A stretch of 64,000 bases of DNA from an uncultured Desulfobacteraceae bacterium. Lineage in GTDB: Bacteria > Desulfobacterota > Desulfobacteria > Desulfobacterales > JALSRD01. The notes beneath the pieces are model-generated. The model did not search any database and was not told the DNA's origin. It was given only the letters and a program-made list of their open reading frames with translations. The DNA is taken from positions 14,980 to 78,979 of the forward strand of contig CAYZCL010000073.1 in assembly GCA_964476595.1 (NCBI GenBank). Direction: 5' to 3'. The stretch's first letter is position 1; the number at the start of each line of letters is the position of its first letter. Position numbers and translations under genes: made by a program. Of this stretch, positions 1 through 64,000 are shown one piece after another.

Positions 1-1145
1 AGCCTTCCGTAGTCCGCGGCCATCTCCGCCACGCTCCGGTGCCATGCCAGGGCGGCGTTGGCCTTTTCCCCGAAAATGGCGTCGCGGGCACGCTGCAGCA
101 ATGCAGGGTCCTGCAGCATCAGGCGGTGGGCTTCGAAGATGGCGGCCTCTTCGGCCCCCAGGCGCTGCAGCGTCTGGCGCCGCCGGGTGCGCATCTCGCT
201 TTCCACCTGCGCCAGGGCGCGCTGCAGCCGCTCCCACTCCTCTTGCGGGTCGGCGATGCGCTGGTTCGGGACCTCGGGTACCGCCGGGCGGTAGACGAAC
301 AGGGGGCCCACGGCGGCGCCCGGCGAAACCGCCAGCACTTCCATGGCCGGCGCCAACCCGGAGGACTCGGCCGGCGGCGGGGCCGGAAGCGAAGCGTCGC
401 CGACAGCGTCCGGCACCGGGTTTTCCACGACCTCCCGCACCACGGACAGGGCCCTTTGGGCCTCGGTGCCGGCGGCCGACACCACGATTTCGTCGCCCCG
501 GGCGACGTCCAGCAGGGCGATGCGGTTGAGGCTGTCGGCCGGCACCGGTTCCCGCCGGCCGCCGGCCTTTGCGATGTGGACGCGGGCATCCAGTCCGGCC
601 AGGGCCTGCACCAGGCGCGCGGCCGGCCGGGCGTGCAGTCCGTGGGGGGTTCGCACGGTGAGGCGGGCTTTTTGCCAGTGCTGGCCGTCGGTCTCACAGG
701 GCGGGAAAAGGGACGGCGATGGCGCCGGGGGTTCGGGGCCGTCCAGGTGCTGTTTCTTGGGCGCCAGCCCGAGGGCGGCCTCGCGGCAGACGGTCTCCAG
801 GTTGCTGCCCAGGCCGATCTGGACGGCGGCGGCTACGGCGCCCTCCACCAGGGGGGCGCTGCACAGGCGCACGTTGGTGCGCTTTTCAGGGTCCAGGAAC
901 TCCAGGGCCGTTTCGGCGCTGAGCACGGCGCTGCCCAGGTCCATGAGCACCACCACGCCCCCCGGCCGGTAGACCGACTCGACGGCCGCCAGGATGTCCG
1001 TGGCGTCGGTGCCCAGATCGGCACGGTCGTCGCCGATGCCGCCGGCGACGGCCAGCGGGAGGTCGGCCCCGGCCACCCCGCGCACCAGTTCGGCCAGCGC
1101 CTTGGCCAGCGCCCGGCTGTGGGAGACGAGGACCAGGCCGATCAT
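1..1145 (-). CDS. dhaM: PTS-dependent dihydroxyacetone kinase phosphotransferase subunit DhaM (EIIA-Man-like + HPr-like + enzyme I N-terminal-like). The C-terminus is cut by the window edge.
   Basis: Not in the supplied track because the ORF is open at position 1. Hand translation of the minus strand from ATG 1145 gives MIGLVLVSHSRALAKALAELVRGV... (EIIA-mannose type), ...LTVRTPHGLHARPAARLVQ... (HPr-like) and ...AIFEAHRLMLQDPALL... (EI N-terminal-like). It starts 14 nt after the dhaL stop. Confidence 0.8.
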   Translation of the reverse strand, partial: MIGLVLVSHSRALAKALAELVRGVAGADLPLAVAGGIGDDRADLGTDATDILAAVESVYRPGGVVVLMDLGSAVLSAETALEFLDPEKRTNVRLCSAPLVEGAVAAAVQIGLGSNLETVCREAALGLAPKKQHLDGPEPPAPSPSLFPPCETDGQHWQKARLTVRTPHGLHARPAARLVQALAGLDARVHIAKAGGRREPVPADSLNRIALLDVARGDEIVVSAAGTEAQRALSVVREVVENPVPDAVGDASLPAPPPAESSGLAPAMEVLAVSPGAAVGPLFVYRPAVPEVPNQRIADPQEEWERLQRALAQVESEMRTRRRQTLQRLGAEEAAIFEAHRLMLQDPALLQRARDAIFGEKANAALAWHRSVAEMAADYGR

Positions 1146-1159
1146 GGTGGGGTGTTCTC

Positions 1160-1798
1160 CTATTCCCGGTTCCAGGTGTCGGCGGCCGCCCGGATCATCA
1201 GAAAGGCGGAGGTGGCGCCGGGGTCCTGGTGGCCGATACTGCGTTCGCCCAGGTAGCTGGCGCGGCCCTTGCGGGCCAGCATGTCCACCGTACTGCGCAT
1301 GCCCTCCTCGGCCGCCGCCGCTCCGGCCGACAGCACGGCACGCATGTCGCCGTTGCCCGCCGCGGCGCGCTGCATGGCGGCCACGGCCGGCAGCAGAACG
1401 TCCACCATGGTCTTGTCGCCGGCCCGGGCCTTGCCGCGGTCGACGACGCCCCGGGTGCCGGCGTCGAACAGCGCCGCCACGTCGTTGGCCGCCAGTTGCG
1501 TCTTGCCGGCGCACGCACCGGCGGCGCGCAGGAAAAAAGTGCCGTACAGCGGGCCGGATGCGCCTCCCACGGTTTTTATCAACGCCATGGCGGCGGTCCT
1601 GAGTACGGCCGCCATGTCGGCGGGTGGGGATTTTTCAATGGCTTCGACCACCGCGGCGAACCCGCGGTCCATGTTGATGCCGTGGTCAGCGTCTCCAATG
1701 GCGGCGTCCAGTTCGGTCAGGGCTTCCCTGTTTTCGGCATACACCCGGTGCAGTTCCCGCAACCAGGCCAGCAATCCTTCCCTGTCGACGGTTTCCAT
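1160..1798 (-). CDS. dhaL: Dihydroxyacetone kinase ADP-binding subunit DhaL
   Basis: C-terminal 212 aa of track ORF 1160..2452, starting METVDREGLL. Motifs DAAIGDADHG and GGASGPLYG are typical of Dak2/DhaL. Confidence 0.9.
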   Translation of the reverse strand: METVDREGLLAWLRELHRVYAENREALTELDAAIGDADHGINMDRGFAAVVEAIEKSPPADMAAVLRTAAMALIKTVGGASGPLYGTFFLRAAGACAGKTQLAANDVAALFDAGTRGVVDRGKARAGDKTMVDVLLPAVAAMQRAAAGNGDMRAVLSAGAAAAEEGMRSTVDMLARKGRASYLGERSIGHQDPGATSAFLMIRAAADTWNRE

Positions 1799-1809
1799 GG
1801 CGGTTTTCC

Positions 1810-2807
<998 letters not shown>

Positions 2808-2811
<4 letters not shown>

Positions 2812-3269
2812 GGCTTTTTCCCCAGTGCCTTGAGCTTGGCGTCGATGAGCTGTTCGTTGGAGAGGCGCAGCAGGGTGGCCAGTTTGTGCATCAGGTAGTT
2901 CTCGTACTTGTCCATGCGGCCGTCCACAAAGACGATGCGCCACAGCATCTCCATGATCTCCAGCTTCTCTTCGGTGCTGTAGTTTTCGTTGATCAGGTTG
3001 GTGAAGTGCCAGTAGTCGACGCTTTCCTTGAGGTCCTTGTCGGCCTCGGCCAGCAGGGCCTCGGCGTGTTCCGGCGAGAGGCCGTACTTCTCCTTCAGGA
3101 TGTCGATGACGGTATCCAGTTCGGCGGGAGTGAATTTTTCGTCGATGCGGCCCATTTCCAGAAAAAGCGCGCAGGTGGCCACCCGCACGTCGCGTTCACT
3201 GTGCGGACGTGAAGCCCCTGCGCCGGAATGGTCGGCTTTTCCGAAAAAGCGTTTCACGATGTCGAGCAT
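2808..3269 (-). CDS. TerB-like (tellurite-resistance TerB domain) protein
   Basis: 153-aa ORF. The helical pattern with ...[35 protein letters not shown]... resembles the TerB/DUF533 fold. The stop overlaps the dhaK ATG (ATGA at 2808-2811). Confidence 0.65.
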
Positions 3270-3357
3270 GGTTGTGTTCTCCCCGTGTGGCGATGGTTGA
3301 CGATTGCGATCGCCGCTGCTCTGCGGCGGCCGGACCCGGACGGCGTTGCGGGAGGCG

Positions 3358-3927
3358 CTATTTCACGAGACCTGCTTCTTGGTAGAGTTCGCGCATGCCG
3401 GGCTTGTTGGCGAAGATCTCCTCCTGGGTGAGCCCCTCCAGTTCGTGGGGGAAGACCAGCCACCGGTTAGTGGCGTGCAGGTAGTAGTGGGGCTCGATGT
3501 CGGTCTGGTTGTTGTCGGGCTTGTACCAGGGCGTGGCGATGCGGATGTCCTGGGGAAGGTTGCGGCGCATCTTTTTTTCCAGGGTCTCGATGACCGCCTT
3601 GATGCTGTTGCCGCTGTCGAAGACGTCGTCCACGATGAGCAGGCCGTCGTCCCAGTTGGCGTGGCGCACTACGTATTCCAGCCCGTGGACGCGCACGGTT
3701 TTGTTGCGCTGCCCAATGCCGGTGTAGCTGGACGTCCGGATGGCGATGTGGTCGGTCTTGACCCCCAGCTGGTCCAGGATTTCCTGGACGGCGATGCCCA
3801 CCGGGGTGCCGCCCCGCCAGATTCCGATGATGAAGCTGGGCCGGAAGCCGCTCTTGAAGATACGGATGCCCAGCCGGAAAGAGTCGTCGAGCAGTTCTTG
3901 AGCCGAGATGTAGCGTTTCTGGTCCAT
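3358..3927 (-). CDS. Phosphoribosyltransferase (purine PRT-like)
   Basis: Track ORF 3358..4041 trimmed to MDQKRYISAQELL. PRPP-binding motif LLIVDDVFDSGNS. Confidence 0.75.
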   Translation of the reverse strand: MDQKRYISAQELLDDSFRLGIRIFKSGFRPSFIIGIWRGGTPVGIAVQEILDQLGVKTDHIAIRTSSYTGIGQRNKTVRVHGLEYVVRHANWDDGLLIVDDVFDSGNSIKAVIETLEKKMRRNLPQDIRIATPWYKPDNNQTDIEPHYYLHATNRWLVFPHELEGLTQEEIFANKPGMRELYQEAGLVK

Positions 3928-4114
3928 GCGGTCCTCTCCGTAAGTGGCGTGTGGCCGGGTGCAACGAGCGCCGCCGGAAAGCCCCACCCCGTCGTCCGCG
4001 GCAGGGTGGGCCGGGTTCCCCCGGCACAACGCCGGCAGCATACATCACTTCGTGCCCGTGGATCAATGCCCGAGGTGAACGCACCGCAGGCGGTGCGCCG
4101 GACGGCGTGTGCGG

Positions 4115-6358
4115 CTATGCGCGGTCTTTGAGGATGGCTTCCAGTTTTTCGGACAGTTGGCCGATGCTGAAGGGCTTCTGCAGGAACCCGTTGCAGCCCC
4201 GCCTGAGGATTTCTGCTGCCTGGCCGTTGAGGCTGTACCCGCTGGAAAGCAGTACAGGGACGTCCGGCGCCAGCCGGCGGATGTGGTCGAAGGCCTCGCC
4301 GCCGCCCATGTCCGGCATGATCATGTCCAGGATCACCAGGTCGATGTCGCCCGGGTGTTCCCGGATGAAATCGATGGCCTCCCGCCCGCCGCCGGCGCAG
4401 TGCACCCGGTAGCCCAGCCGTTCCAGCATGGGGCGGTTGACATCCAGCACCACCGACTCGTCGTCCACCAGCAGAATGGTGCCCGATCCCCGGCGCAGTT
4501 TTTTTTCGGCCGCCGGGGCGTCGGAAACCCAGCCTGCGGCGGCCGGCAGGTAGATGTTGAAGGTCGATCCGTATCCCTTCTCGCTGTAAACGTTGATGAA
4601 CCCATTGTGGTTTTTTATAATGCCGTACACCGAGGCCAGGCCCAGGCCGGTGCCGCGGCCCATTTCGCGGGTGGTGAAAAAGGGGTCGAAAATACGGCTC
4701 CTGGTGGCCTCGCTCATGCCGGTGCCGGTGTCGGTGACCGAGACACGGACGTAGTGACCGGGTGCCGCGTCGTGCGACTCGGCGTAGGATGCGTCGATTT
4801 CGATGCGTTCGGTTTGCAGATACAGGATCCCCCCGCCGGGCATGGCCTGCCAGGCGTTGACGAACAGGTTCAGCAGCACCTGTTCGATCTGGGCCCGGTC
4901 CGCCGCCACGGGGGGCAGCTCCGGTTCAAACTTGGTTTCGACGCCGATCTCCTTGCGCGTGCGGGCGAACATGCCGAGGCATTTCTCCGCGACGCGGTTC
5001 AGGTCGACGGGGGCCACCTCAAACTTGCCGCCGCGGGCGAAGCCGAGCAGCTGGCGGGTCAGGTCGGCGGCGCTCTTGACGTACTCCTCGATGCCCCTGA
5101 GATGCTCGTAGTGGGGATGGCCGGCGTCGATGCCCGAGAGCAGCAGCGACGCCCGCCCCTGGATGCCCATGAGCAGGTTGTTGAAATCGTGCGCGATGCC
5201 GCCGGCCAGCGTACCGATGGCCTCCATTTTCTGGGCCTGGATGAGTTTTTTCTCCAGGGTCTTCTTGTCGGTGATGTCGCGGCCCACACCCACGATGGCG
5301 GTGACGTTGCCGCTGTCGTCCAGCACCGCCTTGTCCGCCCAGGCCAGCCAGCGCCAGCCGTGCACGGTCATGGCGCGCTGCTCCATGTAGGCGGTGTAGG
5401 GCGGCTGCGTGAGCTTGCGCATGGCGCGCTCGGTGGCGGCCCGATCGTCCTTGTGCACCAGGGGCATGAAGGAACGACCCAGCAGTTGCTTTTCGGTTTT
5501 GCCGAAAAGGTCGCAGTAGCTGGGGCTGACGAACAGGAAGCGTCCCTCCAGGTCCACCTTGACCACCAAGTCGGTCTGGTTCTCCACCAGCAGGCGGTAC
5601 TTCTTTTCACTGCGGATCAGCTCGGCCTCGGCGACTTTCTGGCGGGTGCGGTCTTCGAAAATGGCCACCAGTTCGCCCGAGGGCAGCTTGAAGACGTAAT
5701 TCTCCACCCAGATGCTGATGCGTCCGTCCTCGTAGCGCGACACGGGGTAGCGGCGGGACTTGCCGGTCCGCCACACCTGTTGCAGTACCTCCAGGAATCC
5801 CAGTTCGCGGACGGCCGGGTAAATTTCCGTAATGCGGCGGTTCAGGTGATCCCTGCGGTGGATACCGCCGAGACGGGCGCCGGCGCGGTTGATGTCGCGG
5901 AAGACGAAATCTTTCCCGCCGTCGACGGCTTCGTAGATGGCCATCCCGCTGGCGGCGTGCCGGAAAACCTCTCGGAAACGCTGTTCGCTGTCGCGCAGGG
6001 CGTTTTCGAGGTTCACCTGCTCGGTAACGTCCAGTCCCAGTTCGATGGCGCCGGTGACCTTGCCGTGCTGGTCGAAGGTCGGGTATCCGCGCAGCAGGTG
6101 GGCGCGTCCGTCGGCGGTGATGACCCGCGCCTCGGCCGGGCGACGGGTGCGCATGGCCTCGAGCAACGGGCAGTCGCGGCAGGGCGTTTGGCGGTGATAC
6201 CAGATCTCGTAGCAGTGGCGTCCCACCATATTTTCCGGCGTTTCGCCGGCGGAAGCGGCGGAGGCGGCGTTGGCCCACAAAACACGCAGGTCGCGGTCCT
6301 GGCAGACGATCATTTCCGTCAGGGCGTCGAGGATGGATGGGATGTCCTGGGCTTGCAT
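4115..6358 (-). CDS. Hybrid sensor histidine kinase (multiple PAS, HisKA, HATPase_c, C-terminal receiver)
   Basis: 747-aa ORF. It has repeated PAS-like segments, H-box [15 protein letters not shown], ATPase motifs (DTGTGM, GTGLGL) and a receiver (ILLVDDE...[13 protein letters not shown]). SD GGAGGG lies upstream of ATG 6358. Confidence 0.9.
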
Positions 6359-6489
6359 CTCGGTTTCCCTCCGTGACGGGGGTGATATTCTTTATCGGCC
6401 GGTCGGGAATAGAACAGTAGGTTATTTTCAAGATTCAATGTACCACATTTGTTGACAGAAGGCCAGGTTTGGGGGTAGTCAGTAACCTG

Positions 6490-7440
6490 ATGACGGCAAA
6501 CAGCATCAAGGTCGACGGCCTGCGCAAGGATTTCGGAACCCTGCGGGCCGTGGACGACATCTCCTTCACGGTGGCTGAAGGCGAGATATTCGGCTTCCTG
6601 GGGCCCAACGGCGCCGGCAAGACCACCACCCAGCGCCTGCTGACCGGTGTGCTGCGCCCCACCGCCGGCGACATCCGCATCATGGGCTGTGACCTGCGCA
6701 GGGACCCCGCGGCGGCCAAGCGGCGCGTGGGCGTGGTGCCGGAGAACGCCAACCCCTACCGCGACCTGTCGGCGTGGCACAATCTCATGCTCATGGGGCG
6801 ACTGTACGGCATGCGCCGGAAACGGCGCGAGCAGCGGGCGCTGGAACTGCTGACGTTCTTCGGGCTGCTGGACCGCCGCAAGGCCCGGTGCAAGACCCTG
6901 TCCAAGGGCCTCAACCAGCGCATCAGTCTTTCCATGGCCCTGATCCACGACCCCCGGCTGCTGTTCCTGGACGAGCCCACCTCCGGCCTGGACGTGGAGA
7001 GCACGCGCCTGATCCGCCGTCTCATCATGGACCTCAACGCCAGGGGGGTCACCGTTTTCCTGACCACCCACGACATGCAGGAAGCCGCCCGGTTGTGCGA
7101 CCGGGTGGCCATCGTGTACCGCGGGCGCATCGCGGCCATCGACAGCCCCGATGTCCTGCGGGCCGATTTCAGCGGCGCCCAGAGCGTGGAGGTGGTCTTC
7201 GAAAAGCCGCCCCGGGACCCGGCGGCCCTGGCGGGGCTGGGGCCGGTCAACGAGGTCCGGCGGGAAAAGGAAAAGTACATCCTGTTCACGGACCGCCCCG
7301 GCGAGGTGGCCTGCCGCGTGGCGCTGCTGGCCCGCGAGCGCGGCCTGGGGCTGCGTTCCCTCAACACGCGGGCGGCGCGCCTGGAGGATGTTTTCGTCCA
7401 CCTGACCGCCGGGAAAGGATCGGGAAATGGCGGGCGGTAG
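6490..7440 (+). CDS. ABC transporter ATP-binding protein (ABC-2/drug-exporter type)
   Basis: Walker A GPNGAGKTT, signature LSKGLNQR, Walker B LLFLDEPTSGLD. The track start 6469 is a TTG. I prefer ATG 6490 (MTANSIKVDGL). Confidence 0.85.
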   Translation: MTANSIKVDGLRKDFGTLRAVDDISFTVAEGEIFGFLGPNGAGKTTTQRLLTGVLRPTAGDIRIMGCDLRRDPAAAKRRVGVVPENANPYRDLSAWHNLMLMGRLYGMRRKRREQRALELLTFFGLLDRRKARCKTLSKGLNQRISLSMALIHDPRLLFLDEPTSGLDVESTRLIRRLIMDLNARGVTVFLTTHDMQEAARLCDRVAIVYRGRIAAIDSPDVLRADFSGAQSVEVVFEKPPRDPAALAGLGPVNEVRREKEKYILFTDRPGEVACRVALLARERGLGLRSLNTRAARLEDVFVHLTAGKGSGNGGR

Positions 7441-8185
7441 GTTTCTGTTGCAGGTTCGCGCCGCCCTGGCGGTGGCCGAAAAGGACATGCGCATCTATTA
7501 CCTGAAGCCGCCGGTGCTGATCTTCGGCATCTTCTTCCCGGTGTGCCTCTTCCTGGCCTTCGCCTTCGGCCGCGACATTCCCATGCCCGTGCTGCTGCCC
7601 GGCATGTTGGGCATGACGCTGTTCTTCTTGTCGTCTTCCACCTCGCCGCTGGTGGCCCCGTGGGAAACCCTCAGCCGCACCCTGGAGCGGCTAGTCTCCA
7701 CCCCGGCTTCCATTGCGGCCATCGTGGCCGGCGACATCTTCGCCGGGGCCGTGTACGGCATCGGCATCTCCCTCTTCCTGCTGGCGGTGAGCGTCGCCGC
7801 CCTGGGCATCGTCCCGTTGCACCCGCTGCTGGCGGGAGTCGACATCTGCCTGTCGGCGGTCTGCTTCTCCGCCCTGGGCAGCCTCATCGCCACCCTGCCC
7901 ACCGACTCGCCCGGCAACATCATGCTGGTACTCAACGTCATCCGGCTGCCGCTGATCTTCGTCAGCGGCGTGTTCGTGCCCCTGGGGGACATGCCGGCCT
8001 GGGGCCGCGCCATCGCCGCCGGCTCGCCCCTGACCTACACCTGTGACCTGGCGCGCCAGGCGCTGCTGGGCAGCGGCCATTTCCCCGCCGCCCTTTCGCT
8101 GGGCGCACTGGCCGCTTTCACCACAGGGTTTTGCGCCCTCGCCGTCTTGCTGCACGCGAAAAGCACCCCCCGGCGCCTGGCCTGA
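7427..8185 (+). CDS. ABC-2 type transporter permease
   Basis: 252-aa polytopic hydrophobic protein. It overlaps the upstream ATPase gene by 14 nt. Confidence 0.8.
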   Translation: MAGGRFLLQVRAALAVAEKDMRIYYLKPPVLIFGIFFPVCLFLAFAFGRDIPMPVLLPGMLGMTLFFLSSSTSPLVAPWETLSRTLERLVSTPASIAAIVAGDIFAGAVYGIGISLFLLAVSVAALGIVPLHPLLAGVDICLSAVCFSALGSLIATLPTDSPGNIMLVLNVIRLPLIFVSGVFVPLGDMPAWGRAIAAGSPLTYTCDLARQALLGSGHFPAALSLGALAAFTTGFCALAVLLHAKSTPRRLA

Positions 8186-8186
8186 C

Positions 8187-8211
8187 GCGGGGCTTTTCGG
8201 GAAAGTCCCGC
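8187..8211 (+). terminator. Stem-loop directly after the ABC-2 permease stop (10-bp stem with one G-U pair, 5-nt loop, no U-tract)
   Basis: GCGGGGCTTT-TCGGG-AAAGTCCCGC read directly. It lies between convergent genes. Confidence 0.3.
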
Positions 8212-8279
8212 CAACCGCCGCGGGCGCCTCTGCACCGCCGCTTTGCACCGGCTGCTGCGGCGCAGCCCGGCGTTTCTTT

Positions 8280-9470
8280 TCACGTTGCCGTATTTGCCGA
8301 ATCTGCCTGCCATGGAGGTTCCTCCTTCGACCGGCGGTCCGCGGCGGCCGAACAGATGCGCCGATAGCCGCCGCGTACCCCGGTTTTTGAAAAAACGATC
8401 TGCCACAGCTGGTTGACGCGCGCCCGGAAACTGCCGGCGCTGGAGAGCAGAAAGTAGACCCACATGCGGTAGAAACGCTGGTCGTAGTCCTTGGCCAGGC
8501 GGTGCCAGCCGCGGGTGAAGTTGCGGTGCCAGGCCATGAGGGTGGTGTCGTAGTGCGGCCCGAAGCTGTGCCAGTCCTCGAGCACGAAGAGCCCCTCGGC
8601 GGCCGAGGCGATCTGGGCCGCCGACGGCAGCATGGAATTGGGGAAGATGTAGCGCTCGATCCAGGGGTCGGTGGAGCGCACCGAGGTATTGCCGCCGATG
8701 GTGTGCAGCAGGAAGAGACCCTCCGGCTTCAGGCAGCGGTGCACGATTTTCATGAAAGTGCGGTAGTTCTTGCAGCCCACGTGCTCGAACATGCCGATGG
8801 AGACGATGCGGTCGAAGCGCTGCGCCAGCGATCGGTAATCCTGCATCTCGATGCGCACGGGCAGCCCCCGGCAGTAGTGCCGGGCGAATTCCGCCTGCTG
8901 CCGCGAAACCGTGATGCCGATGATCGTCACTCCGCGGGTCTCGGCGGCGTAACGGGCGAAGCCGCCCCATCCGCACCCGATGTCCAGCACCGTCATGCCG
9001 GGCACGAGGTCCAGTTTCCGGCAGATCAGCTCCAGCTTTGCCGCCTGGGCTTCGTCGAGCGTGTCGGCGTTCTCCCAGTAGGCGCAGGAGTAGTTCATGC
9101 CCCTGTCGAGCATGACGGAGAACAGCCGGTTGCCCAGGTCGTAGTGGTGCCTGCCGATGTCGAAGGCCCGCGAGCGGCGCTGGCGGTTTGTCAGCCGCGC
9201 CCGCAGTGCGGCCCACAGGACCTCCCGGGAAAGGCGCGCTTTGCGGTCCAGGCCGGCGCGCAGGATGCGGTCGAAGAATCGGTCCAGCGACGCACAGTCC
9301 CACCAGCCGTCCATGTAGCTCTCCCCCAGGGCCAGGGAGCCACCGGCCAGCACCCGCTCGTAAAATGCCCGGTCGCGGACGCGGATGTCCCAGGGCCGGT
9401 CGCCGTCCACGCGCACGTCGGCGTCGGCCAGGAGCTTCCGGATGACCCGTTGCGCGTCTTTGCGTGGCAT
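8280..9470 (-). CDS. cfa: Cyclopropane-fatty-acyl-phospholipid synthase
   Basis: 396 aa. SAM motif VLDIGCGWGG and overall CFA-synthase-like sequence (ESYMDGWWDC, HYDLGN). Confidence 0.9.
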   Translation of the reverse strand: MPRKDAQRVIRKLLADADVRVDGDRPWDIRVRDRAFYERVLAGGSLALGESYMDGWWDCASLDRFFDRILRAGLDRKARLSREVLWAALRARLTNRQRRSRAFDIGRHHYDLGNRLFSVMLDRGMNYSCAYWENADTLDEAQAAKLELICRKLDLVPGMTVLDIGCGWGGFARYAAETRGVTIIGITVSRQQAEFARHYCRGLPVRIEMQDYRSLAQRFDRIVSIGMFEHVGCKNYRTFMKIVHRCLKPEGLFLLHTIGGNTSVRSTDPWIERYIFPNSMLPSAAQIASAAEGLFVLEDWHSFGPHYDTTLMAWHRNFTRGWHRLAKDYDQRFYRMWVYFLLSSAGSFRARVNQLWQIVFSKTGVRGGYRRICSAAADRRSKEEPPWQADSANTAT

Positions 9471-9471
9471 G

Positions 9472-10332
9472 TCACAGTCCCCTGAGCCATGCGGCCGCCA
9501 GGACCGCCGCCACCGTCAGTAGGGCGGCGGTCTGGATTCCGGGGCCGGGCGGCCGCTCGACCTGCAGGCCGTAGAGTCCGCCCAGCAGCAGGCCGCTGAA
9601 AAACCCGAACAGGTGGGCCGTCAGGTCCGCGTTCTTGGAGGCACCCAGCATGGCCAGCAGCGCCAGCCCGGCGGCCAGGGGCAAGAAGGCCTTGAAGCGC
9701 CGGCCCGGCCGCCCGATCCTGCTCACCAGCTGCAGAGCCGACAGAATGCCCACGGCGCCGAAAACCGCCGTGGAGGCCCCGATGGACAGGTGCCCCACAC
9801 TGTAAAAGTAAGCATTGGCCAGGTTGCCGGCAATACCCGCGGCCAGGATCATGAGCCAGCCCACCCCCCATCCGGCCACCGAGCACACGGCCGTGGCGAA
9901 CACGGCGATGCCCAGCAGGTTGCCGGCCAGGTGCACGGCGTCGGCGTGCAGCAGTAGGGCGGTGGCGCAGCGGTAGAGCTGTCCGCGCTGGATGAGGCCC
10001 GAGGCGGCGCCGTAGACCCGGCTGTAAGCGTTGAGGCCGCCGCCGTAGACCACCGCCAGGTGGCAGGCCAGCAGGATCAGGGCGCCCCACAGACCGGCGG
10101 TCGTGCGGCCGTACTCCCGCAGCAGCGGCGGGCCGCCGGCCGGGTGCCGCGGCCGGTTCTCCTCCCGGTAGACACGGATAAGCTCCGCGGCGTCGTCGGC
10201 GTGCGTTTCGTCGACCCATAGCTCGCAGTCGAGCGCAATGCCGAGGATGCGGCTGTCGATATTCGCCGAGGCCAGCACCAGGGCGTAGGTGTCGGCCTGT
10301 TCCCGGCTGAGGTTTGCCAGTATTCGAACCAT
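9472..10332 (-). CDS. Rhomboid family intramembrane serine protease
   Basis: 286 aa. Motifs LLHADAVHLAGN, catalytic GASTAVFG and AHLFGFFSG. The stop is 1 nt from the cfa ATG. Confidence 0.8.
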   Translation of the reverse strand: MVRILANLSREQADTYALVLASANIDSRILGIALDCELWVDETHADDAAELIRVYREENRPRHPAGGPPLLREYGRTTAGLWGALILLACHLAVVYGGGLNAYSRVYGAASGLIQRGQLYRCATALLLHADAVHLAGNLLGIAVFATAVCSVAGWGVGWLMILAAGIAGNLANAYFYSVGHLSIGASTAVFGAVGILSALQLVSRIGRPGRRFKAFLPLAAGLALLAMLGASKNADLTAHLFGFFSGLLLGGLYGLQVERPPGPGIQTAALLTVAAVLAAAWLRGL

Positions 10333-10386
10333 GCGGCTGCCTTTCGCCCCCTTGGGGGGATGGCCGGTCGCCCGGGGAAACGCGCG

Positions 10387-11217
10387 CTATTTCCAGGTGA
10401 TGCGCGGCGGTTTGCGCCGCGGCAGGCGATGGTAGATGAAGCGCGGGTAGCCCACCATCAGGGCGCCGAAAGTGGTGTGCCCCGGCGGTAGTTCAAGGGC
10501 CTCGCGCATGGCCGGCCAGAAGTTGCCGGCGGCGTTGAGGTATCCGGCCCAGCAGGCGCCTAGGCCGAAAGAGACGGCCGCCAGGTCCAGGTAGGTCAGC
10601 GCGATGGTGCAGGCCGCCGGAGCCGTGCGCTCGTCCTTCTGGGCATGGGCCACCACCAGGTGCGGCGCTCCCCGGCAGATGCGGTCTTTCCCCTCGGCTT
10701 GGGCGGCGACCACCCGGTCCAGGTGCATGGCCTCCGCCAGGGGGGACCCCTCGGCGATGAGATGGCGCATCCAGTCGATGACGATGCCGTTGAGGCGCTC
10801 GATTTCTTCCCGGTGGTAGATGACCCGCCAGTGCACCGGCTGCCGGTTGTGACCCGACGGGGCGTGGCTTGCGATCCCGATGAGCCGCGTCAGCGTCTCC
10901 CGCGGCACTGGCTTCCTGCGATAGTTGCGTATGGACCTCCGGGAGCGCAGGAAGTGCTCGGCCTGCTCCGGGTCCGGGATCCGCTCGGGGTGAAAGGGCG
11001 GGCAGTCCGCCGGGCCCATCACGCGGTGGGTCGCGGCGTCGCGGGGGCACACCGCCACGCAGTGGCCGCAGCGGATGCAGAAATCTTCGCCCCCCGCCAC
11101 CATGGCGGGCAGGGCGCCCTTTTCGGCAAATGCGATGATGCCGGCGGGGCAGGCGGCGATGCACCGGCCGTCGCGGTCGCACCGGTCGGGATCAACGGTC
11201 AGCATTGTCATGGGCAT
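10387..11217 (-). CDS. Nitroreductase family protein with N-terminal 2x[4Fe-4S] ferredoxin domain
   Basis: CIAACP and CIRCGHCVAVCP clusters, followed by the nitroreductase motif RRSIRNYRRKPV. Alternative starts at 11211 and 11205. Confidence 0.8.
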   Translation of the reverse strand: MPMTMLTVDPDRCDRDGRCIAACPAGIIAFAEKGALPAMVAGGEDFCIRCGHCVAVCPRDAATHRVMGPADCPPFHPERIPDPEQAEHFLRSRRSIRNYRRKPVPRETLTRLIGIASHAPSGHNRQPVHWRVIYHREEIERLNGIVIDWMRHLIAEGSPLAEAMHLDRVVAAQAEGKDRICRGAPHLVVAHAQKDERTAPAACTIALTYLDLAAVSFGLGACWAGYLNAAGNFWPAMREALELPPGHTTFGALMVGYPRFIYHRLPRRKPPRITWK

Positions 11218-12010
11218 CTCCTGTGGGAAAAGGGTTCGGGTGCTGCGCTTTTCCTCCGGCGGTCCGGATGATCACGCACCCGCCGCTGCCGTAACCGAAC
11301 CTGCGGAACAGCGGGTTGTAGTCGGCGCTCAGCGAACGGTAGAAGACGTCCAGCCCGACGCGGTAGGGACCGGGAGCCTCGGGGTCCACGTCCAGCAGGC
11401 TGACCAGGGAGTGGTGCGCGTCGAAGGCCCCCACCGGCGAGATGTGGGGAATGTGCAGCGTGCGCAGCACCTCGCCCTGGTCGAAATGGGCGATGACGAT
11501 CCGGTCCCCCCGGCTTTCGAACGATGCCAGGTGCCCCGCCAGCGCCCGTCGGATGCGGCCGGCCCGCCGGGAATCCTTGACGGCCCGGAGCACTTCCACG
11601 CAGCGGTATTCGATGCCGTAGGCCTTCAGGCTGCTCTCGACGATGCGGGCCAGCAGCGGCAGGGGCAGGCCGCGTCGACCATTATCGCCCGCGGGGCTCA
11701 TGCGCTGTTTCCAGTGGGCCGTGCCCACCGTGTCCAGCAGTTCGGCCTGGGTCACGGGCCGCGTCAGACGCCCGTTGGTCTCCAGCAGCGCGTTGATCAC
11801 GGTGGCCACAGTGGCCACCGAACAGGAGGCGGCGTTGAACTGGCGCACGTAGTGTTTCCACAAGGCGCATTTCAGGCCGTTGCCCGTTTCCGGGCAGGCG
11901 TTTTGCAGGGGCTGCACCAGCGGCCGTCCGAAGGCCCCGCGACCCGCGGCACGCTCGAACAGGTGGCACAGGCGAAGCCAGGCGAACAGAACGCTTCTGA
12001 GCAGGCGCAT
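11192..12010 (-). CDS. Phytochelatin-synthase-like (papain-fold gamma-glutamylcysteine transpeptidase/hydrolase) protein
   Basis: 272 aa. QFNAASCSVATVATVINAL matches the PCS catalytic Cys region. PHISPVGAFDAHHSLVSLLDVD matches the His and Asp region (GHFSPIGGY...D..LILDV in plant and cyanobacterial PCS). It has a hydrophobic N-terminus. The 3' end overlaps the nitroreductase start. Confidence 0.7.
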   Translation of the reverse strand: MRLLRSVLFAWLRLCHLFERAAGRGAFGRPLVQPLQNACPETGNGLKCALWKHYVRQFNAASCSVATVATVINALLETNGRLTRPVTQAELLDTVGTAHWKQRMSPAGDNGRRGLPLPLLARIVESSLKAYGIEYRCVEVLRAVKDSRRAGRIRRALAGHLASFESRGDRIVIAHFDQGEVLRTLHIPHISPVGAFDAHHSLVSLLDVDPEAPGPYRVGLDVFYRSLSADYNPLFRRFGYGSGGCVIIRTAGGKAQHPNPFPTGDAHDNADR

Positions 12011-12023
12011 GGGCAGATCCGTT

Positions 12024-12500
12024 TCAGGAGATGGCCACCGTTTCCGCGGCGGTGGCCCGCAGCAGCTCGGCGGCGGTCAGTTCCATCATGGCGTCCAGGT
12101 CGCCGCCGCCGCCGAAGATCGTGTCCTGGCGGGTGACGGCCGGGTCGAGCAGCGTGCGCAGCTTTCGCCGGTGGCCGAAGGGCGGCATGCTACCCACCAC
12201 GAAACCGGTGATTTCCAGGGCCTGTTCGGCGGTGGCGAACTTGACGCGGCGCCGGCTCATGTCGAGCGCGGCGGCCAGTTTGCGGCGGTCCACGCGGGCC
12301 AGGCCGTTGTTGATCACCAGCAGGGGCAGGCCATCGGCCACGAAGACCAGTGATTTGATGATCTGGTCGGTGGCCACCTTCAGCACCCGGGCCGCGTCTT
12401 CCACTGTGGCCGTGTGCTCGTCCAGGCGCAGGATGGCGGCCCGGATTCCGTTGCGTTCGATGTAGCGCTGCAGGTCGGCGCTTTTCAAGGGTGTATTCAT
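12024..12500 (-). CDS. YbaK/ProX-type aminoacyl-tRNA deacylase
   Basis: Track ORF 12024..12632 trimmed to MNTPLKSADLQRY. The pattern IIKSLVF...GFVVGSMPPFG is typical of YbaK/EbsC. Confidence 0.75.
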   Translation of the reverse strand: MNTPLKSADLQRYIERNGIRAAILRLDEHTATVEDAARVLKVATDQIIKSLVFVADGLPLLVINNGLARVDRRKLAAALDMSRRRVKFATAEQALEITGFVVGSMPPFGHRRKLRTLLDPAVTRQDTIFGGGGDLDAMMELTAAELLRATAAETVAIS

Positions 12501-12672
12501 GCCCCTGAAAATACATGCTGCACGTCCGGGACGCAAGCTTTTCGGCAGGCGGGGGATGTCGGGGGGATCGTCGGGCGGACGGGGGAAGCGCCCTTTGCGG
12601 GGGCGGCGTGCCTTCGCACCGGACCGTGGCACCCTCTTCCCGGACCCGTGCGGCCCGTTCCAGTCGACGGCT

Positions 12673-14217
12673 TCACCGGCGGTAGAGCCGGTAGAAAAAC
12701 AGCCCGTTGTAGCCCGGGTTTACGGAAAAGCCCTTGACCGAGGAACGCTTGACGATGCGGCTGCGGATGTCGGCGTAGAAAATGGCGGGGGCGTCCTCGA
12801 CGATGAGCTTCTGCGCCTCCTCGTAAGCCCTGATAGCGGCGGGGCGGTCGGTGCCCTCCATTTTTCGCCCTTTTTCGATCAGGGCATCCACCCGGGGGTT
12901 GGAGTAGTGCGAGAGGTTGAAGATCGCCTTTTCCTCGGTCTTGAACATGCCGGTCAGCCAGTCGCCGGGGCTGGGGTAGGTGGGCCACCAGGTCATGGAC
13001 TGCAGGTTGGGGGCCGTTTTCAGGTTCCTGGCCTTTTCCCGGATGGTGCCCCAGGGACCCGGCAGCAGGTCCAGTTCGACCCCGATCCTGGCCAGGTTGG
13101 CCTGCAGCAGCCGCGCGCAGTTTTCATACTCCTGGGAGGCGGCGATGTAGGCCAGGGAGAGTTTGAGTTTGTCGGCGGGAATGCCGCTTTCCCGGATCAG
13201 CCGGGCGGCCTTCCTGAGGTTGAAATCGTATTTGGGCAGGTCGGGATTGTGTCCCCACATGGTCATGGGTACAGGGCCATCGCCTCTGGAGGCCAGACCG
13301 TGGTAGATGGACTCGATGACCGCATCGTAGTCCCAGGCGTAGCAGAGGGCCCTGCGGATCTTGAGATTGTCGGTGGGGAATTTCTGCGTGTTGATCAGGA
13401 ACATGGTGTTTTTCCACGAATTGGGGGTGAGTACTTCGACCCCGGGGGCCTTCTTCAGGGCCTGCAGGGCGTCCACCGGCACCAGCGAGGCGAAATCGGC
13501 TTCACCGCTCTTGATCATCCGGACCTGGGTGGATTTTTCACGCACCACCTTGATGATGATATGGTCGAAGTGCCTGCCGGACCAGCCGCCCCAGTAGTCG
13601 TCGAACTTATTCAGTACCACCTGTCGGCCTTTTTCCCAGGAGGCCACCCGATAAGGGCCGGTGCCGGCGTCGTGGCCTTGCATGAACCAGCCGGTGCCCT
13701 TTTCGGCCGACCTGGGGGAGAAGATATAGGCCCCGTACTGGGAGGAGGCGATCAGGTCGATGGGGGCCGGTTCCCTGAGAATGAACTGCACGGTGAAGTC
13801 GTCCACTACCTTGATTTCTCCGACGGCCGACCAGATGTAGTGGGCCCCCCTCTTCATTTTCATGGTGCGCTCGATGCTGTGTTTGACGGCCGCGGCGTTG
13901 AAGGGTTCGCCGTCGTGGAATTTGACGCCCCTGCGTAGGTAAAAGGTCCACCTCAGGCCGTCGGAAGATTTTTCCCAGGAGGTGGCCAGGGCGGGGCGCA
14001 GCTGCTTGACTGATCCGGGCGGATTGTACCACACCAGCGGCTCGTAGACCCCCTGCAGCATGATAATTTCCATGGAAAACGCCACCGAGGGGTCCCAGTC
14101 CCCGATGTCGGCGTAGGCCGCATAAACCAGGGTGTCCTTCGAACCACCGGCGGCCAGCCCCGCCGTGGGGGACACCATCAGCACCACTATGAGAAAAAGA
14201 CATGCGGCCTGTTTCAT
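12673..14217 (-). CDS. ABC transporter substrate-binding protein, family 5 (peptide/nickel type), with no adjacent permease or ATPase
   Basis: Track ORF trimmed to MKQAACLFLIVVLMVSPTAGLAAG (signal peptide). SBP_bac_5-like throughout. Confidence 0.85.
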   Translation of the reverse strand: MKQAACLFLIVVLMVSPTAGLAAGGSKDTLVYAAYADIGDWDPSVAFSMEIIMLQGVYEPLVWYNPPGSVKQLRPALATSWEKSSDGLRWTFYLRRGVKFHDGEPFNAAAVKHSIERTMKMKRGAHYIWSAVGEIKVVDDFTVQFILREPAPIDLIASSQYGAYIFSPRSAEKGTGWFMQGHDAGTGPYRVASWEKGRQVVLNKFDDYWGGWSGRHFDHIIIKVVREKSTQVRMIKSGEADFASLVPVDALQALKKAPGVEVLTPNSWKNTMFLINTQKFPTDNLKIRRALCYAWDYDAVIESIYHGLASRGDGPVPMTMWGHNPDLPKYDFNLRKAARLIRESGIPADKLKLSLAYIAASQEYENCARLLQANLARIGVELDLLPGPWGTIREKARNLKTAPNLQSMTWWPTYPSPGDWLTGMFKTEEKAIFNLSHYSNPRVDALIEKGRKMEGTDRPAAIRAYEEAQKLIVEDAPAIFYADIRSRIVKRSSVKGFSVNPGYNGLFFYRLYRR

Positions 14218-14352
14218 GATCCTCCTCCTTTCTCGGGTCGCAGGGACAGCCTCCGGCAGGCGGCCGCAGGTGATACCCATATAATATCATACGAACATAT
14301 TTGCCAGCCGCTTTTTTTGCAGATGCTGTTGCCTGACCCTGCGGAAGGGCAG

Positions 14353-14368
14353 GGGCCATTGCTTGCAT
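14353..14368 (+). promoter_or_regulatory. Possible sigma-54 (-24/-12) promoter
   Basis: GGGGCCATTGCTTGCAT has GG (14354-55) and GC (14365-66) at the canonical 11-nt register and a TTGCA -12 element. The -24 element is imperfect (GGCCAT versus GGCACG). It lies about 100 nt upstream of the small ORF at 14467. Confidence 0.3.
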
Positions 14369-14466
14369 TCCCGACCCGTTGCGGTTATATATAGCCCCAG
14401 TTTTCAAGGGGAGCGGGTGCCGCCGGCATCCCGGCAGGCAGGGGAAACTCTACGATGGAGGTAAGC

Positions 14467-14724
14467 ATGGCCAAGGAAAAAGTGAAACATCTCAATGGCG
14501 TACTGGCTTCGTTTTTTGCCCATACCGGGCACATTTCCAAGGATGACGCCAAAGAGATCAGCGGGCTCAAGGAACACGAATTCGAGAAGGCCTACGAAAA
14601 GGCGGCGCGTATCTCCGAGAAGGTCATGACGACCGAGGGCGAGAAACTGGACAAGTTTCTGGAGCACTTTGCCAAGGAAATCGAAGAGGTCATGGACAAC
14701 TTCGGCGGCAAGCTGTTCAAGTAG
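14467..14724 (+). CDS. Small Lys/Glu-rich hypothetical protein (85 aa)
   Basis: SD GGAGG sits 5 nt before ATG 14467. The sequence MAKEKVKHLNGVLASFFAHTGHISKDDAKEISGLKEHEFEKAYEKAARISEKV... has protein-like helical composition. The gene lies in a locally lower-GC pocket. Confidence 0.55.
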   Translation: MAKEKVKHLNGVLASFFAHTGHISKDDAKEISGLKEHEFEKAYEKAARISEKVMTTEGEKLDKFLEHFAKEIEEVMDNFGGKLFK

Positions 14725-14768
14725 AACCGCCTCGTGCGGGCAGGAACACCAGACGGGGCCGATGGCAC

Positions 14769-16949
14769 CTATTTGACCCAGTGCAGCACGTTGCGGATCA
14801 CGCACCAGCGCGGTTTCTTCTTTTCGGCGCCTTTGCCCAGGATCCAGCGGTCATAGGCTTCACGGGCACGATTGCTGTTTTTCATGACAGTCAGCCAGTT
14901 GTTGAGGTAAACCAGCAGGTTCTGGTTGCCCATGGCCACGCCGTAGCCCACCGGGAAGGTGGAGATTTTGGGTTTGGGAATCACCACGCCGTACTTGGGG
15001 TAGAGCAGCGACCAGGCAGACCCGGCCTCGGCGCTGATGGCCAGCGCGTCCCACGTACCGATGTTGCCCTCGAAGAACTGCAGGTACGAACTGATGGGCT
15101 CGATGGTAGCCTTGGGAAAGTTCTCCTTGATGCGTTTGATCAGGTACTCGTCGTTGAGCACGGCGATGGTCAGGTCGTCGCGCTGGCGGATCTCGTCGAT
15201 GTCGGCGAACTCCTGCTTGCGGTAGTCGGGCACCACGAAGGAGTAGGTCAGCTCCAGGCTGGGGTTGGTGAAGCTGATGTGGTCGAAACGGCTGGGGGTC
15301 ATGGCCACCCCGCCCATGGCCACGTCGATCTGCCCCTTCTGGATCATTTCCACCAGCCGGTCGTAGCGATAGGGAATGAAGACGATGTCGATCCCCATGT
15401 CCTGCTGCAGCTCGTAGGCCATGTCCACGTCGTAGCCCACCAGTTCCCCGGCCTGGTTGAAAAAAGTGAACGGCAGCGCGTCTTCGCTGTAGCCCACGTA
15501 GAGGAATCCGCGTTTGCGGATCTGCCCCAGTGTGCTGGGCTTGCCGGGGGCCGGGGGCAGCTTCTCGGCGCGTTTGTAGACCTTGGCTTTGAGGGGGACG
15601 TCCAGCACGTGCATGCGTTCGAGCACCTTATCGCGGTCGTACTTGTTCTCAACGGCGAAGTCGAAGTAGATGCGGCAGAGGAAGACGGCCGCAAGGCTGG
15701 CGATGACACAGATCACCCCCACGTGAATGACTTTTTTGAGGTAGCAGCGTCCCGTTTCCGTCATGGCACTGGTGGTCAGCAGCGTGAACACCAGCAGGTG
15801 CATGGCCGCCAGCAGGGTGGAGGTGCGCCCGTTGATGACGCCCGTCACCACGTAGAGCTGGTACATGTCTGCCGGCAGGTGCAGCAGGTTGAGCATGAAC
15901 GGCAGGGCCACGTCCACCCCGCCGAAGAAGGACAACAGGCCGGAGATGACGAAAGTGGGATACTGATTGAGCGCCAGGCTGCTGCCGGTGAACCACCCGG
16001 CAAAGGGGATGAACAGCAGCATAATGAGCTTGCCGGTGTTGGGGAAGTTGAACGACACGGGGATCATGACGTCGATGTAGATGTCGGTGTCCTCCCGCTC
16101 CATGTCGTACTGCTTGAACAGGGTCTTGCAGGCCTCGGTGAGCACCGGCAGCACCACGAAAAGGTTCCCTGTGGTGAAGGCTGTGATCAGCGCGTCGCGC
16201 GACAGGCGCATGATGTCGCCGTACTTGAAGGGCGTGCAGGGCTTGAGCAGCAGGGGAAGAATCAGGAAGCACAGCAGCAGCGCGGCCACGTTATAGCTCA
16301 CCAGGTAGACCTGCAGGCGGCCGAACTCCTCCACGCTCATGGTGCCGGCGGCGCTGGCCGAGATGGCGAAGACGCCGATGGGCGTCAGTTTAACCACCAT
16401 GCCGGTCACCTTCATCAAGGCCTCCGATGCGGTGCCCAGGGTGGCCAGGAAGGTGTCCTTCTTCTTGATGCCGATAACGGCGATGCCCACCAGCAGGCTG
16501 AACAGCACCACGGCCGGCACGATGTTGTTGGCCATGGCGTTGAAGGGGTTCGACGGGATGTAGAGGCGCAGGTAATCGATCTTGGGTGGCGGCTGGACCA
16601 TGGAGGTGGAGAAGAAGGAGGCCGACTCCCACTTGGGAAACGACAGCGGCATGAGCAGGATGATGGCGAAGACGATCACCCAGAACATCAGCTGCAGCAC
16701 GCCGGCCTTGACGGCCAGCATTCCGGCCTGGTCGTAGCGCAGACTGCCGATGGCCAGGATCAGCGAGACGATGATGTAGGGCAGGATGGTCATCTGCAGC
16801 AGGCCGATGAAGGCGTTGCCGATGATTTCCAGGGGCGCGCAGTATTCGCCGAAGAGGATGCCGCTCAAGATGCCCAGCACCACTCCCAGCAGGATGTAAG
16901 TGGAGAGGGTGAAGCGCTTTTCCCTGTGACGCGTTGGTTTCGCCTTCAT
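14769..16949 (-). CDS. Fusion protein: dicarboxylate/amino acid:cation symporter (DAACS/GltP-like) N-terminal domain plus family-3 periplasmic solute-binding domain
   Basis: Track ORF 14769..17252 trimmed to MKAKPTRHREKRFTLSTYILLGVVLGILSG. About 440 aa are polytopic and SDF-like (LLQMTILPYIIVSL). One extra TM follows, then an SBP_bac_3-like domain (GYDVDMAYEL...GQIDVAMGGVAMTPSR). Confidence 0.8.
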   Translation of the reverse strand: MKAKPTRHREKRFTLSTYILLGVVLGILSGILFGEYCAPLEIIGNAFIGLLQMTILPYIIVSLILAIGSLRYDQAGMLAVKAGVLQLMFWVIVFAIILLMPLSFPKWESASFFSTSMVQPPPKIDYLRLYIPSNPFNAMANNIVPAVVLFSLLVGIAVIGIKKKDTFLATLGTASEALMKVTGMVVKLTPIGVFAISASAAGTMSVEEFGRLQVYLVSYNVAALLLCFLILPLLLKPCTPFKYGDIMRLSRDALITAFTTGNLFVVLPVLTEACKTLFKQYDMEREDTDIYIDVMIPVSFNFPNTGKLIMLLFIPFAGWFTGSSLALNQYPTFVISGLLSFFGGVDVALPFMLNLLHLPADMYQLYVVTGVINGRTSTLLAAMHLLVFTLLTTSAMTETGRCYLKKVIHVGVICVIASLAAVFLCRIYFDFAVENKYDRDKVLERMHVLDVPLKAKVYKRAEKLPPAPGKPSTLGQIRKRGFLYVGYSEDALPFTFFNQAGELVGYDVDMAYELQQDMGIDIVFIPYRYDRLVEMIQKGQIDVAMGGVAMTPSRFDHISFTNPSLELTYSFVVPDYRKQEFADIDEIRQRDDLTIAVLNDEYLIKRIKENFPKATIEPISSYLQFFEGNIGTWDALAISAEAGSAWSLLYPKYGVVIPKPKISTFPVGYGVAMGNQNLLVYLNNWLTVMKNSNRAREAYDRWILGKGAEKKKPRWCVIRNVLHWVK

Positions 16950-17338
16950 GGGTCCTTCCGGTGGCCTGGGGCCGGTGCCGGGGTCGGCAACGGGTGCCGG
17001 TATTCGGCCCCCTCTACCACAAAGCCCGTCGCCTGCAAAGCGCAAAGTGATGGCGGCCGACGCGCCCGGTCCGGGAAACAGCCGGCAGGCACGGCTTTCA
17101 GCCGGCGACGGAGGTTCCCCGCGGCCGCCCCGTGCCGACGGCGCTGCGGCCTGTAAGGTTTGCCCCCGGCGGGCGACAGAATCTGCCGGGCCGGGGACAT
17201 CCGACGCGGTCGGCGGGGCGGCGGCGACCCGGCGCGCGACGGCCGCCCGCAACGCACCGACGGCCTTTGAAGCGCCGCCCGTCGAGACCGGGCAGGCGGT
17301 CCGCCGGCCGTCACGGCCCGTTATTCCAGGAAATCACG

Positions 17339-20300
17339 ATGCAGATACCCGAAAACATACATCGATGGAAGCGCCTCTCGTGGGAAGAGACGCCGATTTA
17401 CGTGTACCCCGAAGGGCCCGACTGGCTGGTGCCCAGCCCCAGCGGTGACCGGCTGTTGCGGCACCTGGCCGCCGGGGGGCATCCCCGGGAGCCGGCGGTG
17501 CTGTCGCAAAACGGCGACAGTGCCATGGCGCTGCTGCGCACTGAGCAGTTCCTGTCCCTGATCCCGCGAGCCAACGGCCGCCCCTACCGGGGGCGGGGCG
17601 CGGTGCTGACGCTGGAACGGCTGCGCGAGTGCTGGCTGCACATCACCGACCGCTGCAACCTGGCCTGCCGGCACTGCCTATTCGCCTGCTCCGCGGCCAC
17701 CCGCACCACCCTGCCGGCGGCGCGCATCGCGCGCGTCGTGTCCCAGGCCTATGCGCTGGGAACGCGCGTTTTCTACCTCACCGGCGGTGAACCGCTGGCG
17801 CACCCGGAGATCGATGCGGTCTGCCGGGAGATCCTGCTGGCGCACGACGACACCCTGCTGGTGATGCTCACCAACGGGCTGCTGATCCCTTCGCGGCAGA
17901 AGCTGCTGACGTCCCTGCCCGCCGACCGCCTGCACCTGCAGGTCAGCGTGGACGGCCTCGAAGCCGTCCACGATCGGCTGCGCGGCCGGGGCGGCTTCGC
18001 GCGGCTGGCGGAGATCATGGCGCGCCTGCCGGAACGGGGCCTGCGGGCGTCGCTGGCCATGGCCGTTCACGCCAGCAACGTGCACCAGATGGCCGACGTG
18101 GTGGACCTGGCCGCCCGCTGGGGGGCCGTGTCGGTGCACTACCTTTGGCTGCTGGTGACCGGCAAGGCGCGCCCGGCGGACTTCGTGGCGCCGCAGACCC
18201 TCTTTGCCCGCCTGGCCGACGCCCGGCAGCGGGCCGTGCGGCGCGGCGTCACCATCGACAACATCAGCACGCTGGAGTCACAGGTCTTCTCAGCGCCGGG
18301 CACGCGCCACGACCTGGGCAACGCCGCCTGGGAATCCCTGGCCGTGGGCCCCGACGGGCGCGTCTTTCCCACGCCGGCCCTGGTGGGGCAGGACGCGGCC
18401 TGCGCCGGTCACATCGACCGCGGGCTCGAACGCGTGTGGCGCGCAAGTCCCCTGTTCGAGGACCTGCGCCGCCGTTCGCTGGTGGACGTGCCCCGTTACG
18501 CGCGCAACCCGCTGCGCTTCCTGGTGGGCGGCGGCGACATCGACCACAGCTTCTACGCCGGCGGCGATTTCATCGGACACGACCCCTACGTGCCGCTGTA
18601 CAACCGCGTGGCCCTGTGGCGCATCGCCGCGGCCGCCCGGCGCGCACGGCGGATGCCCTGGCCCCAGGTGCGGCTGAAGATGGGCGACCGTCTGCTGCAG
18701 TGCCACAGCGCCGGCGACGGCGTGGCGCTGACCCACGCCAACTGCGTGCTGACCCTTTCGGCCACGCACCGCGTGGTGGGCGACTTCTACGCGCGGGCGG
18801 CCCGCGAACCCAGGACCGACATCCGCAACCCGGTCTGCTATCCCGAGGACGACGTGGCACACATCCCGGCCGAGGCGCGCGTGCGCTCCTACGGCTGCGG
18901 CAGCCCGGTGATGGACGCGGCCCTCGCCCCCGGCGAAACCGTGGTGGACCTGGGCAGCGGCACCGGCGTGGAGTGCTTCATCGCCGCGCGCCAAGTGGGC
19001 CCCCGGGGGCGGGTGGTGGGCGTCGACATGCTCGACGACATGCTGGCGCGTGCGCGCGCCGCCGCGTCAAGCGTCTCCCGGCAGCTGGGTTACGACAACG
19101 TCTCCTTCCGCAAGGGGTACCTGGAGGACCTGCCGCTGGAAGATGCCTTCGCCGACGTCGTGCTGTCCAACTGCGTCATCAACCTCAGCGAGGACAAGCG
19201 CCAGACCCTGGCCGAGATCCACCGTATCCTAAAGCCCGGCGGCCGCCTGGTGATCTCCGACGTGGTCACCGACCGGCCCTTTGCGCCGGCCATCGCCAAC
19301 GACCCGGTCCTGCGCGGCGAGTGCATCGCCGGCGCCATGGTGCAGGACCGCCTGCTGTCGCTGCTGGAGGCCGTGGGCTTTGCGAACATCCGCCTGATCA
19401 AACGTTTCTTTTACCGGCGCGTGCGGGGGCACACCTTCTACTCCCTGACGTACGCCGCCGTGCGTCCCGCGCCGCCCGTGCGGCGCAGCGTAATCTATCC
19501 CGGCCCCTACGCCGGCGTGGTCACCGACAGCGGCCGCCTGCTGCTGCGCGGCCGCAAGACCGAGCTGGACTGGAGCGAGCAGGTCGACGACGCCGGCGCC
19601 ATCCTGCTGCTCGACGAGGCGGGCAGCGCGGTCAACACCGCCTCGGAAAACACCTGCGCCTGCCAGGCGCCCCCCGAGGCGCGCGGCAGGGACGGCGGCG
19701 GGGCGCCGGCCGAGGCGCTCATCCCGGCCGCCGACCGCTTCCTGACACCCCCGGGGAAGTCCCGGACCGGCTGCATGCGCTGCGGCGCGCCGCTGGCCTA
19801 CCTGGAACGCGACCGGCCCGAGCGCTGCGTGTTCTGCGGCGAGGTCGGGCCGGCCAACGCGGTGTGCGAGAAGGGGCACTTCGTCTGCGACCGCTGCCAC
19901 AGCCGCGATGCCGTGCACGTGGTGCGGCATCTGTGCCTGACGTCCACCGAGACGGACATGATCGATCTACTCAACCGCATCCGGCGGCACCCGGCGGTGC
20001 CCATGCACGGGCCGGAGCACCACTTCGCCCTGCCCGGCGTGATCGTGGCCGCCTACCGCAACAGCGGCGGGGCCGTCGGCGAGGCCGAGATTCTGTCGGC
20101 CATCGCGCGCGGGAGCGGCGTGCCCGGCGGCAGCTGCGGCTTCTGGGGCGCCTGCGGCGCGGCCCTTGGGGTGGGCATCGCCTTCGCCCTGCTGCTGGAG
20201 AGCAACCCCGTCAAGGCCGACCAGCGCCAGATCGCGCAGCACGTCACCGCGCAGCTGCTGCAGGCGTCGTCAGAGATCAAGGCCGCCCGCTGCTGCCAGC

Positions 20301-20449
20301 GCGAGACCTGGATGGCGCTGCAGAAGGCGGCCGAGCTGTCGCCGCTGCTGCTGCCCGTGCCGCTCACGGCGGACGGAAGCACGCGCTGCGCCCAGCGGGG
20401 CCTGAACAGCGAGTGCGCCGGCCCGCAGTGTCCTTATTACAAGGCCTGA
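17339..20449 (+). CDS. Three-part fusion: radical SAM domain (with Cys-poor SPASM-like region), ArsM-like SAM-dependent methyltransferase, and a C-terminal Cys-rich (zinc-ribbon-like plus CGAxxG-like) domain
   Basis: Track ORF 17132..20449 trimmed to MQIPENIHRW (ATG 17339). Radical SAM motif: TDRCNLACRHC. ArsM-like motifs: SYGCGSP, VVDLGSGTG, SNCVINL, RGECIAGA. C-terminal motifs: CMRCG..CVFCG..CEKGHFVCDRCH, GSCGFWGACGAALG, CAGPQCPYY. Confidence 0.8.
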   Translation: MQIPENIHRWKRLSWEETPIYVYPEGPDWLVPSPSGDRLLRHLAAGGHPREPAVLSQNGDSAMALLRTEQFLSLIPRANGRPYRGRGAVLTLERLRECWLHITDRCNLACRHCLFACSAATRTTLPAARIARVVSQAYALGTRVFYLTGGEPLAHPEIDAVCREILLAHDDTLLVMLTNGLLIPSRQKLLTSLPADRLHLQVSVDGLEAVHDRLRGRGGFARLAEIMARLPERGLRASLAMAVHASNVHQMADVVDLAARWGAVSVHYLWLLVTGKARPADFVAPQTLFARLADARQRAVRRGVTIDNISTLESQVFSAPGTRHDLGNAAWESLAVGPDGRVFPTPALVGQDAACAGHIDRGLERVWRASPLFEDLRRRSLVDVPRYARNPLRFLVGGGDIDHSFYAGGDFIGHDPYVPLYNRVALWRIAAAARRARRMPWPQVRLKMGDRLLQCHSAGDGVALTHANCVLTLSATHRVVGDFYARAAREPRTDIRNPVCYPEDDVAHIPAEARVRSYGCGSPVMDAALAPGETVVDLGSGTGVECFIAARQVGPRGRVVGVDMLDDMLARARAAASSVSRQLGYDNVSFRKGYLEDLPLEDAFADVVLSNCVINLSEDKRQTLAEIHRILKPGGRLVISDVVTDRPFAPAIANDPVLRGECIAGAMVQDRLLSLLEAVGFANIRLIKRFFYRRVRGHTFYSLTYAAVRPAPPVRRSVIYPGPYAGVVTDSGRLLLRGRKTELDWSEQVDDAGAILLLDEAGSAVNTASENTCACQAPPEARGRDGGGAPAEALIPAADRFLTPPGKSRTGCMRCGAPLAYLERDRPERCVFCGEVGPANAVCEKGHFVCDRCHSRDAVHVVRHLCLTSTETDMIDLLNRIRRHPAVPMHGPEHHFALPGVIVAAYRNSGGAVGEAEILSAIARGSGVPGGSCGFWGACGAALGVGIAFALLLESNPVKADQRQIAQHVTAQLLQASSEIKAARCCQRETWMALQKAAELSPLLLPVPLTADGSTRCAQRGLNSECAGPQCPYYKA

Positions 20450-20593
20450 AAGCGGGAGCATCGCAGATATCGGCGGGTATGGGCTGCCTGCCCGCCTCTC
20501 CCGCCCACGGTTAGCCCCCGATGATGGAGAGGCGGCCGCAGAAAGCATGCCGACGGCCGCCTGCAACTGCCCGGGGCTTGAAGGACTGCCTTC

Positions 20594-20622
20594 TTGACGG
20601 GCAACCGGGGGGCGTGTATTTT
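20594..20622 (+). promoter_or_regulatory. Possible sigma-70 promoter for the D-lactate dehydrogenase gene
   Basis: TTGACG (20594-99), a 17-nt spacer, then TATTTT (20617-22). A 7-bp inverted repeat CGACGAT/ATCGTCG (20671-20690) lies between it and the SD. Confidence 0.35.
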
Positions 20623-20719
20623 TCCGACGTACAGGCCTGTGGGAGACACAGGCTATTGCCGGAATGATCACGACGATACGGTGATCGTCGATCTGTCCAG
20701 CCCCCGAAAGGAGCACGCC

Positions 20720-23536
20720 ATGCCCGACGCCCGCTACGCCGCGCTGGCGGCCGAGCTGTGCCGCCGCATTCCCGAAAACCGCCTCTTCACCGACCCACTG
20801 CGCACTTACGCCTTCGGCACGGACGCCAGCTTCTACCGCCTCACGCCCCAGGTGGTCGTCAAGGTGCGCGACGAAGCCGAGGTGCGGCACGTGCTGGCCG
20901 CCTGCCGCGAGCGATCCCTGCCGCTGACCTTCCGCGCCGCCGGCACCAGCCTCTCGGGACAGGCCCTGAGCGACTCCGTGCTGGTGCTGCTCGACGAGGA
21001 CGGGTGGCGCCAGAGCCGCGTGTCGGCCGACGGCCGCCGCGTGGACCTGGGCGTGGGCCTGCTGGGCATCGAGGCCAACCGGCTGCTGGCGCCTTACGGC
21101 CGCAAGATCGGGCCCGACCCGGCCTCCATCAACGCCGCCAAGATCGGCGGCATCGTCTCCAACAACTCCTGCGGCATGTCCAGCGGCATCACCGAGAACA
21201 GCATGGGCACCCTGGCCGGCATGCGCCTCGTGCTGGTGGACGGCACCGTGCTGGACACGCGCGACGCGGACAGCCGCGAGGCCTTTGCCCGCCGGAGGCC
21301 GGACATCGTCGCGGGCGTCGTGGCGCTCTCCGAGCGGCTGCGGGCCCGACCCGACCTGGCGGCGCGCATCGCCCGCAAGTACCGCATCAAGAACACCACC
21401 GGGTACAGCGTCAACGCGCTGCTCGACTTTACCGATCCCGTCGATATCGTCGAACACCTCATGATCGGCTCCGAGGGCACGCTGGGGTTCATCGCCGAGG
21501 CCGGCTTCCACACCGTTCCGCTGGCCCGCCGCCGCGCTGCGGGCCTGCTGCTCTTTCCGGACATCGCCCACGCCTGCCGGGCCGTGGAGATCCTCAAGAA
21601 CTGCCGCGTGAACGCCGCCGAGCTCATGGACCGCGCGGCCCTGGCATCGGTGCAGGACAAGCCCGGCATGCCGTCCTACATCCGCGAACTGGACGATTCG
21701 GTTGCGGCCCTGCTGGTGCAGACCGAGGCCGACAGCCGCGGGGCGCTGGAGGAACAGGTGTCCGCCATCCTGGCGGGGTTCGAGGGTTTTGCGCGGGCAC
21801 GCGAATTCGTCTTCACCGACGACGAGGCGCAGATCGCGGCCCTTTGGAAGGTGCGCCAGGGCATTTTCCCTTCGGCCTGCACCGGACGCCCCGGCGGCAC
21901 CACCGTGATCATCGAGGACATCGCCGTGCCGCTCGCGCACCTGCCGGCCTGCCTGGAGGACCTGCAGCGGCTCTTCGGGCGCTACGGCTACCGCGATACC
22001 GTCATCTGGGGCCACGTCTTCGACGGCAACGTGCACTTCGTGCTGACGCCCGACTTCACCGACCCGGCCGAACTGGACCGCTACCGGCGCTTCATGGACG
22101 AGGTGGTCTCGCTGGTCGTCGACCGCTACGACGGCTCGCTCAAGGCCGAGCACGGCACGGGACGCAACATGGCCCCCTTCGTGCGCCGCGAGTGGGGCGA
22201 CGAGATCTACGCGGTGATGCGCGACATCAAGGCGCTCTTCGACCCCGACAACCTGCTCAACCCCGGCGTGATCATCAACGCGGACCCCGAGGCGCACCTC
22301 AGGGACCTCAAGCCCATGCCGGTGGCCCACGAACTCGTGGACACCTGCACCGAGTGCGGCTTCTGCGAGCGCAGCTGCGTGTCCCACGGCCTGACCCTCT
22401 CGGCCCGCCAGCGCATCGCGGTCTTTCGCGAGATGGCGCGCCTGGCCCGCAGCGGCGAGGACCCCGCGCGCCTGGAGCGCCTGCGGCGCGACTTCGCCTA
22501 CCAGGGCGAGCGCACCTGCGCCGCCGACGGTCTGTGCGCCGCCACCTGCCCGGTGGAGATCGACACCGGACGCCTGATCAAGGCGCTGCGCGAAAACAAC
22601 GCCGGTCCCCTGGCCGGAACGGTTGCCTGCAAGATCGGTGCGCACATGGACGTGGTCACCGCCGCCGCCCGCGGCGGCCTGGCGCTGCTCGACCGGGCCC
22701 ACGGCCTGCTGGGCGGCCGGCGCATGGCCGCCGCCGCGCGGGAACTGCACAGGCTCTCGCAGGGGCGCCTGCCCCTGTGGACGCCGGCCATGCCGCGTCC
22801 GGCCGCGCCGCCGGTAATCAAGAGGCGCACGGCGCACGCGCGGGTGGTCTACCTGCCGTCGTGCATCAGCCGCACCATGGGGCCGGCCTGCGGCGAGGAC
22901 TGGCCGCCCCTGGCGCAGGTGACCCACGCCTTGCTGGAAAAGGCCGGCTTCGCCGTGGTCTACCCGCGGCGGATGGCGCGCCTGTGTTGCGGCATGCCCT
23001 TTGCCAGCAAAGGGCTGCGGCAGGCCGCGCGCGAGCGTGCGCGCGACATGCAGCACGCCCTGCTGGAGGCTTCCGACGGCGGCCGCCTGCCGGTGCTGTG
23101 CGACACCAGTCCCTGCCTGCTGCACATGCGCGAGACCCTGGACAGCCGCCTCGATCTGTACGAACCCATCGGTTTTACGCTGTCGCACCTGGCGCCGCGC
23201 CTGCACTTTGAAAAGCGTCCGGGCGCCGTCGCCGTCCACACCGTGTGCAGCGCCCGCAAGATGGGCCTGGAACAGGACTTCCTGCGCCTGACCGGCATGT
23301 GCGCCGAAAAGGTGGTGGCCCCCGAGGTCAACTGCTGCGGCTTCGCCGGCGACCGCGGTTTCACCGTTCCCGAGCTCAACCGCCACGGCCTGCGCCGCCT
23401 GAAACAGCAGTTGCCGCCGGAGGTGACGGAGGGCTATTCCACCAGCCGCACCTGCGAGATCGGCCTGACGGCCCACGGCGGCATCTCCTACCGCTCGATC
23501 CTGTACCTGGTGGACGCCGTCACGCGGCCGCGCTGA
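20720..23536 (+). CDS. FAD-binding oxidoreductase fused to an Fe-S/CCG domain (D-lactate dehydrogenase type)
   Basis: Track ORF trimmed to MPDARYAAL, with SD AAAGGAG upstream. It has an FAD_binding_4-like N-terminus (FRAAGTSLSGQA), 4Fe-4S motifs CTECGFCERSC and CAADGLCAATCP, and C-terminal CCG-type Cys motifs (CCGMPF, CCGFAGD). Confidence 0.85.
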   Translation: MPDARYAALAAELCRRIPENRLFTDPLRTYAFGTDASFYRLTPQVVVKVRDEAEVRHVLAACRERSLPLTFRAAGTSLSGQALSDSVLVLLDEDGWRQSRVSADGRRVDLGVGLLGIEANRLLAPYGRKIGPDPASINAAKIGGIVSNNSCGMSSGITENSMGTLAGMRLVLVDGTVLDTRDADSREAFARRRPDIVAGVVALSERLRARPDLAARIARKYRIKNTTGYSVNALLDFTDPVDIVEHLMIGSEGTLGFIAEAGFHTVPLARRRAAGLLLFPDIAHACRAVEILKNCRVNAAELMDRAALASVQDKPGMPSYIRELDDSVAALLVQTEADSRGALEEQVSAILAGFEGFARAREFVFTDDEAQIAALWKVRQGIFPSACTGRPGGTTVIIEDIAVPLAHLPACLEDLQRLFGRYGYRDTVIWGHVFDGNVHFVLTPDFTDPAELDRYRRFMDEVVSLVVDRYDGSLKAEHGTGRNMAPFVRREWGDEIYAVMRDIKALFDPDNLLNPGVIINADPEAHLRDLKPMPVAHELVDTCTECGFCERSCVSHGLTLSARQRIAVFREMARLARSGEDPARLERLRRDFAYQGERTCAADGLCAATCPVEIDTGRLIKALRENNAGPLAGTVACKIGAHMDVVTAAARGGLALLDRAHGLLGGRRMAAAARELHRLSQGRLPLWTPAMPRPAAPPVIKRRTAHARVVYLPSCISRTMGPACGEDWPPLAQVTHALLEKAGFAVVYPRRMARLCCGMPFASKGLRQAARERARDMQHALLEASDGGRLPVLCDTSPCLLHMRETLDSRLDLYEPIGFTLSHLAPRLHFEKRPGAVAVHTVCSARKMGLEQDFLRLTGMCAEKVVAPEVNCCGFAGDRGFTVPELNRHGLRRLKQQLPPEVTEGYSTSRTCEIGLTAHGGISYRSILYLVDAVTRPR

Positions 23537-23556
23537 ACCGCAGTGTGAAAAACCGG

Positions 23557-23584
23557 TTGCAAAACAGCGGTGCGGCCTTAATTT
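23557..23584 (+). promoter_or_regulatory. Possible sigma-70 promoter for the DJ-1/PfpI gene
   Basis: TTGCAA (23557-62), a 16-nt spacer, then TAATTT (23579-84). SD AGAGGAGG precedes ATG 23633. Confidence 0.3.
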
Positions 23585-23632
23585 GATTACAGGCCCGCTT
23601 TTATTCGACTCAGGCACAAGAGGAGGTGTGAA

Positions 23633-24220
23633 ATGGCACGGAAGAAGATTCTCATGCTGGTGGGTGATTTCGTGGAGGACTACGAGGCTATGGTGCCCTA
23701 CCAGATGCTGCTGATGGTCGGCCACAGCGTGGACACGGTGTGCCCGGACAAGAAGCCCGGCGACAGCGTCAAGACCGCCATCCACGATTTCGAGGGCGAC
23801 CAGACCTACTCGGAAAAGCCCGGCCACAACTTCGCCATCACGGCCGATTTCGACGCGGTGGACCCCGCCGCCTACGACGGCCTGGTGATCCCCGGCGGGC
23901 GGGCCCCCGAGTACCTGCGGCTCAACCCCCGCGTGCTGGAGATCACGCGTGCTTTCGCCGCCGCCGGGAAACCCATCGCCGCCATCTGCCACGGCCCCCA
24001 GATCCTGGCCGCCGCCGGCGTGCTGGAGGGCGCCGCCTGCGCCGCTTACCCGGCCGTGGGACCCGACGTGGAGACCGCCGGCGGCTCCTGGGTGGCCAAC
24101 AACGACACTTTTTCCAACGCCCACGTGGACGGCAACCTGGTCACGGCCCCGGCCTGGCCGGCGCACCCCGAGTGGATCCGCAAGTTCCTGGAGGTGCTGG
24201 GCACGCGCATCGAACCCTGA
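23633..24220 (+). CDS. DJ-1/PfpI family protein (PfpI/YhbO-like deglycase or glyoxalase III type)
   Basis: 195 aa. Nucleophile elbow [10 protein letters not shown] and the typical VIPGGRAPE motif. Confidence 0.9.
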
Positions 24221-24269
24221 AGCGCCGAAACCCGGTCCCCGCAGGGAAGCCTCCCCCGGAGAGCGGCAT

Positions 24270-24293
24270 CCCGCCCGCCGGCGGGGGGTTTTT
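24270..24293 (+). terminator. Rho-independent terminator after the DJ-1/PfpI gene
   Basis: CCCGCC-CGCC-GGCGGG hairpin followed by GGGTTTTT. Confidence 0.6.
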
Positions 24294-24321
24294 CATGAAG
24301 CGCCTGCCGGGCCGGCGTGGT

Positions 24322-24729
24322 TCAGAACTGCTTGAAGATACGCGCCAGGGGCCGTCCGGGGGCCTCGATGCGCAGGTCGTGAAAATAGCCGTAGGGGGTC
24401 TGCACGGTCTCGTAGCCGGCCTGCGCGAGGCGGTCCTGGGCGCGGTCGAGCAGCGCCCGGGCGGCGTCCGGATCGGCCTTTTCCTCGGCCAGGTGGGTGA
24501 AGGAGTGCAGGATCACCCGCCGGATGTCCCACTTGCGCGCCAGCCACTTGGCGTTTTTAACCAGCTTGGTTTCGGCCGAGCTTCCCCCTTGCACGTCCCC
24601 GGGTTCGACGTGCACGAAGGCCACCACCCCCTTTTCCCAGTCCGCCGGCTCGGCCGCCGGGGCGTCTTCCAGGGTCTTCATGGCCGGCTGCCAGGCGAAG
24701 CGCTCGCAGTACCAGAACAACACGCGCAT
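24322..24729 (-). CDS. Stand-alone protein resembling the archaeal-type threonyl-tRNA synthetase editing domain (tRNA-Thr_ED / DTD-like fold)
   Basis: Track ORF trimmed to MRVLFWYCERFAW, with SD GGAGAA upstream. The pattern MR.L...C..F......VVAFVHVE......W.A.K......VILHSFTHLAEEKADP..A..LL.....L...GYETVQTPYGYF matches my recollection of ThrRS-ED. This was not verified by search. Confidence 0.55.
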   Translation of the reverse strand: MRVLFWYCERFAWQPAMKTLEDAPAAEPADWEKGVVAFVHVEPGDVQGGSSAETKLVKNAKWLARKWDIRRVILHSFTHLAEEKADPDAARALLDRAQDRLAQAGYETVQTPYGYFHDLRIEAPGRPLARIFKQF

Positions 24730-24757
24730 GAATTTCTCCTTCCGCGGTGAGTGATCG

Positions 24758-25483
24758 CTAGGCGGCACGTTCGACGAGACGGCCGTCCGCCAGCTCGGTG
24801 ATCCGGTCCGCCACGCGGTGCACCTGGTCCAGGTAGTGCGAGACCATCAGGATGGTGCAGCGCCGCTTGAGGTGAATCAGGAGCTTTTCTATCACCCCGG
24901 CGGCGGCGGTGTCCAGAGAGGATGTGGGTTCGTCCAGCAGCAGGACCTCGGGTTCCAGCACCAGGGCGCGGGCGATGCACAGCCGCTGCTGCTGGCCGCC
25001 GGACAGCTGCGTGGCGTCCGCATCAAGGCGGTCCCTGACCTCGTCCCAGAGAAAGGCCGAGCGCAGGGCGCTCTCCACCCGCCGCGCGATTTCGCCGGGC
25101 TTGCGGCGGCCGGCCAGCCTGAGGGGAAAGGCCACGTTGGCGGCGATGCTCATGGGCAGGGGGTTGGGGGTCTGGAACACCATGCCCACCCTGCGCCGCA
25201 GGGCGGGCAGGTCACAGGAGGGCGCGTAGATGTCCTCCCAGCGGTCGCCGAAGCGAATGCGCACGCGGCCGCTCAGGCGGGCGCCGGGCACATCCTCCCA
25301 GAGGCGGTTGAAGACGGTCAGCAGGGTGGACTTGCCCTTTCCCGAAGGCCCCACGATGGCCGTGATGCGGTGCGCCTCGAAGGCGGTGCTGATGTCATCG
25401 AGCACCTTGATGCCCCCATAGGAAAAGGACAGGTGCGAGACCGTGATCTTGGCCCGGCCGGCCGGTGGCTGCGGGTGATTCAC
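24758..25483 (-). CDS. pstB: Phosphate ABC transporter ATP-binding protein PstB
   Basis: GTG start at 25483 (VNHPQPP...) overlaps the pstA stop (GTGA). Walker A GPSGKGKST, signature LSGGQQQR, Walker B LLLDEPTSSLD. Confidence 0.9.
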   Translation of the reverse strand: MNHPQPPAGRAKITVSHLSFSYGGIKVLDDISTAFEAHRITAIVGPSGKGKSTLLTVFNRLWEDVPGARLSGRVRIRFGDRWEDIYAPSCDLPALRRRVGMVFQTPNPLPMSIAANVAFPLRLAGRRKPGEIARRVESALRSAFLWDEVRDRLDADATQLSGGQQQRLCIARALVLEPEVLLLDEPTSSLDTAAAGVIEKLLIHLKRRCTILMVSHYLDQVHRVADRITELADGRLVERAA

Positions 25484-26367
25484 GCGCGCATCCTCCCGGC
25501 GGCGCGGCGCGCCAGGCGCCCCTGGATCAGGAAGGAGAGCGAAAAGAGCACGGTGCACAGGATCAGCAGGATGACGGCGGCGCCGTAACCGTCGGCCAGT
25601 TCGCGGGCGTCGGCGTACTGCGAAGAGACGGTGTAGATGTAAAAGGGTAGGGCCTCGTAGCCCGACCACAGTGAACGGGGCAGACCGGCGCTGGCCACCA
25701 CCCCGGTGAGCATGATTACGGCCGTGTCCTCGGCGCAGCGGCCGATGGCCAGCACGGTGCCGCTGACGATGCCGGGCAGGGCCCGGGGCAGCAGCACGCG
25801 GGAGATGTTCTGCCAGCGGGTGGCGCCCAGGGCCGGGGCGGTGCGGCGCAGGGCGGCGGGGATGCCCTCCAGCGCCATCTGGGTGGTGCGGATCAGGTAG
25901 GGCAGCACCAGGAAGGCCAGCGAGAGCGCCGAGACCATCAGGCAGGGATACAGCCGCGGCGCCAGGGTGCGGTGCAGGAAGATGGTCACCGAGAAGCCGA
26001 AGAACCCGATCACGATGGACGGCGTGGCGGCCAGGATGTCGTAGAAGTGCCCGAAGACACGCCGCGTGTGGGCGCTGCAGTACTCCGCCAGGTAGATGCC
26101 GGCGGCGATGCCGACGGGAACCGCCAGCGAGACCGAGAGGATCACCAGCAGCAGGGTGCCGGCCACCGCGGGGAAGATGCCGTCGAAGACCTGCCGGCGC
26201 AGCAGCAGGGCGTCGAGCGGACCGACGTCCCCGAAAATCAGGGCGCCGTCCAGGCTGCCGGCGCCTTTCATGACCAGGTAGCCCAGCAGCACGGCCACGG
26301 CGCCCAGCAGCGTCAGGCCGCACACCCAGGCCAGCGCCACGGCCAGCTTTTCCAGGAAACGGTTCAT
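25480..26367 (-). CDS. pstA: Phosphate ABC transporter permease PstA
   Basis: Track ORF 25480..27201 trimmed to MNRFLEKLAVALAW. Polytopic, with an EAA-like region (ALGATRWQNISRVLLP). Confidence 0.9.
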   Translation of the reverse strand: MNRFLEKLAVALAWVCGLTLLGAVAVLLGYLVMKGAGSLDGALIFGDVGPLDALLLRRQVFDGIFPAVAGTLLLVILSVSLAVPVGIAAGIYLAEYCSAHTRRVFGHFYDILAATPSIVIGFFGFSVTIFLHRTLAPRLYPCLMVSALSLAFLVLPYLIRTTQMALEGIPAALRRTAPALGATRWQNISRVLLPRALPGIVSGTVLAIGRCAEDTAVIMLTGVVASAGLPRSLWSGYEALPFYIYTVSSQYADARELADGYGAAVILLILCTVLFSLSFLIQGRLARRAAGRMRA

Positions 26368-27224
26368 GCTGTACGCCTCTCCCCCCTCCGGCCCATGATA
26401 GCCACCGCCGTTACCGCTGCGGTGGTCATGAGATAGAGCACCAGGCCGCAGGCGAAGAGCGTGCGGAATTCCAGGCTGTCGAAATCGGCGGCCGTCACCA
26501 GGGCGATGTGGGCCGGCAGGGTGCGGGCCGAATCGCTTATCGAACCGGGCACGGCCACGGCGTTGCCGGCCACCATGAGGGCGATGAGGGTGTCGCCCAT
26601 GGCGCGCCCGAAGGCCAGCACCAGGCCGCAGCCGATGCCGCGCAGCGACCGCGGCAGCACCACGTAGAGCAGCTTCTGCACCGGGCGGCCGCCCAGGGCG
26701 TCCACCGCCCGCAGGTACGCACGCGGCACGCGCGCGAAACTGTCGGTGAAAAACAGGATCATGGTGGGCGAGACGACCACCGCCAGCAGCAGGGCAGCCG
26801 AGAGGATGCACATGCCCGAACCGCCGCCCAGCCAGCGCCGCACGAAAGGCACCAGCAGGAAGATGCCCACGAAACCGTACACCACGGTGGGAATGCCGGT
26901 CATGATCTCGGCCACCCCGCGCAGCAGGCGTGAAAAGTACTTCTTGTCGTCCGCCAGCTGGACGAGCGCCGAATATCCCAGGCTCAGGGGAAACCCGAAC
27001 AGCAGCGCCAGCGAGGCGATCCAGACCGTCCCCACCATCATGGGATAGATGCCGTAGAGGCCCTGGTCGGGCAGCCAGGGCCGGGTGAACAGGTTTCCCA
27101 GCCGCCCCTTTTCCACCAGCGGAAAGCCCAGGTACGCCATGAAGACGAAGATCAGCACGCTGACCGAAGCGCTGGCCAGCGCCGCGGCCCGCAGCAGCCA
27201 CTCGATGATCCGCTCGGCGCGCAT
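26364..27224 (-). CDS. pstC: Phosphate ABC transporter permease PstC
   Basis: 286 aa. Polytopic, with ALGGRPVQKLLYVVLP. ATGA overlap with pstA. Confidence 0.9.
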   Translation of the reverse strand: MRAERIIEWLLRAAALASASVSVLIFVFMAYLGFPLVEKGRLGNLFTRPWLPDQGLYGIYPMMVGTVWIASLALLFGFPLSLGYSALVQLADDKKYFSRLLRGVAEIMTGIPTVVYGFVGIFLLVPFVRRWLGGGSGMCILSAALLLAVVVSPTMILFFTDSFARVPRAYLRAVDALGGRPVQKLLYVVLPRSLRGIGCGLVLAFGRAMGDTLIALMVAGNAVAVPGSISDSARTLPAHIALVTAADFDSLEFRTLFACGLVLYLMTTAAVTAVAIMGRRGERRTA

Positions 27225-27225
27225 G

Positions 27226-28071
27226 TCAGCGGACCGGGATGAAGCCCTTGTCGGCCGCGATCCGCTGCCCCTCGGCGGAGAAGAGGTAGTCGATGAAGGC
27301 GCGTGTCAGGCCCCGGGGCTCGCCGCGGGTGTTGCTGTACAACCCGCGGGCCACCGGGTAGCGGCCGCTTTTGACGTTGGCCAGCGTGGGGCGCACGCCG
27401 TCGATGGCCACCGGAGCCACGCCGTCGTCGATGTAGCCCACCGACACGTAGCCGATGGCGCCCGGGTCGCCGGCCACGGCGGCTTTCATGGCGCCGTTGG
27501 AGATCACGAAGTTGGCCCGGGGAGAGATGGGGCCCCTGGCCAGGGCCTTCTTCCAGAACACCGCCCGCGTGCCGCTGGCCTTGTCGCGGGTGTACAGGTC
27601 GATCCCGCGGTCCGGTCCGCCCACGGCTTTCCAGTTGTCGATGCGGCCGGCGAATATTTCGCGCAGCTGCTGCGCCGTCAGGGCGCGCACCGGGTTGCGG
27701 GGGTTGACCACCGCGGCCACGCCGTCCACGGCCCACTTGAAGAGCTTGAGGTCATACTTTGCGATCTCTGCGGGTGTCGGCTTGCGGCCCGAGTTGCCGA
27801 TATCCACCAGGCCTTCGCCCACCTGCTTGATGCCCACACCGGAACCGCCGCCGGCGACGGTGATGCGGATGCTGGAGTTGAAGCGCATGATGCGCTTGGC
27901 GGCCTCTTTCATCACCGGGATGTGGGCCGTGCCGCCCGAGATCTTCAGCGTCCCCGAAAGCCCCCGGAAGGCATCCAGATCGCCGGCCTGCAGAGGGCCT
28001 GCGAGCAAGAACGCCGTCAGCGCCGCCATCGCCAGGAGAAGCCATTTTACGGTTCGGGTCGATTTGCGCAT
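27226..28071 (-). CDS. pstS: Phosphate ABC transporter substrate-binding protein PstS
   Basis: Track ORF trimmed to MRKSTRTVKWLLLAMAALTAFLLAG (signal peptide). GGGSGVG motif. Confidence 0.85.
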   Translation of the reverse strand: MRKSTRTVKWLLLAMAALTAFLLAGPLQAGDLDAFRGLSGTLKISGGTAHIPVMKEAAKRIMRFNSSIRITVAGGGSGVGIKQVGEGLVDIGNSGRKPTPAEIAKYDLKLFKWAVDGVAAVVNPRNPVRALTAQQLREIFAGRIDNWKAVGGPDRGIDLYTRDKASGTRAVFWKKALARGPISPRANFVISNGAMKAAVAGDPGAIGYVSVGYIDDGVAPVAIDGVRPTLANVKSGRYPVARGLYSNTRGEPRGLTRAFIDYLFSAEGQRIAADKGFIPVR

Positions 28072-28172
28072 GGTCAGCAGTCTCCTTTCCCCTTCTTTCG
28101 TTTTCCCCCAATGGTCGCCAGTAGGTGCGACGTCCTCGCTTTTAGCGCCGGCGATGGGCAAAGTCCAATCGA

Positions 28173-28204
28173 TAATATAGATGGAAATATATGCTTAATA
28201 TAGA
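28173..28204. promoter_or_regulatory. AT-rich island in the pstS/lysR divergent region with a 9-bp direct repeat TAATATAGA x2
   Basis: TAATATAGA occurs at 28173-28181 and 28196-28204, offset 23 bp. Read on the minus strand the repeat includes TATATTAT (-10-like). TTGACA at 28214-28219 faces the LysR gene. Confidence 0.45.
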
Positions 28205-28303
28205 AAAATTCTATTGACATGGGGGCAGGGATCGATAGGGTAAGGGGTGTACCCCATCTGCGGGGCGGCCGTGTCCGGCGGGGAAAACGAGAAGGGGCGT
28301 GGA

Positions 28304-29200
28304 ATGGACATCTGGCAGCTGGGCATATTCTGCAGGGTCGTGGAACTCAAGGGGTTTTCGCGGGCCAGCCGGGCGGTGCACCTGACCCAGCCCACCGTCA
28401 GCAGCCACATCCGTGACCTGGAGCGGCACTTCGGCTGCCGGCTCATCGACCGGCTGGGCGGCGGGGCGGTGCCCACCCCCGCCGGCGAGCTGCTCTACCG
28501 CTACGCCCGCCGGCTGATCGCCCTGCGCGACGAAATGGAAACGGCCATGGCCGAGTTCCAGGGAAAGATCCGGGGCCGGCTGAAAATCGGCGGCAGCACC
28601 ATCCCGGGCGGGTACATCCTGCCGGGGGTCATCGGCGCTTTCAAAAAGGCCTACCCCGGCGCCTCGGTGGTGCTCCAGGTCGGCGACACCCGCGGCATCG
28701 TCGCCCGCATCGCGGCCGGCGAGATCGAGCTGGGCGTCGTGGGCGCCCGCACCCGGCAGGCCGGCATCGCACAGCGCGAACTCATCCGCGACCGCATGCG
28801 GGTCATCGTGCCCGCCGGCCATCGCTGGAAAAAGCAAAGGTCCGTAACACTTTCGGAACTGCGGGAAGAACCCTTCATCCTGCGCGAAGAGGGATCCGGG
28901 ACGCGCAAGTCCCTGGCCCTGGAAATGGCGGGAAAGGGATACCGGCTCGACGACTTCAACGTGGTCGCTGAGATGGGCAGCACCGAGGCCGTCGTGCAGG
29001 CCGTCAAGGGCGGGCTGGGCGTCTCCATCCTCTCTCCCATCGCCGTGGCAGAGGAACTGCAGATCGGGAGCCTCCGGGCGCTGGACGTGGCCGACCTGAA
29101 CCTCACGCGCCACTTCTACCTCACCACTCACCGCCGCCGCACCCGCTCCCCCCTGGCCGAGGCCTTTATTTCCCACCTAGGGACGTCCTTAAATAACTAA
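28304..29200 (+). CDS. LysR family transcriptional regulator
   Basis: Track ORF trimmed to MDIWQLGIFCRVVELKGFSRASRAVHLTQPTVSSHIRDLE (a classic LysR HTH). Confidence 0.9.
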   Translation: MDIWQLGIFCRVVELKGFSRASRAVHLTQPTVSSHIRDLERHFGCRLIDRLGGGAVPTPAGELLYRYARRLIALRDEMETAMAEFQGKIRGRLKIGGSTIPGGYILPGVIGAFKKAYPGASVVLQVGDTRGIVARIAAGEIELGVVGARTRQAGIAQRELIRDRMRVIVPAGHRWKKQRSVTLSELREEPFILREEGSGTRKSLALEMAGKGYRLDDFNVVAEMGSTEAVVQAVKGGLGVSILSPIAVAEELQIGSLRALDVADLNLTRHFYLTTHRRRTRSPLAEAFISHLGTSLNN

Positions 29201-29472
29201 ATAACTCGCCGTCTGCCGTCGTCGTTGGGCGTTTTCCGCCGCGTTGCCCCTGCAGCCGAGTGGAATGGCAGGCCGCATGACCCGGCGGAAGCGGGCGGCG
29301 AAGGGCGCCGACGGCTCACATGCCGACGGCGGCTTGGGATCGCCCCTTGCCTCCGACAATCTTTACTTGACCGCCGGAGCGCGGCCACATATCATGTTAT
29401 TTGTTGGAAACTATTTCTCCAGCCAACGCAATCCAACCCCAAGCGTCAACCGAAGTCAAAGGAGGACAACCC

Positions 29473-30471
29473 ATGAAGAAACTGCTGATTTTCGCGCTGT
29501 GCATGTTCTTGGCCACGACGGCCTTTGCGGCCGACAGCGCCCAGCTGGAAAAGGCCAAGGCCGAGGGACAGGTGTCGTTCTACGCCAACATGACCGCCAT
29601 CCAGCCCATCATGGACGCTTTCAACGCCCAGACCGGGCTCAAGGGCAGGTACACGCGCATCTCGACCTCCAAGTTCCTGCCCACGGTGCTCACCGAGTTC
29701 CAGGCCGGAAAGCTCATGGCCGACGTGCTGCAGGCGCCGCTGCCGGTCATGGAGATGCTCAAGGCCAAGGGCGTCCTGACGGCCTACAAATCACCGGCCG
29801 CCGCCGGCTACCCCGACTGGACGCGCAAGGACGACACGATCCAGGTGTTCGGCATCGAATACGTGGCCCTGATTTACAACAAGGACCTGGTCAAACCCGC
29901 CGATGTGCCCAAGCGCTACGAGGACCTGACCGATCCCAAGTGGAAGAACAAGATCGTCATGGCCAACCCCGCCACGCACGCCACCACCATCGCCTGGCTG
30001 GTGGGGCTCAAGGAAAACGTCTTCAAGTCCGAGGCCGAATGGATGAAATTTCTCAAGGGACTGGCCGCCAACCGACCCATGTTCGTCAAATCCTTCGGGC
30101 CCACCCCGGCGCCCATCGAGAGCGGCGAGAAGCTCATCGGCATCTCCATGCCCAAGTACATCATCACCAAGGCCCCGGCGCCGCTGGACTGGGCGCGCGT
30201 CAGCCAGCCCCTGCTGGGAACGCCGCGGGGCATCGCGCTGTCCGCCAGCGCCAAGCACCCCAATGCCGCCCGGCTGTTCATGAACTACTGGCTTTCCAAG
30301 AAGGCCATGGGCATGCTGGCCAGGAACGTGGGTGAATACGTGCTGGCCCCGGGTGTCTTTCCGCCCATCGACGGCATCGACAAGGCCAAGGTGATCCCCA
30401 TCCGCACGCTGTCGGACAAGGAAATCCGCAGCTGGGGCGCCAAGTTCAAACAGATCTTCAGCGCCTCGTAA
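29473..30471 (+). CDS. ABC transporter substrate-binding protein (family 1, Fe(III)/AfuA-FbpA-like)
   Basis: Track ORF trimmed to MKKLLIFALCMFLATTAFA (signal peptide). SD AAGGAGGA upstream. Confidence 0.8.
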   Translation: MKKLLIFALCMFLATTAFAADSAQLEKAKAEGQVSFYANMTAIQPIMDAFNAQTGLKGRYTRISTSKFLPTVLTEFQAGKLMADVLQAPLPVMEMLKAKGVLTAYKSPAAAGYPDWTRKDDTIQVFGIEYVALIYNKDLVKPADVPKRYEDLTDPKWKNKIVMANPATHATTIAWLVGLKENVFKSEAEWMKFLKGLAANRPMFVKSFGPTPAPIESGEKLIGISMPKYIITKAPAPLDWARVSQPLLGTPRGIALSASAKHPNAARLFMNYWLSKKAMGMLARNVGEYVLAPGVFPPIDGIDKAKVIPIRTLSDKEIRSWGAKFKQIFSAS

Positions 30472-30540
30472 CAGGCCCGCTCCGGGTCCGACCGCACGTC
30501 CCCCTGCGTGCGGTCGGACCGCCGACACAGGCAGACCGAC

Positions 30541-31629
30541 ATGGAAATCCGAATTCGAAACGTCAGCAAGCACTTCCACTCCAGCGGGCAGCTGATCAAG
30601 GCGCTGGACAACATCGACCTGACCATTCCGGCCAACCGCATCTTCACCCTGCTGGGGCCCAGCGGCTGCGGCAAGACCACCCTGCTGCGCTGCATCGTGG
30701 GACTGGAGTCGCCCGACAGCGGCGAGATCGAGATCGGCGGAGAGACGGTCTGGTCGCGGGAGCGGCACATCTACGTGCCCACCGAAAGCCGCGGCCTGGG
30801 CATGGTCTTCCAGACCTACGCCATCTGGCCGCACATGGACGTCTTCAACAACGTGGCCTACCCGCTGCAGACCCGCGGGCTGCCGCGCGGCGAGATCCGC
30901 GAGCGGGTGGCCCGGACGCTGCGCTTCGTGCAGCTGGAGGGTTTCGAAGACCGGCCGGCCACCAAGCTCTCCGGCGGGCAGCAGCAGCGCGTGGCCCTGG
31001 CCCGCGCCCTGGTGGCCGAGCCCAAGGTGATCCTCTTCGACGAGCCGCTGTCCAACCTGGACGCCAAGCTGCGCGAGGAGACCCGCAAGGAGCTGCGCGC
31101 CTTCCTGACCGACCTCGAGATCACCGCCGTGTACGTCACCCACGACCGCATCGAGGCCCTGGCGCTGTCGGACATGGTAGCCGTCATGAACCACGGGCGC
31201 ATCATCGAGACCGGCACGCCGCGGCAGATCTACTTCCACTCCACCCATCGCTTCGTGGTGGATTTCATCGGGCGCACCAACCTGATCGACGCCGTGGTGA
31301 CCGCCCGCCGGGACGGCCTGACCCTGGTGGACTGCCCCTTGGGCAGCGTGGCCTGCCGCCGCCACGACGAATTCGCGACCGGTGACCGGGTGACGCTCTG
31401 CCTGCGCCCCGAGTTCATCCGCTTGAAGCGCGGCGACGCCGCGCATGCGCAGAACGTGTTCAGCGGCCGCATCGACGAACTGGTCTTCATCGGCGAGGCC
31501 TTCGAGGGCGAGATCACGGTCAACGGCCTCAAGCTGTTCATCAAGACCGAGCCGGACTCGGACATCCGGGCCGGGGACACGGCCAGCTTCACGGTGGACC
31601 CCAACAACTGCATCCTGGTTTCGAAGTAG
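30541..31629 (+). CDS. ABC transporter ATP-binding protein (FbpC/PotA-like with C-terminal TOBE-like domain)
   Basis: MEIRIRNVSKHF start. Walker A GPSGCGKTT, signature LSGGQQQR, Walker B ILFDEPLSNLD. Confidence 0.9.
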   Translation: MEIRIRNVSKHFHSSGQLIKALDNIDLTIPANRIFTLLGPSGCGKTTLLRCIVGLESPDSGEIEIGGETVWSRERHIYVPTESRGLGMVFQTYAIWPHMDVFNNVAYPLQTRGLPRGEIRERVARTLRFVQLEGFEDRPATKLSGGQQQRVALARALVAEPKVILFDEPLSNLDAKLREETRKELRAFLTDLEITAVYVTHDRIEALALSDMVAVMNHGRIIETGTPRQIYFHSTHRFVVDFIGRTNLIDAVVTARRDGLTLVDCPLGSVACRRHDEFATGDRVTLCLRPEFIRLKRGDAAHAQNVFSGRIDELVFIGEAFEGEITVNGLKLFIKTEPDSDIRAGDTASFTVDPNNCILVSK

Positions 31630-31643
31630 GCGAGGCGAAGCTC

Positions 31644-33329
31644 ATGGGCGACCGCAAATCCTTCCTGACACCGGTACTGATCGCCGTCGTCGGTTTCCTG
31701 ACCGTGTGCCCGGTGATCATGCTGGTCTTCGGCAGCTTTTCCACGGGCCTGGGGGCCTTCGGCCATTTTACGCTGGACAAGTACATCCAGGTCTACACGA
31801 ACCCCGAGCTGGCCGGCATCATCTTCAACACCATCGTCTTCGTGCTGGGCTCGTCGGCCGTGGCCACCGGCCTGGCGCTGCTGCTGGTCTACCTCAACAC
31901 GCGCACCGACATCCCCTTCAAGTTCCTCTTCCGGATCATCTCCATCATCCCCATGATGATCCCGCACATCCTGTTCTCGGTCAGCTGGGTGCTGCTGCTG
32001 AATCCCTCCAACGGGCTGATCAACCTGTTCCTGCGGCAGGTGCTGGGGCTGGAAAACGCGGCCATCAACATCTACTCCCTGCAGGGCATGATCCTGGTCG
32101 AGGGGCTGCTGGACCTGCCCATCGCCTACCTCATCCTGGCGCCGGCCATGGCGTCCTTCGACGTGGCCCTGGAGGAGTCCTCACGGGTCTGCGGTGGAAG
32201 TACTTTGCGCACCCTTTTCCGGGTCACGCTGCCGGTGCTGCGGCCGGCCATCCTGGCGGCCTTCATCCTGTCGCTGGTGCGCAGCCTGGCGTCCTTCGCC
32301 GTGCCGTCGGTCATCGGCATGCCCGGGCGCATCTACGTGCTGGCGACCCACATCTACCAGTCCATCGCCACGGGTTTCGCCGCCGACTTCGGCAAGGCCG
32401 CCGCCATCGGCATGAGCGTGCTGGTGACTTCCATCACGCTGATCTACCTCTACCGCTACCTGACATCGGAGAGCGAGAAGTACGTTACCATCTCCAGCCG
32501 GGGCTACCGTCCCACGGTGATCCATCTCAAGGGCGCCCGCTACCCCCTGTTCGGCGTGGTGGGCATCCTCTCGCTGGTGCTGATCGTGCTGCCGGTGCTG
32601 GTGCTCTTTTACACGTCGCTGGTGCCGTACTCCATGGTGCCCAGCATGAAGGCCTTTTCCATGATGAGCTGGAAGCACTGGATCGAGGTGATCCACGACC
32701 CCATCTCGATCCTGTCGCTCAAGAACAGCGTCTTCCTGGGCGTGGTGGGGGCCACCCTGGGCATCACCCTGTCGGTGTTCGTGGCCTACGCCATCGTCAA
32801 GGTGCGCTCGCACGCCTCCGGCATCCTGGAGAGCCTCTCGTTCCTGTCGTTTTCCTTTCCCGGCATCGTCATCGGCGTGGGCTTTATGTGGTTTTTCGTG
32901 CGCACGCCGCTCTACGCCACCATCTGGGCGCTGCTCATCGGCTACATCGCCACCTACCTGCCTTACGGCGTGCGCCCACTGACCAGCGCCTTCATCCAGG
33001 TCCACAGCCACCTGGAGGAGTCCTCGCAGGTCTGCGGCGCCGGAGCCTTCACCACCATGCGCCGCATCGTCATCCCGCTGCTGATCCCCGGTATCGTCTC
33101 GGGCTGGATCCTGATGGCCACCATGTTCGTGCGCGAGCTGACGCTCTCGGTGGTGCTCTCGCGGCCGGGCACCGAGGTGCTGGCGGTGCAGATCTTCCGC
33201 TTCGCCGAAGACGGCCTTTGGGGCCAGCTCTCGGCCCTGGGCATCATGATGATCTTCATCTCCACGACGCTGGTCATCCTGGCCACCCTGGTGGGCATCA
33301 AGTTCAAGCCCATGGAAGAGAGTACCTGA
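31644..33329 (+). CDS. ABC transporter permease, duplicated (FbpB-like, two BPD_transp_1 modules)
   Basis: 561-aa polytopic protein with two EAA-type regions (EESSRVCGGSTLRTLFRVTLP and EESSQVCGAGAFTTMRRIVIP). Confidence 0.9.
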   Translation: MGDRKSFLTPVLIAVVGFLTVCPVIMLVFGSFSTGLGAFGHFTLDKYIQVYTNPELAGIIFNTIVFVLGSSAVATGLALLLVYLNTRTDIPFKFLFRIISIIPMMIPHILFSVSWVLLLNPSNGLINLFLRQVLGLENAAINIYSLQGMILVEGLLDLPIAYLILAPAMASFDVALEESSRVCGGSTLRTLFRVTLPVLRPAILAAFILSLVRSLASFAVPSVIGMPGRIYVLATHIYQSIATGFAADFGKAAAIGMSVLVTSITLIYLYRYLTSESEKYVTISSRGYRPTVIHLKGARYPLFGVVGILSLVLIVLPVLVLFYTSLVPYSMVPSMKAFSMMSWKHWIEVIHDPISILSLKNSVFLGVVGATLGITLSVFVAYAIVKVRSHASGILESLSFLSFSFPGIVIGVGFMWFFVRTPLYATIWALLIGYIATYLPYGVRPLTSAFIQVHSHLEESSQVCGAGAFTTMRRIVIPLLIPGIVSGWILMATMFVRELTLSVVLSRPGTEVLAVQIFRFAEDGLWGQLSALGIMMIFISTTLVILATLVGIKFKPMEEST

Positions 33330-33375
33330 CCGCCGAAATTCAACCCGCATCGCGCCGTTTTTCGTCCCGGGACGA

Positions 33376-33404
33376 TTGCGTCCGGATATTATACGTCGTA
33401 TAGT
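33376..33404 (+). promoter_or_regulatory. Predicted sigma-70 promoter of the padR operon with an overlapping palindrome
   Basis: TTGCGT (33376-81), a 17-nt spacer, then TATAGT (33399-404). The palindrome TATACG-T-CGTATA (33390-33402) overlaps the spacer and the -10 element. Confidence 0.5.
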
Positions 33405-33437
33405 AAGTTACAACATACTTTAGAGAGGTCGGGCGGC

Positions 33438-33854
33438 ATGATCGACGACATCGAAAACTGTCCCTGTTCCGGCAAGAACATGAGCAACCTGGCGGCCCCC
33501 TGGATTCTGCTGACCCTGTTCAGCCGGCAGGGGCTGCACGGCTATGCCATCAAGAAGATCATCGAGGGCTACATCGCGGAGTTCTGCCCGGGACTCAACA
33601 TCACGGGCCTCTACCGCCACCTGAACCTTCTGGAACGGCGGGGGGTGCTCCGCTCGCAGTGGGACACGGACGGCAAAGGCCCCGCCCGGCGCCGGTATTT
33701 CCTGACCGAGGCGGGCCAGGAGTGCCTGTGGCGCTGGCTGAACACGCTCAGCAACCAGGCGATGCTGATCGGAAGGTTTTTCGACCGGGCGCGCGAGGTG
33801 CTGCCCGCGTCCCACCTGCCGACCGTCCGGCTGGAAAAGACGCCGGACACCTGA
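33438..33854 (+). CDS. PadR family transcriptional regulator
   Basis: 138 aa. The winged-helix pattern LHGYAIKKIIEG...GLYRHLNLLERRGVLRSQW...RRRYFLTEAG is typical of PadR. Confidence 0.8.
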   Translation: MIDDIENCPCSGKNMSNLAAPWILLTLFSRQGLHGYAIKKIIEGYIAEFCPGLNITGLYRHLNLLERRGVLRSQWDTDGKGPARRRYFLTEAGQECLWRWLNTLSNQAMLIGRFFDRAREVLPASHLPTVRLEKTPDT

Positions 33855-33888
33855 CCACGCGCCCGTCCATCGCAGAGGAGGCGACTTC

Positions 33889-35043
33889 ATGGCCACACCC
33901 CGCAAGTTGAAGACAAACAAGACCGTCCGCCTGATTTTCACCGGCGGATTCCTGGGCTCCGGCAAGACCACCGCACTGGCGGCACTGGCACGCGACCTGG
34001 TCCGGCGCGGCCTGCGCGTGGGCATCATCACCAACGACCAGAGCGCCAACCTGGCCGACACCCTCATCGTGCGCCAGATGCTGGGAGAACTGGGGGTTCC
34101 GGTTGAGGAGGTCGTCAAGGGCTGCTTCTGCTGCAAGTTTGATGAACTCATCGACCAGATGGAGAAAATACTGGCCCACGAACCCGACATCCTGATGGGG
34201 GAACCGGTGGGCAGCTGCACCGACTTCGTGGCCGCCGTGGCCAACCCCATCAAGATCCACTACGGGCGGTCTTTCGTCTTCGCTCCCTTTTCCACCATGG
34301 TCGACGCCCAGCGGGTGCGTGAACTGCTGCTCAAAGAGACGGCCACCACCTTTCCCGAGGAGGTGGCCTACCTGTTCCACAAGCAGCTCGAAGAGGCGGA
34401 CATCATTGTGCTCGCCAAGTCCGATCTCTTGCAGGCCGAGCAGATCGAGCGCTATCTCTCCGTGCTGAAGCGGAAGCTCCCCGGCAAAGAAGTGATGGCG
34501 GTTTCGGCCAGGACGGGCGCCGGAATGTCCCGGTGGCTCGACCGGCTGCTGTCTTCGCGCCCGGGGGCCGACACCGTACTGGCCCGGCTGGATTACGACG
34601 TCTACGCCCGGGCCGAGGCGGTGCTTGGCTGGCTCAATGCGGCCGTTCGCATCCGTAGCGACAATCCTTTTGCACCCGCCGACGTGCTGTGCACGGTGAT
34701 GGCTTCGATCCGCGATGCGCTCCGGGCGGAAAACGCCGGTGTCGGCCACCTGAAAATGATCATCACCGGCGGCGGGCGGTCCATGTGGATCAACCTGACC
34801 CACCTGGACGCCGAACCCGCCGTCAGCGAGACCCGCATGGCGGAAATGGCCGGCGCCACCCTGATCATCAACGCGCGCGTGCACCTCGCGCCGGAGGATC
34901 TCGAAGCGGTGGTTCGCGCGGCGCTGGAAGAGCTGGAGGCAGCGGCTGGACTTCGGGCGGAGATAGAGGACCTGCAGTGCTTCAGTCCCGCTTACCCGGA
35001 CCCGCCCTACCTGTCCCGGTCCCCCGCGTCCGGGGGGCAATGA
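33889..35043 (+). CDS. COG0523/CobW-type G3E family GTPase (putative metallochaperone) with a divergent C-terminal domain
   Basis: Walker A GGFLGSGKTT, CxCC metal motif KGCFCCKF, and LAKSDL (NKxD-like). Confidence 0.8.
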   Translation: MATPRKLKTNKTVRLIFTGGFLGSGKTTALAALARDLVRRGLRVGIITNDQSANLADTLIVRQMLGELGVPVEEVVKGCFCCKFDELIDQMEKILAHEPDILMGEPVGSCTDFVAAVANPIKIHYGRSFVFAPFSTMVDAQRVRELLLKETATTFPEEVAYLFHKQLEEADIIVLAKSDLLQAEQIERYLSVLKRKLPGKEVMAVSARTGAGMSRWLDRLLSSRPGADTVLARLDYDVYARAEAVLGWLNAAVRIRSDNPFAPADVLCTVMASIRDALRAENAGVGHLKMIITGGGRSMWINLTHLDAEPAVSETRMAEMAGATLIINARVHLAPEDLEAVVRAALEELEAAAGLRAEIEDLQCFSPAYPDPPYLSRSPASGGQ

Positions 35044-35057
35044 AGAGGAGTCCGGTC

Positions 35058-35303
35058 ATGCTCAACATCGAAGTCATCGGCCTCGACCCGCCGTGCCGCA
35101 GGTGCACCGAACTGCTGGAAAACGTCAAAGCGGCCGTGGCGCAGGCCGGTGTCGAGGCCCGTGTCGAGAAAAAGTGGGCGCTTTCCGAGGAAATCCGCGG
35201 CAAATACGGTCTGCTGCTGAGTCCGGCACTGGCCATCGAGGGGGTCGTCGTGGCCCAGGGCAAAGTCTACCGCACCGAGCGCATCCTCGCGCTGCTGCGC
35301 TGA
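35058..35303 (+). CDS. Small thioredoxin-fold protein (redox-active disulfide protein 2 / Thioredoxin_3-like)
   Basis: SD GAGGAG sits 7 nt before ATG 35058. MLNIEVIGLDPPCRRCTELLENV carries a CxxC motif. 81 aa. An alternative ATG at 35040 overlaps the upstream stop. Confidence 0.7.
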   Translation: MLNIEVIGLDPPCRRCTELLENVKAAVAQAGVEARVEKKWALSEEIRGKYGLLLSPALAIEGVVVAQGKVYRTERILALLR

Positions 35304-35323
35304 CGGCAAAGACGGGGGGACCC

Positions 35324-36175
35324 ATGAACGATCAGAGCGCCGCCTGTTTCGGGGAATTTTTCGGCACCTTCATCCTGGTGTTTTTCGGCACCGCCGTCGT
35401 CGCCGTGGCCGTTCTGTTCCAGGCGCCGCTGGGACTGGTGCAGGTGGCCGTGGTCTGGGGTATCGGGGTGACGCTGGCCATCTACGCCACCCGGCACCTC
35501 TCGTGCGCCCACCTCAACCCGGCGGTTTCGCTGGGCATGGTGCTGGCCGGCAGGATGCAACCGCGCCTCTTTGTGCCGTACTGCTGCGCCCAGCTGGCCG
35601 GCGCGGCGGCAGCGGGCGGCATGATCCTGCTTCTGTTCCATCCCTCCATCGCGGCTTTCGAACAGGCCCACGGTATCGTCCGCGGCACACCGGCCTCGGT
35701 GCGGACCGCCATGCTGTTCGGGGAATACTTTCCGAACCCGGGTTTCCAGATTCCCTGGTTCAGGGTGTCGCTGCCGACGGCCATGCTGACCGAAGGGCTG
35801 GGGACCTTCCTGCTGGTTTCCATGATTTTCCTGCTGACCGAAGGCTGTAACGTGGGCCGCCCCACGGACGCCATTTCGCCGGTGTTCATCGGCGCCACGG
35901 TGGCGGCCCTGATCGCCGTGACCGCGCCGCTGACCCAGACCGGCATCAACCCCGCCAGGGATTTCGGCCCCCGCCTGGTGGCCTATCTGGCCGGCTGGAG
36001 ACAGATCGCCATTCCCGGACCCCGGGGCGGCTTTTTCTGGGTGTACATCGCAGCCCCCCTGGCCGGAGCGGCGCTTTCGGCCCTGTGTTTTCGGTTCGTG
36101 CTGAGCCCGCTGATGACGGCCCGCAACCGGGTGACGACGTGCGATTGCCAAGAGCCGCAAGCGGGCTCCTTTTGA
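35324..36175 (+). CDS. MIP-family aquaglyceroporin (GlpF/AqpS-like)
   Basis: Track ORF 35093..36175 trimmed to MNDQSAACFGEFFGTF. Two NPA boxes (HLNPAVS, GINPARD). Confidence 0.9.
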   Translation: MNDQSAACFGEFFGTFILVFFGTAVVAVAVLFQAPLGLVQVAVVWGIGVTLAIYATRHLSCAHLNPAVSLGMVLAGRMQPRLFVPYCCAQLAGAAAAGGMILLLFHPSIAAFEQAHGIVRGTPASVRTAMLFGEYFPNPGFQIPWFRVSLPTAMLTEGLGTFLLVSMIFLLTEGCNVGRPTDAISPVFIGATVAALIAVTAPLTQTGINPARDFGPRLVAYLAGWRQIAIPGPRGGFFWVYIAAPLAGAALSALCFRFVLSPLMTARNRVTTCDCQEPQAGSF

Positions 36176-36202
36176 AAGGCCTGAAGGGCTCACGTCGGGA
36201 CG

Positions 36203-36229
36203 AAAAAAAAGGGGGGACGTCGTCCCCCC
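36203..36229 (-). terminator. Rho-independent terminator of the small-ORF unit
   Basis: On the minus strand, GGGGGGACGACGTCCCCCC is followed by an uninterrupted U8 tract. A second hairpin AGCGGGTC-GGAC-GACCCGCT at 36245-36264 lies between it and the ORF stop. Confidence 0.65.
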
Positions 36230-36268
36230 GGGTTGTCGGTTTTCAGCGGGTCGGACGACCCGCTTTGG

Positions 36269-36421
36269 TCAGCAGCATTTTTCGAAACGGCAGCTGCTCA
36301 TCTCGGTGTCCTCGCAGCACAGGGTGCCCACGGGGCACCCGCAGTCGTCGACGACGTAGTAACAGCACTTGCAGCCGGATGCCGATTTGCAGCTCTTTTT
36401 CTTTTCGTCTCTGTCACTCAT
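36269..36421 (-). CDS. Cys-rich 50-aa peptide (metallothionein-like; 11 Cys)
   Basis: Too short for the supplied track. SD GAGGAGG sits 7 nt before ATG 36421. Hand translation gives MSDRDEKKKSCKSASGCKCCYYVVDDCGCPVGTLCCEDTEMSSCRFEKCC followed by a stop. Terminator hairpins follow. Confidence 0.6.
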   Translation of the reverse strand: MSDRDEKKKSCKSASGCKCCYYVVDDCGCPVGTLCCEDTEMSSCRFEKCC

Positions 36422-36441
36422 GATGGCACCTCCTCATGTCG

Positions 36442-36633
36442 TTACACGCGGCCGCCCGGAGCGCCGGACGGTTCGTTGCGCGAGTGGATCCGGGGGACGT
36501 CCGGATATGCTTCCGGTGTCCGCACCCGGGTTTCCCGGATACCGGACCGGCGTTCTCGTTCTGCTTCGCGATCACGGTCGATGCATTCGCCTGCGTACCT
36601 GCCGGTGCGGTCTCTCTCGCGTATGTCACTCAT
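36442..36633 (-). CDS. Highly charged 63-aa hypothetical protein
   Basis: Track ORF 36442..36663 trimmed to the ATG preceded by SD GGAGG (6-nt spacing). The sequence is MSDIRERDRTGRYAGECIDRDREAERERRSGIRETRV.... It shares its first 10 nt (ATGAGTGACA) with the downstream Cys-rich ORF. Low-complexity composition keeps confidence modest. Confidence 0.4.
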   Translation of the reverse strand: MSDIRERDRTGRYAGECIDRDREAERERRSGIRETRVRTPEAYPDVPRIHSRNEPSGAPGGRV

Positions 36634-36717
36634 GGGAAACCTCCGGTCATCGAAGGGCTTCACGTGTGGTTACAACGGCCGGGTGGCCTCCCGGGGGAAG
36701 CCGTCCCTTCTGATGGA

Positions 36718-36772
36718 ATACCACTAAGTGGTATGCATGAGCCCAATATGATCACCCTTTGCCCGCTGTCAA
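36718..36772 (-). promoter_or_regulatory. Predicted sigma-70 promoter plus palindromic operator for the small-ORF unit
   Basis: On the minus strand: TTGACA (36772-36767), a 16-nt spacer, then CATATT (36750-36745). The palindrome ATACCAC-TAA-GTGGTAT (36718-36734) lies just downstream of the expected start site. Confidence 0.45.
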
Positions 36773-37008
36773 GCCTCGCGGGTCGCATGCGCCGCCGGGG
36801 CGGACGGCCAGGGCCCGTGCCCCGTGAGGCCGGGCGGGAACCCGCGGGCCGCCGGCCCTGAAAAGCGGGCAACGCGCCCGTTCCCCAACTGCGCACCGCC
36901 GGTGCCCGCCCGCCCCTCCACCCCCCGTGCAGGCAACCCGCGAAAGGCCGCGACATTCATCACGCCGCCCGTTGTTTGCGATTGCCCCGCCAGCCAGCGG
37001 CTGTGTGG

Positions 37009-37036
37009 TTGATTTAAGCCGTCGAAGGGGTATAAT
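37009..37036 (+). promoter_or_regulatory. Predicted sigma-70 promoter upstream of sbcD
   Basis: TTGATT (37009-14), a 16-nt spacer, then a perfect TATAAT (37031-36). It lies about 100 nt upstream of ATG 37142. Confidence 0.5.
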
Positions 37037-37141
37037 GATCCCAAACCGCGAAGCCGCCGCGGAGGGATCGCCCGCAAACCGATGCGGGAGGCCGCTTCGC
37101 CGTGCGGGGCACGGTTATTGAATAATTTAAGGACGTCTCCC

Positions 37142-38371
37142 ATGAAAATCGTGCACACGGCGGACTGGCACCTGGGGCGCTCGCTGTACGGGCGGCGGCG
37201 CTACGAGGAGTTTGCCGCTTTTCTGGAATGGCTGGCGGAATGCCTGGCCCAGCAGCGGGCGGACGTGCTGCTGGTGACCGGCGACGTGTTCGACAGCAGT
37301 ACGCCCAGCCACCGCGCCCAGGCGCTGTACTACCGTTTTCTCTTCAGGGTTCGGGAGACGGGCTGCCGCCACGTGGTCGTCACGGGCGGCAACCACGACT
37401 CACCCTCTTTTCTCGACGCTCCACGCGAGCTGCTGCGCCACATGAACGTCCACGTGGTAGGCGCCGCCGCCGGCGACCCGCGCGACGAGGTGCTGGTGCT
37501 CGCCGACGGCAGCGGGGCGGCGGCGCTCATCGTTTGCGCGGTGCCCTATCTCAGGGACCGCGACGTGCGCACGGTGGCCCCCGGCGAGAGCCCCGATGAC
37601 AAGCAGCGCAAGCTGGTCGAGGGCATCGCGCGTCACTATGCGGCCGTCTGCCGGGAGGCGCGTCAGCGGCGCGACGCCCTGGAGCGGCCCGTACCCATCG
37701 TGGCCACCGGGCACCTGTTTGCCGCCGGCGGCCGCACCGTGGAGGGCGACGGCGTACGGGAGCTCTACGTGGGGTCGCTGGCGCGGGTGGGCGCGGACGC
37801 GTTCCCCGCCTGCATCGACTACCTGGCGCTGGGACACCTGCACGTGCCCCAGACGGTGGCGGGACGTTCGGACATACGCTACAGCGGCTCCCCGCTGCCC
37901 ATCGGGTTCGGCGAGGCCGGGCAGGAAAAGTCCGTGCTGCTGGTGGACTTCGACGGCCTGCGGCCTGCGGTCACCCCCGTCGCCGTGCCGTGTTTCCAGG
38001 AGCTGGTGCGCCTGCAGGGCGGGTTGCGGGACATCCTGGCGCGCATCGCGGCACTCAAAAGCGCCCGGAGCCGGGCCTGGCTGGAGATCCTCTGCGACGA
38101 CGGCGCCGCCGCCGGCGAACTGGCCGCGCGGCTGCAGGCTGCCGTGTCCGACAGCTGCCTGGAGATCCTGCGCATCCGCAACCCCGGGGCCGTCGAGGGC
38201 GCCCTGGCACGGCAGGCCGACGGGGAGACCTTGGAGCGCCTGGACGTGCACGAGGTCTTCCGACGCTGCCTGGACGCCTTCGAGGTGCCGGCCGAGCGCC
38301 GGCCGGAGCTGCTGGACACCTACGGCCGGACGCTCACCGCGCTTTACGAAGAAGATCCCCGGGCGGAGTAG
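37142..38371 (+). CDS. sbcD: Exonuclease SbcCD nuclease subunit SbcD (Mre11-like)
   Basis: Track ORF trimmed to MKIVHTADWHLG. Calcineurin-like phosphoesterase motifs (GDVFD, GNHD). Confidence 0.9.
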   Translation: MKIVHTADWHLGRSLYGRRRYEEFAAFLEWLAECLAQQRADVLLVTGDVFDSSTPSHRAQALYYRFLFRVRETGCRHVVVTGGNHDSPSFLDAPRELLRHMNVHVVGAAAGDPRDEVLVLADGSGAAALIVCAVPYLRDRDVRTVAPGESPDDKQRKLVEGIARHYAAVCREARQRRDALERPVPIVATGHLFAAGGRTVEGDGVRELYVGSLARVGADAFPACIDYLALGHLHVPQTVAGRSDIRYSGSPLPIGFGEAGQEKSVLLVDFDGLRPAVTPVAVPCFQELVRLQGGLRDILARIAALKSARSRAWLEILCDDGAAAGELAARLQAAVSDSCLEILRIRNPGAVEGALARQADGETLERLDVHEVFRRCLDAFEVPAERRPELLDTYGRTLTALYEEDPRAE

Positions 38372-38380
38372 GGCGCCGGC

Positions 38381-41300
38381 ATGCGCATCCTCGAGATCCG
38401 TTTCCGGAACCTGAACTCGCTGGCCGGCGAGTGGCACATCGACCTCACCCACCCGGCCTACAGCGCCGACGGCATCTTCGCCATCACCGGGCCCACCGGG
38501 GCCGGCAAGACCACCATCCTGGACGCGCTCTGTCTGGCCCTGTACGGCGCCACGCCGCGTCTGGGCCGGGTGACCAGGAGCGGCAACGAGATCATGTCGC
38601 GCCACACCGGCGGGTGCTTTGCCGAGGTGGTCTTCGAGACGCCGGCCGGGCGCTTTCGCTGCCACTGGAGCCAGCACCGCGCCCACCGGAAACCCGCGGG
38701 CGAGCTGCAGGCGCCGCGCCACGAAGTGTCCGATGCCGATTCGGGAGAGTTGCTGCAGTCCCGCCTGCGCGACACCGCCGCCTGCATCGAGGAAACCACC
38801 GGCATGGACTTCGAGCGCTTTACGCGGTCCATGCTGCTGGCCCAGGGGGGATTCGCCGCCTTCCTGCAGGCGCCGCCCGACGCCCGCGCCCCCATCCTGG
38901 AGCAGATCACGGGCACCGGCATCTACAGCCGCATTTCCATGAAGGTACACCAGCTGCGCGCCGGGGAACGGCAGCAGCTGGAGCGCTTGACCGCCGAACT
39001 CGAGGGACTGTCGCTGCTGTCCGGGGAAGAAAGAGCGCGGCTGACACAGGCGCTGGAAGCCAGCGAAGGGGAAGAGGCCGATCTGGCACAGCGGGTGGCG
39101 GCGCTGAAAGAGGACCTCGCCTGGCGCGAGGCGCTGCAGCGGCTGGAAGAGGAACATGGGGCGCTGGAGGCGCGGCTGCAAGATCTGGCGCGGCGCAAGG
39201 AGGCCTTCGCGCCCCGGCGCCTGCGCCTGGAGCGCGACCGCAAGGCCCGCGAGCTGGAGGCCGACGCCGCCCGCGTGGCCACCCTGGCGGCCGCGCAGGA
39301 AAAGGACGCGGCCGCCCTGACCGCCGCCCGGGAAGAGCTGCCGGAACTCGAAGGCGCCCTTGCGCGCAAGGCCGAAAGAGAAAAAAACGCCGCCCGGGAG
39401 GTGGCGGAGAAGCGACAGCGGCGCCGGACCCGGTCCGCCGTGATCCGCGAGGTGCGCGAAATGGACGTGCACATCGAAAACCGGCGCTCGCGCCTGGCCG
39501 CCCTGGAAGGCGCCGTCGCGGAGGCCGAAGAGCAGTGCCGGAGCCACCGTGAGGCCGTCGAGCGGCTGACGGCCGGGATAGCCGAGCAGCGGGCGGCCAT
39601 CGCCCGGATCGATGCCTACCTGGCACGCTTTTCCGCCGACGCCGGCCTGGTGGAGAACATGGCCGCCATCGGCCGCCTGTTCGAGAGCCTCGACGTGCAG
39701 AACGCGCTGCTCTCCGAAAATCAAAGGGCCCTGGCCCAGGCGGCCGCCGGACGGGAAGCCGCGGTGCGCGAGGAAGCCGGGAAGGCGGCCGCGTTGCGCC
39801 GCATCGAAAAGCGCCGGCAGCGGGAGCGCGATGCCTTCGAGCGGGCCGGGGCGGCCCTCTCCCGGCTGCTCGAAGGCCGCCGGCTGTCCGACTGGCACCG
39901 GCGGTCGGCCGATATCAAGGAGCGCATCGTCCTTCTGGAGCGGCTGGCCGAGGTGCTCGCCCACCGGGAGCAGATCCGCCGGGAAACGGACGAGGCCACG
40001 GACCGGATCGCCGCGTTGGAAAAGGAAAGCGCAGAGCTGGCCGAGGCTGTCGCGGCCGCCCGGCGCCTGGAGGCGCTCCTGCAAGAGGAGGTGCGGCACC
40101 TGGAAACCGAGGTGTCCCTGCGCGTGCGCATCCACGACCTGACCCGGGAGAGGCGCATGCTCGAGGACGGCAGGCCCTGCCCGCTGTGCGGTGCGACGGA
40201 GCATCCCTATGCCGCCGGAAACGTTCCCGAACTGGACGAAAGCCGTGCGGCGCTGGAGGGCGCCCGCCGAAAACTGGCCCAGGCCGCGGCCGAGGTCGGC
40301 GAACTGCGGGTGCGGCAGGCCGGCGTCTCCCGGGATCTCCGGCAGGCCCGCGAGCGGCTGGACATGCTGGGCCGGGAACTGGCGGCCGACGGGAAGCGCT
40401 GCCGGGAGCTGTGCTCCGAAATCGCGCTGGACGAGGCGGCGACCGGCGGTACCCGGGAGGTCGAGGCGCAGCTCTCGCGCCTGCGCCGGGAGATGGCGGC
40501 GGTTTCCGACACCATCGACCGGATCGAGACCGCCACGGCGGAAAAGGAACGTCGGCGCACGGCCCTGGAGACCGGCGAACGGGTGCTGGCCGATGCGGAA
40601 AAGGCGCGCCAGGCGGCCCGTCACCGGCTGGACACCGCCCGGCGGGAACACCAGCGGCTCGAGCAGGAATGTAAAACGGCCCGGCAGCGGCTCGACGACC
40701 TGCTCCGGGAGGCACGCCGCACCCTGGAAAGCTACGGCGTGGACGAGGTCCTGCCGGAACGCCTGGACGAACTCCTGGCGTCGCTCACCGAACGGCGCGA
40801 CAAATGGCGGCGGCGCCTCGCCCGGCGGCAGGAGAGTGAAAAGATCCTGGCGGGACTGGAAAAGGACCTGGAAAAACAGCGCGCCCTGCTGGACGGCCGG
40901 GAAGAGGCGCTGCGCAGCCGGCGCCGCGAGTACGAGACGCTCTCCCGGGATCTGGCGGAGCGGGTCGCAAAACGACGGGCAACCTATGGCCGCCGCGACC
41001 CCGACCGGGAGGAGCGCCAGCTGGCCGACGAGGAGCAGGCGGCCGTCGAGGCCCTGGAAGCGGTGCGGCAGGAGATCGCCGCCCTGGCGCAGCAGGCCGG
41101 ACGCGTGAAGGAGCACATCCGCCTGCTGACCGTCGCCACCCGCGAGCGGGCCTCCGAACTGGCGGCCGCCCGCAGCCGCCTGTCGCAGGGCCTGCGGCGC
41201 AGGGGCTTTGCGGACGAGCAGGATTTCCGCTCGGCCCGCCTCGCCGAGGAGGAACGCGAGGCGCTCAACCGCGAGGCCCGGGAGCTGGAGCAGGAGGAAA

Positions 41301-42058
41301 CCCGGCTGCGGACCCGGCTGGCGGACAGGAAGGCCGCCCTGGACGCCATGCGCGGGGAGAGGACCACCCGCGAGCCGGCGGAGGAACTGGCCCGCAAGCT
41401 GTCCGCCGCGGCGGACGCGCACGCCGAAGCCCAGCGGCACATCGGCGCCCTCCGCGAACAGCTGGAGCGCGACCGCCGGCAGCGACGCCGGCGCCGGACG
41501 TACCTCGCGCAGATCGAAAAACAGCAGAGGGAGTGTGCCCGCTGGGACGCCCTGCACGACCTCATCGGTTCGGCCGACGGCAAGAAGTACCGCAATTTCG
41601 CCCAGGGACTGACCTTCGAGATCATGATCGCCCACGCCAACCGCCGGCTGACGGGTATGACGGACCGCTACCTGCTGGTGCGCGACCGGCGGCAGCCCCT
41701 GGCACTCAACGTCATCGACAGCTACCAGGCCGGCGAGATCCGCTCCACCCGGAACCTCTCGGGCGGCGAGAGTTTCCTGGTCAGCCTGGCGTTGGCGCTG
41801 GGGCTCTCCCGCATGGCCAGCCGCAACGTGCGCGTGGATTCGCTTTTCCTGGACGAGGGCTTCGGGACCCTGGACGACGAAGCGCTGGAAACGGCCCTGG
41901 AGACCCTGTCCGGCCTGCAGCAGCAGGGCAAGCTGATCGGCGTGATTTCCCATGTGCCGGCGCTCCGGGAGCGCATCGCCACGCAAATCCGGGTGATCCG
42001 CGGACCCGGCGGCTGCAGCCGTATCGAGGGGCCCGGCTGCTGTCGGGCGGACGGGTAG
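38381..42058 (+). CDS. sbcC: Exonuclease SbcCD ATPase subunit SbcC (Rad50-like)
   Basis: 1225 aa. N-terminal Walker A GPTGAGKTT, a long coiled coil with zinc hook CPLCG, and C-terminal LSGGESFLVSLALAL / LFLDEGFGTLD. Confidence 0.9.
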   Translation: MRILEIRFRNLNSLAGEWHIDLTHPAYSADGIFAITGPTGAGKTTILDALCLALYGATPRLGRVTRSGNEIMSRHTGGCFAEVVFETPAGRFRCHWSQHRAHRKPAGELQAPRHEVSDADSGELLQSRLRDTAACIEETTGMDFERFTRSMLLAQGGFAAFLQAPPDARAPILEQITGTGIYSRISMKVHQLRAGERQQLERLTAELEGLSLLSGEERARLTQALEASEGEEADLAQRVAALKEDLAWREALQRLEEEHGALEARLQDLARRKEAFAPRRLRLERDRKARELEADAARVATLAAAQEKDAAALTAAREELPELEGALARKAEREKNAAREVAEKRQRRRTRSAVIREVREMDVHIENRRSRLAALEGAVAEAEEQCRSHREAVERLTAGIAEQRAAIARIDAYLARFSADAGLVENMAAIGRLFESLDVQNALLSENQRALAQAAAGREAAVREEAGKAAALRRIEKRRQRERDAFERAGAALSRLLEGRRLSDWHRRSADIKERIVLLERLAEVLAHREQIRRETDEATDRIAALEKESAELAEAVAAARRLEALLQEEVRHLETEVSLRVRIHDLTRERRMLEDGRPCPLCGATEHPYAAGNVPELDESRAALEGARRKLAQAAAEVGELRVRQAGVSRDLRQARERLDMLGRELAADGKRCRELCSEIALDEAATGGTREVEAQLSRLRREMAAVSDTIDRIETATAEKERRRTALETGERVLADAEKARQAARHRLDTARREHQRLEQECKTARQRLDDLLREARRTLESYGVDEVLPERLDELLASLTERRDKWRRRLARRQESEKILAGLEKDLEKQRALLDGREEALRSRRREYETLSRDLAERVAKRRATYGRRDPDREERQLADEEQAAVEALEAVRQEIAALAQQAGRVKEHIRLLTVATRERASELAAARSRLSQGLRRRGFADEQDFRSARLAEEEREALNREARELEQEETRLRTRLADRKAALDAMRGERTTREPAEELARKLSAAADAHAEAQRHIGALREQLERDRRQRRRRRTYLAQIEKQQRECARWDALHDLIGSADGKKYRNFAQGLTFEIMIAHANRRLTGMTDRYLLVRDRRQPLALNVIDSYQAGEIRSTRNLSGGESFLVSLALALGLSRMASRNVRVDSLFLDEGFGTLDDEALETALETLSGLQQQGKLIGVISHVPALRERIATQIRVIRGPGGCSRIEGPGCCRADG

Positions 42059-42274
42059 AGTTCTCCGAAGCCCATTATTTTACTTGCATTTTGCGCTTGT
42101 TTTGCCGAATTAGGGACTAGGTGTGGGAGCGGCGTTTTTTCGGGTTCTCGAACCGCTTTCCGCATCCGGGTATCCGTGGAAAAGCCGGGAATGGGGGCAG
42201 ATCACTTTTTCCGGGTGTTGTGAATGCAATGCATGGTCGCCGGGTGTAAGCGCATGGCCTACAAGGAGACGAAC

Positions 42275-42526
42275 ATGAAGAAGATCATCATCGGCAGCCT
42301 GCTGGGCGCCGGCGCCGGGTTCGGCATTAGCAGGCTGTTCGCCTGCGTGGGCGGCGGCTGAGCGCTGTTCATGAACCCGTTCATCGCGCTGATCCTGGGC
42401 GGCGTGATGGGCGGTGTGCTGGCCTCCGGTGGAGAGCCGCAGAAGAATACCTCCGGAAGGGATGCTTACGGGGTAAAGGATGAAACGTTGAGCCAGAACA
42501 ATCCGGGGACAGAGAGAGGCGATTGA
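42275..42526 (+). CDS. Candidate small two-TM membrane selenoprotein (83 aa if UGA 42359-61 is read as Sec); otherwise two separate mini-ORFs of 28 and 51 aa
   Basis: SD AAGGAG sits 6 nt before ATG 42275. The first part, MKKIIIGSLLGAGAGFGISRLFACVGGG, runs to the TGA. Reading through in frame gives ALFMNPFIALILGGVMGGVLASGGEPQK.... The second ATG (42371) is in the same frame and has no SD. A hairpin lies at 42362-42389, directly after the UGA. Confidence 0.4.
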
Positions 42527-44658
42527 TGATACCGACAATGACGAAACCTTTCAGGTTCAGTTTTTTTTTCTGGATGATCATGTCACTGACAGGTGCCGTT
42601 CTGCCCGGTTCCCTGCATGCAGGTGCAGTGCTGCGTTCCGATCTGTCATGGATACGAAGCTGGGGATACCAGTTGCAAGGCGCCGATGTGCGACAGCTTG
42701 CCGAAAGCCCTTATGACCTGCTGGTAATTGATTACTCCAGGGATGGAACCGATGCCGGCGCCTATACTCCGGCAGAGATACGCCGTATTCAACACACCGG
42801 AAAGCTTGTCTTGGCCTACATGTCCATCGGCGAAGCCGAGAGCTATCGATTTTACTGGAAAAATTCGTGGGAAACGGCGCCTCCTCGCTTCCTTGGTCCC
42901 GAAAACCCTGAATGGGAAGGGAATTTCAAGGTTCGCTACTGGCGCAAGACTTGGTGGAAACAGGCCTTGCGGCCTTTCTTGGATCGAATTCTGGCGGCCG
43001 GTTTCGATGGTGTCTATCTGGACATTATCGATGCCTACGATTTCTGGGGCCACCACGGTTTGAAGGTCCGCCGCAGTGCCGATCGGATGGCCCGGCTGGT
43101 CGTTAAAATTGGTAAATACAGCCGTTCGCGTGCCGGCAGCCGATTCATCATTTGTCCCCAGAACGGTGTCGGTCTCATTGACGATGCTTCCAGGAAATGG
43201 CGCAGGCGGTACTTGGAATCCATCGATTGCATCGGAGTCGAAGATCTTTGGTTCAACACTTGGAGCCCGGAGGATCAGGTTTACCGCCTAAAAATGCTGA
43301 CCGCTTTCGACCAGGCCGGGAAGAAGATTTTCAACGTAGAGTACATTGCTCCCGGAAAGTACGACGAATATGACACTAAGGTGGAGACGCATCGACCGCT
43401 TGTGGTGCCATATGCCGCAGACCCGGATCGCGAATTGGACGAGTTGCTGATTCATGGGGAACGACCCTTTTTCACCGACAAAATGGATCTATGGCGGGGT
43501 GAAACGCTGCTGCGGGGAGCCGATGTGTACCAGCGCAGGGTGTACCCGGAGCTTGATGGCCCGGATTTTCTGGGAAGCGGCCCCGTGGGTCCACCCTATA
43601 GCCAGACCGATTTCGACCGCTTGGCGGGTATGGGCGCCAACTTGGTGGTGATTTCGCATCCCGGGCTTTACAGCGAAAACGCGGACTTCAGCCTGGACGT
43701 TGCGATTCAGGACAATCTCGACAGGCTCGTGGAAATGGCCGCCCGCGCCGATTTGTTCGTTGTGATCGCTCTGCGTACGGGACCGGGGCGCAGCGAATTC
43801 ACTTTCCTGCTGGAGGACCTTGGCAGGTGGTTCGATGAGCGTTACCTAAACGATTCGCTTTGGCAAAGCCGGGAGGCCCAGAATGCTTGGGTACGCATGT
43901 GGCGGCACGTGGCGCAACGTTACCGCAATAATCCCGTCGTGGTTGGATACGATCTGATGGTCGAGCCTAACGCCAACGAAGTGGGCAGCCATGCCATCAC
44001 GGATGCATTGGATATCTGGGAACCGGATGTCTTCTACCGGCAATACCGAGGATCCCTCTATGATTGGGCTCCCCTCTACAGGCGTATCACAACCGCGATT
44101 CGGGAAGTCGACCCCCGCACTCCCATCCTGATCGGCGCCATGGGATACAGCGCCGTCGACTGGATGCCCTATCTAGAGGTCACCGATGATTCCCGAACGG
44201 TGTACACTGTCCACCAATACGCACCCGAGACATACACCCATCAGGGGAAAAGGCGCAAACGAAAATACCCCGGTCGTTTTGACACCGATGGAGATGGAAT
44301 CCGTGAACGGTTCAATCGGGCTTGGCTGGACAGCCTTTTGACAATGGTCGACGAATTCAGCCAACAGCATGGCGTACCCACGGCTATAACCGAATTCGGC
44401 GCCATGAGGTGGGAACCCGGTGCGGCTCGTTTCATCCACGACCAGATGGGCCTTTTCGAAAAACGCAACATGAATCATGCCATCTGGTTGTGGGAAACCT
44501 CCTGGCAGCCATACAATCGGCTGGAGGACGCCTTTAATTTTCGTCATGGGCCCAAGCGGGGCCGACATGCGGAGGGTGCCGGCGGTGAACTGCAGCGCGT
44601 AATCGGCAGCTACTGGCGCCGAAACTGGGTGCGTCCCTCGGGGGTAGACTTCAGATGA
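42526..44658 (+). CDS. Secreted two-domain glycoside hydrolase: GH114/TM1410-like (endo-alpha-1,4-polygalactosaminidase family) N-terminal domain plus a clan GH-A (GH5-like) C-terminal domain
   Basis: Signal peptide MTKPFRFSFFFWMIMSLTGAVLPGSLHA. GH114-like motifs: WGYQLQ...LLVIDYS...YMSIGEAESYRFYW...GFDGVYLDIIDAY. GH5-like motifs: GYDLMVEPN (acid/base Glu) and ITEFG (nucleophile Glu). The track start is TTG 42523. ATG 42526 overlaps the upstream stop (TGATG). Confidence 0.8.
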   Translation: MIPTMTKPFRFSFFFWMIMSLTGAVLPGSLHAGAVLRSDLSWIRSWGYQLQGADVRQLAESPYDLLVIDYSRDGTDAGAYTPAEIRRIQHTGKLVLAYMSIGEAESYRFYWKNSWETAPPRFLGPENPEWEGNFKVRYWRKTWWKQALRPFLDRILAAGFDGVYLDIIDAYDFWGHHGLKVRRSADRMARLVVKIGKYSRSRAGSRFIICPQNGVGLIDDASRKWRRRYLESIDCIGVEDLWFNTWSPEDQVYRLKMLTAFDQAGKKIFNVEYIAPGKYDEYDTKVETHRPLVVPYAADPDRELDELLIHGERPFFTDKMDLWRGETLLRGADVYQRRVYPELDGPDFLGSGPVGPPYSQTDFDRLAGMGANLVVISHPGLYSENADFSLDVAIQDNLDRLVEMAARADLFVVIALRTGPGRSEFTFLLEDLGRWFDERYLNDSLWQSREAQNAWVRMWRHVAQRYRNNPVVVGYDLMVEPNANEVGSHAITDALDIWEPDVFYRQYRGSLYDWAPLYRRITTAIREVDPRTPILIGAMGYSAVDWMPYLEVTDDSRTVYTVHQYAPETYTHQGKRRKRKYPGRFDTDGDGIRERFNRAWLDSLLTMVDEFSQQHGVPTAITEFGAMRWEPGAARFIHDQMGLFEKRNMNHAIWLWETSWQPYNRLEDAFNFRHGPKRGRHAEGAGGELQRVIGSYWRRNWVRPSGVDFR

Positions 44659-44795
44659 CCATCGCTTTTATCCTGGGCGGCACCTGCTTTGATGAATCCC
44701 TTGACAGGAAAAGCTGGGAGTTGTTTTAGTGAGTATATGCCCAAAAAAAGAATGTAAACGACGGGCCAATAAACGGCTGTTTAAGGAGGAGCAAG

Positions 44796-45050
44796 ATGCC
44801 CCTGTATGATTTCCAGTGCAGAGACTGCGGAAAGACCAGCGAGATCCTGATGACCGGCAGCGCCGATGCGCCTGTCTGCCGCCACTGCGGCAGCGGCAAC
44901 CTCGAAAAGCTGATGTCGGCCCCGTCGTCGCTTTCCGGAGAAGCCCGCCAAGGGCTGCCGGGACCCGGCGACACGGCCTGCTGCGGCAGCGCACCCGGTG
45001 CCGGGAACTGCGCTGGTCCGGGCAGCTGCTGCGGCCGCGGGCCGGCATGA
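44796..45050 (+). CDS. FmdB-family zinc-ribbon protein with a Cys/Gly-rich tail
   Basis: MPLYDFQCRDCGKTSEILM...APVCRHCGSGNLEKLMSAPS matches the CxxC-CxxC-SSSS family. SD AAGGAGGAG upstream. Confidence 0.8.
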   Translation: MPLYDFQCRDCGKTSEILMTGSADAPVCRHCGSGNLEKLMSAPSSLSGEARQGLPGPGDTACCGSAPGAGNCAGPGSCCGRGPA

Positions 45051-45066
45051 GACCGGCGGGGCGGCC

Positions 45067-46236
45067 TCAGCGTACTTCGTCGATGCGGCGGGCCAGGAAG
45101 GCGGCCGCCACGCGATTGCCTTCGGGGGTCAGATGCCCCTCGTTGGGGTAGTACAGGCGGACGTCCTTTTCATGGCTGTAGCGCTTGAGGTGTGCGGCCA
45201 GGTCGAGGACGGCAATACCGTGGCGCCGCGCGGTGTCGGCCAGGCGCCGGCGGAAAAAGTCCTGAAACTGGGACGAGTTGGATCCCGGACGCTCCACGAA
45301 CGATCGGCCGGCCAGCAGCACCAGCACGAGCCGAGCCTCGTTTCGGCGGCACAGGGCACGCGTCTGCTCCAGTAAGGCGTCGTAAAGGCGCAGTGCGCCG
45401 GCGAACCGCTTCGCAAAAACCGGGAACAGGTCCCGGCGCTCGGTTCCCAGGCCGAGGCTGCGCTGTACCAGCTGAAAAAGCTCGGTGTTCCCGATGCGCC
45501 GCAGCAAGGTGTTGCGCTGCGGCGGGAGCTCGCCCAGCACCACGCGGCGCAGGTCGACGGCGGCCTGCCCGGGTGGCTTGGTGACATGCGGCACGGGCAC
45601 GTTTTTAAGCACCAGCTTGCCCCCTGCCAGCTCGAAATAGGGCTTGGCGTGGTCGGCTTGCAGCGGGAAGGGCAGCTGGTTGTCGAAAAGGTCGTTACCC
45701 AGGTAGGTCACCAGCATCACCACGCGGGGGGTGAAATCGAACACTCGCCTGCGCAGCAGGATGTACTCCTGGTCGGTGCTGTATCCCGGCACGCCGAAGT
45801 TCAGGTACAGCCGGCCGGCGGGGGCGGATGCGTTCAGGCGGGCCACGAAGGTGTCGGCGTCGTTGGCACCCAGGCCGAAGGTGAAGCTGTCCCCCACCAC
45901 GGCGTAGCGCACCCGCCCGCCGCCGCGGGCGTCGAAATTCCCCCGGAAGCCATAGGCGTTGGTGCTGTAGCGCACGTCGAAGTCGTGATGGCGGTGGCCG
46001 CCCTGCCAGCGGGGCGCCAGCTTCCAGCCCAGGTGGCTATCGTAGATCACCAGCCCCGGATCCATGGTGTCACTTTGCTGGATGGATTTTTTCTGGTAAC
46101 GCAGGAAAAGCTCAGCCCCGGCCAGGGCCACCGCCAGGCTGCACAACACCACCACCCCGGCGTAGAGGATACGCCGGGGCGTTGAGATCGTCGTCGCGGT
46201 GGGCGCTTTTTCGGGCCGTGCAGGAGTCACGGGCAC
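45067..46236 (-). CDS. Membrane-anchored SGNH/GDSL hydrolase family protein
   Basis: N-terminal TM (ILYAGVVVLCSLAVALAG), block I VVGDSFTFG, and a C-terminal block with NEGHLTPEG. Confidence 0.7.
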   Translation of the reverse strand: MPVTPARPEKAPTATTISTPRRILYAGVVVLCSLAVALAGAELFLRYQKKSIQQSDTMDPGLVIYDSHLGWKLAPRWQGGHRHHDFDVRYSTNAYGFRGNFDARGGGRVRYAVVGDSFTFGLGANDADTFVARLNASAPAGRLYLNFGVPGYSTDQEYILLRRRVFDFTPRVVMLVTYLGNDLFDNQLPFPLQADHAKPYFELAGGKLVLKNVPVPHVTKPPGQAAVDLRRVVLGELPPQRNTLLRRIGNTELFQLVQRSLGLGTERRDLFPVFAKRFAGALRLYDALLEQTRALCRRNEARLVLVLLAGRSFVERPGSNSSQFQDFFRRRLADTARRHGIAVLDLAAHLKRYSHEKDVRLYYPNEGHLTPEGNRVAAAFLARRIDEVR

Positions 46237-46394
46237 ACCTTCGGCAGGAGTGGACAGGGTCGGTCCCTATCGGGGTCGGGCCTCGACTCCAGTTTATGCC
46301 AGAATCGCGACCCGGTTTCAAGCACCGATTCGGCCCACGCGGCGGGGATCAAAACCCTTGCCCGGGAACCGTCGTGATGATACAAAGCGGCATC

Positions 46395-48224
46395 ATGACG
46401 GCTATTCTCGGAATTTCCGCCTTCTACCACGATTCCGCGGCCGCCCTGGTCGTCGACGGACGCATCGTGGCCGCCGCCCAGGAAGAGCGTTTCACACGCA
46501 TCAAGCACGACAAGGATTTCCCCCGTCACGCCCTGGAATACGTGCTCGCCGAGGGCGGTCTCACCCCGCGGGAGCTGGACTACGTGGGGTTCTACGAAAA
46601 GCCGCTGCTCAAGTTCGACCGGCTGCTGGAAACCTACCTGGCTTACGCCCCCAGCGGGTTCCGTTCCTTTTACGAAGCCCTGCCGGTGTGGCTGCGCGAA
46701 AAGCTTTACCTGCCGCGCCAGATCCGAAAGGGCCTGGGCGGCGGGTACCGCCGGGGCATCGTCTTTCCGGAGCACCACGAGTCCCACGCCGCCAGCGCCT
46801 TTTTCCCGTCGCCTTTCGAGGAGGCCGCCATCCTGACCCTGGACGGCGTCGGGGAGTGGACCACCACCAGTTTCGGGGTGGGGCACGGCAACCGCATCGA
46901 ACTGCGCAGCGAACTGCGGTTTCCCCATTCGCTGGGACTGCTGTACTCGGCCTTCACCTATTTCTGCGGCTTCCGCGTCAACAGCGGCGAGTACAAGCTC
47001 ATGGGCCTGGCGCCTTACGGCGAGCCGCGCTACGCGGACCTCATCCGGGAGCACCTCATCGACATCCGCGAGGACGGCTCCTACCGGCTGAACATGGCCT
47101 ACTTCAACTACTGCCAGGGCCTGACCATGACGTCCGCGCGCTTTCACCGGCTGTTCGGCGGGGCGCCGCGTGAGCCGGAGACCCCGCTCACCCGGCGCGA
47201 GATGGACCTGGCGGCCTCCATCCAGAAGGTCACCGAGGAGGTCATGCTGCGCACCTGCCGCCACGTGCACGCGCGCACCGGCCTGCGGCGGCTGTGCATG
47301 GCCGGCGGCGTGGCCCTGAACTGCGTGGGCAACGGTCGCATTCTGCGCGAGGGACCCTTCGAGGACATCTGGATCCAGCCGGCCGCCGGGGACGCCGGCG
47401 GTGCCTTGGGCACGGCCCTGTTCATCTGGCACCAGTTGCTGGACAAGCCGCGCCGGCCCTGCAGGCCTGACCAGCAGGCCGGTTCTGCCCTGGGACCGGT
47501 GTACGCAAACGACGAGGTCGAAACCTTCCTCCGCAGCCGGGGAGCCGTCTTTCGGCGCATCGACGACGAGCGGACCCTGCTGGACACCGTGGCGCGTCTC
47601 ATCGCCGAGCAGAACGTGGTGGGCTGGATGCACGGGCGCATGGAGTTCGGCCCCCGCGCGCTGGGGCACCGCAGCATCTTGGGAGACGCGCGCAGCCCCG
47701 AGATGCAGTCGGTGATGAACCTGAAGATCAAGTTCCGCGAGTCTTTCCGGCCCTTCGCGCCGGTGGTGCTGGCCGAGAAGGCCGGCGACTACTTCGACAT
47801 GCCCCGCGGCAAGGACAGCCCCTACATGCTGGTGGTGGCGCCGGTGACCGCCGACCGCCGGCGGCCGGTGGAGCGCGACGCCAGTGGCCTGGAGAAGCTG
47901 GGGGTGCTGCGTTCGGACATTCCGGCCGTCACCCACGTGGACTACTCGGCGCGCGTGCAGACCGTCGACAACCAGCGCCACGACCGGTTCTACCGCCTGA
48001 TGAAAGCCTTCGAAGCGCGGACCGGATGCCCCGTGATGATCAACACCAGTTTCAACGTGCGCGGCGAACCCATCGTCAACACGCCGGCCGACGCCTACCA
48101 CTGCTTCATGGGCACCGAGATGGACGTGCTGGTGATCGAGGATTTCCTGCTGCTCAAGGAAGAGCAGCCCGAAGAAAACCGTCCCGAAACCCAGTCGTAC
48201 CTGTCGCGTTTCGAACTCGACTAG
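46395..48224 (+). CDS. Carbamoyltransferase (NodU/CmcH/SxtI family)
   Basis: Track ORF 46182..48224 trimmed to MTAILGISAFYHDSAAAL. An alternative ATG is at 46377. Carbamoyltransferase N- and C-terminal domain patterns run throughout (HHESHAASAF, LNTSFNVRGEPIV). Confidence 0.9.
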   Translation: MTAILGISAFYHDSAAALVVDGRIVAAAQEERFTRIKHDKDFPRHALEYVLAEGGLTPRELDYVGFYEKPLLKFDRLLETYLAYAPSGFRSFYEALPVWLREKLYLPRQIRKGLGGGYRRGIVFPEHHESHAASAFFPSPFEEAAILTLDGVGEWTTTSFGVGHGNRIELRSELRFPHSLGLLYSAFTYFCGFRVNSGEYKLMGLAPYGEPRYADLIREHLIDIREDGSYRLNMAYFNYCQGLTMTSARFHRLFGGAPREPETPLTRREMDLAASIQKVTEEVMLRTCRHVHARTGLRRLCMAGGVALNCVGNGRILREGPFEDIWIQPAAGDAGGALGTALFIWHQLLDKPRRPCRPDQQAGSALGPVYANDEVETFLRSRGAVFRRIDDERTLLDTVARLIAEQNVVGWMHGRMEFGPRALGHRSILGDARSPEMQSVMNLKIKFRESFRPFAPVVLAEKAGDYFDMPRGKDSPYMLVVAPVTADRRRPVERDASGLEKLGVLRSDIPAVTHVDYSARVQTVDNQRHDRFYRLMKAFEARTGCPVMINTSFNVRGEPIVNTPADAYHCFMGTEMDVLVIEDFLLLKEEQPEENRPETQSYLSRFELD

Positions 48225-48242
48225 GAGGGGAGCGACCGCACC

Positions 48243-48662
48243 ATGGCAAAACTGATCCGAGTCAACCGCAACCCGTCACCGGGCGAACTGCGGCTTTTCG
48301 GCCTGCTGCTGACGGCCGCACTGGCCGCCGTCGGCTTCATGCTCTACCGCCGCGGCGGCACCCCGCTCTGGCCCGCGGTGCTGGGGTGCGCCGCCGGCCT
48401 GGCGGCGCTGCCGACCGCCGTCGCCCCCGGCGTCCTGCGCTACCCCTACCTGGGGCTGACCTACGCGGCCCTGCCCATCGGTATCGTGGTGTCCACGGTG
48501 GTGCTGCTGGTGATTTTTTTCCTGCTGCTGACGCCGCTGGCACTGGTCTTCAAACTCATGGGGCGTGACCCGCTCCAGCGCCGCATGAACCCCGAGGCGA
48601 AGAGCTACTGGCACCCGCGCCGACCCGCCGGTGAACGGCGGCGCTACCTGCGGCAATACTGA
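48243..48662 (+). CDS. SxtJ-like small membrane protein
   Basis: 139 aa. ELRLFGLLLTAALAAVGF plus further TM segments. The position immediately after a carbamoyltransferase matches the SxtI-SxtJ-SxtK arrangement, recalled from memory. Confidence 0.65.
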   Translation: MAKLIRVNRNPSPGELRLFGLLLTAALAAVGFMLYRRGGTPLWPAVLGCAAGLAALPTAVAPGVLRYPYLGLTYAALPIGIVVSTVVLLVIFFLLLTPLALVFKLMGRDPLQRRMNPEAKSYWHPRRPAGERRRYLRQY

Positions 48663-48682
48663 GGTCCCCGGAAGAGGAACCC

Positions 48683-48904
48683 ATGAACGAGAAAAACGAC
48701 GCGACCCCGCGGGACGAGGAACAGGAGACATTCGAGGAGGCCGTCTCCCGGCAGAGCCCGGGGATGGCGCGCGAGTTTATCGGCTTTCTCGCCCAGAACA
48801 AGAAGTGGTGGCTGGCGCCCATCATCGTGGTCATGCTGCTGCTGGGCCTGCTGGTGTTCCTGGGCGGAACCGGGGTGGCGCCCTTCATCTACACCCTGTT
48901 TTGA
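48683..48904 (+). CDS. DUF5989/SxtK-like small membrane protein
   Basis: The C-terminal sequence KKWWLAPIIVVMLLLGLLVFLGGTGVAPFIYTLF matches the characteristic family signature as I recall it. Confidence 0.7.
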   Translation: MNEKNDATPRDEEQETFEEAVSRQSPGMAREFIGFLAQNKKWWLAPIIVVMLLLGLLVFLGGTGVAPFIYTLF

Positions 48905-48946
48905 GACCGGTTTCGGCTTTCGGCCCCGGCCCCGGGGAACGCATCG

Positions 48947-48981
48947 GCGGCGTGGCGGGGTGCCGGTGCGCCGCGCTTTTT
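48947..48981 (+). terminator. Possible intrinsic terminator after the DUF5989 gene
   Basis: GCGGCG (48947-52) pairs with CGCCGC (48969-74). The loop is 16 nt, and GC followed by TTTTT comes after the stem. Confidence 0.35.
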
Positions 48982-49018
48982 ACCGGTTCTGACGCAATCC
49001 ATGACTTGAGGTGTGCGC

Positions 49019-50062
49019 ATGCAGGCAGAGGCACTGCGTTTCGAAAAACAACTCATCACGGCCCCCTACGTCCACCCGGACGGGCGGGCGGTGCAGGGCC
49101 GCATCGAGGTGCGCACCAGCCCGGTGACCGGACGCGCCAGCCGCATCGCCTTCAACCGCGCCAAGGAGAAAGAGGCCGGTACCGACCGCCTGCCGGACCC
49201 GCCGCCCGACGCGCAGCGCAGCGACGAGTGCCCCTTCTGTCACCCGCAGGTCTACCGCATGACGCCGCGGCTGGACCCCGCGCTGTTTCCCGAGGAACGC
49301 CTGGTGCGGGGCGATTCGCTGCTGTTTCCCAACCTGTTTCCCTACGGGCGCTACTCGGCCGTGAGCCTCTTCGGCCGGCGGCACTTCGTCGAGATCGGCA
49401 CGGCCGACGTCCGTTCCTACACCGACTGCTTCATCAACTGCGCGTGCTACCTGCAAATCCTCTACCGCAAGGACCCGCGGGCGCGTTACATGGCCATCAC
49501 CCAGAACCACCTGCCCAGCGCCGGCGGCTCGCTGGTGCACCCCCACCTGCAGGTGCACGCCGACCGGGTGGCGCCCAACTTCCACCGCTTCCTGGAAAAG
49601 CGCTGCGCGGAACACCACCGGCAGACGGGCGGCCACCTGTTCTCCGACTACTTGGCCCGCGAGACGGCCGACGGCGGCCGTCTCATCGGGCGCACCGGGG
49701 ACTGGCACTGGCTGGCGGCCTTCGCGCCCGAGGGGTTCTACGAGATCTGGGGCATCCTGCCGGGTGCCTTCTCGGCGCCGGAACTGGACCTCGCGGCGTG
49801 GGAGGACCTGGCCCGCGGCGTCATCAACACCCAGCGCTTCTACCGCAGCCTGTGCCGCAACGGTTACAACCTGGGCCTGCTGTGCCAGCCGGGCGGGCAG
49901 GTGGAGCCCGAACTGCGCGTGGTCATCCTGGCGCGTTCCAACTACGCCGCCTGGGTGCGTAACGACCACACCGGCTACGAGGTCATGCTGGGCGACATGA
50001 CCACCTTCAGCGCCCCGGAGGAAACCGCGCGCCTGGCCAGGCCCTTCTGGAACCCGCGCTGA
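49019..50062 (+). CDS. GalT-like (galactose-1-phosphate uridylyltransferase / HIT superfamily branch III) nucleotidyltransferase
   Basis: Zinc motif CPFCH and active-site motif HPHLQV (HxHxQ). SD GAGGTG sits 5 nt before ATG 49019. The track start is GTG 49013. Confidence 0.7.
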   Translation: MQAEALRFEKQLITAPYVHPDGRAVQGRIEVRTSPVTGRASRIAFNRAKEKEAGTDRLPDPPPDAQRSDECPFCHPQVYRMTPRLDPALFPEERLVRGDSLLFPNLFPYGRYSAVSLFGRRHFVEIGTADVRSYTDCFINCACYLQILYRKDPRARYMAITQNHLPSAGGSLVHPHLQVHADRVAPNFHRFLEKRCAEHHRQTGGHLFSDYLARETADGGRLIGRTGDWHWLAAFAPEGFYEIWGILPGAFSAPELDLAAWEDLARGVINTQRFYRSLCRNGYNLGLLCQPGGQVEPELRVVILARSNYAAWVRNDHTGYEVMLGDMTTFSAPEETARLARPFWNPR

Positions 50063-50170
50063 GCGTTTCAGATTCCCCGTACGGCGGCAAGCCCGAAAAT
50101 CGCCCGCCCCGGGCGCCAGCGGCGGGCGGCCTGCCTTACGCTCCTATCGGAAAACGGGTGCCTGCGGGGC

Positions 50171-51655
50171 CTACATCAGGAGGCGCTTTCGCCACCCGGC
50201 CGAGAGCCGCCGGAACGCCAGCGACGGCAGGCGGTTGGCCGCCAGAAAATCGGGCAGCTCGCGGCGGTTGCCCTGGGACCACCAGCCGCGCAGGATGTCA
50301 CCGGTCTTTTCGGCAAACAGCCAGTCGTCTCCCGCCGTTTCCTGCAGGCCGGCGTTCAGCGAGGCCTCGGCCATCCAGGCCATGAGGTAGTCCAGGGCGT
50401 AAAACTCCGGCACCAGGTCGAACAGGTGCCCGTCCGGCTGGTAGTAGAACCCCGTGTGGCGTCGCATCAGCTCGGCGTAGCGTTCTCCGCTGGACAGGTC
50501 CCCGCTCGCGAACATCTCGTACTCGGCTAGGAACTTGGCGCCGTAGCGGCGAAACAGCGATAGGTTGCGCAGCTGGCGACGGCGGTCCATTTCATCGGCC
50601 AGACCCGCCTCGACACCGGCGAATTCCGTGAGGAAAGACGGTGACAGCACGCATCCCTGCAGCAGGAAAGCCCAGGCCTCCGAGAGGCTGCAGCCGGTGG
50701 TCATCTCGCGGTCGGTGACGGGCAGGTCGGCGGAAGTAAAGGCCGCCGACAGTCCGTGGCCCAGTTCATGAAAGAGGGTCTCCAGGTCGATCCAGCCGCC
50801 CTGGGGACGCATGAGGATATGAATCTCCTGCGGGGTCTGCAGCACGAAACACATGGCCTGGGCCGTGCGGGATTCCTGCGGCAGCAGTTCGATGTACAGG
50901 GCCGGCAGGGCCTCCAGGTCGATGCCCCAGCGGTGCAGGGGGGCGGCCTGCTCTATCAGCGGCCGCCGGGGAAAGCACGCATCGTAGGCCGTCATGGCCA
51001 GCAGGTGGATGGCATCGAAGCGCGTGGCTTCCTCCAGGGGGATGTCGAAGCGCTCGCGGCACCAGCGCTCCATGCCGTCGAAGTAAAAGTCCTGCGTTTC
51101 GGCCAGCATCTGCTTTACGCGGTCGTACCAGAGGCGGTAGTCGATGTGCTTTTTTTCCGTGCAGTAGGCGATGTAGTCCGGGTAGCCGAATTCCGAGGAC
51201 AGGATCTCCAGCAGGTTTTCCCAGTACTGCCGGGCAAAGGGCGTCAGGAAACGGCACAGGGCGCGGGTTTCTTTCTGAAGTACTTGACGCTGGGCGCGGG
51301 TGCTCTGCTTCTGACACCAGGGGATGATCTGCCGGAAGTAGATGTTGCGGCCGTCCACCTGCGCCGCGGCGCCGTGGATCCAGGTGCGCAGCTCCACGTC
51401 GCTGGCCAGCAGTTCGCGCTGCAGGAAGTGGTCGATGAAGCAGTGCCGCAGGCGGTGGGTGCGCCTGTCGGCCGGGGCGCCGTCCAGGGTTTCGAGGGTC
51501 TGCGGGGCCAGCAGGGCACCGGACCGGCCGTAGCATTCGGACATCTGCACAGCGCCGCCGTCGCCCCGCCACTGGTCCAGGGAGGCCCGGCGCCAGCCGA
51601 GGGTCAGTTCGTAGAGCCCGCGCTCGATTTCGGACAGGTCGGGTTCGGATTTCAT
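50171..51655 (-). CDS. HExxH zinc metallopeptidase (M3/oligoendopeptidase-F-like)
   Basis: The C-terminal 494 aa of the chimeric track ORF 50171..53050, starting MKSEPDLSEIERGLYEL. Contains the HELGH motif. Confidence 0.65.
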   Translation of the reverse strand: MKSEPDLSEIERGLYELTLGWRRASLDQWRGDGGAVQMSECYGRSGALLAPQTLETLDGAPADRRTHRLRHCFIDHFLQRELLASDVELRTWIHGAAAQVDGRNIYFRQIIPWCQKQSTRAQRQVLQKETRALCRFLTPFARQYWENLLEILSSEFGYPDYIAYCTEKKHIDYRLWYDRVKQMLAETQDFYFDGMERWCRERFDIPLEEATRFDAIHLLAMTAYDACFPRRPLIEQAAPLHRWGIDLEALPALYIELLPQESRTAQAMCFVLQTPQEIHILMRPQGGWIDLETLFHELGHGLSAAFTSADLPVTDREMTTGCSLSEAWAFLLQGCVLSPSFLTEFAGVEAGLADEMDRRRQLRNLSLFRRYGAKFLAEYEMFASGDLSSGERYAELMRRHTGFYYQPDGHLFDLVPEFYALDYLMAWMAEASLNAGLQETAGDDWLFAEKTGDILRGWWSQGNRRELPDFLAANRLPSLAFRRLSAGWRKRLLM

Positions 51656-51758
51656 GAGAAACCATTCTCCACAAGGGTTCAGACTACAGGGTATCATTTC
51701 GGGACCGCTTTTGAAAGCCCGTTCTGCCGTCCAACGCCGCGTGTCCGCGCTTTTCTCT

Positions 51759-51787
51759 TTGACATGCAGGCCGGCCTTTTTTAATAT
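51759..51787 (+). promoter_or_regulatory. Predicted sigma-70 promoter giving a leaderless mRNA for the response regulator
   Basis: TTGACA (51759-64), a 17-nt spacer, then TAATAT (51782-87). The ATG at 51794 begins 7 nt after the -10 hexamer, and there is no SD. Confidence 0.5.
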
Positions 51788-51793
51788 CGGGAC

Positions 51794-52471
51794 ATGGCGG
51801 CGCCCAGGCAATCGATACTCATCGTGGACGATCACCCCCTGTTCCGGGAGGGGCTGCGGGCCATCATCACCCGCGACGGGCGTTTCGAGGTCGTCGGCGA
51901 GGCCGGCAGCGCCCGCGAGGCCCTGCGGCTGGCCAAACGCCTCAAGCCCAGCCTGATCATCGTGGATATCTCGCTGCCCGACCGCAGCGGCATCGAGCTG
52001 ACCAGCGAGCTGCGCCGTAAGCTTCCCGAAAGCCGCATCCTGATCGTCAGCATGCACTCCAAGATCGATTACATCGCCGAGGCCTTCCAGGCTGGCGCCA
52101 CCGGGTACGTGGTCAAGGAATCGGCCGCCGAACGGCTCATTGACGGTCTGGAGACCATCGCCGGCGGCGAGTATTTCCTGGACAGCTGCGTCTCCCACGA
52201 GGTGGTCAAGCGGCTCATGCAGATGCCGGCCAAGGACGCGCGCATCGCCGATGCCGGCTACGGTTCGCTGACCCCCCGCGAGCAGGAGGTCATGCGGCTG
52301 CTGGCCGAGGGGCTGAGCGTCAAGAAGATCGCCGAGAAGCTCTTCATCAGCCCCAAGACGGTGGAGAACCACCGGGCCAACATCATGAATAAACTCGACA
52401 TTCATAGCACCGTCGAGCTGATCCGCTACGCCGCGCGGCTGGGGCTCATCGACCTGGACCTGTGGCGTTGA
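51794..52471 (+). CDS. NarL/FixJ-family response regulator (REC + LuxR-type HTH)
   Basis: ILIVDDHPLFREGL..., IIVDISLPDRSG, and C-terminal LTPREQEVMRLLAEGLSVKKIAEKLFISPKTVENHR. Confidence 0.9.
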   Translation: MAAPRQSILIVDDHPLFREGLRAIITRDGRFEVVGEAGSAREALRLAKRLKPSLIIVDISLPDRSGIELTSELRRKLPESRILIVSMHSKIDYIAEAFQAGATGYVVKESAAERLIDGLETIAGGEYFLDSCVSHEVVKRLMQMPAKDARIADAGYGSLTPREQEVMRLLAEGLSVKKIAEKLFISPKTVENHRANIMNKLDIHSTVELIRYAARLGLIDLDLWR

Positions 52472-52495
52472 GGGGGCGTCACCGCAGCCGGGAAA

Positions 52496-52541
52496 ATTCC
52501 CCCCGGCCGGGCAAAATTCCCACCCAAATGAAGGTATTCCC
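52496..52541. repeat. Three phased copies of ATTCCC at exactly 20-bp intervals. The first two are embedded in CCGGG(A/C)AAAATTCCC.
   Basis: ATTCCC occurs at 52496-52501, 52516-52521 and 52536-52541, read directly. GGGAAAATTCCC has inverted arms GGGAA/TTCCC. Confidence 0.5.
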
Positions 52542-52657
52542 CTATGGACAAAAACGTTCGCATGCGTCATAGATAAAACAACGAGAAGTTCATGCTCGAG
52601 TGGAGTTGCGCAGGCAGACCCGCATTTGAGGACCGACAGCAGCCGAGGACGACACCG

Positions 52658-52867
52658 ATGATGAGCGAAGATTTTTCCCTGGCCGGACCCCGCCGCAGGA
52701 CCCCCCGCCGCCGTCGCCGCAAGAGGCCCCAATCTTTCCTGGACACCACCGCTATGGTGCGCTCGTTGCAGCGCCGCGAGGGGCGGCGCGACTGTTTCCG
52801 CCGTCCCGAGTTGGAGTGCTGCGACCCGCAGTGCCAGTGGTGGGATTACTGCCGGAACCGGGAGTGA
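52658..52867 (+). CDS. Possible small Arg-rich/Cys-rich protein (69 aa)
   Basis: Track ORF 52592..52867 trimmed to MMSEDFSLAGPRRRTPRRRRRKRPQSF...DCFRRPELECCDPQCQWWDYCRNRE (motif C-x7-CC-x3-C-x5-C). GAGGA lies about 12 nt upstream. It sits between the RR and HD genes on the same strand. Confidence 0.35.
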   Translation: MMSEDFSLAGPRRRTPRRRRRKRPQSFLDTTAMVRSLQRREGRRDCFRRPELECCDPQCQWWDYCRNRE

Positions 52868-53079
52868 GCGCCCAGGTCCCCGGGGAGATCGCAGGCGGTA
52901 TTCGCACCGGGTGACCCCCGGTGGGGATGCGCGGGCCGGCAACACCTCCCCGCCCGCCGACCGCGATGGCCCCGGCGTCGTGCCGATGGGGCGTTGACGG
53001 CGGGGGCGCGGTCCATTACAATCAGGCCATACCAGGGGCGTTTCTTTCAACCCGGTCGTTTCCAGGAAAGTGCCGCACC

Positions 53080-54240
53080 ATGCGTCTTTACGACTTGAAC
53101 GAGTTTTTCAAGCTCTCCTCGGTTCTCAACTACAACCTGAGCGCCGCCGCGCTGAACCGTCAGAACGTGCTGATGTTCATCACGGCGGACAAACCCCTGG
53201 CCGACGACCCGCGGCGTCACCAGGAGTACAACCTGATCCTGCTTGACGCGCTGGAGTACCTGTTTGCGGCCTACCGCAAGAAGCGCCGCCGCCTGGGGCC
53301 CATGGCCGTGCTCCACCCGCTGCGGGCCACGATCCTGTTCGCCCGCTCGGCCGAGCGGCTCAACTACCTCAACCTGATCAGCGTCATGTTCCACGACGTG
53401 CTGGAGGACATCCGGCCCCAGGACTTCGCCGACATCAACTGGCGCGAGATGGAAACGCGGCTGTACGCACTGCTGGAGCGCATGCCCTCCGGCGACGAGG
53501 CGGTGCTGCTGGAGCGCCTGGAGGCACTCACCAAGCTGGACGGCGAATCCTACTACGCCTACATCGGCCGCCTGTTGAAAGATGCGCGCCGCATTCCCGA
53601 CGTGGTGCTGATCAAGCTGGCCGACCGGTTGGACAACACGCTGGACATGCGCGTGGACATCCAGGACCCCATGGAGGGCGTCGATTTTTTTGAGAACATG
53701 TTCCAGATCCTGTTCGTGCGCAATTTCCCGGGTTACCGACCGGATTTGAGCCACCCCATGTCCTCGCCGCTCAACGGCGCCAAGCGCCTGTACCAGCTTT
53801 TTAAAAACGCGGTGCTGCTCTCGCTCATCCGGCAGTACCCCGTGGACGGCGACCGCGCACGACTCAGGACGCTTTTCGACGCCGTGGCCGAGGCCAGCCT
53901 GAGCGAGGCCCAGCGTACGCTGCTGCACCTCATGGGATACCACTTCCAGGCGGTCGCCGGCCAGCGCCGGCTGTTGCTCGACGCCATGGAATACTGTTAC
54001 AGCGGCCGCGGCTCGGTGGCCACCAAGCCGGGCAGCGGGCGGGACCTGGACGGGTTGTTTGCCGGCTATTTCGGCCCCCTGAACTCCGGGGAGCGCAATC
54101 GCAGGCTGGCCGGGCTATACAAAGATAAGCCCCTGATGATGCAGGCCTGCATCGCCTTCATCACCATTTTCCTGAGTTTTCTGAACGACGAGACTTTTTT
54201 CGTGGAGGGCATCAGCACGCGCGGGATCTCGCCGCGCTGA
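53080..54240 (+). CDS. HD-domain protein of the RelA/SpoT (p)ppGpp-hydrolase type (HD_4-like), with no synthetase domain
   Basis: Track ORF trimmed to MRLYDLNEFF. Motifs HPLRATILFA, MFHDVLED and IKLADRLDNT. Confidence 0.7.
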   Translation: MRLYDLNEFFKLSSVLNYNLSAAALNRQNVLMFITADKPLADDPRRHQEYNLILLDALEYLFAAYRKKRRRLGPMAVLHPLRATILFARSAERLNYLNLISVMFHDVLEDIRPQDFADINWREMETRLYALLERMPSGDEAVLLERLEALTKLDGESYYAYIGRLLKDARRIPDVVLIKLADRLDNTLDMRVDIQDPMEGVDFFENMFQILFVRNFPGYRPDLSHPMSSPLNGAKRLYQLFKNAVLLSLIRQYPVDGDRARLRTLFDAVAEASLSEAQRTLLHLMGYHFQAVAGQRRLLLDAMEYCYSGRGSVATKPGSGRDLDGLFAGYFGPLNSGERNRRLAGLYKDKPLMMQACIAFITIFLSFLNDETFFVEGISTRGISPR

Positions 54241-54255
54241 GAGGACCGCCGTAAA

Positions 54256-55365
54256 ATGACCGACAAAGCCACCATGCGGGCGCTGCGGGAGCGAGTGGCC
54301 GCCCTGGAGGCCGAACTGGCCGGGCGGCGAGACCGTCCCGACGGCGACGAACTGGACTACCGGCTGGCGGTGGAGAACGCCAACGAGGCCGTGGTGGTCA
54401 CCCAGGACGGCCGTTTCCGCTACGTCAACGCCAAGGCCGTGCAGATCTCGGGCTATTCGCGGCAGGAACTGCTCGACCGGCCTTTCCTGGACTTCGTGCA
54501 CCCCGACGACCGCAGGCAGGTGTTGCGTCAGCGCGCCTACCCCCCCGACCGGCGGCACCGGGCGCGCCCCTTCACCCTGCGGCTGGTGGCCAGGGACGGG
54601 CGGGTGCGATGGCTGGAGTGCCAGAGCATCCGCATCCTCTGGCAGGGGCGCACGGCCGTGCTCAGTTTCCTGAGCGACGTGACCGTGCGCCAGCAGGCCC
54701 AGGACCGCATCCGCAGCCTGTCCCAGCAGCTCATCCGCGCCCAGGAAAAGGAGCGCCAGAGCATCTCCTGCTACCTGCACGACCGGGTCGCCCAGGACTT
54801 GTCTTCGTTGCTGATCACCGCCAAGACCCTGCTGGCGGATGAGCCGCACGTCGGCGACGACACGCGCGACAAGGTGGAGCGCATGTGCGAGGTGCTGCGC
54901 CAGTGCATCGACGCCGTGCGCAACCTGGCCTACGACCTGCGGCCGCCGGTGATGGAACAGCTGGGCCTGGCGCCCGCCATCTACCAGTACTGCGAGGATT
55001 TCAGCAGGGAAACCGGCATCTGCGTGGATTTCACCTCCGCCGGCATGGACGCCCTGGACCTGGCCGCCGAGACCGAGATCAACCTTTACCGGCTGGTCCA
55101 GGAGGCCCTCAACAACATCCGCCGGCACTCCGGCGCCTCGCGGGTGGCGGTCAAGCTGATCGCCTCGTCGCCCCACATCATCCTGCGTGTCGAGGACAAC
55201 GGCAGGGGCTTCGACGTGGAGGAGCAGCTGATGCACGCCTCGGAGAACAAGCGCATGGGCCTGGGCGGCATGGTCGAGCGCGTCAGCCTGCTCAAGGGAA
55301 AGCTGCGCATCGAGTCGCGCCTGGACCAGGGCACACGCATCTTCGCCGAGGTGCCCATCGGGTAG
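54256..55365 (+). CDS. PAS-containing sensor histidine kinase (HisKA_3 + HATPase_c; NarX/LiaS type)
   Basis: PAS segment (VVVTQDGRFRYVNAKAVQISGYS), H-box ISCYLHDRVAQDLSSL, and ATPase motifs (EALNNIRRHS, DNGRGF, GLGGM). Confidence 0.9.
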   Translation: MTDKATMRALRERVAALEAELAGRRDRPDGDELDYRLAVENANEAVVVTQDGRFRYVNAKAVQISGYSRQELLDRPFLDFVHPDDRRQVLRQRAYPPDRRHRARPFTLRLVARDGRVRWLECQSIRILWQGRTAVLSFLSDVTVRQQAQDRIRSLSQQLIRAQEKERQSISCYLHDRVAQDLSSLLITAKTLLADEPHVGDDTRDKVERMCEVLRQCIDAVRNLAYDLRPPVMEQLGLAPAIYQYCEDFSRETGICVDFTSAGMDALDLAAETEINLYRLVQEALNNIRRHSGASRVAVKLIASSPHIILRVEDNGRGFDVEEQLMHASENKRMGLGGMVERVSLLKGKLRIESRLDQGTRIFAEVPIG

Positions 55366-55414
55366 CCCCGGAGGGGACGGCGGGCGGCCCCGGCAAGGGC
55401 GGTACCGCAACCCG

Positions 55415-56479
55415 TCAGCCCGACGTCCCGCCGGCCGGGTAACTGCCCAGGTTCTTGAGCGAGAGGGTCATCTCCTGCATGCGCGTCAGCACCGCGGCCA
55501 CGTTCTCGTCCGCCAGCGATCCCTCGAAGTCCAGGAAGAAACTGTAGTTGCTGGGATCCGAACGCAGGGGCATGGAGGCGATGCGCGTCAGGTTGATGCC
55601 TGCCTCGGCGAAGAGCTTGAGCACGGAGTAGAGTTCGCCGGCTTCGTGGGCCACGGCGAAGATGATGGAGGTCTTGTCGCCGTGGCCGTCGTAGGCCTCC
55701 CTGGACAGCAGCAGGAAGCGCGTGGAGTTGGAGGCCTCGTCCTCGATGCCCTCCTTGATGATGTCCAGGTCGTAGAGCTCGGCGCACAGCGCACTGGCGA
55801 TGGCGGCCGAGGCCTTGGGGTTTTCGCGGGCCAGCATCTTGGCGGCGCCGGCGGTGTCGTAGTAGGGCCGGGCCTCGAGCTTGTTGCGCAGCAGGAAGTT
55901 GCGGCACTGGGCCAGGGCCTGGGGGTGGGAGTAGACCACGCGGATCTCGCGGTAGTCGGTCTCCTCGGTGGCCAGCAGGCAGTGGTTGACCGGCACCTTG
56001 ATCTCGCCGACGACCTTCAGCGCGGTGGTCGTCAGCAGGTCGTTGACCTGGGTGACGGCGCCCTCCAGGGAGTTTTCCACCGGCACCACGCCCAGGTCGA
56101 AGTCGCCCTCCTCGACGCCCCGGAAGACGTCGACGAACTCCAGGCAGGGGATGTAGGCGCCCTCGGGCACCAGGCCCCGGGAAGCCACCTCGCCGTAAGC
56201 GCCGTGTTCGCCCTGGAAAGCCACCAGGGGGCGGTCCTCTTCCTGCAGGCGCCGGCTCTCGTCGATGATGGCCTTGAGCAGCTGCCGGGAAAAGGAACTT
56301 TTCACCAGGTCCAGGTTCAGGCGGTCCATGCGGGCCAGCGCATCTTCCTCGCGGGCCGCGTCGGTGTCCGATTTCTGCAGTTTCCGTGACAGCAGGGCCA
56401 GCCCCATGCGTTCCTGCAGCAGGACCAGCAGTTCGCGGTCGATCTTGTTGATCTTCTTGTGAAGTCCTTCCAGTTTCAT
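55415..56479 (-). CDS. pheA: Bifunctional chorismate mutase / prephenate dehydratase (P-protein) with ACT domain
   Basis: Track ORF trimmed to MKLEGLHKKINKIDRELLVLLQERM (CM_2). PDT motifs VAFQGEHGAYGE and TRFLLL, plus ESRP-like ASMPLRS in the ACT domain. Confidence 0.9.
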   Translation of the reverse strand: MKLEGLHKKINKIDRELLVLLQERMGLALLSRKLQKSDTDAAREEDALARMDRLNLDLVKSSFSRQLLKAIIDESRRLQEEDRPLVAFQGEHGAYGEVASRGLVPEGAYIPCLEFVDVFRGVEEGDFDLGVVPVENSLEGAVTQVNDLLTTTALKVVGEIKVPVNHCLLATEETDYREIRVVYSHPQALAQCRNFLLRNKLEARPYYDTAGAAKMLARENPKASAAIASALCAELYDLDIIKEGIEDEASNSTRFLLLSREAYDGHGDKTSIIFAVAHEAGELYSVLKLFAEAGINLTRIASMPLRSDPSNYSFFLDFEGSLADENVAAVLTRMQEMTLSLKNLGSYPAGGTSG

Positions 56480-56516
56480 TTTTTCACCTCGGCAGAGAGA
56501 GTTGTGGCCCAATGGG

Positions 56517-57332
56517 TCAATCCGGCAGTCCGTTCATGAAGTCGCACAGCGGGCGCAGGCGCCCCATGAGGTCGGTGAACATGGGCGGCGTGAGGGCCTG
56601 GGCCGCGTCGCACAGGGCCTCTTCGGGACGGTGGTGTACCTCGATGATCAGGCCGTCGGCGCCGGCGGCCACCGCCGCCAGGCTCATGGGGGGGATCAGG
56701 CTCAGCCGGCCGGTGCTGTGGGTCGGGTCGATGATGATGGGCAGGTGCGTCAGCTCCTTGATGGCGGGCACGGCGCTCAGGTCCAGGGTGTTGCGCGTGT
56801 AGCGCTCGAAGGTGCGGATGCCGCGCTCGCAGAGGATCACGTTGGGGTTGCCCTCGCTGAGGATGTACTCGGCGCAGTTGAGCCACTCCTCCAGGGTGGA
56901 GTACATGCCGCGCTTGAGCAGCACGGGGCGCCCGGTCTGTCCCACCTCCTTGAGCAGCGAGAAGTTCTGCATGTTGCGGGTGCCGATCTGTAGCACGTCG
57001 GCGAACTCGGCCACCCAGGAGACGTCCCGGGGGTCGATCACCTCGGTGACGATGGGCAGTCCCGTCTCGCGGCCGGCCCGGGCCAGCAGTTTCAGGCCGC
57101 GCAGGCCCAGACCCTGGAAGGCGTAGGGCGACGTCCTGGGCTTGAAGGCCCCGCCCCGCAGCATGTCCGCCCCGGCCGCCTTGACGGCCCGCGCGGAGGC
57201 CATCATCTGCTCCTCGCTCTCCACGCTGCAGGGGCCGGCGATGACCACGAAATCCCGGCCGAACGCCACGCCGGAAACGTCGATGACGGTGCGCGGCCGG
57301 CTCTCACGCACGGCTAGTTTGAGGTTTTTCAT
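56517..57332 (-). CDS. aroF: 3-deoxy-7-phosphoheptulonate (DAHP) synthase, type I-beta
   Basis: Track ORF trimmed to [13 protein letters not shown]. Motifs [20 protein letters not shown] and IIDPTHSTG. Confidence 0.9.
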
Positions 57333-57357
57333 TTTGTGCTCCCTGGTTTGAGGTCCC

Positions 57358-57438
57358 CGAAAGAAAAAGGGCCCCGGGTTTCTCCCGGGGCCCCTTGAAA
57401 ACAGAAAACCCCGGGTGGTGTTGAAGTCCACCCGGGGT
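57358..57438 (-). terminator. Two tandem GC-rich hairpins, each followed by a U-tract, in the aroF leader (attenuator)
   Basis: On the minus strand: ACCCCGGGTGG-ACTTCAACA-CCACCCGGGGT then TTTCTGTTTTC (57438-57396), and GGGCCCCGGG-AGAAA-CCCGGGGCCC then TTTTTCTTTC (57393-57358). Confidence 0.6.
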
Positions 57439-57460
57439 CGACAACGTCCGAAGTTCGGCG

Positions 57461-57544
57461 TCAACCGTCCGGATGAACGCTTCTAAAGCCGAAAAAGAAG
57501 CGTTCGAAACGAAAAAAGCCGGTTTTCCAAAAAGTCGGTTTCAT
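57461..57544 (-). CDS. Phe-rich leader peptide (27 aa) of the aroF-pheA operon
   Basis: Too short for the supplied track. SD GGAGA sits 7 nt before ATG 57544. Hand translation gives [27 protein letters not shown] followed by a stop (8 Phe and 1 Trp in 27 residues). Confidence 0.65.
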
Positions 57545-57570
57545 CTTTTTTTCTCCACTGGCCGGTATCC

Positions 57571-57599
57571 ACTTAGCCGCGTCGCGGCGCGAATGTCAA
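57571..57599 (-). promoter_or_regulatory. Predicted sigma-70 promoter of the leader-aroF-pheA unit
   Basis: On the minus strand: an A8 tract, then TTGACA (57599-57594), a 17-nt spacer, then CTAAGT (57576-57571). Confidence 0.4.
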
Positions 57600-57833
57600 T
57601 GTTTTTTTTGGTACGGCCGACAGCCGTTTTCATAAACTCCAGCCGGTAGGTCAAAGGGAGAACCCCGTTTTGAGGTCATCCCATGAGACGCGCGTTTCGG
57701 AATCGACGCAGGCCGCCCGGGCAACTCTCAAGTATGGACAATCAGTGCATCGCTTTTTCCGAAAAAGCATGTATATCGCTGGAAAAAGACTTTCTACGAA
57801 TTGCCAGGCCGATGCCAAATCCGGGTTTGGGAA

Positions 57834-60800
57834 TCAGGCCAGTCGTTCGTTGTCGGAGCCTGCCCGCCTGTCGCGCTCGAAGCCGATGAAAAACGACAGC
57901 AGGGCCGGTACCACGAAGAGGGTGAAGACGGTGGAGACCGCCAGGCCGCCGAGCAGCACGCTGCCCAGGCCGCGGTAGAGTTCGCTGCCGGGGCCGGTGG
58001 AGAGCACCAGCGGCAGCATGCCGAAGAGACTGGTGGTGGCGCTCATGAAGATGGGGCGGATGCGGGTGCGCACGGACTCCAGGATGGCTTCGGTGCCGGC
58101 CAGGCCGTTGTAGCGCACGTTGTTCAGGGCCTGGTGCACGATGAGGATGGCGTTGTTGACCACCGTGCCCACCAGGATGACGAAGCCCAGCATGGTGACA
58201 ATGTCGAAGGACTGGGGCGCGATGAAGCGGTTGACCAGGTCGAGGCCCAGGAACCCGCCGGCGCCCGCCAGGGGCACGCTGAAGAGGATGATCAGGGGAT
58301 AGAAGAAGTTTTCGAACAGCGCCGCCATGAGCAGGTAGATGATGACGGTGGACAGCAGCAGGTACCACTGCATGGCCGCCAGGGCCTGGGAGAGCTTGTC
58401 GGCGTTGCCGCCCACCGTGACCGCCACCCCGGACAGCTTGCCGGCTTTGTTCAGGCCGCCGATGATGTCGCGCTGGATGGTTTCCATGGCGGCCTGCAGG
58501 GGCACTTCGCGGCTGGGGGTGACCTCCAGCTTGATGTTGCGGCGGCGCTCGAGGTGATCGATCTGCGTCATGCCCTGGCTGTACTGCAGACGGGCCACGT
58601 CGGCGATGCGGATCAGCCTGCCGTAGCCGTTGGCGATGGGGCTGTCGGCGATGTCCTCGGGGGCCGTGACGTGGCTCGGGTCGGAACGCAGCACGAGGTC
58701 GATCTTCTTGGCCTGCTCGGGCTTGTACTCGCCCACCTTGCGGCCGTCCATGATGACGTCCACGTAAAGGCCGACCTCCTCCTCGGTCATCCCGTTGGCC
58801 ACCACCCGCGAGCGGTCGGGAACGAAGTTGACCTCCGGATAGCTGTTCTCCAGCGAGGGCACCGGCCGCACCTGGGCCCCGGGCATGCGTTTGCGGATGG
58901 CGCCGAACAGGGTGCGCGCCGCCTGGATGATGGTGTCCACCGAACGGCCGGAAACGTCGACCTCCACCGTTCGGCCGCGGCCGATGCCGCTCTGGAAGAT
59001 CCCCGACTGGATGCTGACGCCGTAGATGCCCGGCATGCTGTGGATGATGCGCGTGAACAGCGGCATCATCTCGCGGGCGCGGGTCTCGTGGGCGCTGATG
59101 GCGCCGAAAAGCGTCATGCGGTCGGCCGACACGTAGAAGATGTTCTTGATACGGGGGATGCCGTCCTTGAAGTCGCTCTCGTAGTAAGGTCGCGTGGCCT
59201 TGAAGATGAAATCGCCCAACTGCCGGCGCTTGGTGATGGAGTAGCCCGGCGGCGGGATCAGGATGTTGAGGATCAGGTTGCGGTTGCCCTGGGGAAGGTA
59301 CTCGGCCTTGGGCACCAGCAGCCAGGCGGTCAGGCAGGCCGCGCCGGTGAGGATCACCACCGTGGCCAGGCGCGTGGCCGTGTTGCGGATCGACAGCCGC
59401 GAGAGGTTCACCAGCGCGTCGGAGATGCGTGCGCCGAACCGGCCCAAGGCGCCGCCCTTCTGCGCCTTTTTGCGGGCCAGGCGGTAGAAGAGGTGGGTCA
59501 TGGCGGGGATCACGGACACCGACACCAGCAGACTGATGAAAATGGCGAAGGTGATGGCGATGGCAATGTCCTTGAAGAGCTGGCCGGCCTCCTCCTGGAT
59601 GAAGATCACCGGCACGAATACCGCCACGGTGGTGGCCGTGGAGGCCAGCACGGCGCCCCACACCTCGCGGGTGCCGTCCAGCGAGGCCGCAAAGGGGCTC
59701 TTGCCCATGTTGCGGTGGCGGTCGATGTTCTCCAGCACCACGATGGCGTTGTCCACCAGCATGCCCACCGCAAACGAGATTCCCGCCAGGCTGACCACGT
59801 TGAGGCTGCGGTTGAAGATCCACATGAAAACGAAGGTGCCGATCACCGAGATGGGGATGGCCAGGGCCGTGACCAGGGTGGAGCTGACGCTGCGCAGAAA
59901 GAGCAGCAGCACGCCCATGGCCAGCAGACCGCCGACGATCACATTGCGCTTGACGATGGACATGGCGTTGAAGATATACGGGGTCTGCTCGTAGACGATT
60001 TTGAAGCGCAGGTTGTTGTCGGCCAGCAGGCCGGTGTTGAGCCCCTCCACGGCCCGCTTCATGCGGCGGGTGAGGGCGATCACGTTGGCGCCCTGTTCCT
60101 TGCGCACGCCCACCACGATCACCGGCGTGCCGTTGTGCATGACGGCCGTGTCGTTGGTGGCGTAGCCCATGCGCGCCTGGGCCACGTCGCGCAGCGAAAC
60201 CCGGTGGAAGCCGTCGTTTTCCAGCAGGATGTCCAGGGCTTCGGCCGGGCTTTGGAACTGGCTGACGGTGCGGATGCGGTAGTTCATCTTGTGCATGCCC
60301 AGCAGGCCGGCCGACACGTTGCGGTTGGCGGTCTGCAGGCGGTTCATGACGCGGGAGGCGGTCAGGTCGTGGCGGGCCAGGGCCTGGGGTGAAACCACGA
60401 TCTCCAGCTGCTTTTCCGATCCGCCGAAGACGAACAGGGAGCCCACCCCGGGCACGCGCTCCAGGTGCTGGCGGACCTCGTTTTCGAAGAAGGTGCGGTA
60501 GGTGTCGATCTTCTGCGGCGGCCCCTTGCGGGTCATGAGCACCATCCAGATGACCGGCGAGCTCTGGGCGCCGGAGGCCGTGATGACCGGTTTTTCCACG
60601 TTCTGCGGGTAGCGGCGCACCTCGTTGAGCTTGTTGGAGACGCGCAGCAGGGCGGCGTCGATGTCGGTGCCGACCTCGAAGGTCAGCGTGATTTCGCCCA
60701 TGGCGTTGAAGCTGGAGCTCTCCATGAGGGTCAGGCGCTGGATGCCCTTGAGCACGTTCTCCTGCTCCTCGATGATGTCCTTCTCCACCTCGTAGGGCGC

Positions 60801-61055
60801 GGCCCCGGGCCACACGGTGGTCACCGTGATCTGGGGCGCTTCCACGTCGGGCGTCAGTTGGACCGGCAGTTTGCGCAGACCCACCAGTCCGAAGAGCACC
60901 ACCAGGATGACGCCCACGGCCACCGAAACCGGCTTGGAGATGGAGAATTTGATGAAGTCCACGGCTACCGGTCCCCGTCGGTCTGAGGAGGTGGATCGGA
61001 TTTTCGTCGGGTTGCCGCTGGGGCGGTCACGGCTGTCTTCATTTCCGGGCCTCAT
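57834..61055 (-). CDS. RND efflux transporter permease (AcrB/HAE1-like)
   Basis: 12-TM RND pattern (FIKFSISKPVSVAVGVILVVLFG..., two large periplasmic loops). ATG 61055 overlaps the upstream stop (ATGA) and is preceded by AGGAGG. An alternative GTG at 60962 would remove a 31-aa N-terminal extension. Confidence 0.9.
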   Translation of the reverse strand: MRPGNEDSRDRPSGNPTKIRSTSSDRRGPVAVDFIKFSISKPVSVAVGVILVVLFGLVGLRKLPVQLTPDVEAPQITVTTVWPGAAPYEVEKDIIEEQENVLKGIQRLTLMESSSFNAMGEITLTFEVGTDIDAALLRVSNKLNEVRRYPQNVEKPVITASGAQSSPVIWMVLMTRKGPPQKIDTYRTFFENEVRQHLERVPGVGSLFVFGGSEKQLEIVVSPQALARHDLTASRVMNRLQTANRNVSAGLLGMHKMNYRIRTVSQFQSPAEALDILLENDGFHRVSLRDVAQARMGYATNDTAVMHNGTPVIVVGVRKEQGANVIALTRRMKRAVEGLNTGLLADNNLRFKIVYEQTPYIFNAMSIVKRNVIVGGLLAMGVLLLFLRSVSSTLVTALAIPISVIGTFVFMWIFNRSLNVVSLAGISFAVGMLVDNAIVVLENIDRHRNMGKSPFAASLDGTREVWGAVLASTATTVAVFVPVIFIQEEAGQLFKDIAIAITFAIFISLLVSVSVIPAMTHLFYRLARKKAQKGGALGRFGARISDALVNLSRLSIRNTATRLATVVILTGAACLTAWLLVPKAEYLPQGNRNLILNILIPPPGYSITKRRQLGDFIFKATRPYYESDFKDGIPRIKNIFYVSADRMTLFGAISAHETRAREMMPLFTRIIHSMPGIYGVSIQSGIFQSGIGRGRTVEVDVSGRSVDTIIQAARTLFGAIRKRMPGAQVRPVPSLENSYPEVNFVPDRSRVVANGMTEEEVGLYVDVIMDGRKVGEYKPEQAKKIDLVLRSDPSHVTAPEDIADSPIANGYGRLIRIADVARLQYSQGMTQIDHLERRRNIKLEVTPSREVPLQAAMETIQRDIIGGLNKAGKLSGVAVTVGGNADKLSQALAAMQWYLLLSTVIIYLLMAALFENFFYPLIILFSVPLAGAGGFLGLDLVNRFIAPQSFDIVTMLGFVILVGTVVNNAILIVHQALNNVRYNGLAGTEAILESVRTRIRPIFMSATTSLFGMLPLVLSTGPGSELYRGLGSVLLGGLAVSTVFTLFVVPALLSFFIGFERDRRAGSDNERLA

Positions 61056-62503
61056 CCCCTCCTGGCTTTGAACCGCACATAGCGCCGGACAATTCTCTCC
61101 AGCAGCGGCGGCCGCCCCCCGGGTGCATCGCCGCCGGCCGCGAGGCGCACATCGGCCAGGTCGACGGCCTCACCGCCGGGGGCGTACAGCTGCGCGAACA
61201 GGTCGAGCACCTGTTTCCTGACCATTTTCCGGAAGGGCACATGGGCGATCATGCCGTAGGTGGCCGCGCTTCCCGTTTCGGCCAGTTCGGGGTGCGCCCG
61301 CACCGTTTCCACGGCGGCGGCCAGGTCGGCCAGATAGTCGGACGACACTGCGCCGTGGATGGGGGTCACCATGGCGTGCAGGGCGTCGGGCATCTGCAGG
61401 CGGTCGATGTGCCATCCCCGCTTTTCCATCTGGTCGCCCACCGCGAAGATGTCGACCTCCGGGTCCCTCGAACGGTAGGCGAGCAGCGGCCCCGACGGTT
61501 CGCCGACAATCTCCAGCGGGTCGACGGCTGCGATACCGTTCTTCAACGCATCGAAGGCCGCCAGGGTTTCTTGCGCCAGCCGCACGTAGCCCTGCTCGCC
61601 GAACTTTTGCATGGCCGCCCAGGCGGCGGCGTAAGCCCCGCCGGGCCGGGTGCCCAGCAGGGCCGCCGACGCGAACACGCCGCCCGGCCAGTCCTGGTGC
61701 ACGAACATCTGGTGCTTGAGCAGCTCCAGGCGCCGATAGGTGATGGTGGAGGCCCCCTTGGCGGCGAAGCCGTACTTGTGCAGGTCCGCCGAAATGGAGG
61801 TCACGCCCGGCACCCGGTAGTCCCAGGGCGGCAGGCTGCGGCCCGCTTTTTCCATGAACGGCAGGATGAAGCCGCCCACGCAGGCGTCCACGTGCACGGG
61901 AACGCCGCGGTCCGCGCCCAGGCGTCCCAGCTTCTCGATGGGGTCGATGATGCCGTGGGGGTACCCGGGGGCCGACCCCAGGATCATGACCGTGTTGCGG
62001 CTGATCTTTCTCTCGACCGCCGCGGTGTCGACACAGAAGTACTCGTCAAGCGGCGCAAAGACCGGCTTAACGCCGAAGTACTCGGCTCCCTTGAGCCACG
62101 CCACGTGGGCCGTGACGGGAAGTATCATCTCCGGCTTGCGGATGCCCCTGCGGGCGCGTCCGTAGTCGCGGTAGGTCTTGACCGCCAGCAGGCAGCTCTC
62201 GGTGCCGCCGGAGGTCAGCACGCCGCAGACCTCCCCGTCCCCATGGAAGAGTTCGGCGATCATGGCGATGATGTCGCTTTCGATCTTTTTCAGGCTTCGG
62301 AAAGCGGTGGGGTTCAGGCCGTTGGCCGGGGAGTACAGGGCATAGGCCCGGCTGATGAAATGCTCGTGCGCCTCGTCGAGGTAGTACACCAAGCTCCAGG
62401 TCCGGCCGCGCCGGTAGTCGGGGTCGTCTCTGCGCAGGGACGCCAGCTCCGCCAGGATGTCCTCCTCGCGGCGCCCTTGCGGGGGCAGCGTCGGCCTTCT
62501 CAC
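61052..62503 (-). CDS. PLP-dependent enzyme of the sphingosine-1-phosphate lyase / group II decarboxylase family
   Basis: C-terminal 483 aa of track ORF 61052..63562. GTG 62503 (SD GGGAGG 6 nt upstream) overlaps the upstream stop (GTGA). Motifs CGVLTSGGTESCLLAVKTYRD and SISADLHKYGFAAKGAS (PLP Lys) closely resemble the SPL motif SISADTHKYGFAPKG. Confidence 0.85.
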   Translation of the reverse strand: MRRPTLPPQGRREEDILAELASLRRDDPDYRRGRTWSLVYYLDEAHEHFISRAYALYSPANGLNPTAFRSLKKIESDIIAMIAELFHGDGEVCGVLTSGGTESCLLAVKTYRDYGRARRGIRKPEMILPVTAHVAWLKGAEYFGVKPVFAPLDEYFCVDTAAVERKISRNTVMILGSAPGYPHGIIDPIEKLGRLGADRGVPVHVDACVGGFILPFMEKAGRSLPPWDYRVPGVTSISADLHKYGFAAKGASTITYRRLELLKHQMFVHQDWPGGVFASAALLGTRPGGAYAAAWAAMQKFGEQGYVRLAQETLAAFDALKNGIAAVDPLEIVGEPSGPLLAYRSRDPEVDIFAVGDQMEKRGWHIDRLQMPDALHAMVTPIHGAVSSDYLADLAAAVETVRAHPELAETGSAATYGMIAHVPFRKMVRKQVLDLFAQLYAPGGEAVDLADVRLAAGGDAPGGRPPLLERIVRRYVRFKARRG

Positions 62504-63663
62504 GGTGAACCTCCCACCTGCTGCAGTACCAGCGCCAGCGAGATGCCCAGGTAGTTTCCGAGGGCGTAGCCGATGATGCCCGTGGTGATGCCCGAGAGCA
62601 GCACGGAGGGGTTCTTGAGCACGCCCGCCACCATGGGCACGAAGGGCGGGGAACAGATGGCCGACACCGAGGTGACCAGAAAGGTGTCCGTGTCGATGCG
62701 AAAGAGCTTCGACAGCAGGGCGTGCAGCGCCATGCTGCCGAAGATGGAGACCGACACGAAGAACAGGATGGTACCGTCGAGGTGCTCGAGGCGCTTGAGG
62801 TCGGTCATGGAGGCCACCACGAAGCAGAAGATGTAGATGATGTACATGCCGACCTGGAAGCTCTTTTCGATGTGCCGGACGCGGGGAACGAAGGAGAGCA
62901 GGATGCTCAGCGTGGTGATGGACAGGATCGTCACGGCGGCGGCGCGGTCGGCCGGGAACCAGGCGCTGATCTGCAGCGAGGCGGCGATCACGGCACCGGC
63001 CAGCAACAGGGCGCCGGCCAGGGGCAGCAGGATCTTTGCCGAGAAGATGCCCCGGTAGGCGTTGGCCGATTCCGCATCGCAGGAAACCGTTTCGCGCGGC
63101 TCGCCCGCCGGGTGCCGGAAGGGGGGCAGGAAGCGGTTGAAGAGGCGCTGCCCCACCGAGAGAATCAGGAGCAGGTACAGCAGGCTCAGGGCCGCATCGT
63201 AGGTGTGAAAGAGGATGTAGGTGGAATTGTCGACGGACAGCGCGGTCTTGATGGCCGCCAGGTTGGGGGTGCCGCCGGTGTACACGCCCACGGCCATACC
63301 GGCCAGCTGGTAGGCGCCCGCGTCCCCCCGGTGACGCAGCGCAAAAAAAGCCAGGGTGCTCACCGCCAGGACGGCCGCCACCGCCAGCAGCATGGAAACG
63401 ATGGCCTTGCCCGCGATGGCGAACCACTGGCGCACGTCCATGGAAAACAGCAGCAGCGGCAGCGACAGCGCCACGGTGGCCTCGGTAAGAGCGGACTGCA
63501 GCGGCAGGACGGCGCCGGGCAGCACGCCGGCGTTGCCCAGTACGATGCCGCCGGCATAGCACAGCAGCACGGCGCCGATGGCGTCCAGCACGCGGTAGCG
63601 CGCGGTGAGCCAGAGCACCCCCGCGGGGAAGAAGAGGGCGGTGATGACGAAAGCGGTGTTCAT
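62500..63663 (-). CDS. Polytopic membrane protein (DUF819/YjcL-like, by recollection)
   Basis: 387 aa with about 10-12 hydrophobic segments. Starts MNTAFVITALFFPAGVLWL. Contains the GGTPNLAAIK motif. Family naming was not verified. Confidence 0.6.
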   Translation of the reverse strand: MNTAFVITALFFPAGVLWLTARYRVLDAIGAVLLCYAGGIVLGNAGVLPGAVLPLQSALTEATVALSLPLLLFSMDVRQWFAIAGKAIVSMLLAVAAVLAVSTLAFFALRHRGDAGAYQLAGMAVGVYTGGTPNLAAIKTALSVDNSTYILFHTYDAALSLLYLLLILSVGQRLFNRFLPPFRHPAGEPRETVSCDAESANAYRGIFSAKILLPLAGALLLAGAVIAASLQISAWFPADRAAAVTILSITTLSILLSFVPRVRHIEKSFQVGMYIIYIFCFVVASMTDLKRLEHLDGTILFFVSVSIFGSMALHALLSKLFRIDTDTFLVTSVSAICSPPFVPMVAGVLKNPSVLLSGITTGIIGYALGNYLGISLALVLQQVGGSP

Positions 63664-63666
63664 CGA

Positions 63667-64000
63667 TCAGGGCTTCCCGGTGATTTTGACCGGCTGGTCC
63701 GGCCGCAGGCGTTCGTTGCCGTCGACCACCACCGGCATGCCAGCCACGATGTAAGGGGCGGCCACGCCGACGTACTCGCCGTCCACGGCGGCGATTTCCA
63801 CCGGCAGGATCCTGGCGCGGCCGTCCTTGACGGTATAGACGAAATCCTTGCCCTGGAAACGCACCAGGGCGTCGCGCTGGATCATCCTGAGCTTCCTGCG
63901 CGGGCTGGACGGCACGTTGACGGCCGCCGACATGTTCATGATGACGTCATCGAAATAGGGGATGGCGATCTTGATCTGGAAGGTCTTGCTGCGGGGGTCG
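63667..64000 (-). CDS. RND efflux periplasmic adaptor (MFP) subunit, C-terminal part only. The N-terminus lies beyond the window.
   Basis: The reading frame stays open to position 64000. Hand translation gives ...PRSKTFQIKIAIPYFDDVIMNMSAAVNVP...VRFQGKDFVYTVKDGRARILPVEI..., typical of the MFP beta-barrel and membrane-proximal domains. The stop is 3 nt before the next ATG. Confidence 0.8.
   Translation of the reverse strand, partial: DPRSKTFQIKIAIPYFDDVIMNMSAAVNVPSSPRRKLRMIQRDALVRFQGKDFVYTVKDGRARILPVEIAAVDGEYVGVAAPYIVAGMPVVVDGNERLRPDQPVKITGKP

Follow-up and report, generated by a model that had tools for sequence, protein, structure and literature searches.

A Predicted Phenylalanine Leader-Peptide Attenuator with Two Tandem Terminators Upstream of aroF-pheA in an Uncultured Desulfobacteraceae Bacterium

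The aroF-pheA Locus and Its Leader

The window considered here, a stretch of 64,000 nucleotides from an uncultured Desulfobacteraceae bacterium, carries on its minus strand the genes aroF and pheA, which are preceded by a promoter, a short Phe-rich ORF and two hairpins, each followed by a U-tract (Table 1). A preliminary description of the locus had named the A8 tract, TTGACA, the Shine-Dalgarno (SD) motif, the 27-codon ORF with a hairpin inside it, the two hairpin/U-tracts and the aroF ATG at 57332, and all of these have been recovered on the minus strand at the positions of Table 1; its reading of the downstream genes as DAHP synthase and chorismate mutase/prephenate dehydratase has been borne out by Pfam matches (PF00793, and PF01817 with PF00800). 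The aroF product has been found to consist of the catalytic core without a regulatory domain or extension. Since a convergent histidine kinase gene follows pheA, the operon comprises the two genes aroF-pheA, whose order is kept in relatives. Three minus-strand ORFs (54115-55410, 53047-53943, and 50171-53050) have been considered as operon genes and rejected, as they gave no Pfam match and the real histidine-kinase gene lies on the opposite strand. With only 26 nt from the tail of the second terminator to the aroF ATG, aroF-pheA must be expressed by reading through both terminators. The regulated genes, Phe-branch enzymes together with a DAHP synthase that lacks a regulatory domain, fit what a Phe attenuator would be expected to control.

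Table 1. Features of the aroF-pheA leader and the genes downstream of it (positions in the window)
Feature	Position	Strand	Remarks
A8 tract	57609-57602	minus	directly 5' of -35 hexamer, UP-element-like
-35 hexamer TTGACA, leader promoter	57599-57594	minus	
Putative weak -10	57570-57576	minus	CTAAGT (17-nt spacing) or TAAGTG (18-nt spacing); position taken from relatives
Shine-Dalgarno GGAG	57556-57553	minus	8 nt 5' of leader ATG
Leader ORF	57544-57461	minus	27 codons + TGA; 8 Phe, 1 Trp
Segment 1 GAACGCTTCT	57505-57496	minus	codons E14-F17; 5' strand of P1 (1:2)
Core regulatory Phe codons 16-18, TTC TTT TTC	57499-57491	minus	
P1 3' arm AGAAGCGTTC	57484-57475	minus	pairs with segment 1; in-ORF hairpin
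Segment 2 AGAAGCGTTCATCCGG	57484-57469	minus	codons R21-D26; 5' part in P1, 3' part in AT1
AT1 strand of segment 2, GTTCATCCGG	57478-57469	minus	codons V23-D26; pairs with segment 3
Spacer	57468-57438	minus	contains stop codon and a small variable hairpin capping the antiterminator
Leader stop codon	57463-57461	minus	
Terminator 1 (T1), hairpin/U-tract 1	57439-57397	minus	-24.2 kcal/mol, 9-nt loop
Segment 3 CCCCGGGTGGAC	57437-57426	minus	5' arm of T1
AT1 strand of segment 3, CCGGGTGGAC	57435-57426	minus	T1 5' arm and loop start
Segment 4 CCACCCGGGG	57418-57409	minus	T1 3' arm
T1 U-tract UUUUCUGUUUUC	within 57418-57397, 3' of segment 4	minus	T1 tail
Terminator 2 (T2), hairpin/U-tract 2	57396-57359	minus	-27.5 kcal/mol; 10-bp GC stem, U5CU3 tail; called by terminator scan
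Segment 5 AAGGGGCCCCGGG	57396-57384	minus	T2 5' arm; able to form AT2 with segment 4 through its CCCCGGG core
Segment 6 CCCGGGGCCC and U-tract UUUUUCUUUC	57378-57359	minus	3' arm and tail of T2
aroF SD AGGGAG	57344-57339	minus	
aroF	56517-57332	minus	271-aa type I-beta-like DAHP synthase; PF00793, E=1.4e-80; ATG at 57332
pheA	55415-56479	minus	bifunctional chorismate mutase/prephenate dehydratase; PF01817 and PF00800

The same leader has been found in 23 further Desulfobacterales-like genome or metagenome loci, always on the same strand as, and upstream of, aroF or an ACT-protein gene plus aroF. A consensus promoter scan has called no full sigma-70 promoter at the leader, owing to its weak -10 element, and the promoter assignment is based on the conserved A-tract and TTGACA and on their near-constant distance to the ATG. 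Indeed, TTGACA has been found in 24 of 24 loci (22 tabulated, L090 and L097 read from their sequences), the comparison of upstream regions has shown a run of A5-A8 2-4 nt 5' of it in most relatives, and the distance from TTGACA to the leader start codon is 53-61 nt in 18 of the 22 measured loci. At the -10 position, relatives carry TATTGT, TATGCT or TATAGA. Transcription of the leader would start near 57563, ∼19 nt 5' of its ATG, and an SD-like motif (GGAG, AGGA, GAGG or GGGA) has been observed at a similar distance in most relatives.

The leader ORF stands out by its composition, as Phe accounts for 8 of its 27 codons, and it is one of only two among 709 small ATG ORFs (10-60 aa, in a window of 66% GC) with at least five aromatic residues in any eight. 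The count of eight Phe and one Trp given in the preliminary description has proved correct; the Trp codon, however, is not conserved in relatives, and the codon pattern indicates that the sensed signal is Phe, occasionally Tyr.

Segments and Alternative Helices of the Leader RNA

The leader RNA can be divided into six segments that form five mutually exclusive helices, 1:2, 2:3, 3:4, 4:5, and 5:6. The helix that would couple the ribosome to the terminators is AT1 (2:3), in which GTTCATCCGG pairs with CCGGGTGGAC over 10 bp, ending 7 nt 5' of the stop codon; the spacer behind it measures 27-33 nt in the relatives measured by hand, and its sequence is not conserved. T2 is the only terminator that the scan has listed here, T1 having been left out because its 9-nt loop exceeds the scanner limit of eight. 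The earlier scheme had distributed the pairings 1:2, 2:3, and 3:4 over the four terminator arms on account of their complementary GC cores. Its arm-to-arm pairing survives as the helix between the T1 3' arm and the T2 5' arm (AT2, 4:5), which has shown U-A/C-G covariation, whereas GTTCATCCGG:CCGGGTGGAC was absent from it, and as the scheme was built from the terminator arms only, nothing joined the ribosome to these arms. All parts have been found to exist and to be conserved, and from their base sequence all five helices can form. The leader combines a translatable ORF, a cluster of cognate codons and an intrinsic terminator before the first structural gene with an antiterminator that excludes the terminator and can be covered by a ribosome at the stop codon, and with a 1:2 helix over the regulatory codons.

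Tandem terminators are also typical of gene ends, and trans-acting small RNAs derived from attenuators exist, e.g., rnTrpL/peTrpL in Sinorhizobium (PMC7298713), so that one may ask whether the leader constitutes a gene of its own, coding for a small RNA or small protein and closed by the two terminators, aroF-pheA being transcribed from elsewhere. We give this reading very little credence, as the 26 nt between T2 and aroF in the window leave no room for a promoter, the element never departs from its place and strand 5' of aroF or ACT-aroF, and the ORF is linked to the terminators by mutually exclusive helices; a function in trans could moreover add to attenuation without replacing it.

Conservation and Covariation

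A comparison of aroF upstream regions for the Phe run and its frame in related genomes had been named as a check in the preliminary description, and its outcome agrees with the proposed leader. Across the 24 loci the leader peptide follows the motif x-F-G-R/C-F-F-F-x-F-R-S-V-H-P-x-x-stop, in which the core FFF, or FYF in three loci, is present in 23 of 24 (the degenerate L003 has LFS instead), and the stop codon lies exactly two codons past H-P in 24 of 24. The ORF comprises 24-32 codons and starts with ATG in 23 of 24 loci and with GTG in L096. In the 5' part of the leader, codon content is conserved but not sequence.

The invariance of V-H-P and the fixed position of the stop codon in all 24 loci, together with the Pro close to the stop codon, which is a known context of slow termination, would suit a nascent-chain arrest or sensor motif F-R-S-V-H-P of the TnaC or SecM kind, for which the peptide sequence and not the Phe-tRNA supply matters. 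The pattern of substitutions argues against it. Adjoining residues vary non-synonymously with pairing kept (C or K in place of R; G, C or R in place of S; E in place of G), CAT and CCG are never replaced by synonyms, and the V, H, and P codons are frozen at their synonymous sites, all of which fits pairing of the RNA with segments 1 and 3 and not selection on the peptide. With the Phe run as the second conserved element, an arrest peptide appears very improbable, and judged from these substitutions selection acts on the RNA rather than on the peptide.

Helix statistics have been obtained from a MAFFT alignment of 23 sequences, except that T2 has been scored after separate realignment, since the window row was shifted in the MAFFT alignment (63% pairing). 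In P1, 98.7% of the cells are paired across the 23 sequences, and its changes comprise many wobbles and a single compensatory change. In the window, the G-C of the relatives is replaced by A-U in a compensatory manner, the G-to-E change in segment 1 being offset by a synonymous C-to-T change in segment 2. The T1 helix is likewise 98.7% paired, and T2 has shown compensatory changes in 6 of 11 pairs among relatives. AT1, formed by the V-H-P codons GTYCATCCGG and CCGGGTGGAC, is 100% paired over 10 bp in 23/23 aligned sequences; because it is invariant it shows no covariation, and its backing consists of conservation and complementarity. Segment 3 is invariant in 23/23, including the "AC" in the T1 loop, and the "ATCCGG" 3' of P1 is invariant although it lies outside the P1 stem, and the constancy of these two unpaired stretches is explained by 2:3 pairing. 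Covariation thus backs 1:2, 5:6, and also 4:5: AT2 is 96.8% paired, one of its pairs is U-A in 11, C-G in nine and U-G in two sequences, and 0 of 500 shuffles came as high. On a neighbor-joining tree of aroF the C-G and U-A types are interspersed, with wobble intermediates present, which indicates several independent switches.

These findings bear on the simpler reading that the Phe attenuator acts on T1 only, with T2 as a fixed, partly efficient back-up or a remnant of duplication and the 4:5 complementarity as a by-product of the shared palindromic CCCGGG-type core. Near-duplicate terminators do occur in type-B relatives, and two terminator arms that resemble each other might in principle have co-evolved, e.g., by gene conversion, and thereby have produced the 4:5 covariation. 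In L084, T2 is absent and the leader would work without it, and L083 has kept only segment 4 and T2, so that the relay would be dispensable in some genomes. Nevertheless, the pyrimidine of segment 4 and the purine of segment 5 covary although the G opposite segment 4 in T1 is invariant and tolerates both bases, the segment 4/5 switches recur across the aroF tree, and essential genes would be throttled by a strong constitutive T2 at only 26 nt from aroF. Folding, described below, speaks on both sides, and control of T1 alone has in sum been judged doubtful.

Folding and Proposed Mechanism

The leader region has been found more stable than 200 of 200 shuffles (z = -3.35). The preliminary description had proposed structure prediction of alternative folds, and MFE folding with the ribosome footprint masked has given the expected switch of states. 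With the stalled ribosome placed over the Phe codons, AT1 is obtained in 23/23 sequences once segment 3 has emerged, and AT1+AT2 is the MFE structure in 20-21/23 once segment 5 has emerged, which argues against control of T1 only; with the ribosome placed at the stop codon, T1 is obtained in 20-22/23. At equilibrium the balance in the window lies with the terminators, T1 reaching -36.0 kcal/mol against -31.0 kcal/mol for AT1 when segment 4 is out, and T1+T2 reaching -66.8 kcal/mol against -50.4 kcal/mol for AT1+AT2 when segment 6 is out. In favor of control of T1 only, AT1+T2 (-59.8) likewise beats AT1+AT2 (-50.4) in the window, and T2 is thermodynamically stronger than AT2 in 22/22 sequences possessing T2. 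A purely thermodynamic argument for antitermination has been dropped accordingly, as equilibrium MFE alone does not predict it at T1. Since the terminator states are the more stable ones at equilibrium, read-through needs kinetic trapping, which we assume to operate as in trp.

In the proposed mechanism, the OFF state would consist of 1:2, 3:4, and 5:6 and the ON state of 2:3 and 4:5. When Phe is plentiful, the ribosome would reach the stop codon and cover segment 2, which in an untranslated ORF would be held by segment 1; in both cases T1 (3:4) could form, transcription would end near 57400, and any polymerase escaping T1 would encounter T2 (5:6). When Phe is scarce, the ribosome would stall at FFF (codons 16-18, also F13) and mask segment 1, and the free segment 2 (GUUCAUCCGG) could pair with segment 3 (CCGGGUGGAC) once this has been made, blocking T1; the freed segment 4 (CCCGGGG) would then pair with segment 5 (CCCCGGG), T2 would be blocked as well, and the polymerase would enter aroF-pheA. 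Translation of the ORF, ribosome stalling and the kinetic persistence of the pre-formed ON helices are steps that we infer. Most likely, aroF-pheA would be switched on only when charged Phe-tRNA is low. The Phe-codon attenuator of aroF-pheA suggested in the preliminary description has been backed by all in silico tests that were run (ORF, P1, T2, and masked folding), and the element is very probably a Phe-responsive leader-peptide attenuator. A ribosome-mediated attenuator that senses charged Phe-tRNA and controls aroF-pheA is also, with good confidence, the best overall explanation of the locus, while for the 4:5 relay to the second terminator we lean only slightly towards its operating as proposed.

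Relation to Known Systems

There is a superficial likeness between segment 3 (GGGUGGAC) and the T-box core, GGGUGGNACC, and T-boxes employ alternative terminator and antiterminator structures, which would be in line with a riboregulator of a T-box-like or PheR/TRAP-like kind that binds a ligand, a tRNA or a protein and acts on the same terminators, the ORF being incidental. However, cmscan of positions 56800-58200 against Rfam at E<=10 has returned 16 weak matches, none to a leader family and none to a T-box, and 20 related loci have given no matches at the gathering score, so that the element is rejected as a member of any known leader family, Phe_leader and T-box included. Furthermore, the ∼100 nt 5' of segment 3 are filled by the ORF, in which conservation extends to start codon, frame, Phe run and stop position, whereas the 5' part of the leader has kept its codon content and not its sequence. 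We therefore consider such a riboregulator highly unlikely and hold to the leader-peptide attenuator.

Searches of the literature for this leader in Deltaproteobacteria and for leader-peptide attenuators with tandem terminators have found nothing; Rodionov et al. (2004) have no section on an aromatic attenuator in delta-proteobacteria, and aro or phe leaders are not mentioned by Naville and Gautheret (2010). On comparison, the element very probably represents a new family among the classical Phe attenuators, and a two-terminator relay is probable: the principle is that of the textbook, while the family is uncatalogued and two terminators seem to be set from one sensor.

Among known systems, E. 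coli pheL-pheA and C. glutamicum aroR-aroF come nearest to it. With the pheL-pheA leader of E. coli and other gamma-proteobacteria (Rfam Phe_leader; PMC3082878), it would share a short ORF with a Phe run, exclusive 1:2/2:3/3:4 helices, an intrinsic terminator before the chorismate mutase/prephenate dehydratase gene and the sensing of charged Phe-tRNA via ribosome position. It differs in that there is no sequence or structure homology (no Rfam match at E<=10), in its longer leader (27 codons), two tandem terminators, fifth helix (4:5) and Desulfobacterales-like lineage, and in that the first controlled gene is the DAHP synthase, whereby pathway entry and Phe branch would be regulated together. 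The aroR leader peptide of C. glutamicum, located 5' of aroF, responds to Phe limitation via Phe-Tyr-Phe codons (Neshat et al., 2014, as cited in PMC11802643) and accordingly likewise places an attenuator with aromatic codons before a DAHP synthase gene. As far as the description in PMC11802643 goes, the likeness to this actinobacterial system is one of function and position only; aroR seems unrelated in sequence, has a short F-Y-F against the 5-8 Phe here and a different operon content, and its account there describes no tandem terminator or relay.

Segments 1-4 follow the four-segment logic of E. coli trpL (the general model of Yanofsky), down to the placement of the stop codon, at which a terminating ribosome would cover segment 2, and to the greater thermodynamic stability of the terminator compared with the antiterminator, whereas trpL senses another amino acid and has one terminator without a downstream relay. 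A 5' leader with two intrinsic terminators in series, and with the tighter OFF state that this gives, is found at Desulfovibrio thiSGHFE, which is preceded by two THI elements, each with its own terminator (PMC545781). There, one sensor serves each terminator, while here one leader ORF appears to set both by chained alternative pairings.

Significance and Wider Distribution

As the DAHP synthase is a 271-aa catalytic core that lacks an allosteric domain, feedback on carbon entry into the shikimate pathway may be exerted mainly by the attenuator in these uncultured sulfate-reducer-like bacteria, one signal tying the entry of the pathway to its Phe branch. If confirmed, one sensor acting on two serial terminators would provide a compact and very tight OFF state of interest to engineers of RNA switches. 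The element is absent from Rfam and will be overlooked by gene callers and RNA annotators in many environmental genomes, so that a covariance model of it would improve operon and regulon annotation.

Aromatic-rich leader ORFs have been found 5' of this DAHP synthase subfamily at 59 of 148 loci, compared with 4 of 148 on the antisense strand, which points to a much wider, still undescribed regulatory theme. One may speculate, tentatively and against the greater likelihood, that the element belongs to a large uncatalogued leader cassette travelling with the I-beta DAHP synthase subfamily, with a type A in this clade, in which one Phe sensor sets two terminators by a five-helix relay, and sister types elsewhere, including MAGs labelled Micrarchaeota. 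If those MAGs are truly archaeal and their ORFs regulatory, this would amount to leader-peptide attenuation in Archaea, for which no established case is known to us.

Sister types with Tyr/Phe/Trp-rich leaders have been observed in other Desulfobacterota and in Firmicutes-like and Chloroflexi-like loci. The 59 loci include MAGs labelled by their depositors as Micrarchaeota (DPANN archaea), in which a similar F-G-F-F-S-F-S codon string lies 3' of TATA-box-like promoters and 5' of T-tracts.

Locus and Leader Organization

The element preceding aroF-pheA is real, most probably a Phe-sensing leader-peptide attenuator of these genes, and a member of a new, well-conserved family, and its preliminary description has been correct in outline. 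Every component listed there has been found at its site: the A8 tract, TTGACA, GGAG, the 27-codon ORF with 8 Phe and 1 Trp, the repeat within it, both hairpins with their U-tracts and the aroF ATG. The assignment of the downstream genes has been confirmed as well, since the aroF product is a DAHP synthase of 271 aa by domain search (PF00793, E=1.4e-80) and the second gene, starting at 56479 in the public gene call, is the chorismate mutase/prephenate dehydratase gene pheA. As a convergent PAS histidine kinase gene follows pheA, the operon comprises two genes. Three long ORFs on the minus strand (431, 298 and 959 aa; 50171-55410), considered as extra operon genes, have no Pfam matches and overlap real plus-strand genes, and are therefore regarded as spurious high-GC ORFs.

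Features of the aroF-pheA leader region in the window
Feature	Position	Strand	Basis or remark
A8 tract	57609-57602	minus	sequence reading of 57200-57800
TTGACA	57599-57594	minus	sequence reading of 57200-57800
GGAG, 8 nt 5' of ATG	57556-57553	minus	sequence reading
Leader ORF	ATG at 57544, TGA 57463-57461	minus	sequence reading
Inverted repeat GAACGCTTCT/AGAAGCGTTC	inside leader ORF	minus	sequence reading
Terminator 1 (T1), GC-rich hairpin + U-tract	57439-57397	minus	sequence reading
Terminator 2 (T2), GC-rich hairpin + U-tract	57396-57359	minus	sequence reading
aroF start ATG	57332	minus	next ATG after T2
PAS histidine kinase gene	54256-55365	plus	overlapped by spurious minus-strand ORFs
LuxR-type response regulator gene	51794-52471	plus	overlapped by spurious minus-strand ORFs
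Segment 1			GAACGCTTCT
Segment 2			AGAAGCGTTCATCCGG
Segment 3			CCCCGGGTGGAC
Segment 4			CCACCCGGGG + U-tract
Segment 5			GGGGCCCCGGG
Segment 6			CCCGGGGCCC + U-tract

Among 709 small ATG ORFs in the window (66% GC), just two, one of them the leader ORF, carry at least 5 aromatic residues in any 8, and the leader fold beats 200 of 200 shuffles (z = -3.35). Upstream, an AcrB-family gene ends at 57834. Between its stop and the leader promoter, a short hairpin (ACGGC-tgtcg-GCCGT, 57613-57627, minus strand) runs into the A8 tract; sequence reading has revealed no U-tail after it on the minus strand and thus no obvious intrinsic terminator for acrB, whose transcription may in part continue into the leader.

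Conservation of the Leader

Relatives have been collected by aroF similarity (80 genome and 80 metagenome loci), the closest, with 76-89% identity, being MAGs labelled Desulfobacterales or Desulfatiglandales. The same leader is present on the aroF strand in 23 fetched loci, 24 with the window, either directly 5' of aroF or 5' of a gene for a small ACT-pair protein (PF19571) that precedes it, and the order aroF-pheA is kept. TTGACA occurs in 24/24, mostly preceded at 2-4 nt by an A-tract, and of 22 leaders measured 18 have it 53-61 nt before the start codon; the ORF spans 24-32 codons and begins with ATG in 23/24. The proposed comparison of aroF upstream regions has recovered the Phe run in a common motif, x-F-G-(R/C)-F-F-F-x-F-R-(S/G/C/R)-V-H-P-x-x-stop, with the stop codon in all 24 loci exactly two codons past Pro. 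The Trp codon of the window is not conserved, and Phe, occasionally Tyr, is therefore the signal.

The ACT-pair gene (147-159 aa) is situated between leader and aroF in relatives such as L002 (1043-1486), L006 (2035-2493) and L138 (1401-1880); in L021 (2880-3000) a 3' remnant is all that persists, and the gene is absent from the window. The protein may serve the domain-less DAHP synthase as a detachable regulatory subunit.

No Rfam family membership has been detected for the window region (E<=10) and 20 related loci (gathering score), which together with the conserved leader ORF makes a T-box-like or protein-binding riboregulator unlikely; an independent sRNA gene is an unlikely reading, too.

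Six Segments and Five Helices

In the alignment, the sequence GTYCATCCGG at the ORF 3' end (V-H-P codons, 57478-57469) is complementary to CCGGGTGGAC at 57435-57426, which comprises the 5' arm of T1 and extends two nucleotides into its loop. The four-arm scheme of alternative 1:2, 2:3 and 3:4 pairings proposed initially is upheld in part: the complementarity between terminator arms exists and covaries (AT2), but the antiterminator between ORF and T1 (AT1) had been missed. Adding this antiterminator turns the model into a chain of five helices, through which one decision is probably passed on to both terminators (OFF state 1:2, 3:4 and 5:6; ON state 2:3 and 4:5).

Pairing of the five helices in 23 sequences (T2 counted after separate re-alignment)
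Helix	Segments	Pairing
P1	1:2	98.7% paired; one compensatory change (window A-U, relatives G-C), numerous wobble changes
AT1	2:3	10 bp, 100% paired; invariant
T1	3:4	98.7% paired
AT2	4:5	96.8% paired; one pair U-A 11, C-G 9, U-G 2; observed score reached in 0/500 shuffles
T2	5:6	compensatory changes in 6/11 pairs

On a neighbour-joining tree of aroF, loci with C-G and loci with U-A at the covarying AT2 pair are intermingled, and L086, L092 and L096 show wobble intermediates; this interspersion implies several independent switches. The segment 4 base concerned faces in T1 an invariant G accepting C or U, so that T1 does not require the correlation with segment 5. This covariation speaks against an attenuator acting on T1 only, with a passive T2, as does the position of T2, whose tail is separated from the aroF ATG by 26 nt: no space is left for a further promoter, expression of aroF-pheA consequently requires passage of both strong terminators, and a T2 made conditional through 4:5 is more plausible than a fixed one. 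Although the T1-only alternative gains from the relative L084 (1930-1990), which has the full leader and T1 and lacks T2, we consider it the less likely reading and prefer the relay. The relay is not universal, given L084 and a second deletion variant, L083 (1780-1900), in which promoter, ORF and segments 1-3 are gone and only segment 4 and T2 remain. In L097 (1480-1500), segment 3 reads CCCCGGGCGGAC, and this single T-to-C change creates a mismatch in both AT1 (A.C) and T1 (C.A), weakening both alternative helices.

The conserved R-S-V-H-P could hint at a functional peptide, but the substitution pattern argues otherwise and renders a nascent-peptide sensor unlikely. Its Ser codon is replaced by Gly, Cys or Arg in relatives, the segment 1 Arg codon changes to Cys by a C-to-U substitution that retains a G-U pair, and the Gly-to-Glu change of the window in the segment 1 region is offset by compensation in segment 2. 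Among the aligned leaders, the CAT and CCG codons show zero variation at synonymous positions; 'ATCCGG', outside P1, and 'AC', in the T1 loop, are invariant, while the remainder of that loop varies freely. Such frozen sites and pairing-preserving substitutions would be expected of a segment 2 that is required to pair with segment 1 as well as segment 3.

Predicted Folding and Mechanism

The alternative folds called for in the preliminary description have been obtained by MFE folding of nascent RNAs from 23 sequences with the ribosome footprint masked. With the ribosome stalled on the Phe run, AT1 is predicted in 23/23 for RNA through segment 3, and AT1 in 21/23 and AT2 in 20/23 through segment 5. 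With the ribosome at the stop codon, T1 forms in 20-22 of 23 (RNA through segment 4 or 5), and without a ribosome P1 and T1 each form in 20/23 (through segment 4). Accordingly modelled, a ribosome stalling at hungry Phe codons would free segment 2 to capture segment 3, a ribosome reaching the stop codon would cover segment 2, and in an untranslated leader segment 2 would be held in P1. Conserved ORF, paired helices and masked folds thus support the proposed Phe-codon attenuation as a predicted switch.

For the window, the ON fold with AT1 has -31.0 kcal/mol vs -36.0 for OFF with T1 in RNA through segment 4; through segment 5, AT1+AT2 has -49.8 vs -41.0 for T1, and through segment 6, AT1+AT2 has -50.4 and AT1+T2 -59.8 vs -66.8 for T1+T2. 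From these energies we infer that at each of the two decision points the ON state would be trapped kinetically, like that of the E. coli trp attenuator, with which the leader shares the classical trp/phe logic.

Relation to Known Leaders

The functional match is E. coli pheL-pheA (PMC3082878), and the positional match is the aroR leader of C. glutamicum, likewise located before aroF and responsive to Phe limitation according to the statement in PMC11802643 that cites Neshat 2014. In the searchable literature, with most subscription journals outside its scope, we have found neither a published description of the window leader nor a leader-peptide attenuator with one sensor and two terminators; an aromatic attenuator in delta-proteobacteria has been looked for in Rodionov 2004 and not found there. 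The principle of attenuation is textbook. As far as could be checked, novelty lies in the family, in the proposed relay and in how widely aromatic leaders occur.

Aromatic Leaders Beyond the Clade

In the 160 fetched loci, the region upstream of aroF (at most 1100 nt) has been scanned for ORFs with an ATG start and at least 5 F/Y/W in 8 residues. Such small ORFs precede this aroF-type DAHP synthase subfamily on the sense strand in 59/148 loci vs 4/148 in the antisense control, with Firmicutes-like (M..YFYFYFR) and Anaerolineales-like (YFFYYYFWW) examples; none of the 20 loci tested is covered by an Rfam family. Besides the leaders of the window's clade (type A), type B leaders (e.g., MEGLNYIPGYYYFWYRNRRPRCL) contain all three aromatic amino acids and tandem terminators with complementary CCATGG cores. 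Tyr/Phe/Trp runs (YYYFWY, YYYFFW) occur in Syntrophia-like and other delta-proteobacterial relatives (L018:100-290, L028:2800-3000, L035:2800-3000; also L010, L013, L019, L105, L106, L108, L111, L114, L120); downstream of them lie two tandem terminators, nearly identical and with the CCATGG core common to their arms. These leaders share the two-terminator architecture and would be sensors of Phe, Tyr and Trp.

Type C leaders (..FFGF[FY]SFS[YF]..) precede aroF at 71-74% identity in MAGs that several depositors label Micrarchaeota (DPANN archaea), as well as in some unlabelled metagenome contigs (L008:2825-3000, L009:2807-3000, L011, L012, L034; also L099, L109, L118, L128). At the type C loci examined, no classical hairpin with U-tail has been seen after the ORF. 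TTTAAATA-like TATA boxes lie 5' of the ORF, and a hairpin with weak covariation pairs its stop region (GGAAAACC) with a downstream GGTTTTCC that follows T5 runs. If the depositor labels of the hosts hold, type C leaders could represent leader-peptide control in archaea.

Follow-up and report, generated by a model that had tools for sequence, protein, structure and literature searches.

The best described relatives of the enzyme considered here are the sphingosine-1-phosphate (S1P) lyases (SPLs) of Symbiobacterium thermophilum (StSPL, PDB 3MAD/3MAU/5EUD), human (SGPL1, 4Q6R) and yeast (Dpl1p, 3MC6), which share its fold and subfamily. StSPL cleaves S1P in vitro (PMC3148216) and the residues of S1P lyases that contact the substrate have been tabulated (PMC6148460). 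Many bacteria with no known sphingolipid synthesis also have homologues. Some of these homologues, in sister genomes of the same order as the one studied here (L023, L025, L027 and L029), are linked to genes for a FGGY kinase or an aldehyde:ferredoxin oxidoreductase (AOR) and are 40-43% identical to the enzyme described below. Two further kinds of system are relevant, the AspT-AspD and GadC-GadB modules of a carrier and a decarboxylase, and the AcrAB/MdtABC-type efflux systems. DUF819 proteins have been classed together with CitS, GltS and AspT (PMC8396727); beyond this, the papers that we found on the family mention only a variable slot in Neisseria.

The window, that is, the whole stretch of 64,000 nucleotides that was analyzed, comes from a bacterium of the sulfate-reducer type and ends in four minus-strand genes coding for an adaptor, a DUF819 carrier, a PLP enzyme of the SPL family and an RND pump, a content and order already proposed in an earlier note on this DNA and now confirmed by profile matches and open reading frames. 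The periplasmic adaptor (MFP; TIGR01730 RND_mfp) has its 3' part at 63667..64000; in the sequence beyond 64000 the gene extends to window-equivalent 64713 (ATG) or 64731 (TTG), and the full frame (L002 647-1711) matches HlyD_D23 and HlyD_3, with an N-terminus that resembles a signal peptide. Next to it, and divergent from the four-gene unit, are a MarR gene and a second pump. The adaptor is followed by the two genes that we call the cassette, one for a DUF819 polytopic membrane protein of 387 aa (62500..63663; PF05684, 128.9 bits) and one for a soluble SPL-family PLP enzyme of 483 aa with a GTG start (61052..62503). A spacer of 89 nt (60963..61051), delimited by comparison with two relatives, separates the stop of the latter from the RND (HAE1-type) inner-membrane pump of 1042 aa, counted from GTG 60962 (57834..60962). 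The four genes make up a single tight unit, in which promoter-like sites were found only upstream of the adaptor. About 440 nt past the pump stop there is a terminator-like hairpin on the same strand (57366..57396; 13-bp stem with 10 G-C pairs, followed by a T-run), likely the end of the transcription unit, and a DAHP-synthase gene begins beyond it. The GC content gave no sign of a recent foreign origin of the cassette.

The permease (ACR_tran, PF00873, 667 bits) and the co-encoded adaptor (TIGR01730, HlyD_D23) identify two parts of a tripartite RND system of the HAE1 type. As in the AcrAB/MdtABC-type systems, an adaptor and a 12-TM HAE1-type permease adjoin a MarR regulator. The outer-membrane factor would be encoded elsewhere, just as tolC is encoded apart from acrAB in E. 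coli. The absence of a gene for it had been noted for the window and holds for the whole contig (C73); ten OEP-family (candidate outer-membrane factor) genes are found elsewhere in the genome. Unlike in those systems, two unrelated genes here separate adaptor and pump, and the pump is far under the multidrug equivalog cut-offs (584 bits versus 1250 bits), with alignments to MdtB and AcrB of about 300 bits that start at residue 32-38.

The earlier note took all four genes to be translationally coupled. Read directly in the DNA, the first two junctions are tight, with a gap of 3 nt between adaptor and DUF819 and a GTGA overlap between the DUF819 stop and the start of the SPL-like enzyme; GGGAGG stands 8 nt ahead of that GTG, and the overlap is kept in a second genome of the same genus (G002). 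Tight junctions are in fact common to the window genome (G000), G002 and scaffold L121. The third junction is different, since the ATGA overlap of the enzyme and pump genes is present in the DNA but not conserved in the relatives. In G002, L121 and eleven orthologues (54-95% identity) the pump starts with M-DFIKF, equivalent here to GTG 60962, a start that had been named beforehand as one that would undo the overlap. The alternative ATG 61055 would add 31 low-complexity residues, and the Pfam and PDB alignments of the pump begin at residue 32-38 (ACR_tran at 34). In G002 the ATG within GGATGA does not share the reading frame of the pump. The spacers of G002 and L121 measure 12 nt; in that of G000, and in this genome alone, about 78 nt are inserted, in frame with ATG 61055. 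A repeat element was ruled out as its origin, the insertion being single copy in the genome. These comparisons suggest that ATG 61055 is probably not the true start of the pump and that the ATGA overlap is a mis-called start. Besides, stoichiometric co-expression, also claimed before, does not follow from overlapping codons.

The order adaptor-DUF819-PLP-RND was found to recur only within one genus (G000, G002 and L121), so it is lineage-restricted; together with the doubtful ATGA start, this largely agrees with what the earlier note had named as refuting its reading. In ten genomes of sister families the orthologous adaptor-pump pairs lie 0-400 nt apart with neither cassette nor remnant; in the closest of these orthologues, with spacers of 272-400 nt, a very permissive tblastn detected no cassette remnants. 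The sister-family pairs are adjacent and lack the cassette, so it was inserted in the ancestor of the genus. Another genome of the genus, G001, has kept the adaptor (87% identity) and the pump (88-90%) and has deleted the cassette, of which a chimera of 160 codons remains, made of DUF819 aa 1-56 and two SPL fragments. The cassette is thus separable from the pump. The link of cassette and pump is confined to the genus and already decaying in a sister species.

In the tree, the window enzyme falls inside a transporter-linked clade (85 rows, aLRT 99) apart from the FGGY kinase- or AOR-linked one. A membrane partner is located directly upstream at 81 of the 85 loci, over at least 8 phyla, and it is a DUF819 protein in 52, a DedA protein in 24 and an organic-anion-type (ACS/OPA-type) MFS protein in 5; considering only the 80 genome loci, the gene immediately upstream codes for DUF819 in 48 and for DedA/VTT in 23. 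No third conserved gene (kinase, aldehyde dehydrogenase, phosphatase or regulator) emerged when the neighbours within ±6 kb of the 80 loci were clustered, and a Rfam scan of nine cassette loci detected no riboswitch that would name a ligand. The gene neighborhoods thus indicate that the conserved unit is the middle pair only, a membrane carrier with an SPL relative, and that it is widespread. With the four-gene order limited to one genus, the cassette without the pump at more than 80 loci, the pump without the cassette in the sister families and in G001, the idea of a dedicated cleave-and-export system is not supported. The DUF819 carrier itself (PF05684) is predicted to have the two-repeat elevator fold of CitS, the Na+/citrate symporter that gave the best PDB matches to its AF2 model (pLDDT 86.7, TM 0.54-0.60). 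Among the partners, the DedA proteins show a likeness to UptA, the undecaprenyl-phosphate flippase (51 bits, far under the cut-off of the model), and with such partners a lipid-phosphate substrate fits better than a small solute, which counts against the reading that we prefer. A TauE gene follows in only 4 of the 24 DedA-type loci, and to link the cassette to taurine or sulfonates would be speculation. Members of the clade were found in Comamonadaceae, Roseobacteraceae, Halieaceae, Clostridia and Spirochaetota, none of them a group known for sphingolipids. Our search of the literature found nothing relevant on the cassette or on SPL homologues of the genera that carry it.

The PLP enzyme falls on the SPL branch and not among the housekeeping decarboxylases, which supports this part of the earlier note. 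It matches StSPL at 1.5e-120 (406 bits; about 50% identity) and human SPL at 1e-104 (351 bits), compared with 1e-29 (104 bits) for MfnA and 94 bits for GAD. The lysine-region motif SISADLHKYGFAAKGAS is present, and the PLP lysine, phosphate cup and His/Cys sandwich of StSPL and the eukaryotic SPLs are all there: the cofactor cage K311, H310, D274, C276, H201, G168 and T169 (K243, H242, D206, C208, H133, G100 and T101 in the window enzyme) is invariant across the cassette clade, and Y105, N126, K317 and Y482 are also kept. Unlike those SPLs, the enzyme lacks a N-terminal segment of about 65 residues, and about 45 residues at its C-terminus form a basic tail. The head-group contacts also differ, with A103L, H129N and S353T fixed in all members of the clade and the neighbouring S101G102 replaced by WS, again invariantly. 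Thus among the contacts to the substrate phosphate (A103/T, Y105, N126, H129/Q, K317 and S353) only the Y, N and K are kept. The kinase-linked clade (aLRT 99), by contrast, retains A/T, H/Q and S at positions 103, 129 and 353 like the characterised S1P lyases, with a phosphorylate-then-cleave gene logic, while genes of the window clade come after a transporter and never beside a kinase. H129N alone is no disqualification, since an active Burkholderia enzyme reportedly tolerates Q at this position. The retention of Y482 and C276, typical of lyases, counts against the reading that we prefer. The substrate may have a lipid tail, since the acyl-chain-binding residues of S1P lyases are not known (PMC5234717). 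The AF2 monomer model is of low confidence in the dimer-interface loops that bear the head-group residues and was set aside for pocket geometry. With this residue pattern and no linked kinase, the enzyme is unlikely to be a genuine S1P lyase.

We consider it reasonably probable that an autonomous DUF819-SPL cassette sits in the spacer of an adaptor-RND operon and that carrier and lyase handle an anionic amino compound independently of the pump. The data show the gene identities, how the cassette was gained and lost, its conservation and the residue pattern. On this reading the locus is a standard adaptor-RND efflux operon adjoining a MarR gene, and the two-gene cassette landed in its spacer in the ancestor of the Desulfobacterales genus and would now be co-transcribed with the pump. 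The carrier would import or flip an anionic amino compound, and the enzyme would use SPL-type PLP chemistry to break a bond at the carbon that bears the amine, most likely by retro-aldol cleavage, possibly by decarboxylation, on a head group different from the phosphate of S1P. Cassette and pump would be co-expressed here without mutual dependence. The tight junctions in three genomes and locus L115, where DedA-SPL is followed 290 nt later by adaptor-RND (a second case of cassette-RND adjacency), may also reflect a real functional link. It is unlikely, on balance, that the co-transcription serves to handle one amphiphile in two tiers, the pump clearing the periplasm or outer leaflet of a toxic long-chain amino lipid (sphingoid-type base or anionic derivative) while DUF819/DedA flips the remainder to be destroyed by the SPL-like enzyme in the cytoplasm. 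Those junctions, L115, the closely spaced gene run of L034 where the cassette follows a MsbA-like ABC exporter, the likeness of DedA to UptA and the lyase-typical Y482 and C276 all fit such a role. It is opposed by the cassettes without pump, the pump without cassette in G001, the lack of a kinase to form the phosphate ester, and the CitS-fold and ACS/OPA-type MFS partners, which suggest small hydrophilic anions; besides, one RND adjacency per about 80 loci is the level of chance for so common a family.

That the whole transporter-linked clade represents a new PLP lyase, acting on amino-alcohols with an anionic head other than a phosphate ester and serving with the RND pump in a pump-and-destroy defence in this genus, seems to us quite improbable. 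It would account for the changes in the pocket and the lack of a kinase, and also for the carriers of organic-anion type and the TauE gene that is now and then nearby. Candidate substrates would be sulfonate analogues of sphingoid head groups (capnine/cysteinolate type), the cleavage of which, if this were true, would yield taurine and an aldehyde, or beta-hydroxy amino acids. We give little credence to a genuine sphingosine/sphinganine-1-phosphate lyase for the turnover of own or scavenged sphingolipids, an option raised in the earlier note: the identity to StSPL and the kept cofactor residues, Y105, N126 and K317 speak for it, yet three head-group contacts are swapped clade-wide while the kinase-linked paralogous clade is canonical, no kinase is linked and the hosts are not groups with known sphingolipids. 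Very doubtful too is a precursor/product exchange like that of GadBC or AspDT, in which the PLP enzyme would decarboxylate, for example, phosphoserine, cysteate or aspartate, and DUF819 would swap the anionic amino acid for the amine, giving proton-motive force or pH relief. A self-contained pair of transporter and group-II-fold enzyme across phyla, the shared fold class of DUF819, AspT and GltS (PMC8396727), and MfnA and GAD as next nearest families point that way, a likeness of gene layout and fold class only. Against it, the enzyme belongs with the lyases, to which it is closer than to any decarboxylase by about 300 bits, with the SPL-specific C276 and Y482 conserved, and DedA partners are not known exchangers.

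Returning to the autonomous cassette that we prefer, the locus provides a clean case of a cassette that entered the spacer of an operon and was later eroded in a sister species, and it cautions against deriving function from one instance of translational coupling. It also helps to divide the bacterial SPLs into a kinase-linked class with a canonical pocket and a transporter-linked class with an altered one. The latter has cultured carriers, Ruegeria haliotis, Sulfitobacter sp. JB4-11, Thalassotalea litorea, Ramlibacter pallidus and Curvibacter sp. APW13, and these are places where the substrate of the transporter-linked enzyme could be found.

Pfam and NCBIfam matches bear out the gene content and order read on the minus strand by the earlier note: a periplasmic adaptor with only its 3' end inside the window (TIGR01730; stop at 63667), a DUF819 protein of 387 aa (62500-63663; PF05684, 128.9 bits), a PLP enzyme of 483 aa (61052-62503; Pyridoxal_deC) and an RND pump (stop at 57834; ACR_tran, 667 bits). 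The 3-nt gap between the adaptor stop and the DUF819 ATG, as well as the GTGA in which the enzyme GTG overlaps the DUF819 stop, are read directly in the DNA, with GGGAGG 8 nt upstream of this GTG. The contig extends 5 kb past the window, and the sequence beyond 64000, proposed as the place to look for the operon start and regulator, contains the 5' end of the adaptor gene (window-equivalent 64713 or 64731) and a divergent MarR gene. Between them are ~340 bp of intergenic DNA with two promoter-like sites on the operon strand (0.2 expected); no promoter-like sites were found within the operon. Downstream of the MarR gene come another adaptor and another RND pump (L002 2053-5976 for all three genes, past the end of the window), and the same-genus genome G001 conserves this part. 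GC-rich palindromes (L002 1845-1924) are located inside the intergenic region shared by the divergent units. On the other side, a strong terminator-like hairpin (57396-57366) lies ~440 nt past the pump stop, followed by unrelated aromatic-amino-acid genes. The non-coding stretch past the pump (57397-57833, ~440 nt) has a lower GC, and its G001 counterpart (L120 7975-9175) is ~1.2 kb of unrelated sequence. The lack of an outer-membrane factor gene holds for the whole contig; ten are found elsewhere in the genome.

The ATGA overlap proposed between enzyme and pump stood only in part. An in-frame ATG at 61055 does overlap the enzyme TGA, but the conserved pump start is GTG 60962, leaving an 89-nt spacer (60963-61051). 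Several comparisons indicate this. In G002, a Desulfobacteraceae-labelled MAG of the same genus, the pump opens with ATG-GAC-TTT (M-D-F-I-K-F), 12 nt past the enzyme stop, and the ATG within GGATGA is out of frame with the pump; the metagenome scaffold L121 agrees. The alignments of 11 pump orthologues (45-73% identity) begin at query residue 30-35, and those to Pfam and PDB entries at residue 32-38. Besides, the spacer carries ~78 extra nt that are absent from G002 and L121, unique in the window genome, open and in frame with ATG 61055, a start that would add 31 low-complexity residues to the pump. At best, the overlap would be an extension specific to this genome.

The earlier note had asked whether the four-gene synteny recurs, and it hardly does: the full order was found only in the window genome, in G002 (loci L020/L037) and in L121. 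Homologues of the enzyme, on the other hand, number in the thousands, the best 120 being 61-85% identical, ~480 aa long and from very different taxa. We surveyed 80 genome loci with 10-kb flanks. The same-strand gene directly upstream of the enzyme coded for DUF819 in 48 and for a DedA/VTT protein in 23, and the bulk of the others were cut by contig ends. Five loci have an MFS protein of the ACS/OPA organic-anion type in place of these, and at four DedA loci a TauE gene lies downstream in addition. No further conserved neighbour of the enzyme was found across the 80. An adaptor-RND pair appeared near this two-gene cassette elsewhere only in L115 (9363-13497), where DedA and SPL-like genes are followed 290 nt later by adaptor and pump. 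The gene order differs from that of the window and the adjacency is independent of it; a single such case is about what would be expected by chance. The basal member of the cassette clade (L021 7727-10372, G039:C28) has the reversed order, enzyme then DUF819, after an ETF-alpha gene. In a Desulfobacterales MAG, a group II intron domain (RF02005; L039 4681-4791) lies just downstream of a DUF819-SPL cassette.

The pump is equally found without the cassette. In 10 sister-family genomes the adaptor and pump orthologues are adjacent (gaps of 0-400 nt), with no cassette and no remnants of it at these loci even in very permissive searches; the 11th pump orthologue (L126) had no adaptor within the fetched 1.5 kb upstream. 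G001 has an intact adaptor (87% identity) and an intact pump (88-90%), and their spacer is a single uninterrupted chimeric open frame of 160 codons (L120 4367-4849, G001:C111), which joins residues 1-56 of DUF819 to residues 1-59 and ~289-325 of the enzyme. It starts immediately past the adaptor stop and stops 2 nt short of the pump ATG. That it stays open with tight junctions may mean that the pump is better expressed, or expressed at all, when the spacer is translated, or the deletions may merely be recent. In a third congener, G003, the locus was absent at the threshold used. In the simplest history suggested by these sequences, the cassette entered the spacer between adaptor and pump once, in the ancestor of the genus, and G001 later lost internal parts of it.

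As anticipated, the PLP enzyme falls with the sphingosine-1-phosphate lyases (SPL), matching the Symbiobacterium thermophilum enzyme (StSPL; 1.5e-120) and its human counterpart (1e-104) far better than MfnA (1e-29). Set against the residues tabulated for characterised S1PLs (PMC6148460, PMC10243590), and in StSPL numbering, it keeps K311 (K243 in the window enzyme), H310 (H242), D274 (D206), C276 (C208), H201 (H133), G168/T169 (G100/T101), Y105 (Y40), N126 (N61), K317 (K249) and Y482 (Y416). Changed are A103 to L38, H129 to N64, S353 to T285 and S101-G102 to W36-S37, with several small-to-bulky replacements nearby (L283, Y291, W136, W227). These changes are found in 99-100% of 84 cassette-clade sequences. 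In a maximum-likelihood tree the transporter-linked clade (85 rows including the basal L021, aLRT 99) is apart from a second one, linked to FGGY kinase or aldehyde:ferredoxin oxidoreductase (AOR), that keeps A/T, H/Q and S like the characterised enzymes. In sister genomes of the same order, members of this second clade with canonical head-group residues directly follow an FGGY-family kinase (L023, L027, L029) or AOR (L025). A third, very divergent SPL-like clade has D at position 129, lacks Y482 and is always followed by a ~455-aa protein without Pfam match (L030 6855-8240, L031 6368-7741, L033 6904-8268); in L033 a TauE-like gene also adjoins. The sequence gives no reading of chain length, since for no S1PL is it known which residues bind the acyl chain (PMC5234717).

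Modelled with AF2 (pLDDT 86.7), the DUF819 protein matches CitS, an elevator-type Na+/citrate symporter, over its whole length (TM up to 0.60), in agreement with the grouping of DUF819 with CitS, GltS and AspT (PMC8396727). In the enzyme tree the DedA-linked and MFS-linked members are nested within the DUF819-linked ones. DUF819 thus appears to be the earlier partner, for which non-homologous membrane proteins were later swapped in. Such replacement is the pattern expected for a transporter serving the enzyme.

Altogether, we consider it fairly probable that the carrier feeds an anionic amino compound to PLP-dependent cleavage and that the pump is merely co-transcribed. The carrier-enzyme pair is conserved and the PLP catalytic set intact; the head-group site is altered and no kinase is linked. 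The carrier would supply a compound needing no phosphorylation, and the enzyme would form the external aldimine and break a bond at the carbon that bears the amine. An SPL-like retro-aldol reaction is the most likely, because the lyase-typical C276 and Y482 are retained. The same altered site and missing kinase make a genuine S1P lyase improbable in spite of the strong SPL matches, and we give just as little weight to a decarboxylase-exchanger module, which would suit the CitS-like carrier but not an enzyme that keeps those two lyase residues. A functional pairing in which pump and enzyme both act on one amphiphile would fit the co-located, tightly spaced genes and is somewhat less remote, though still unlikely: pumps persist where the cassette is gone and cassettes flourish with no pump nearby, which argues for separable modules. 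With carrier-fed cleavage, RND pump and cassette would have nothing more in common in this genus than a promoter.

Four things are new here: a cassette has been inserted between adaptor and pump, this insertion is confined to a single genus, a congener carries what deletion has left of it, and MFS proteins form a further class of partner. The parts belong to known families, and the cassette is a widespread, uncharacterised unit.
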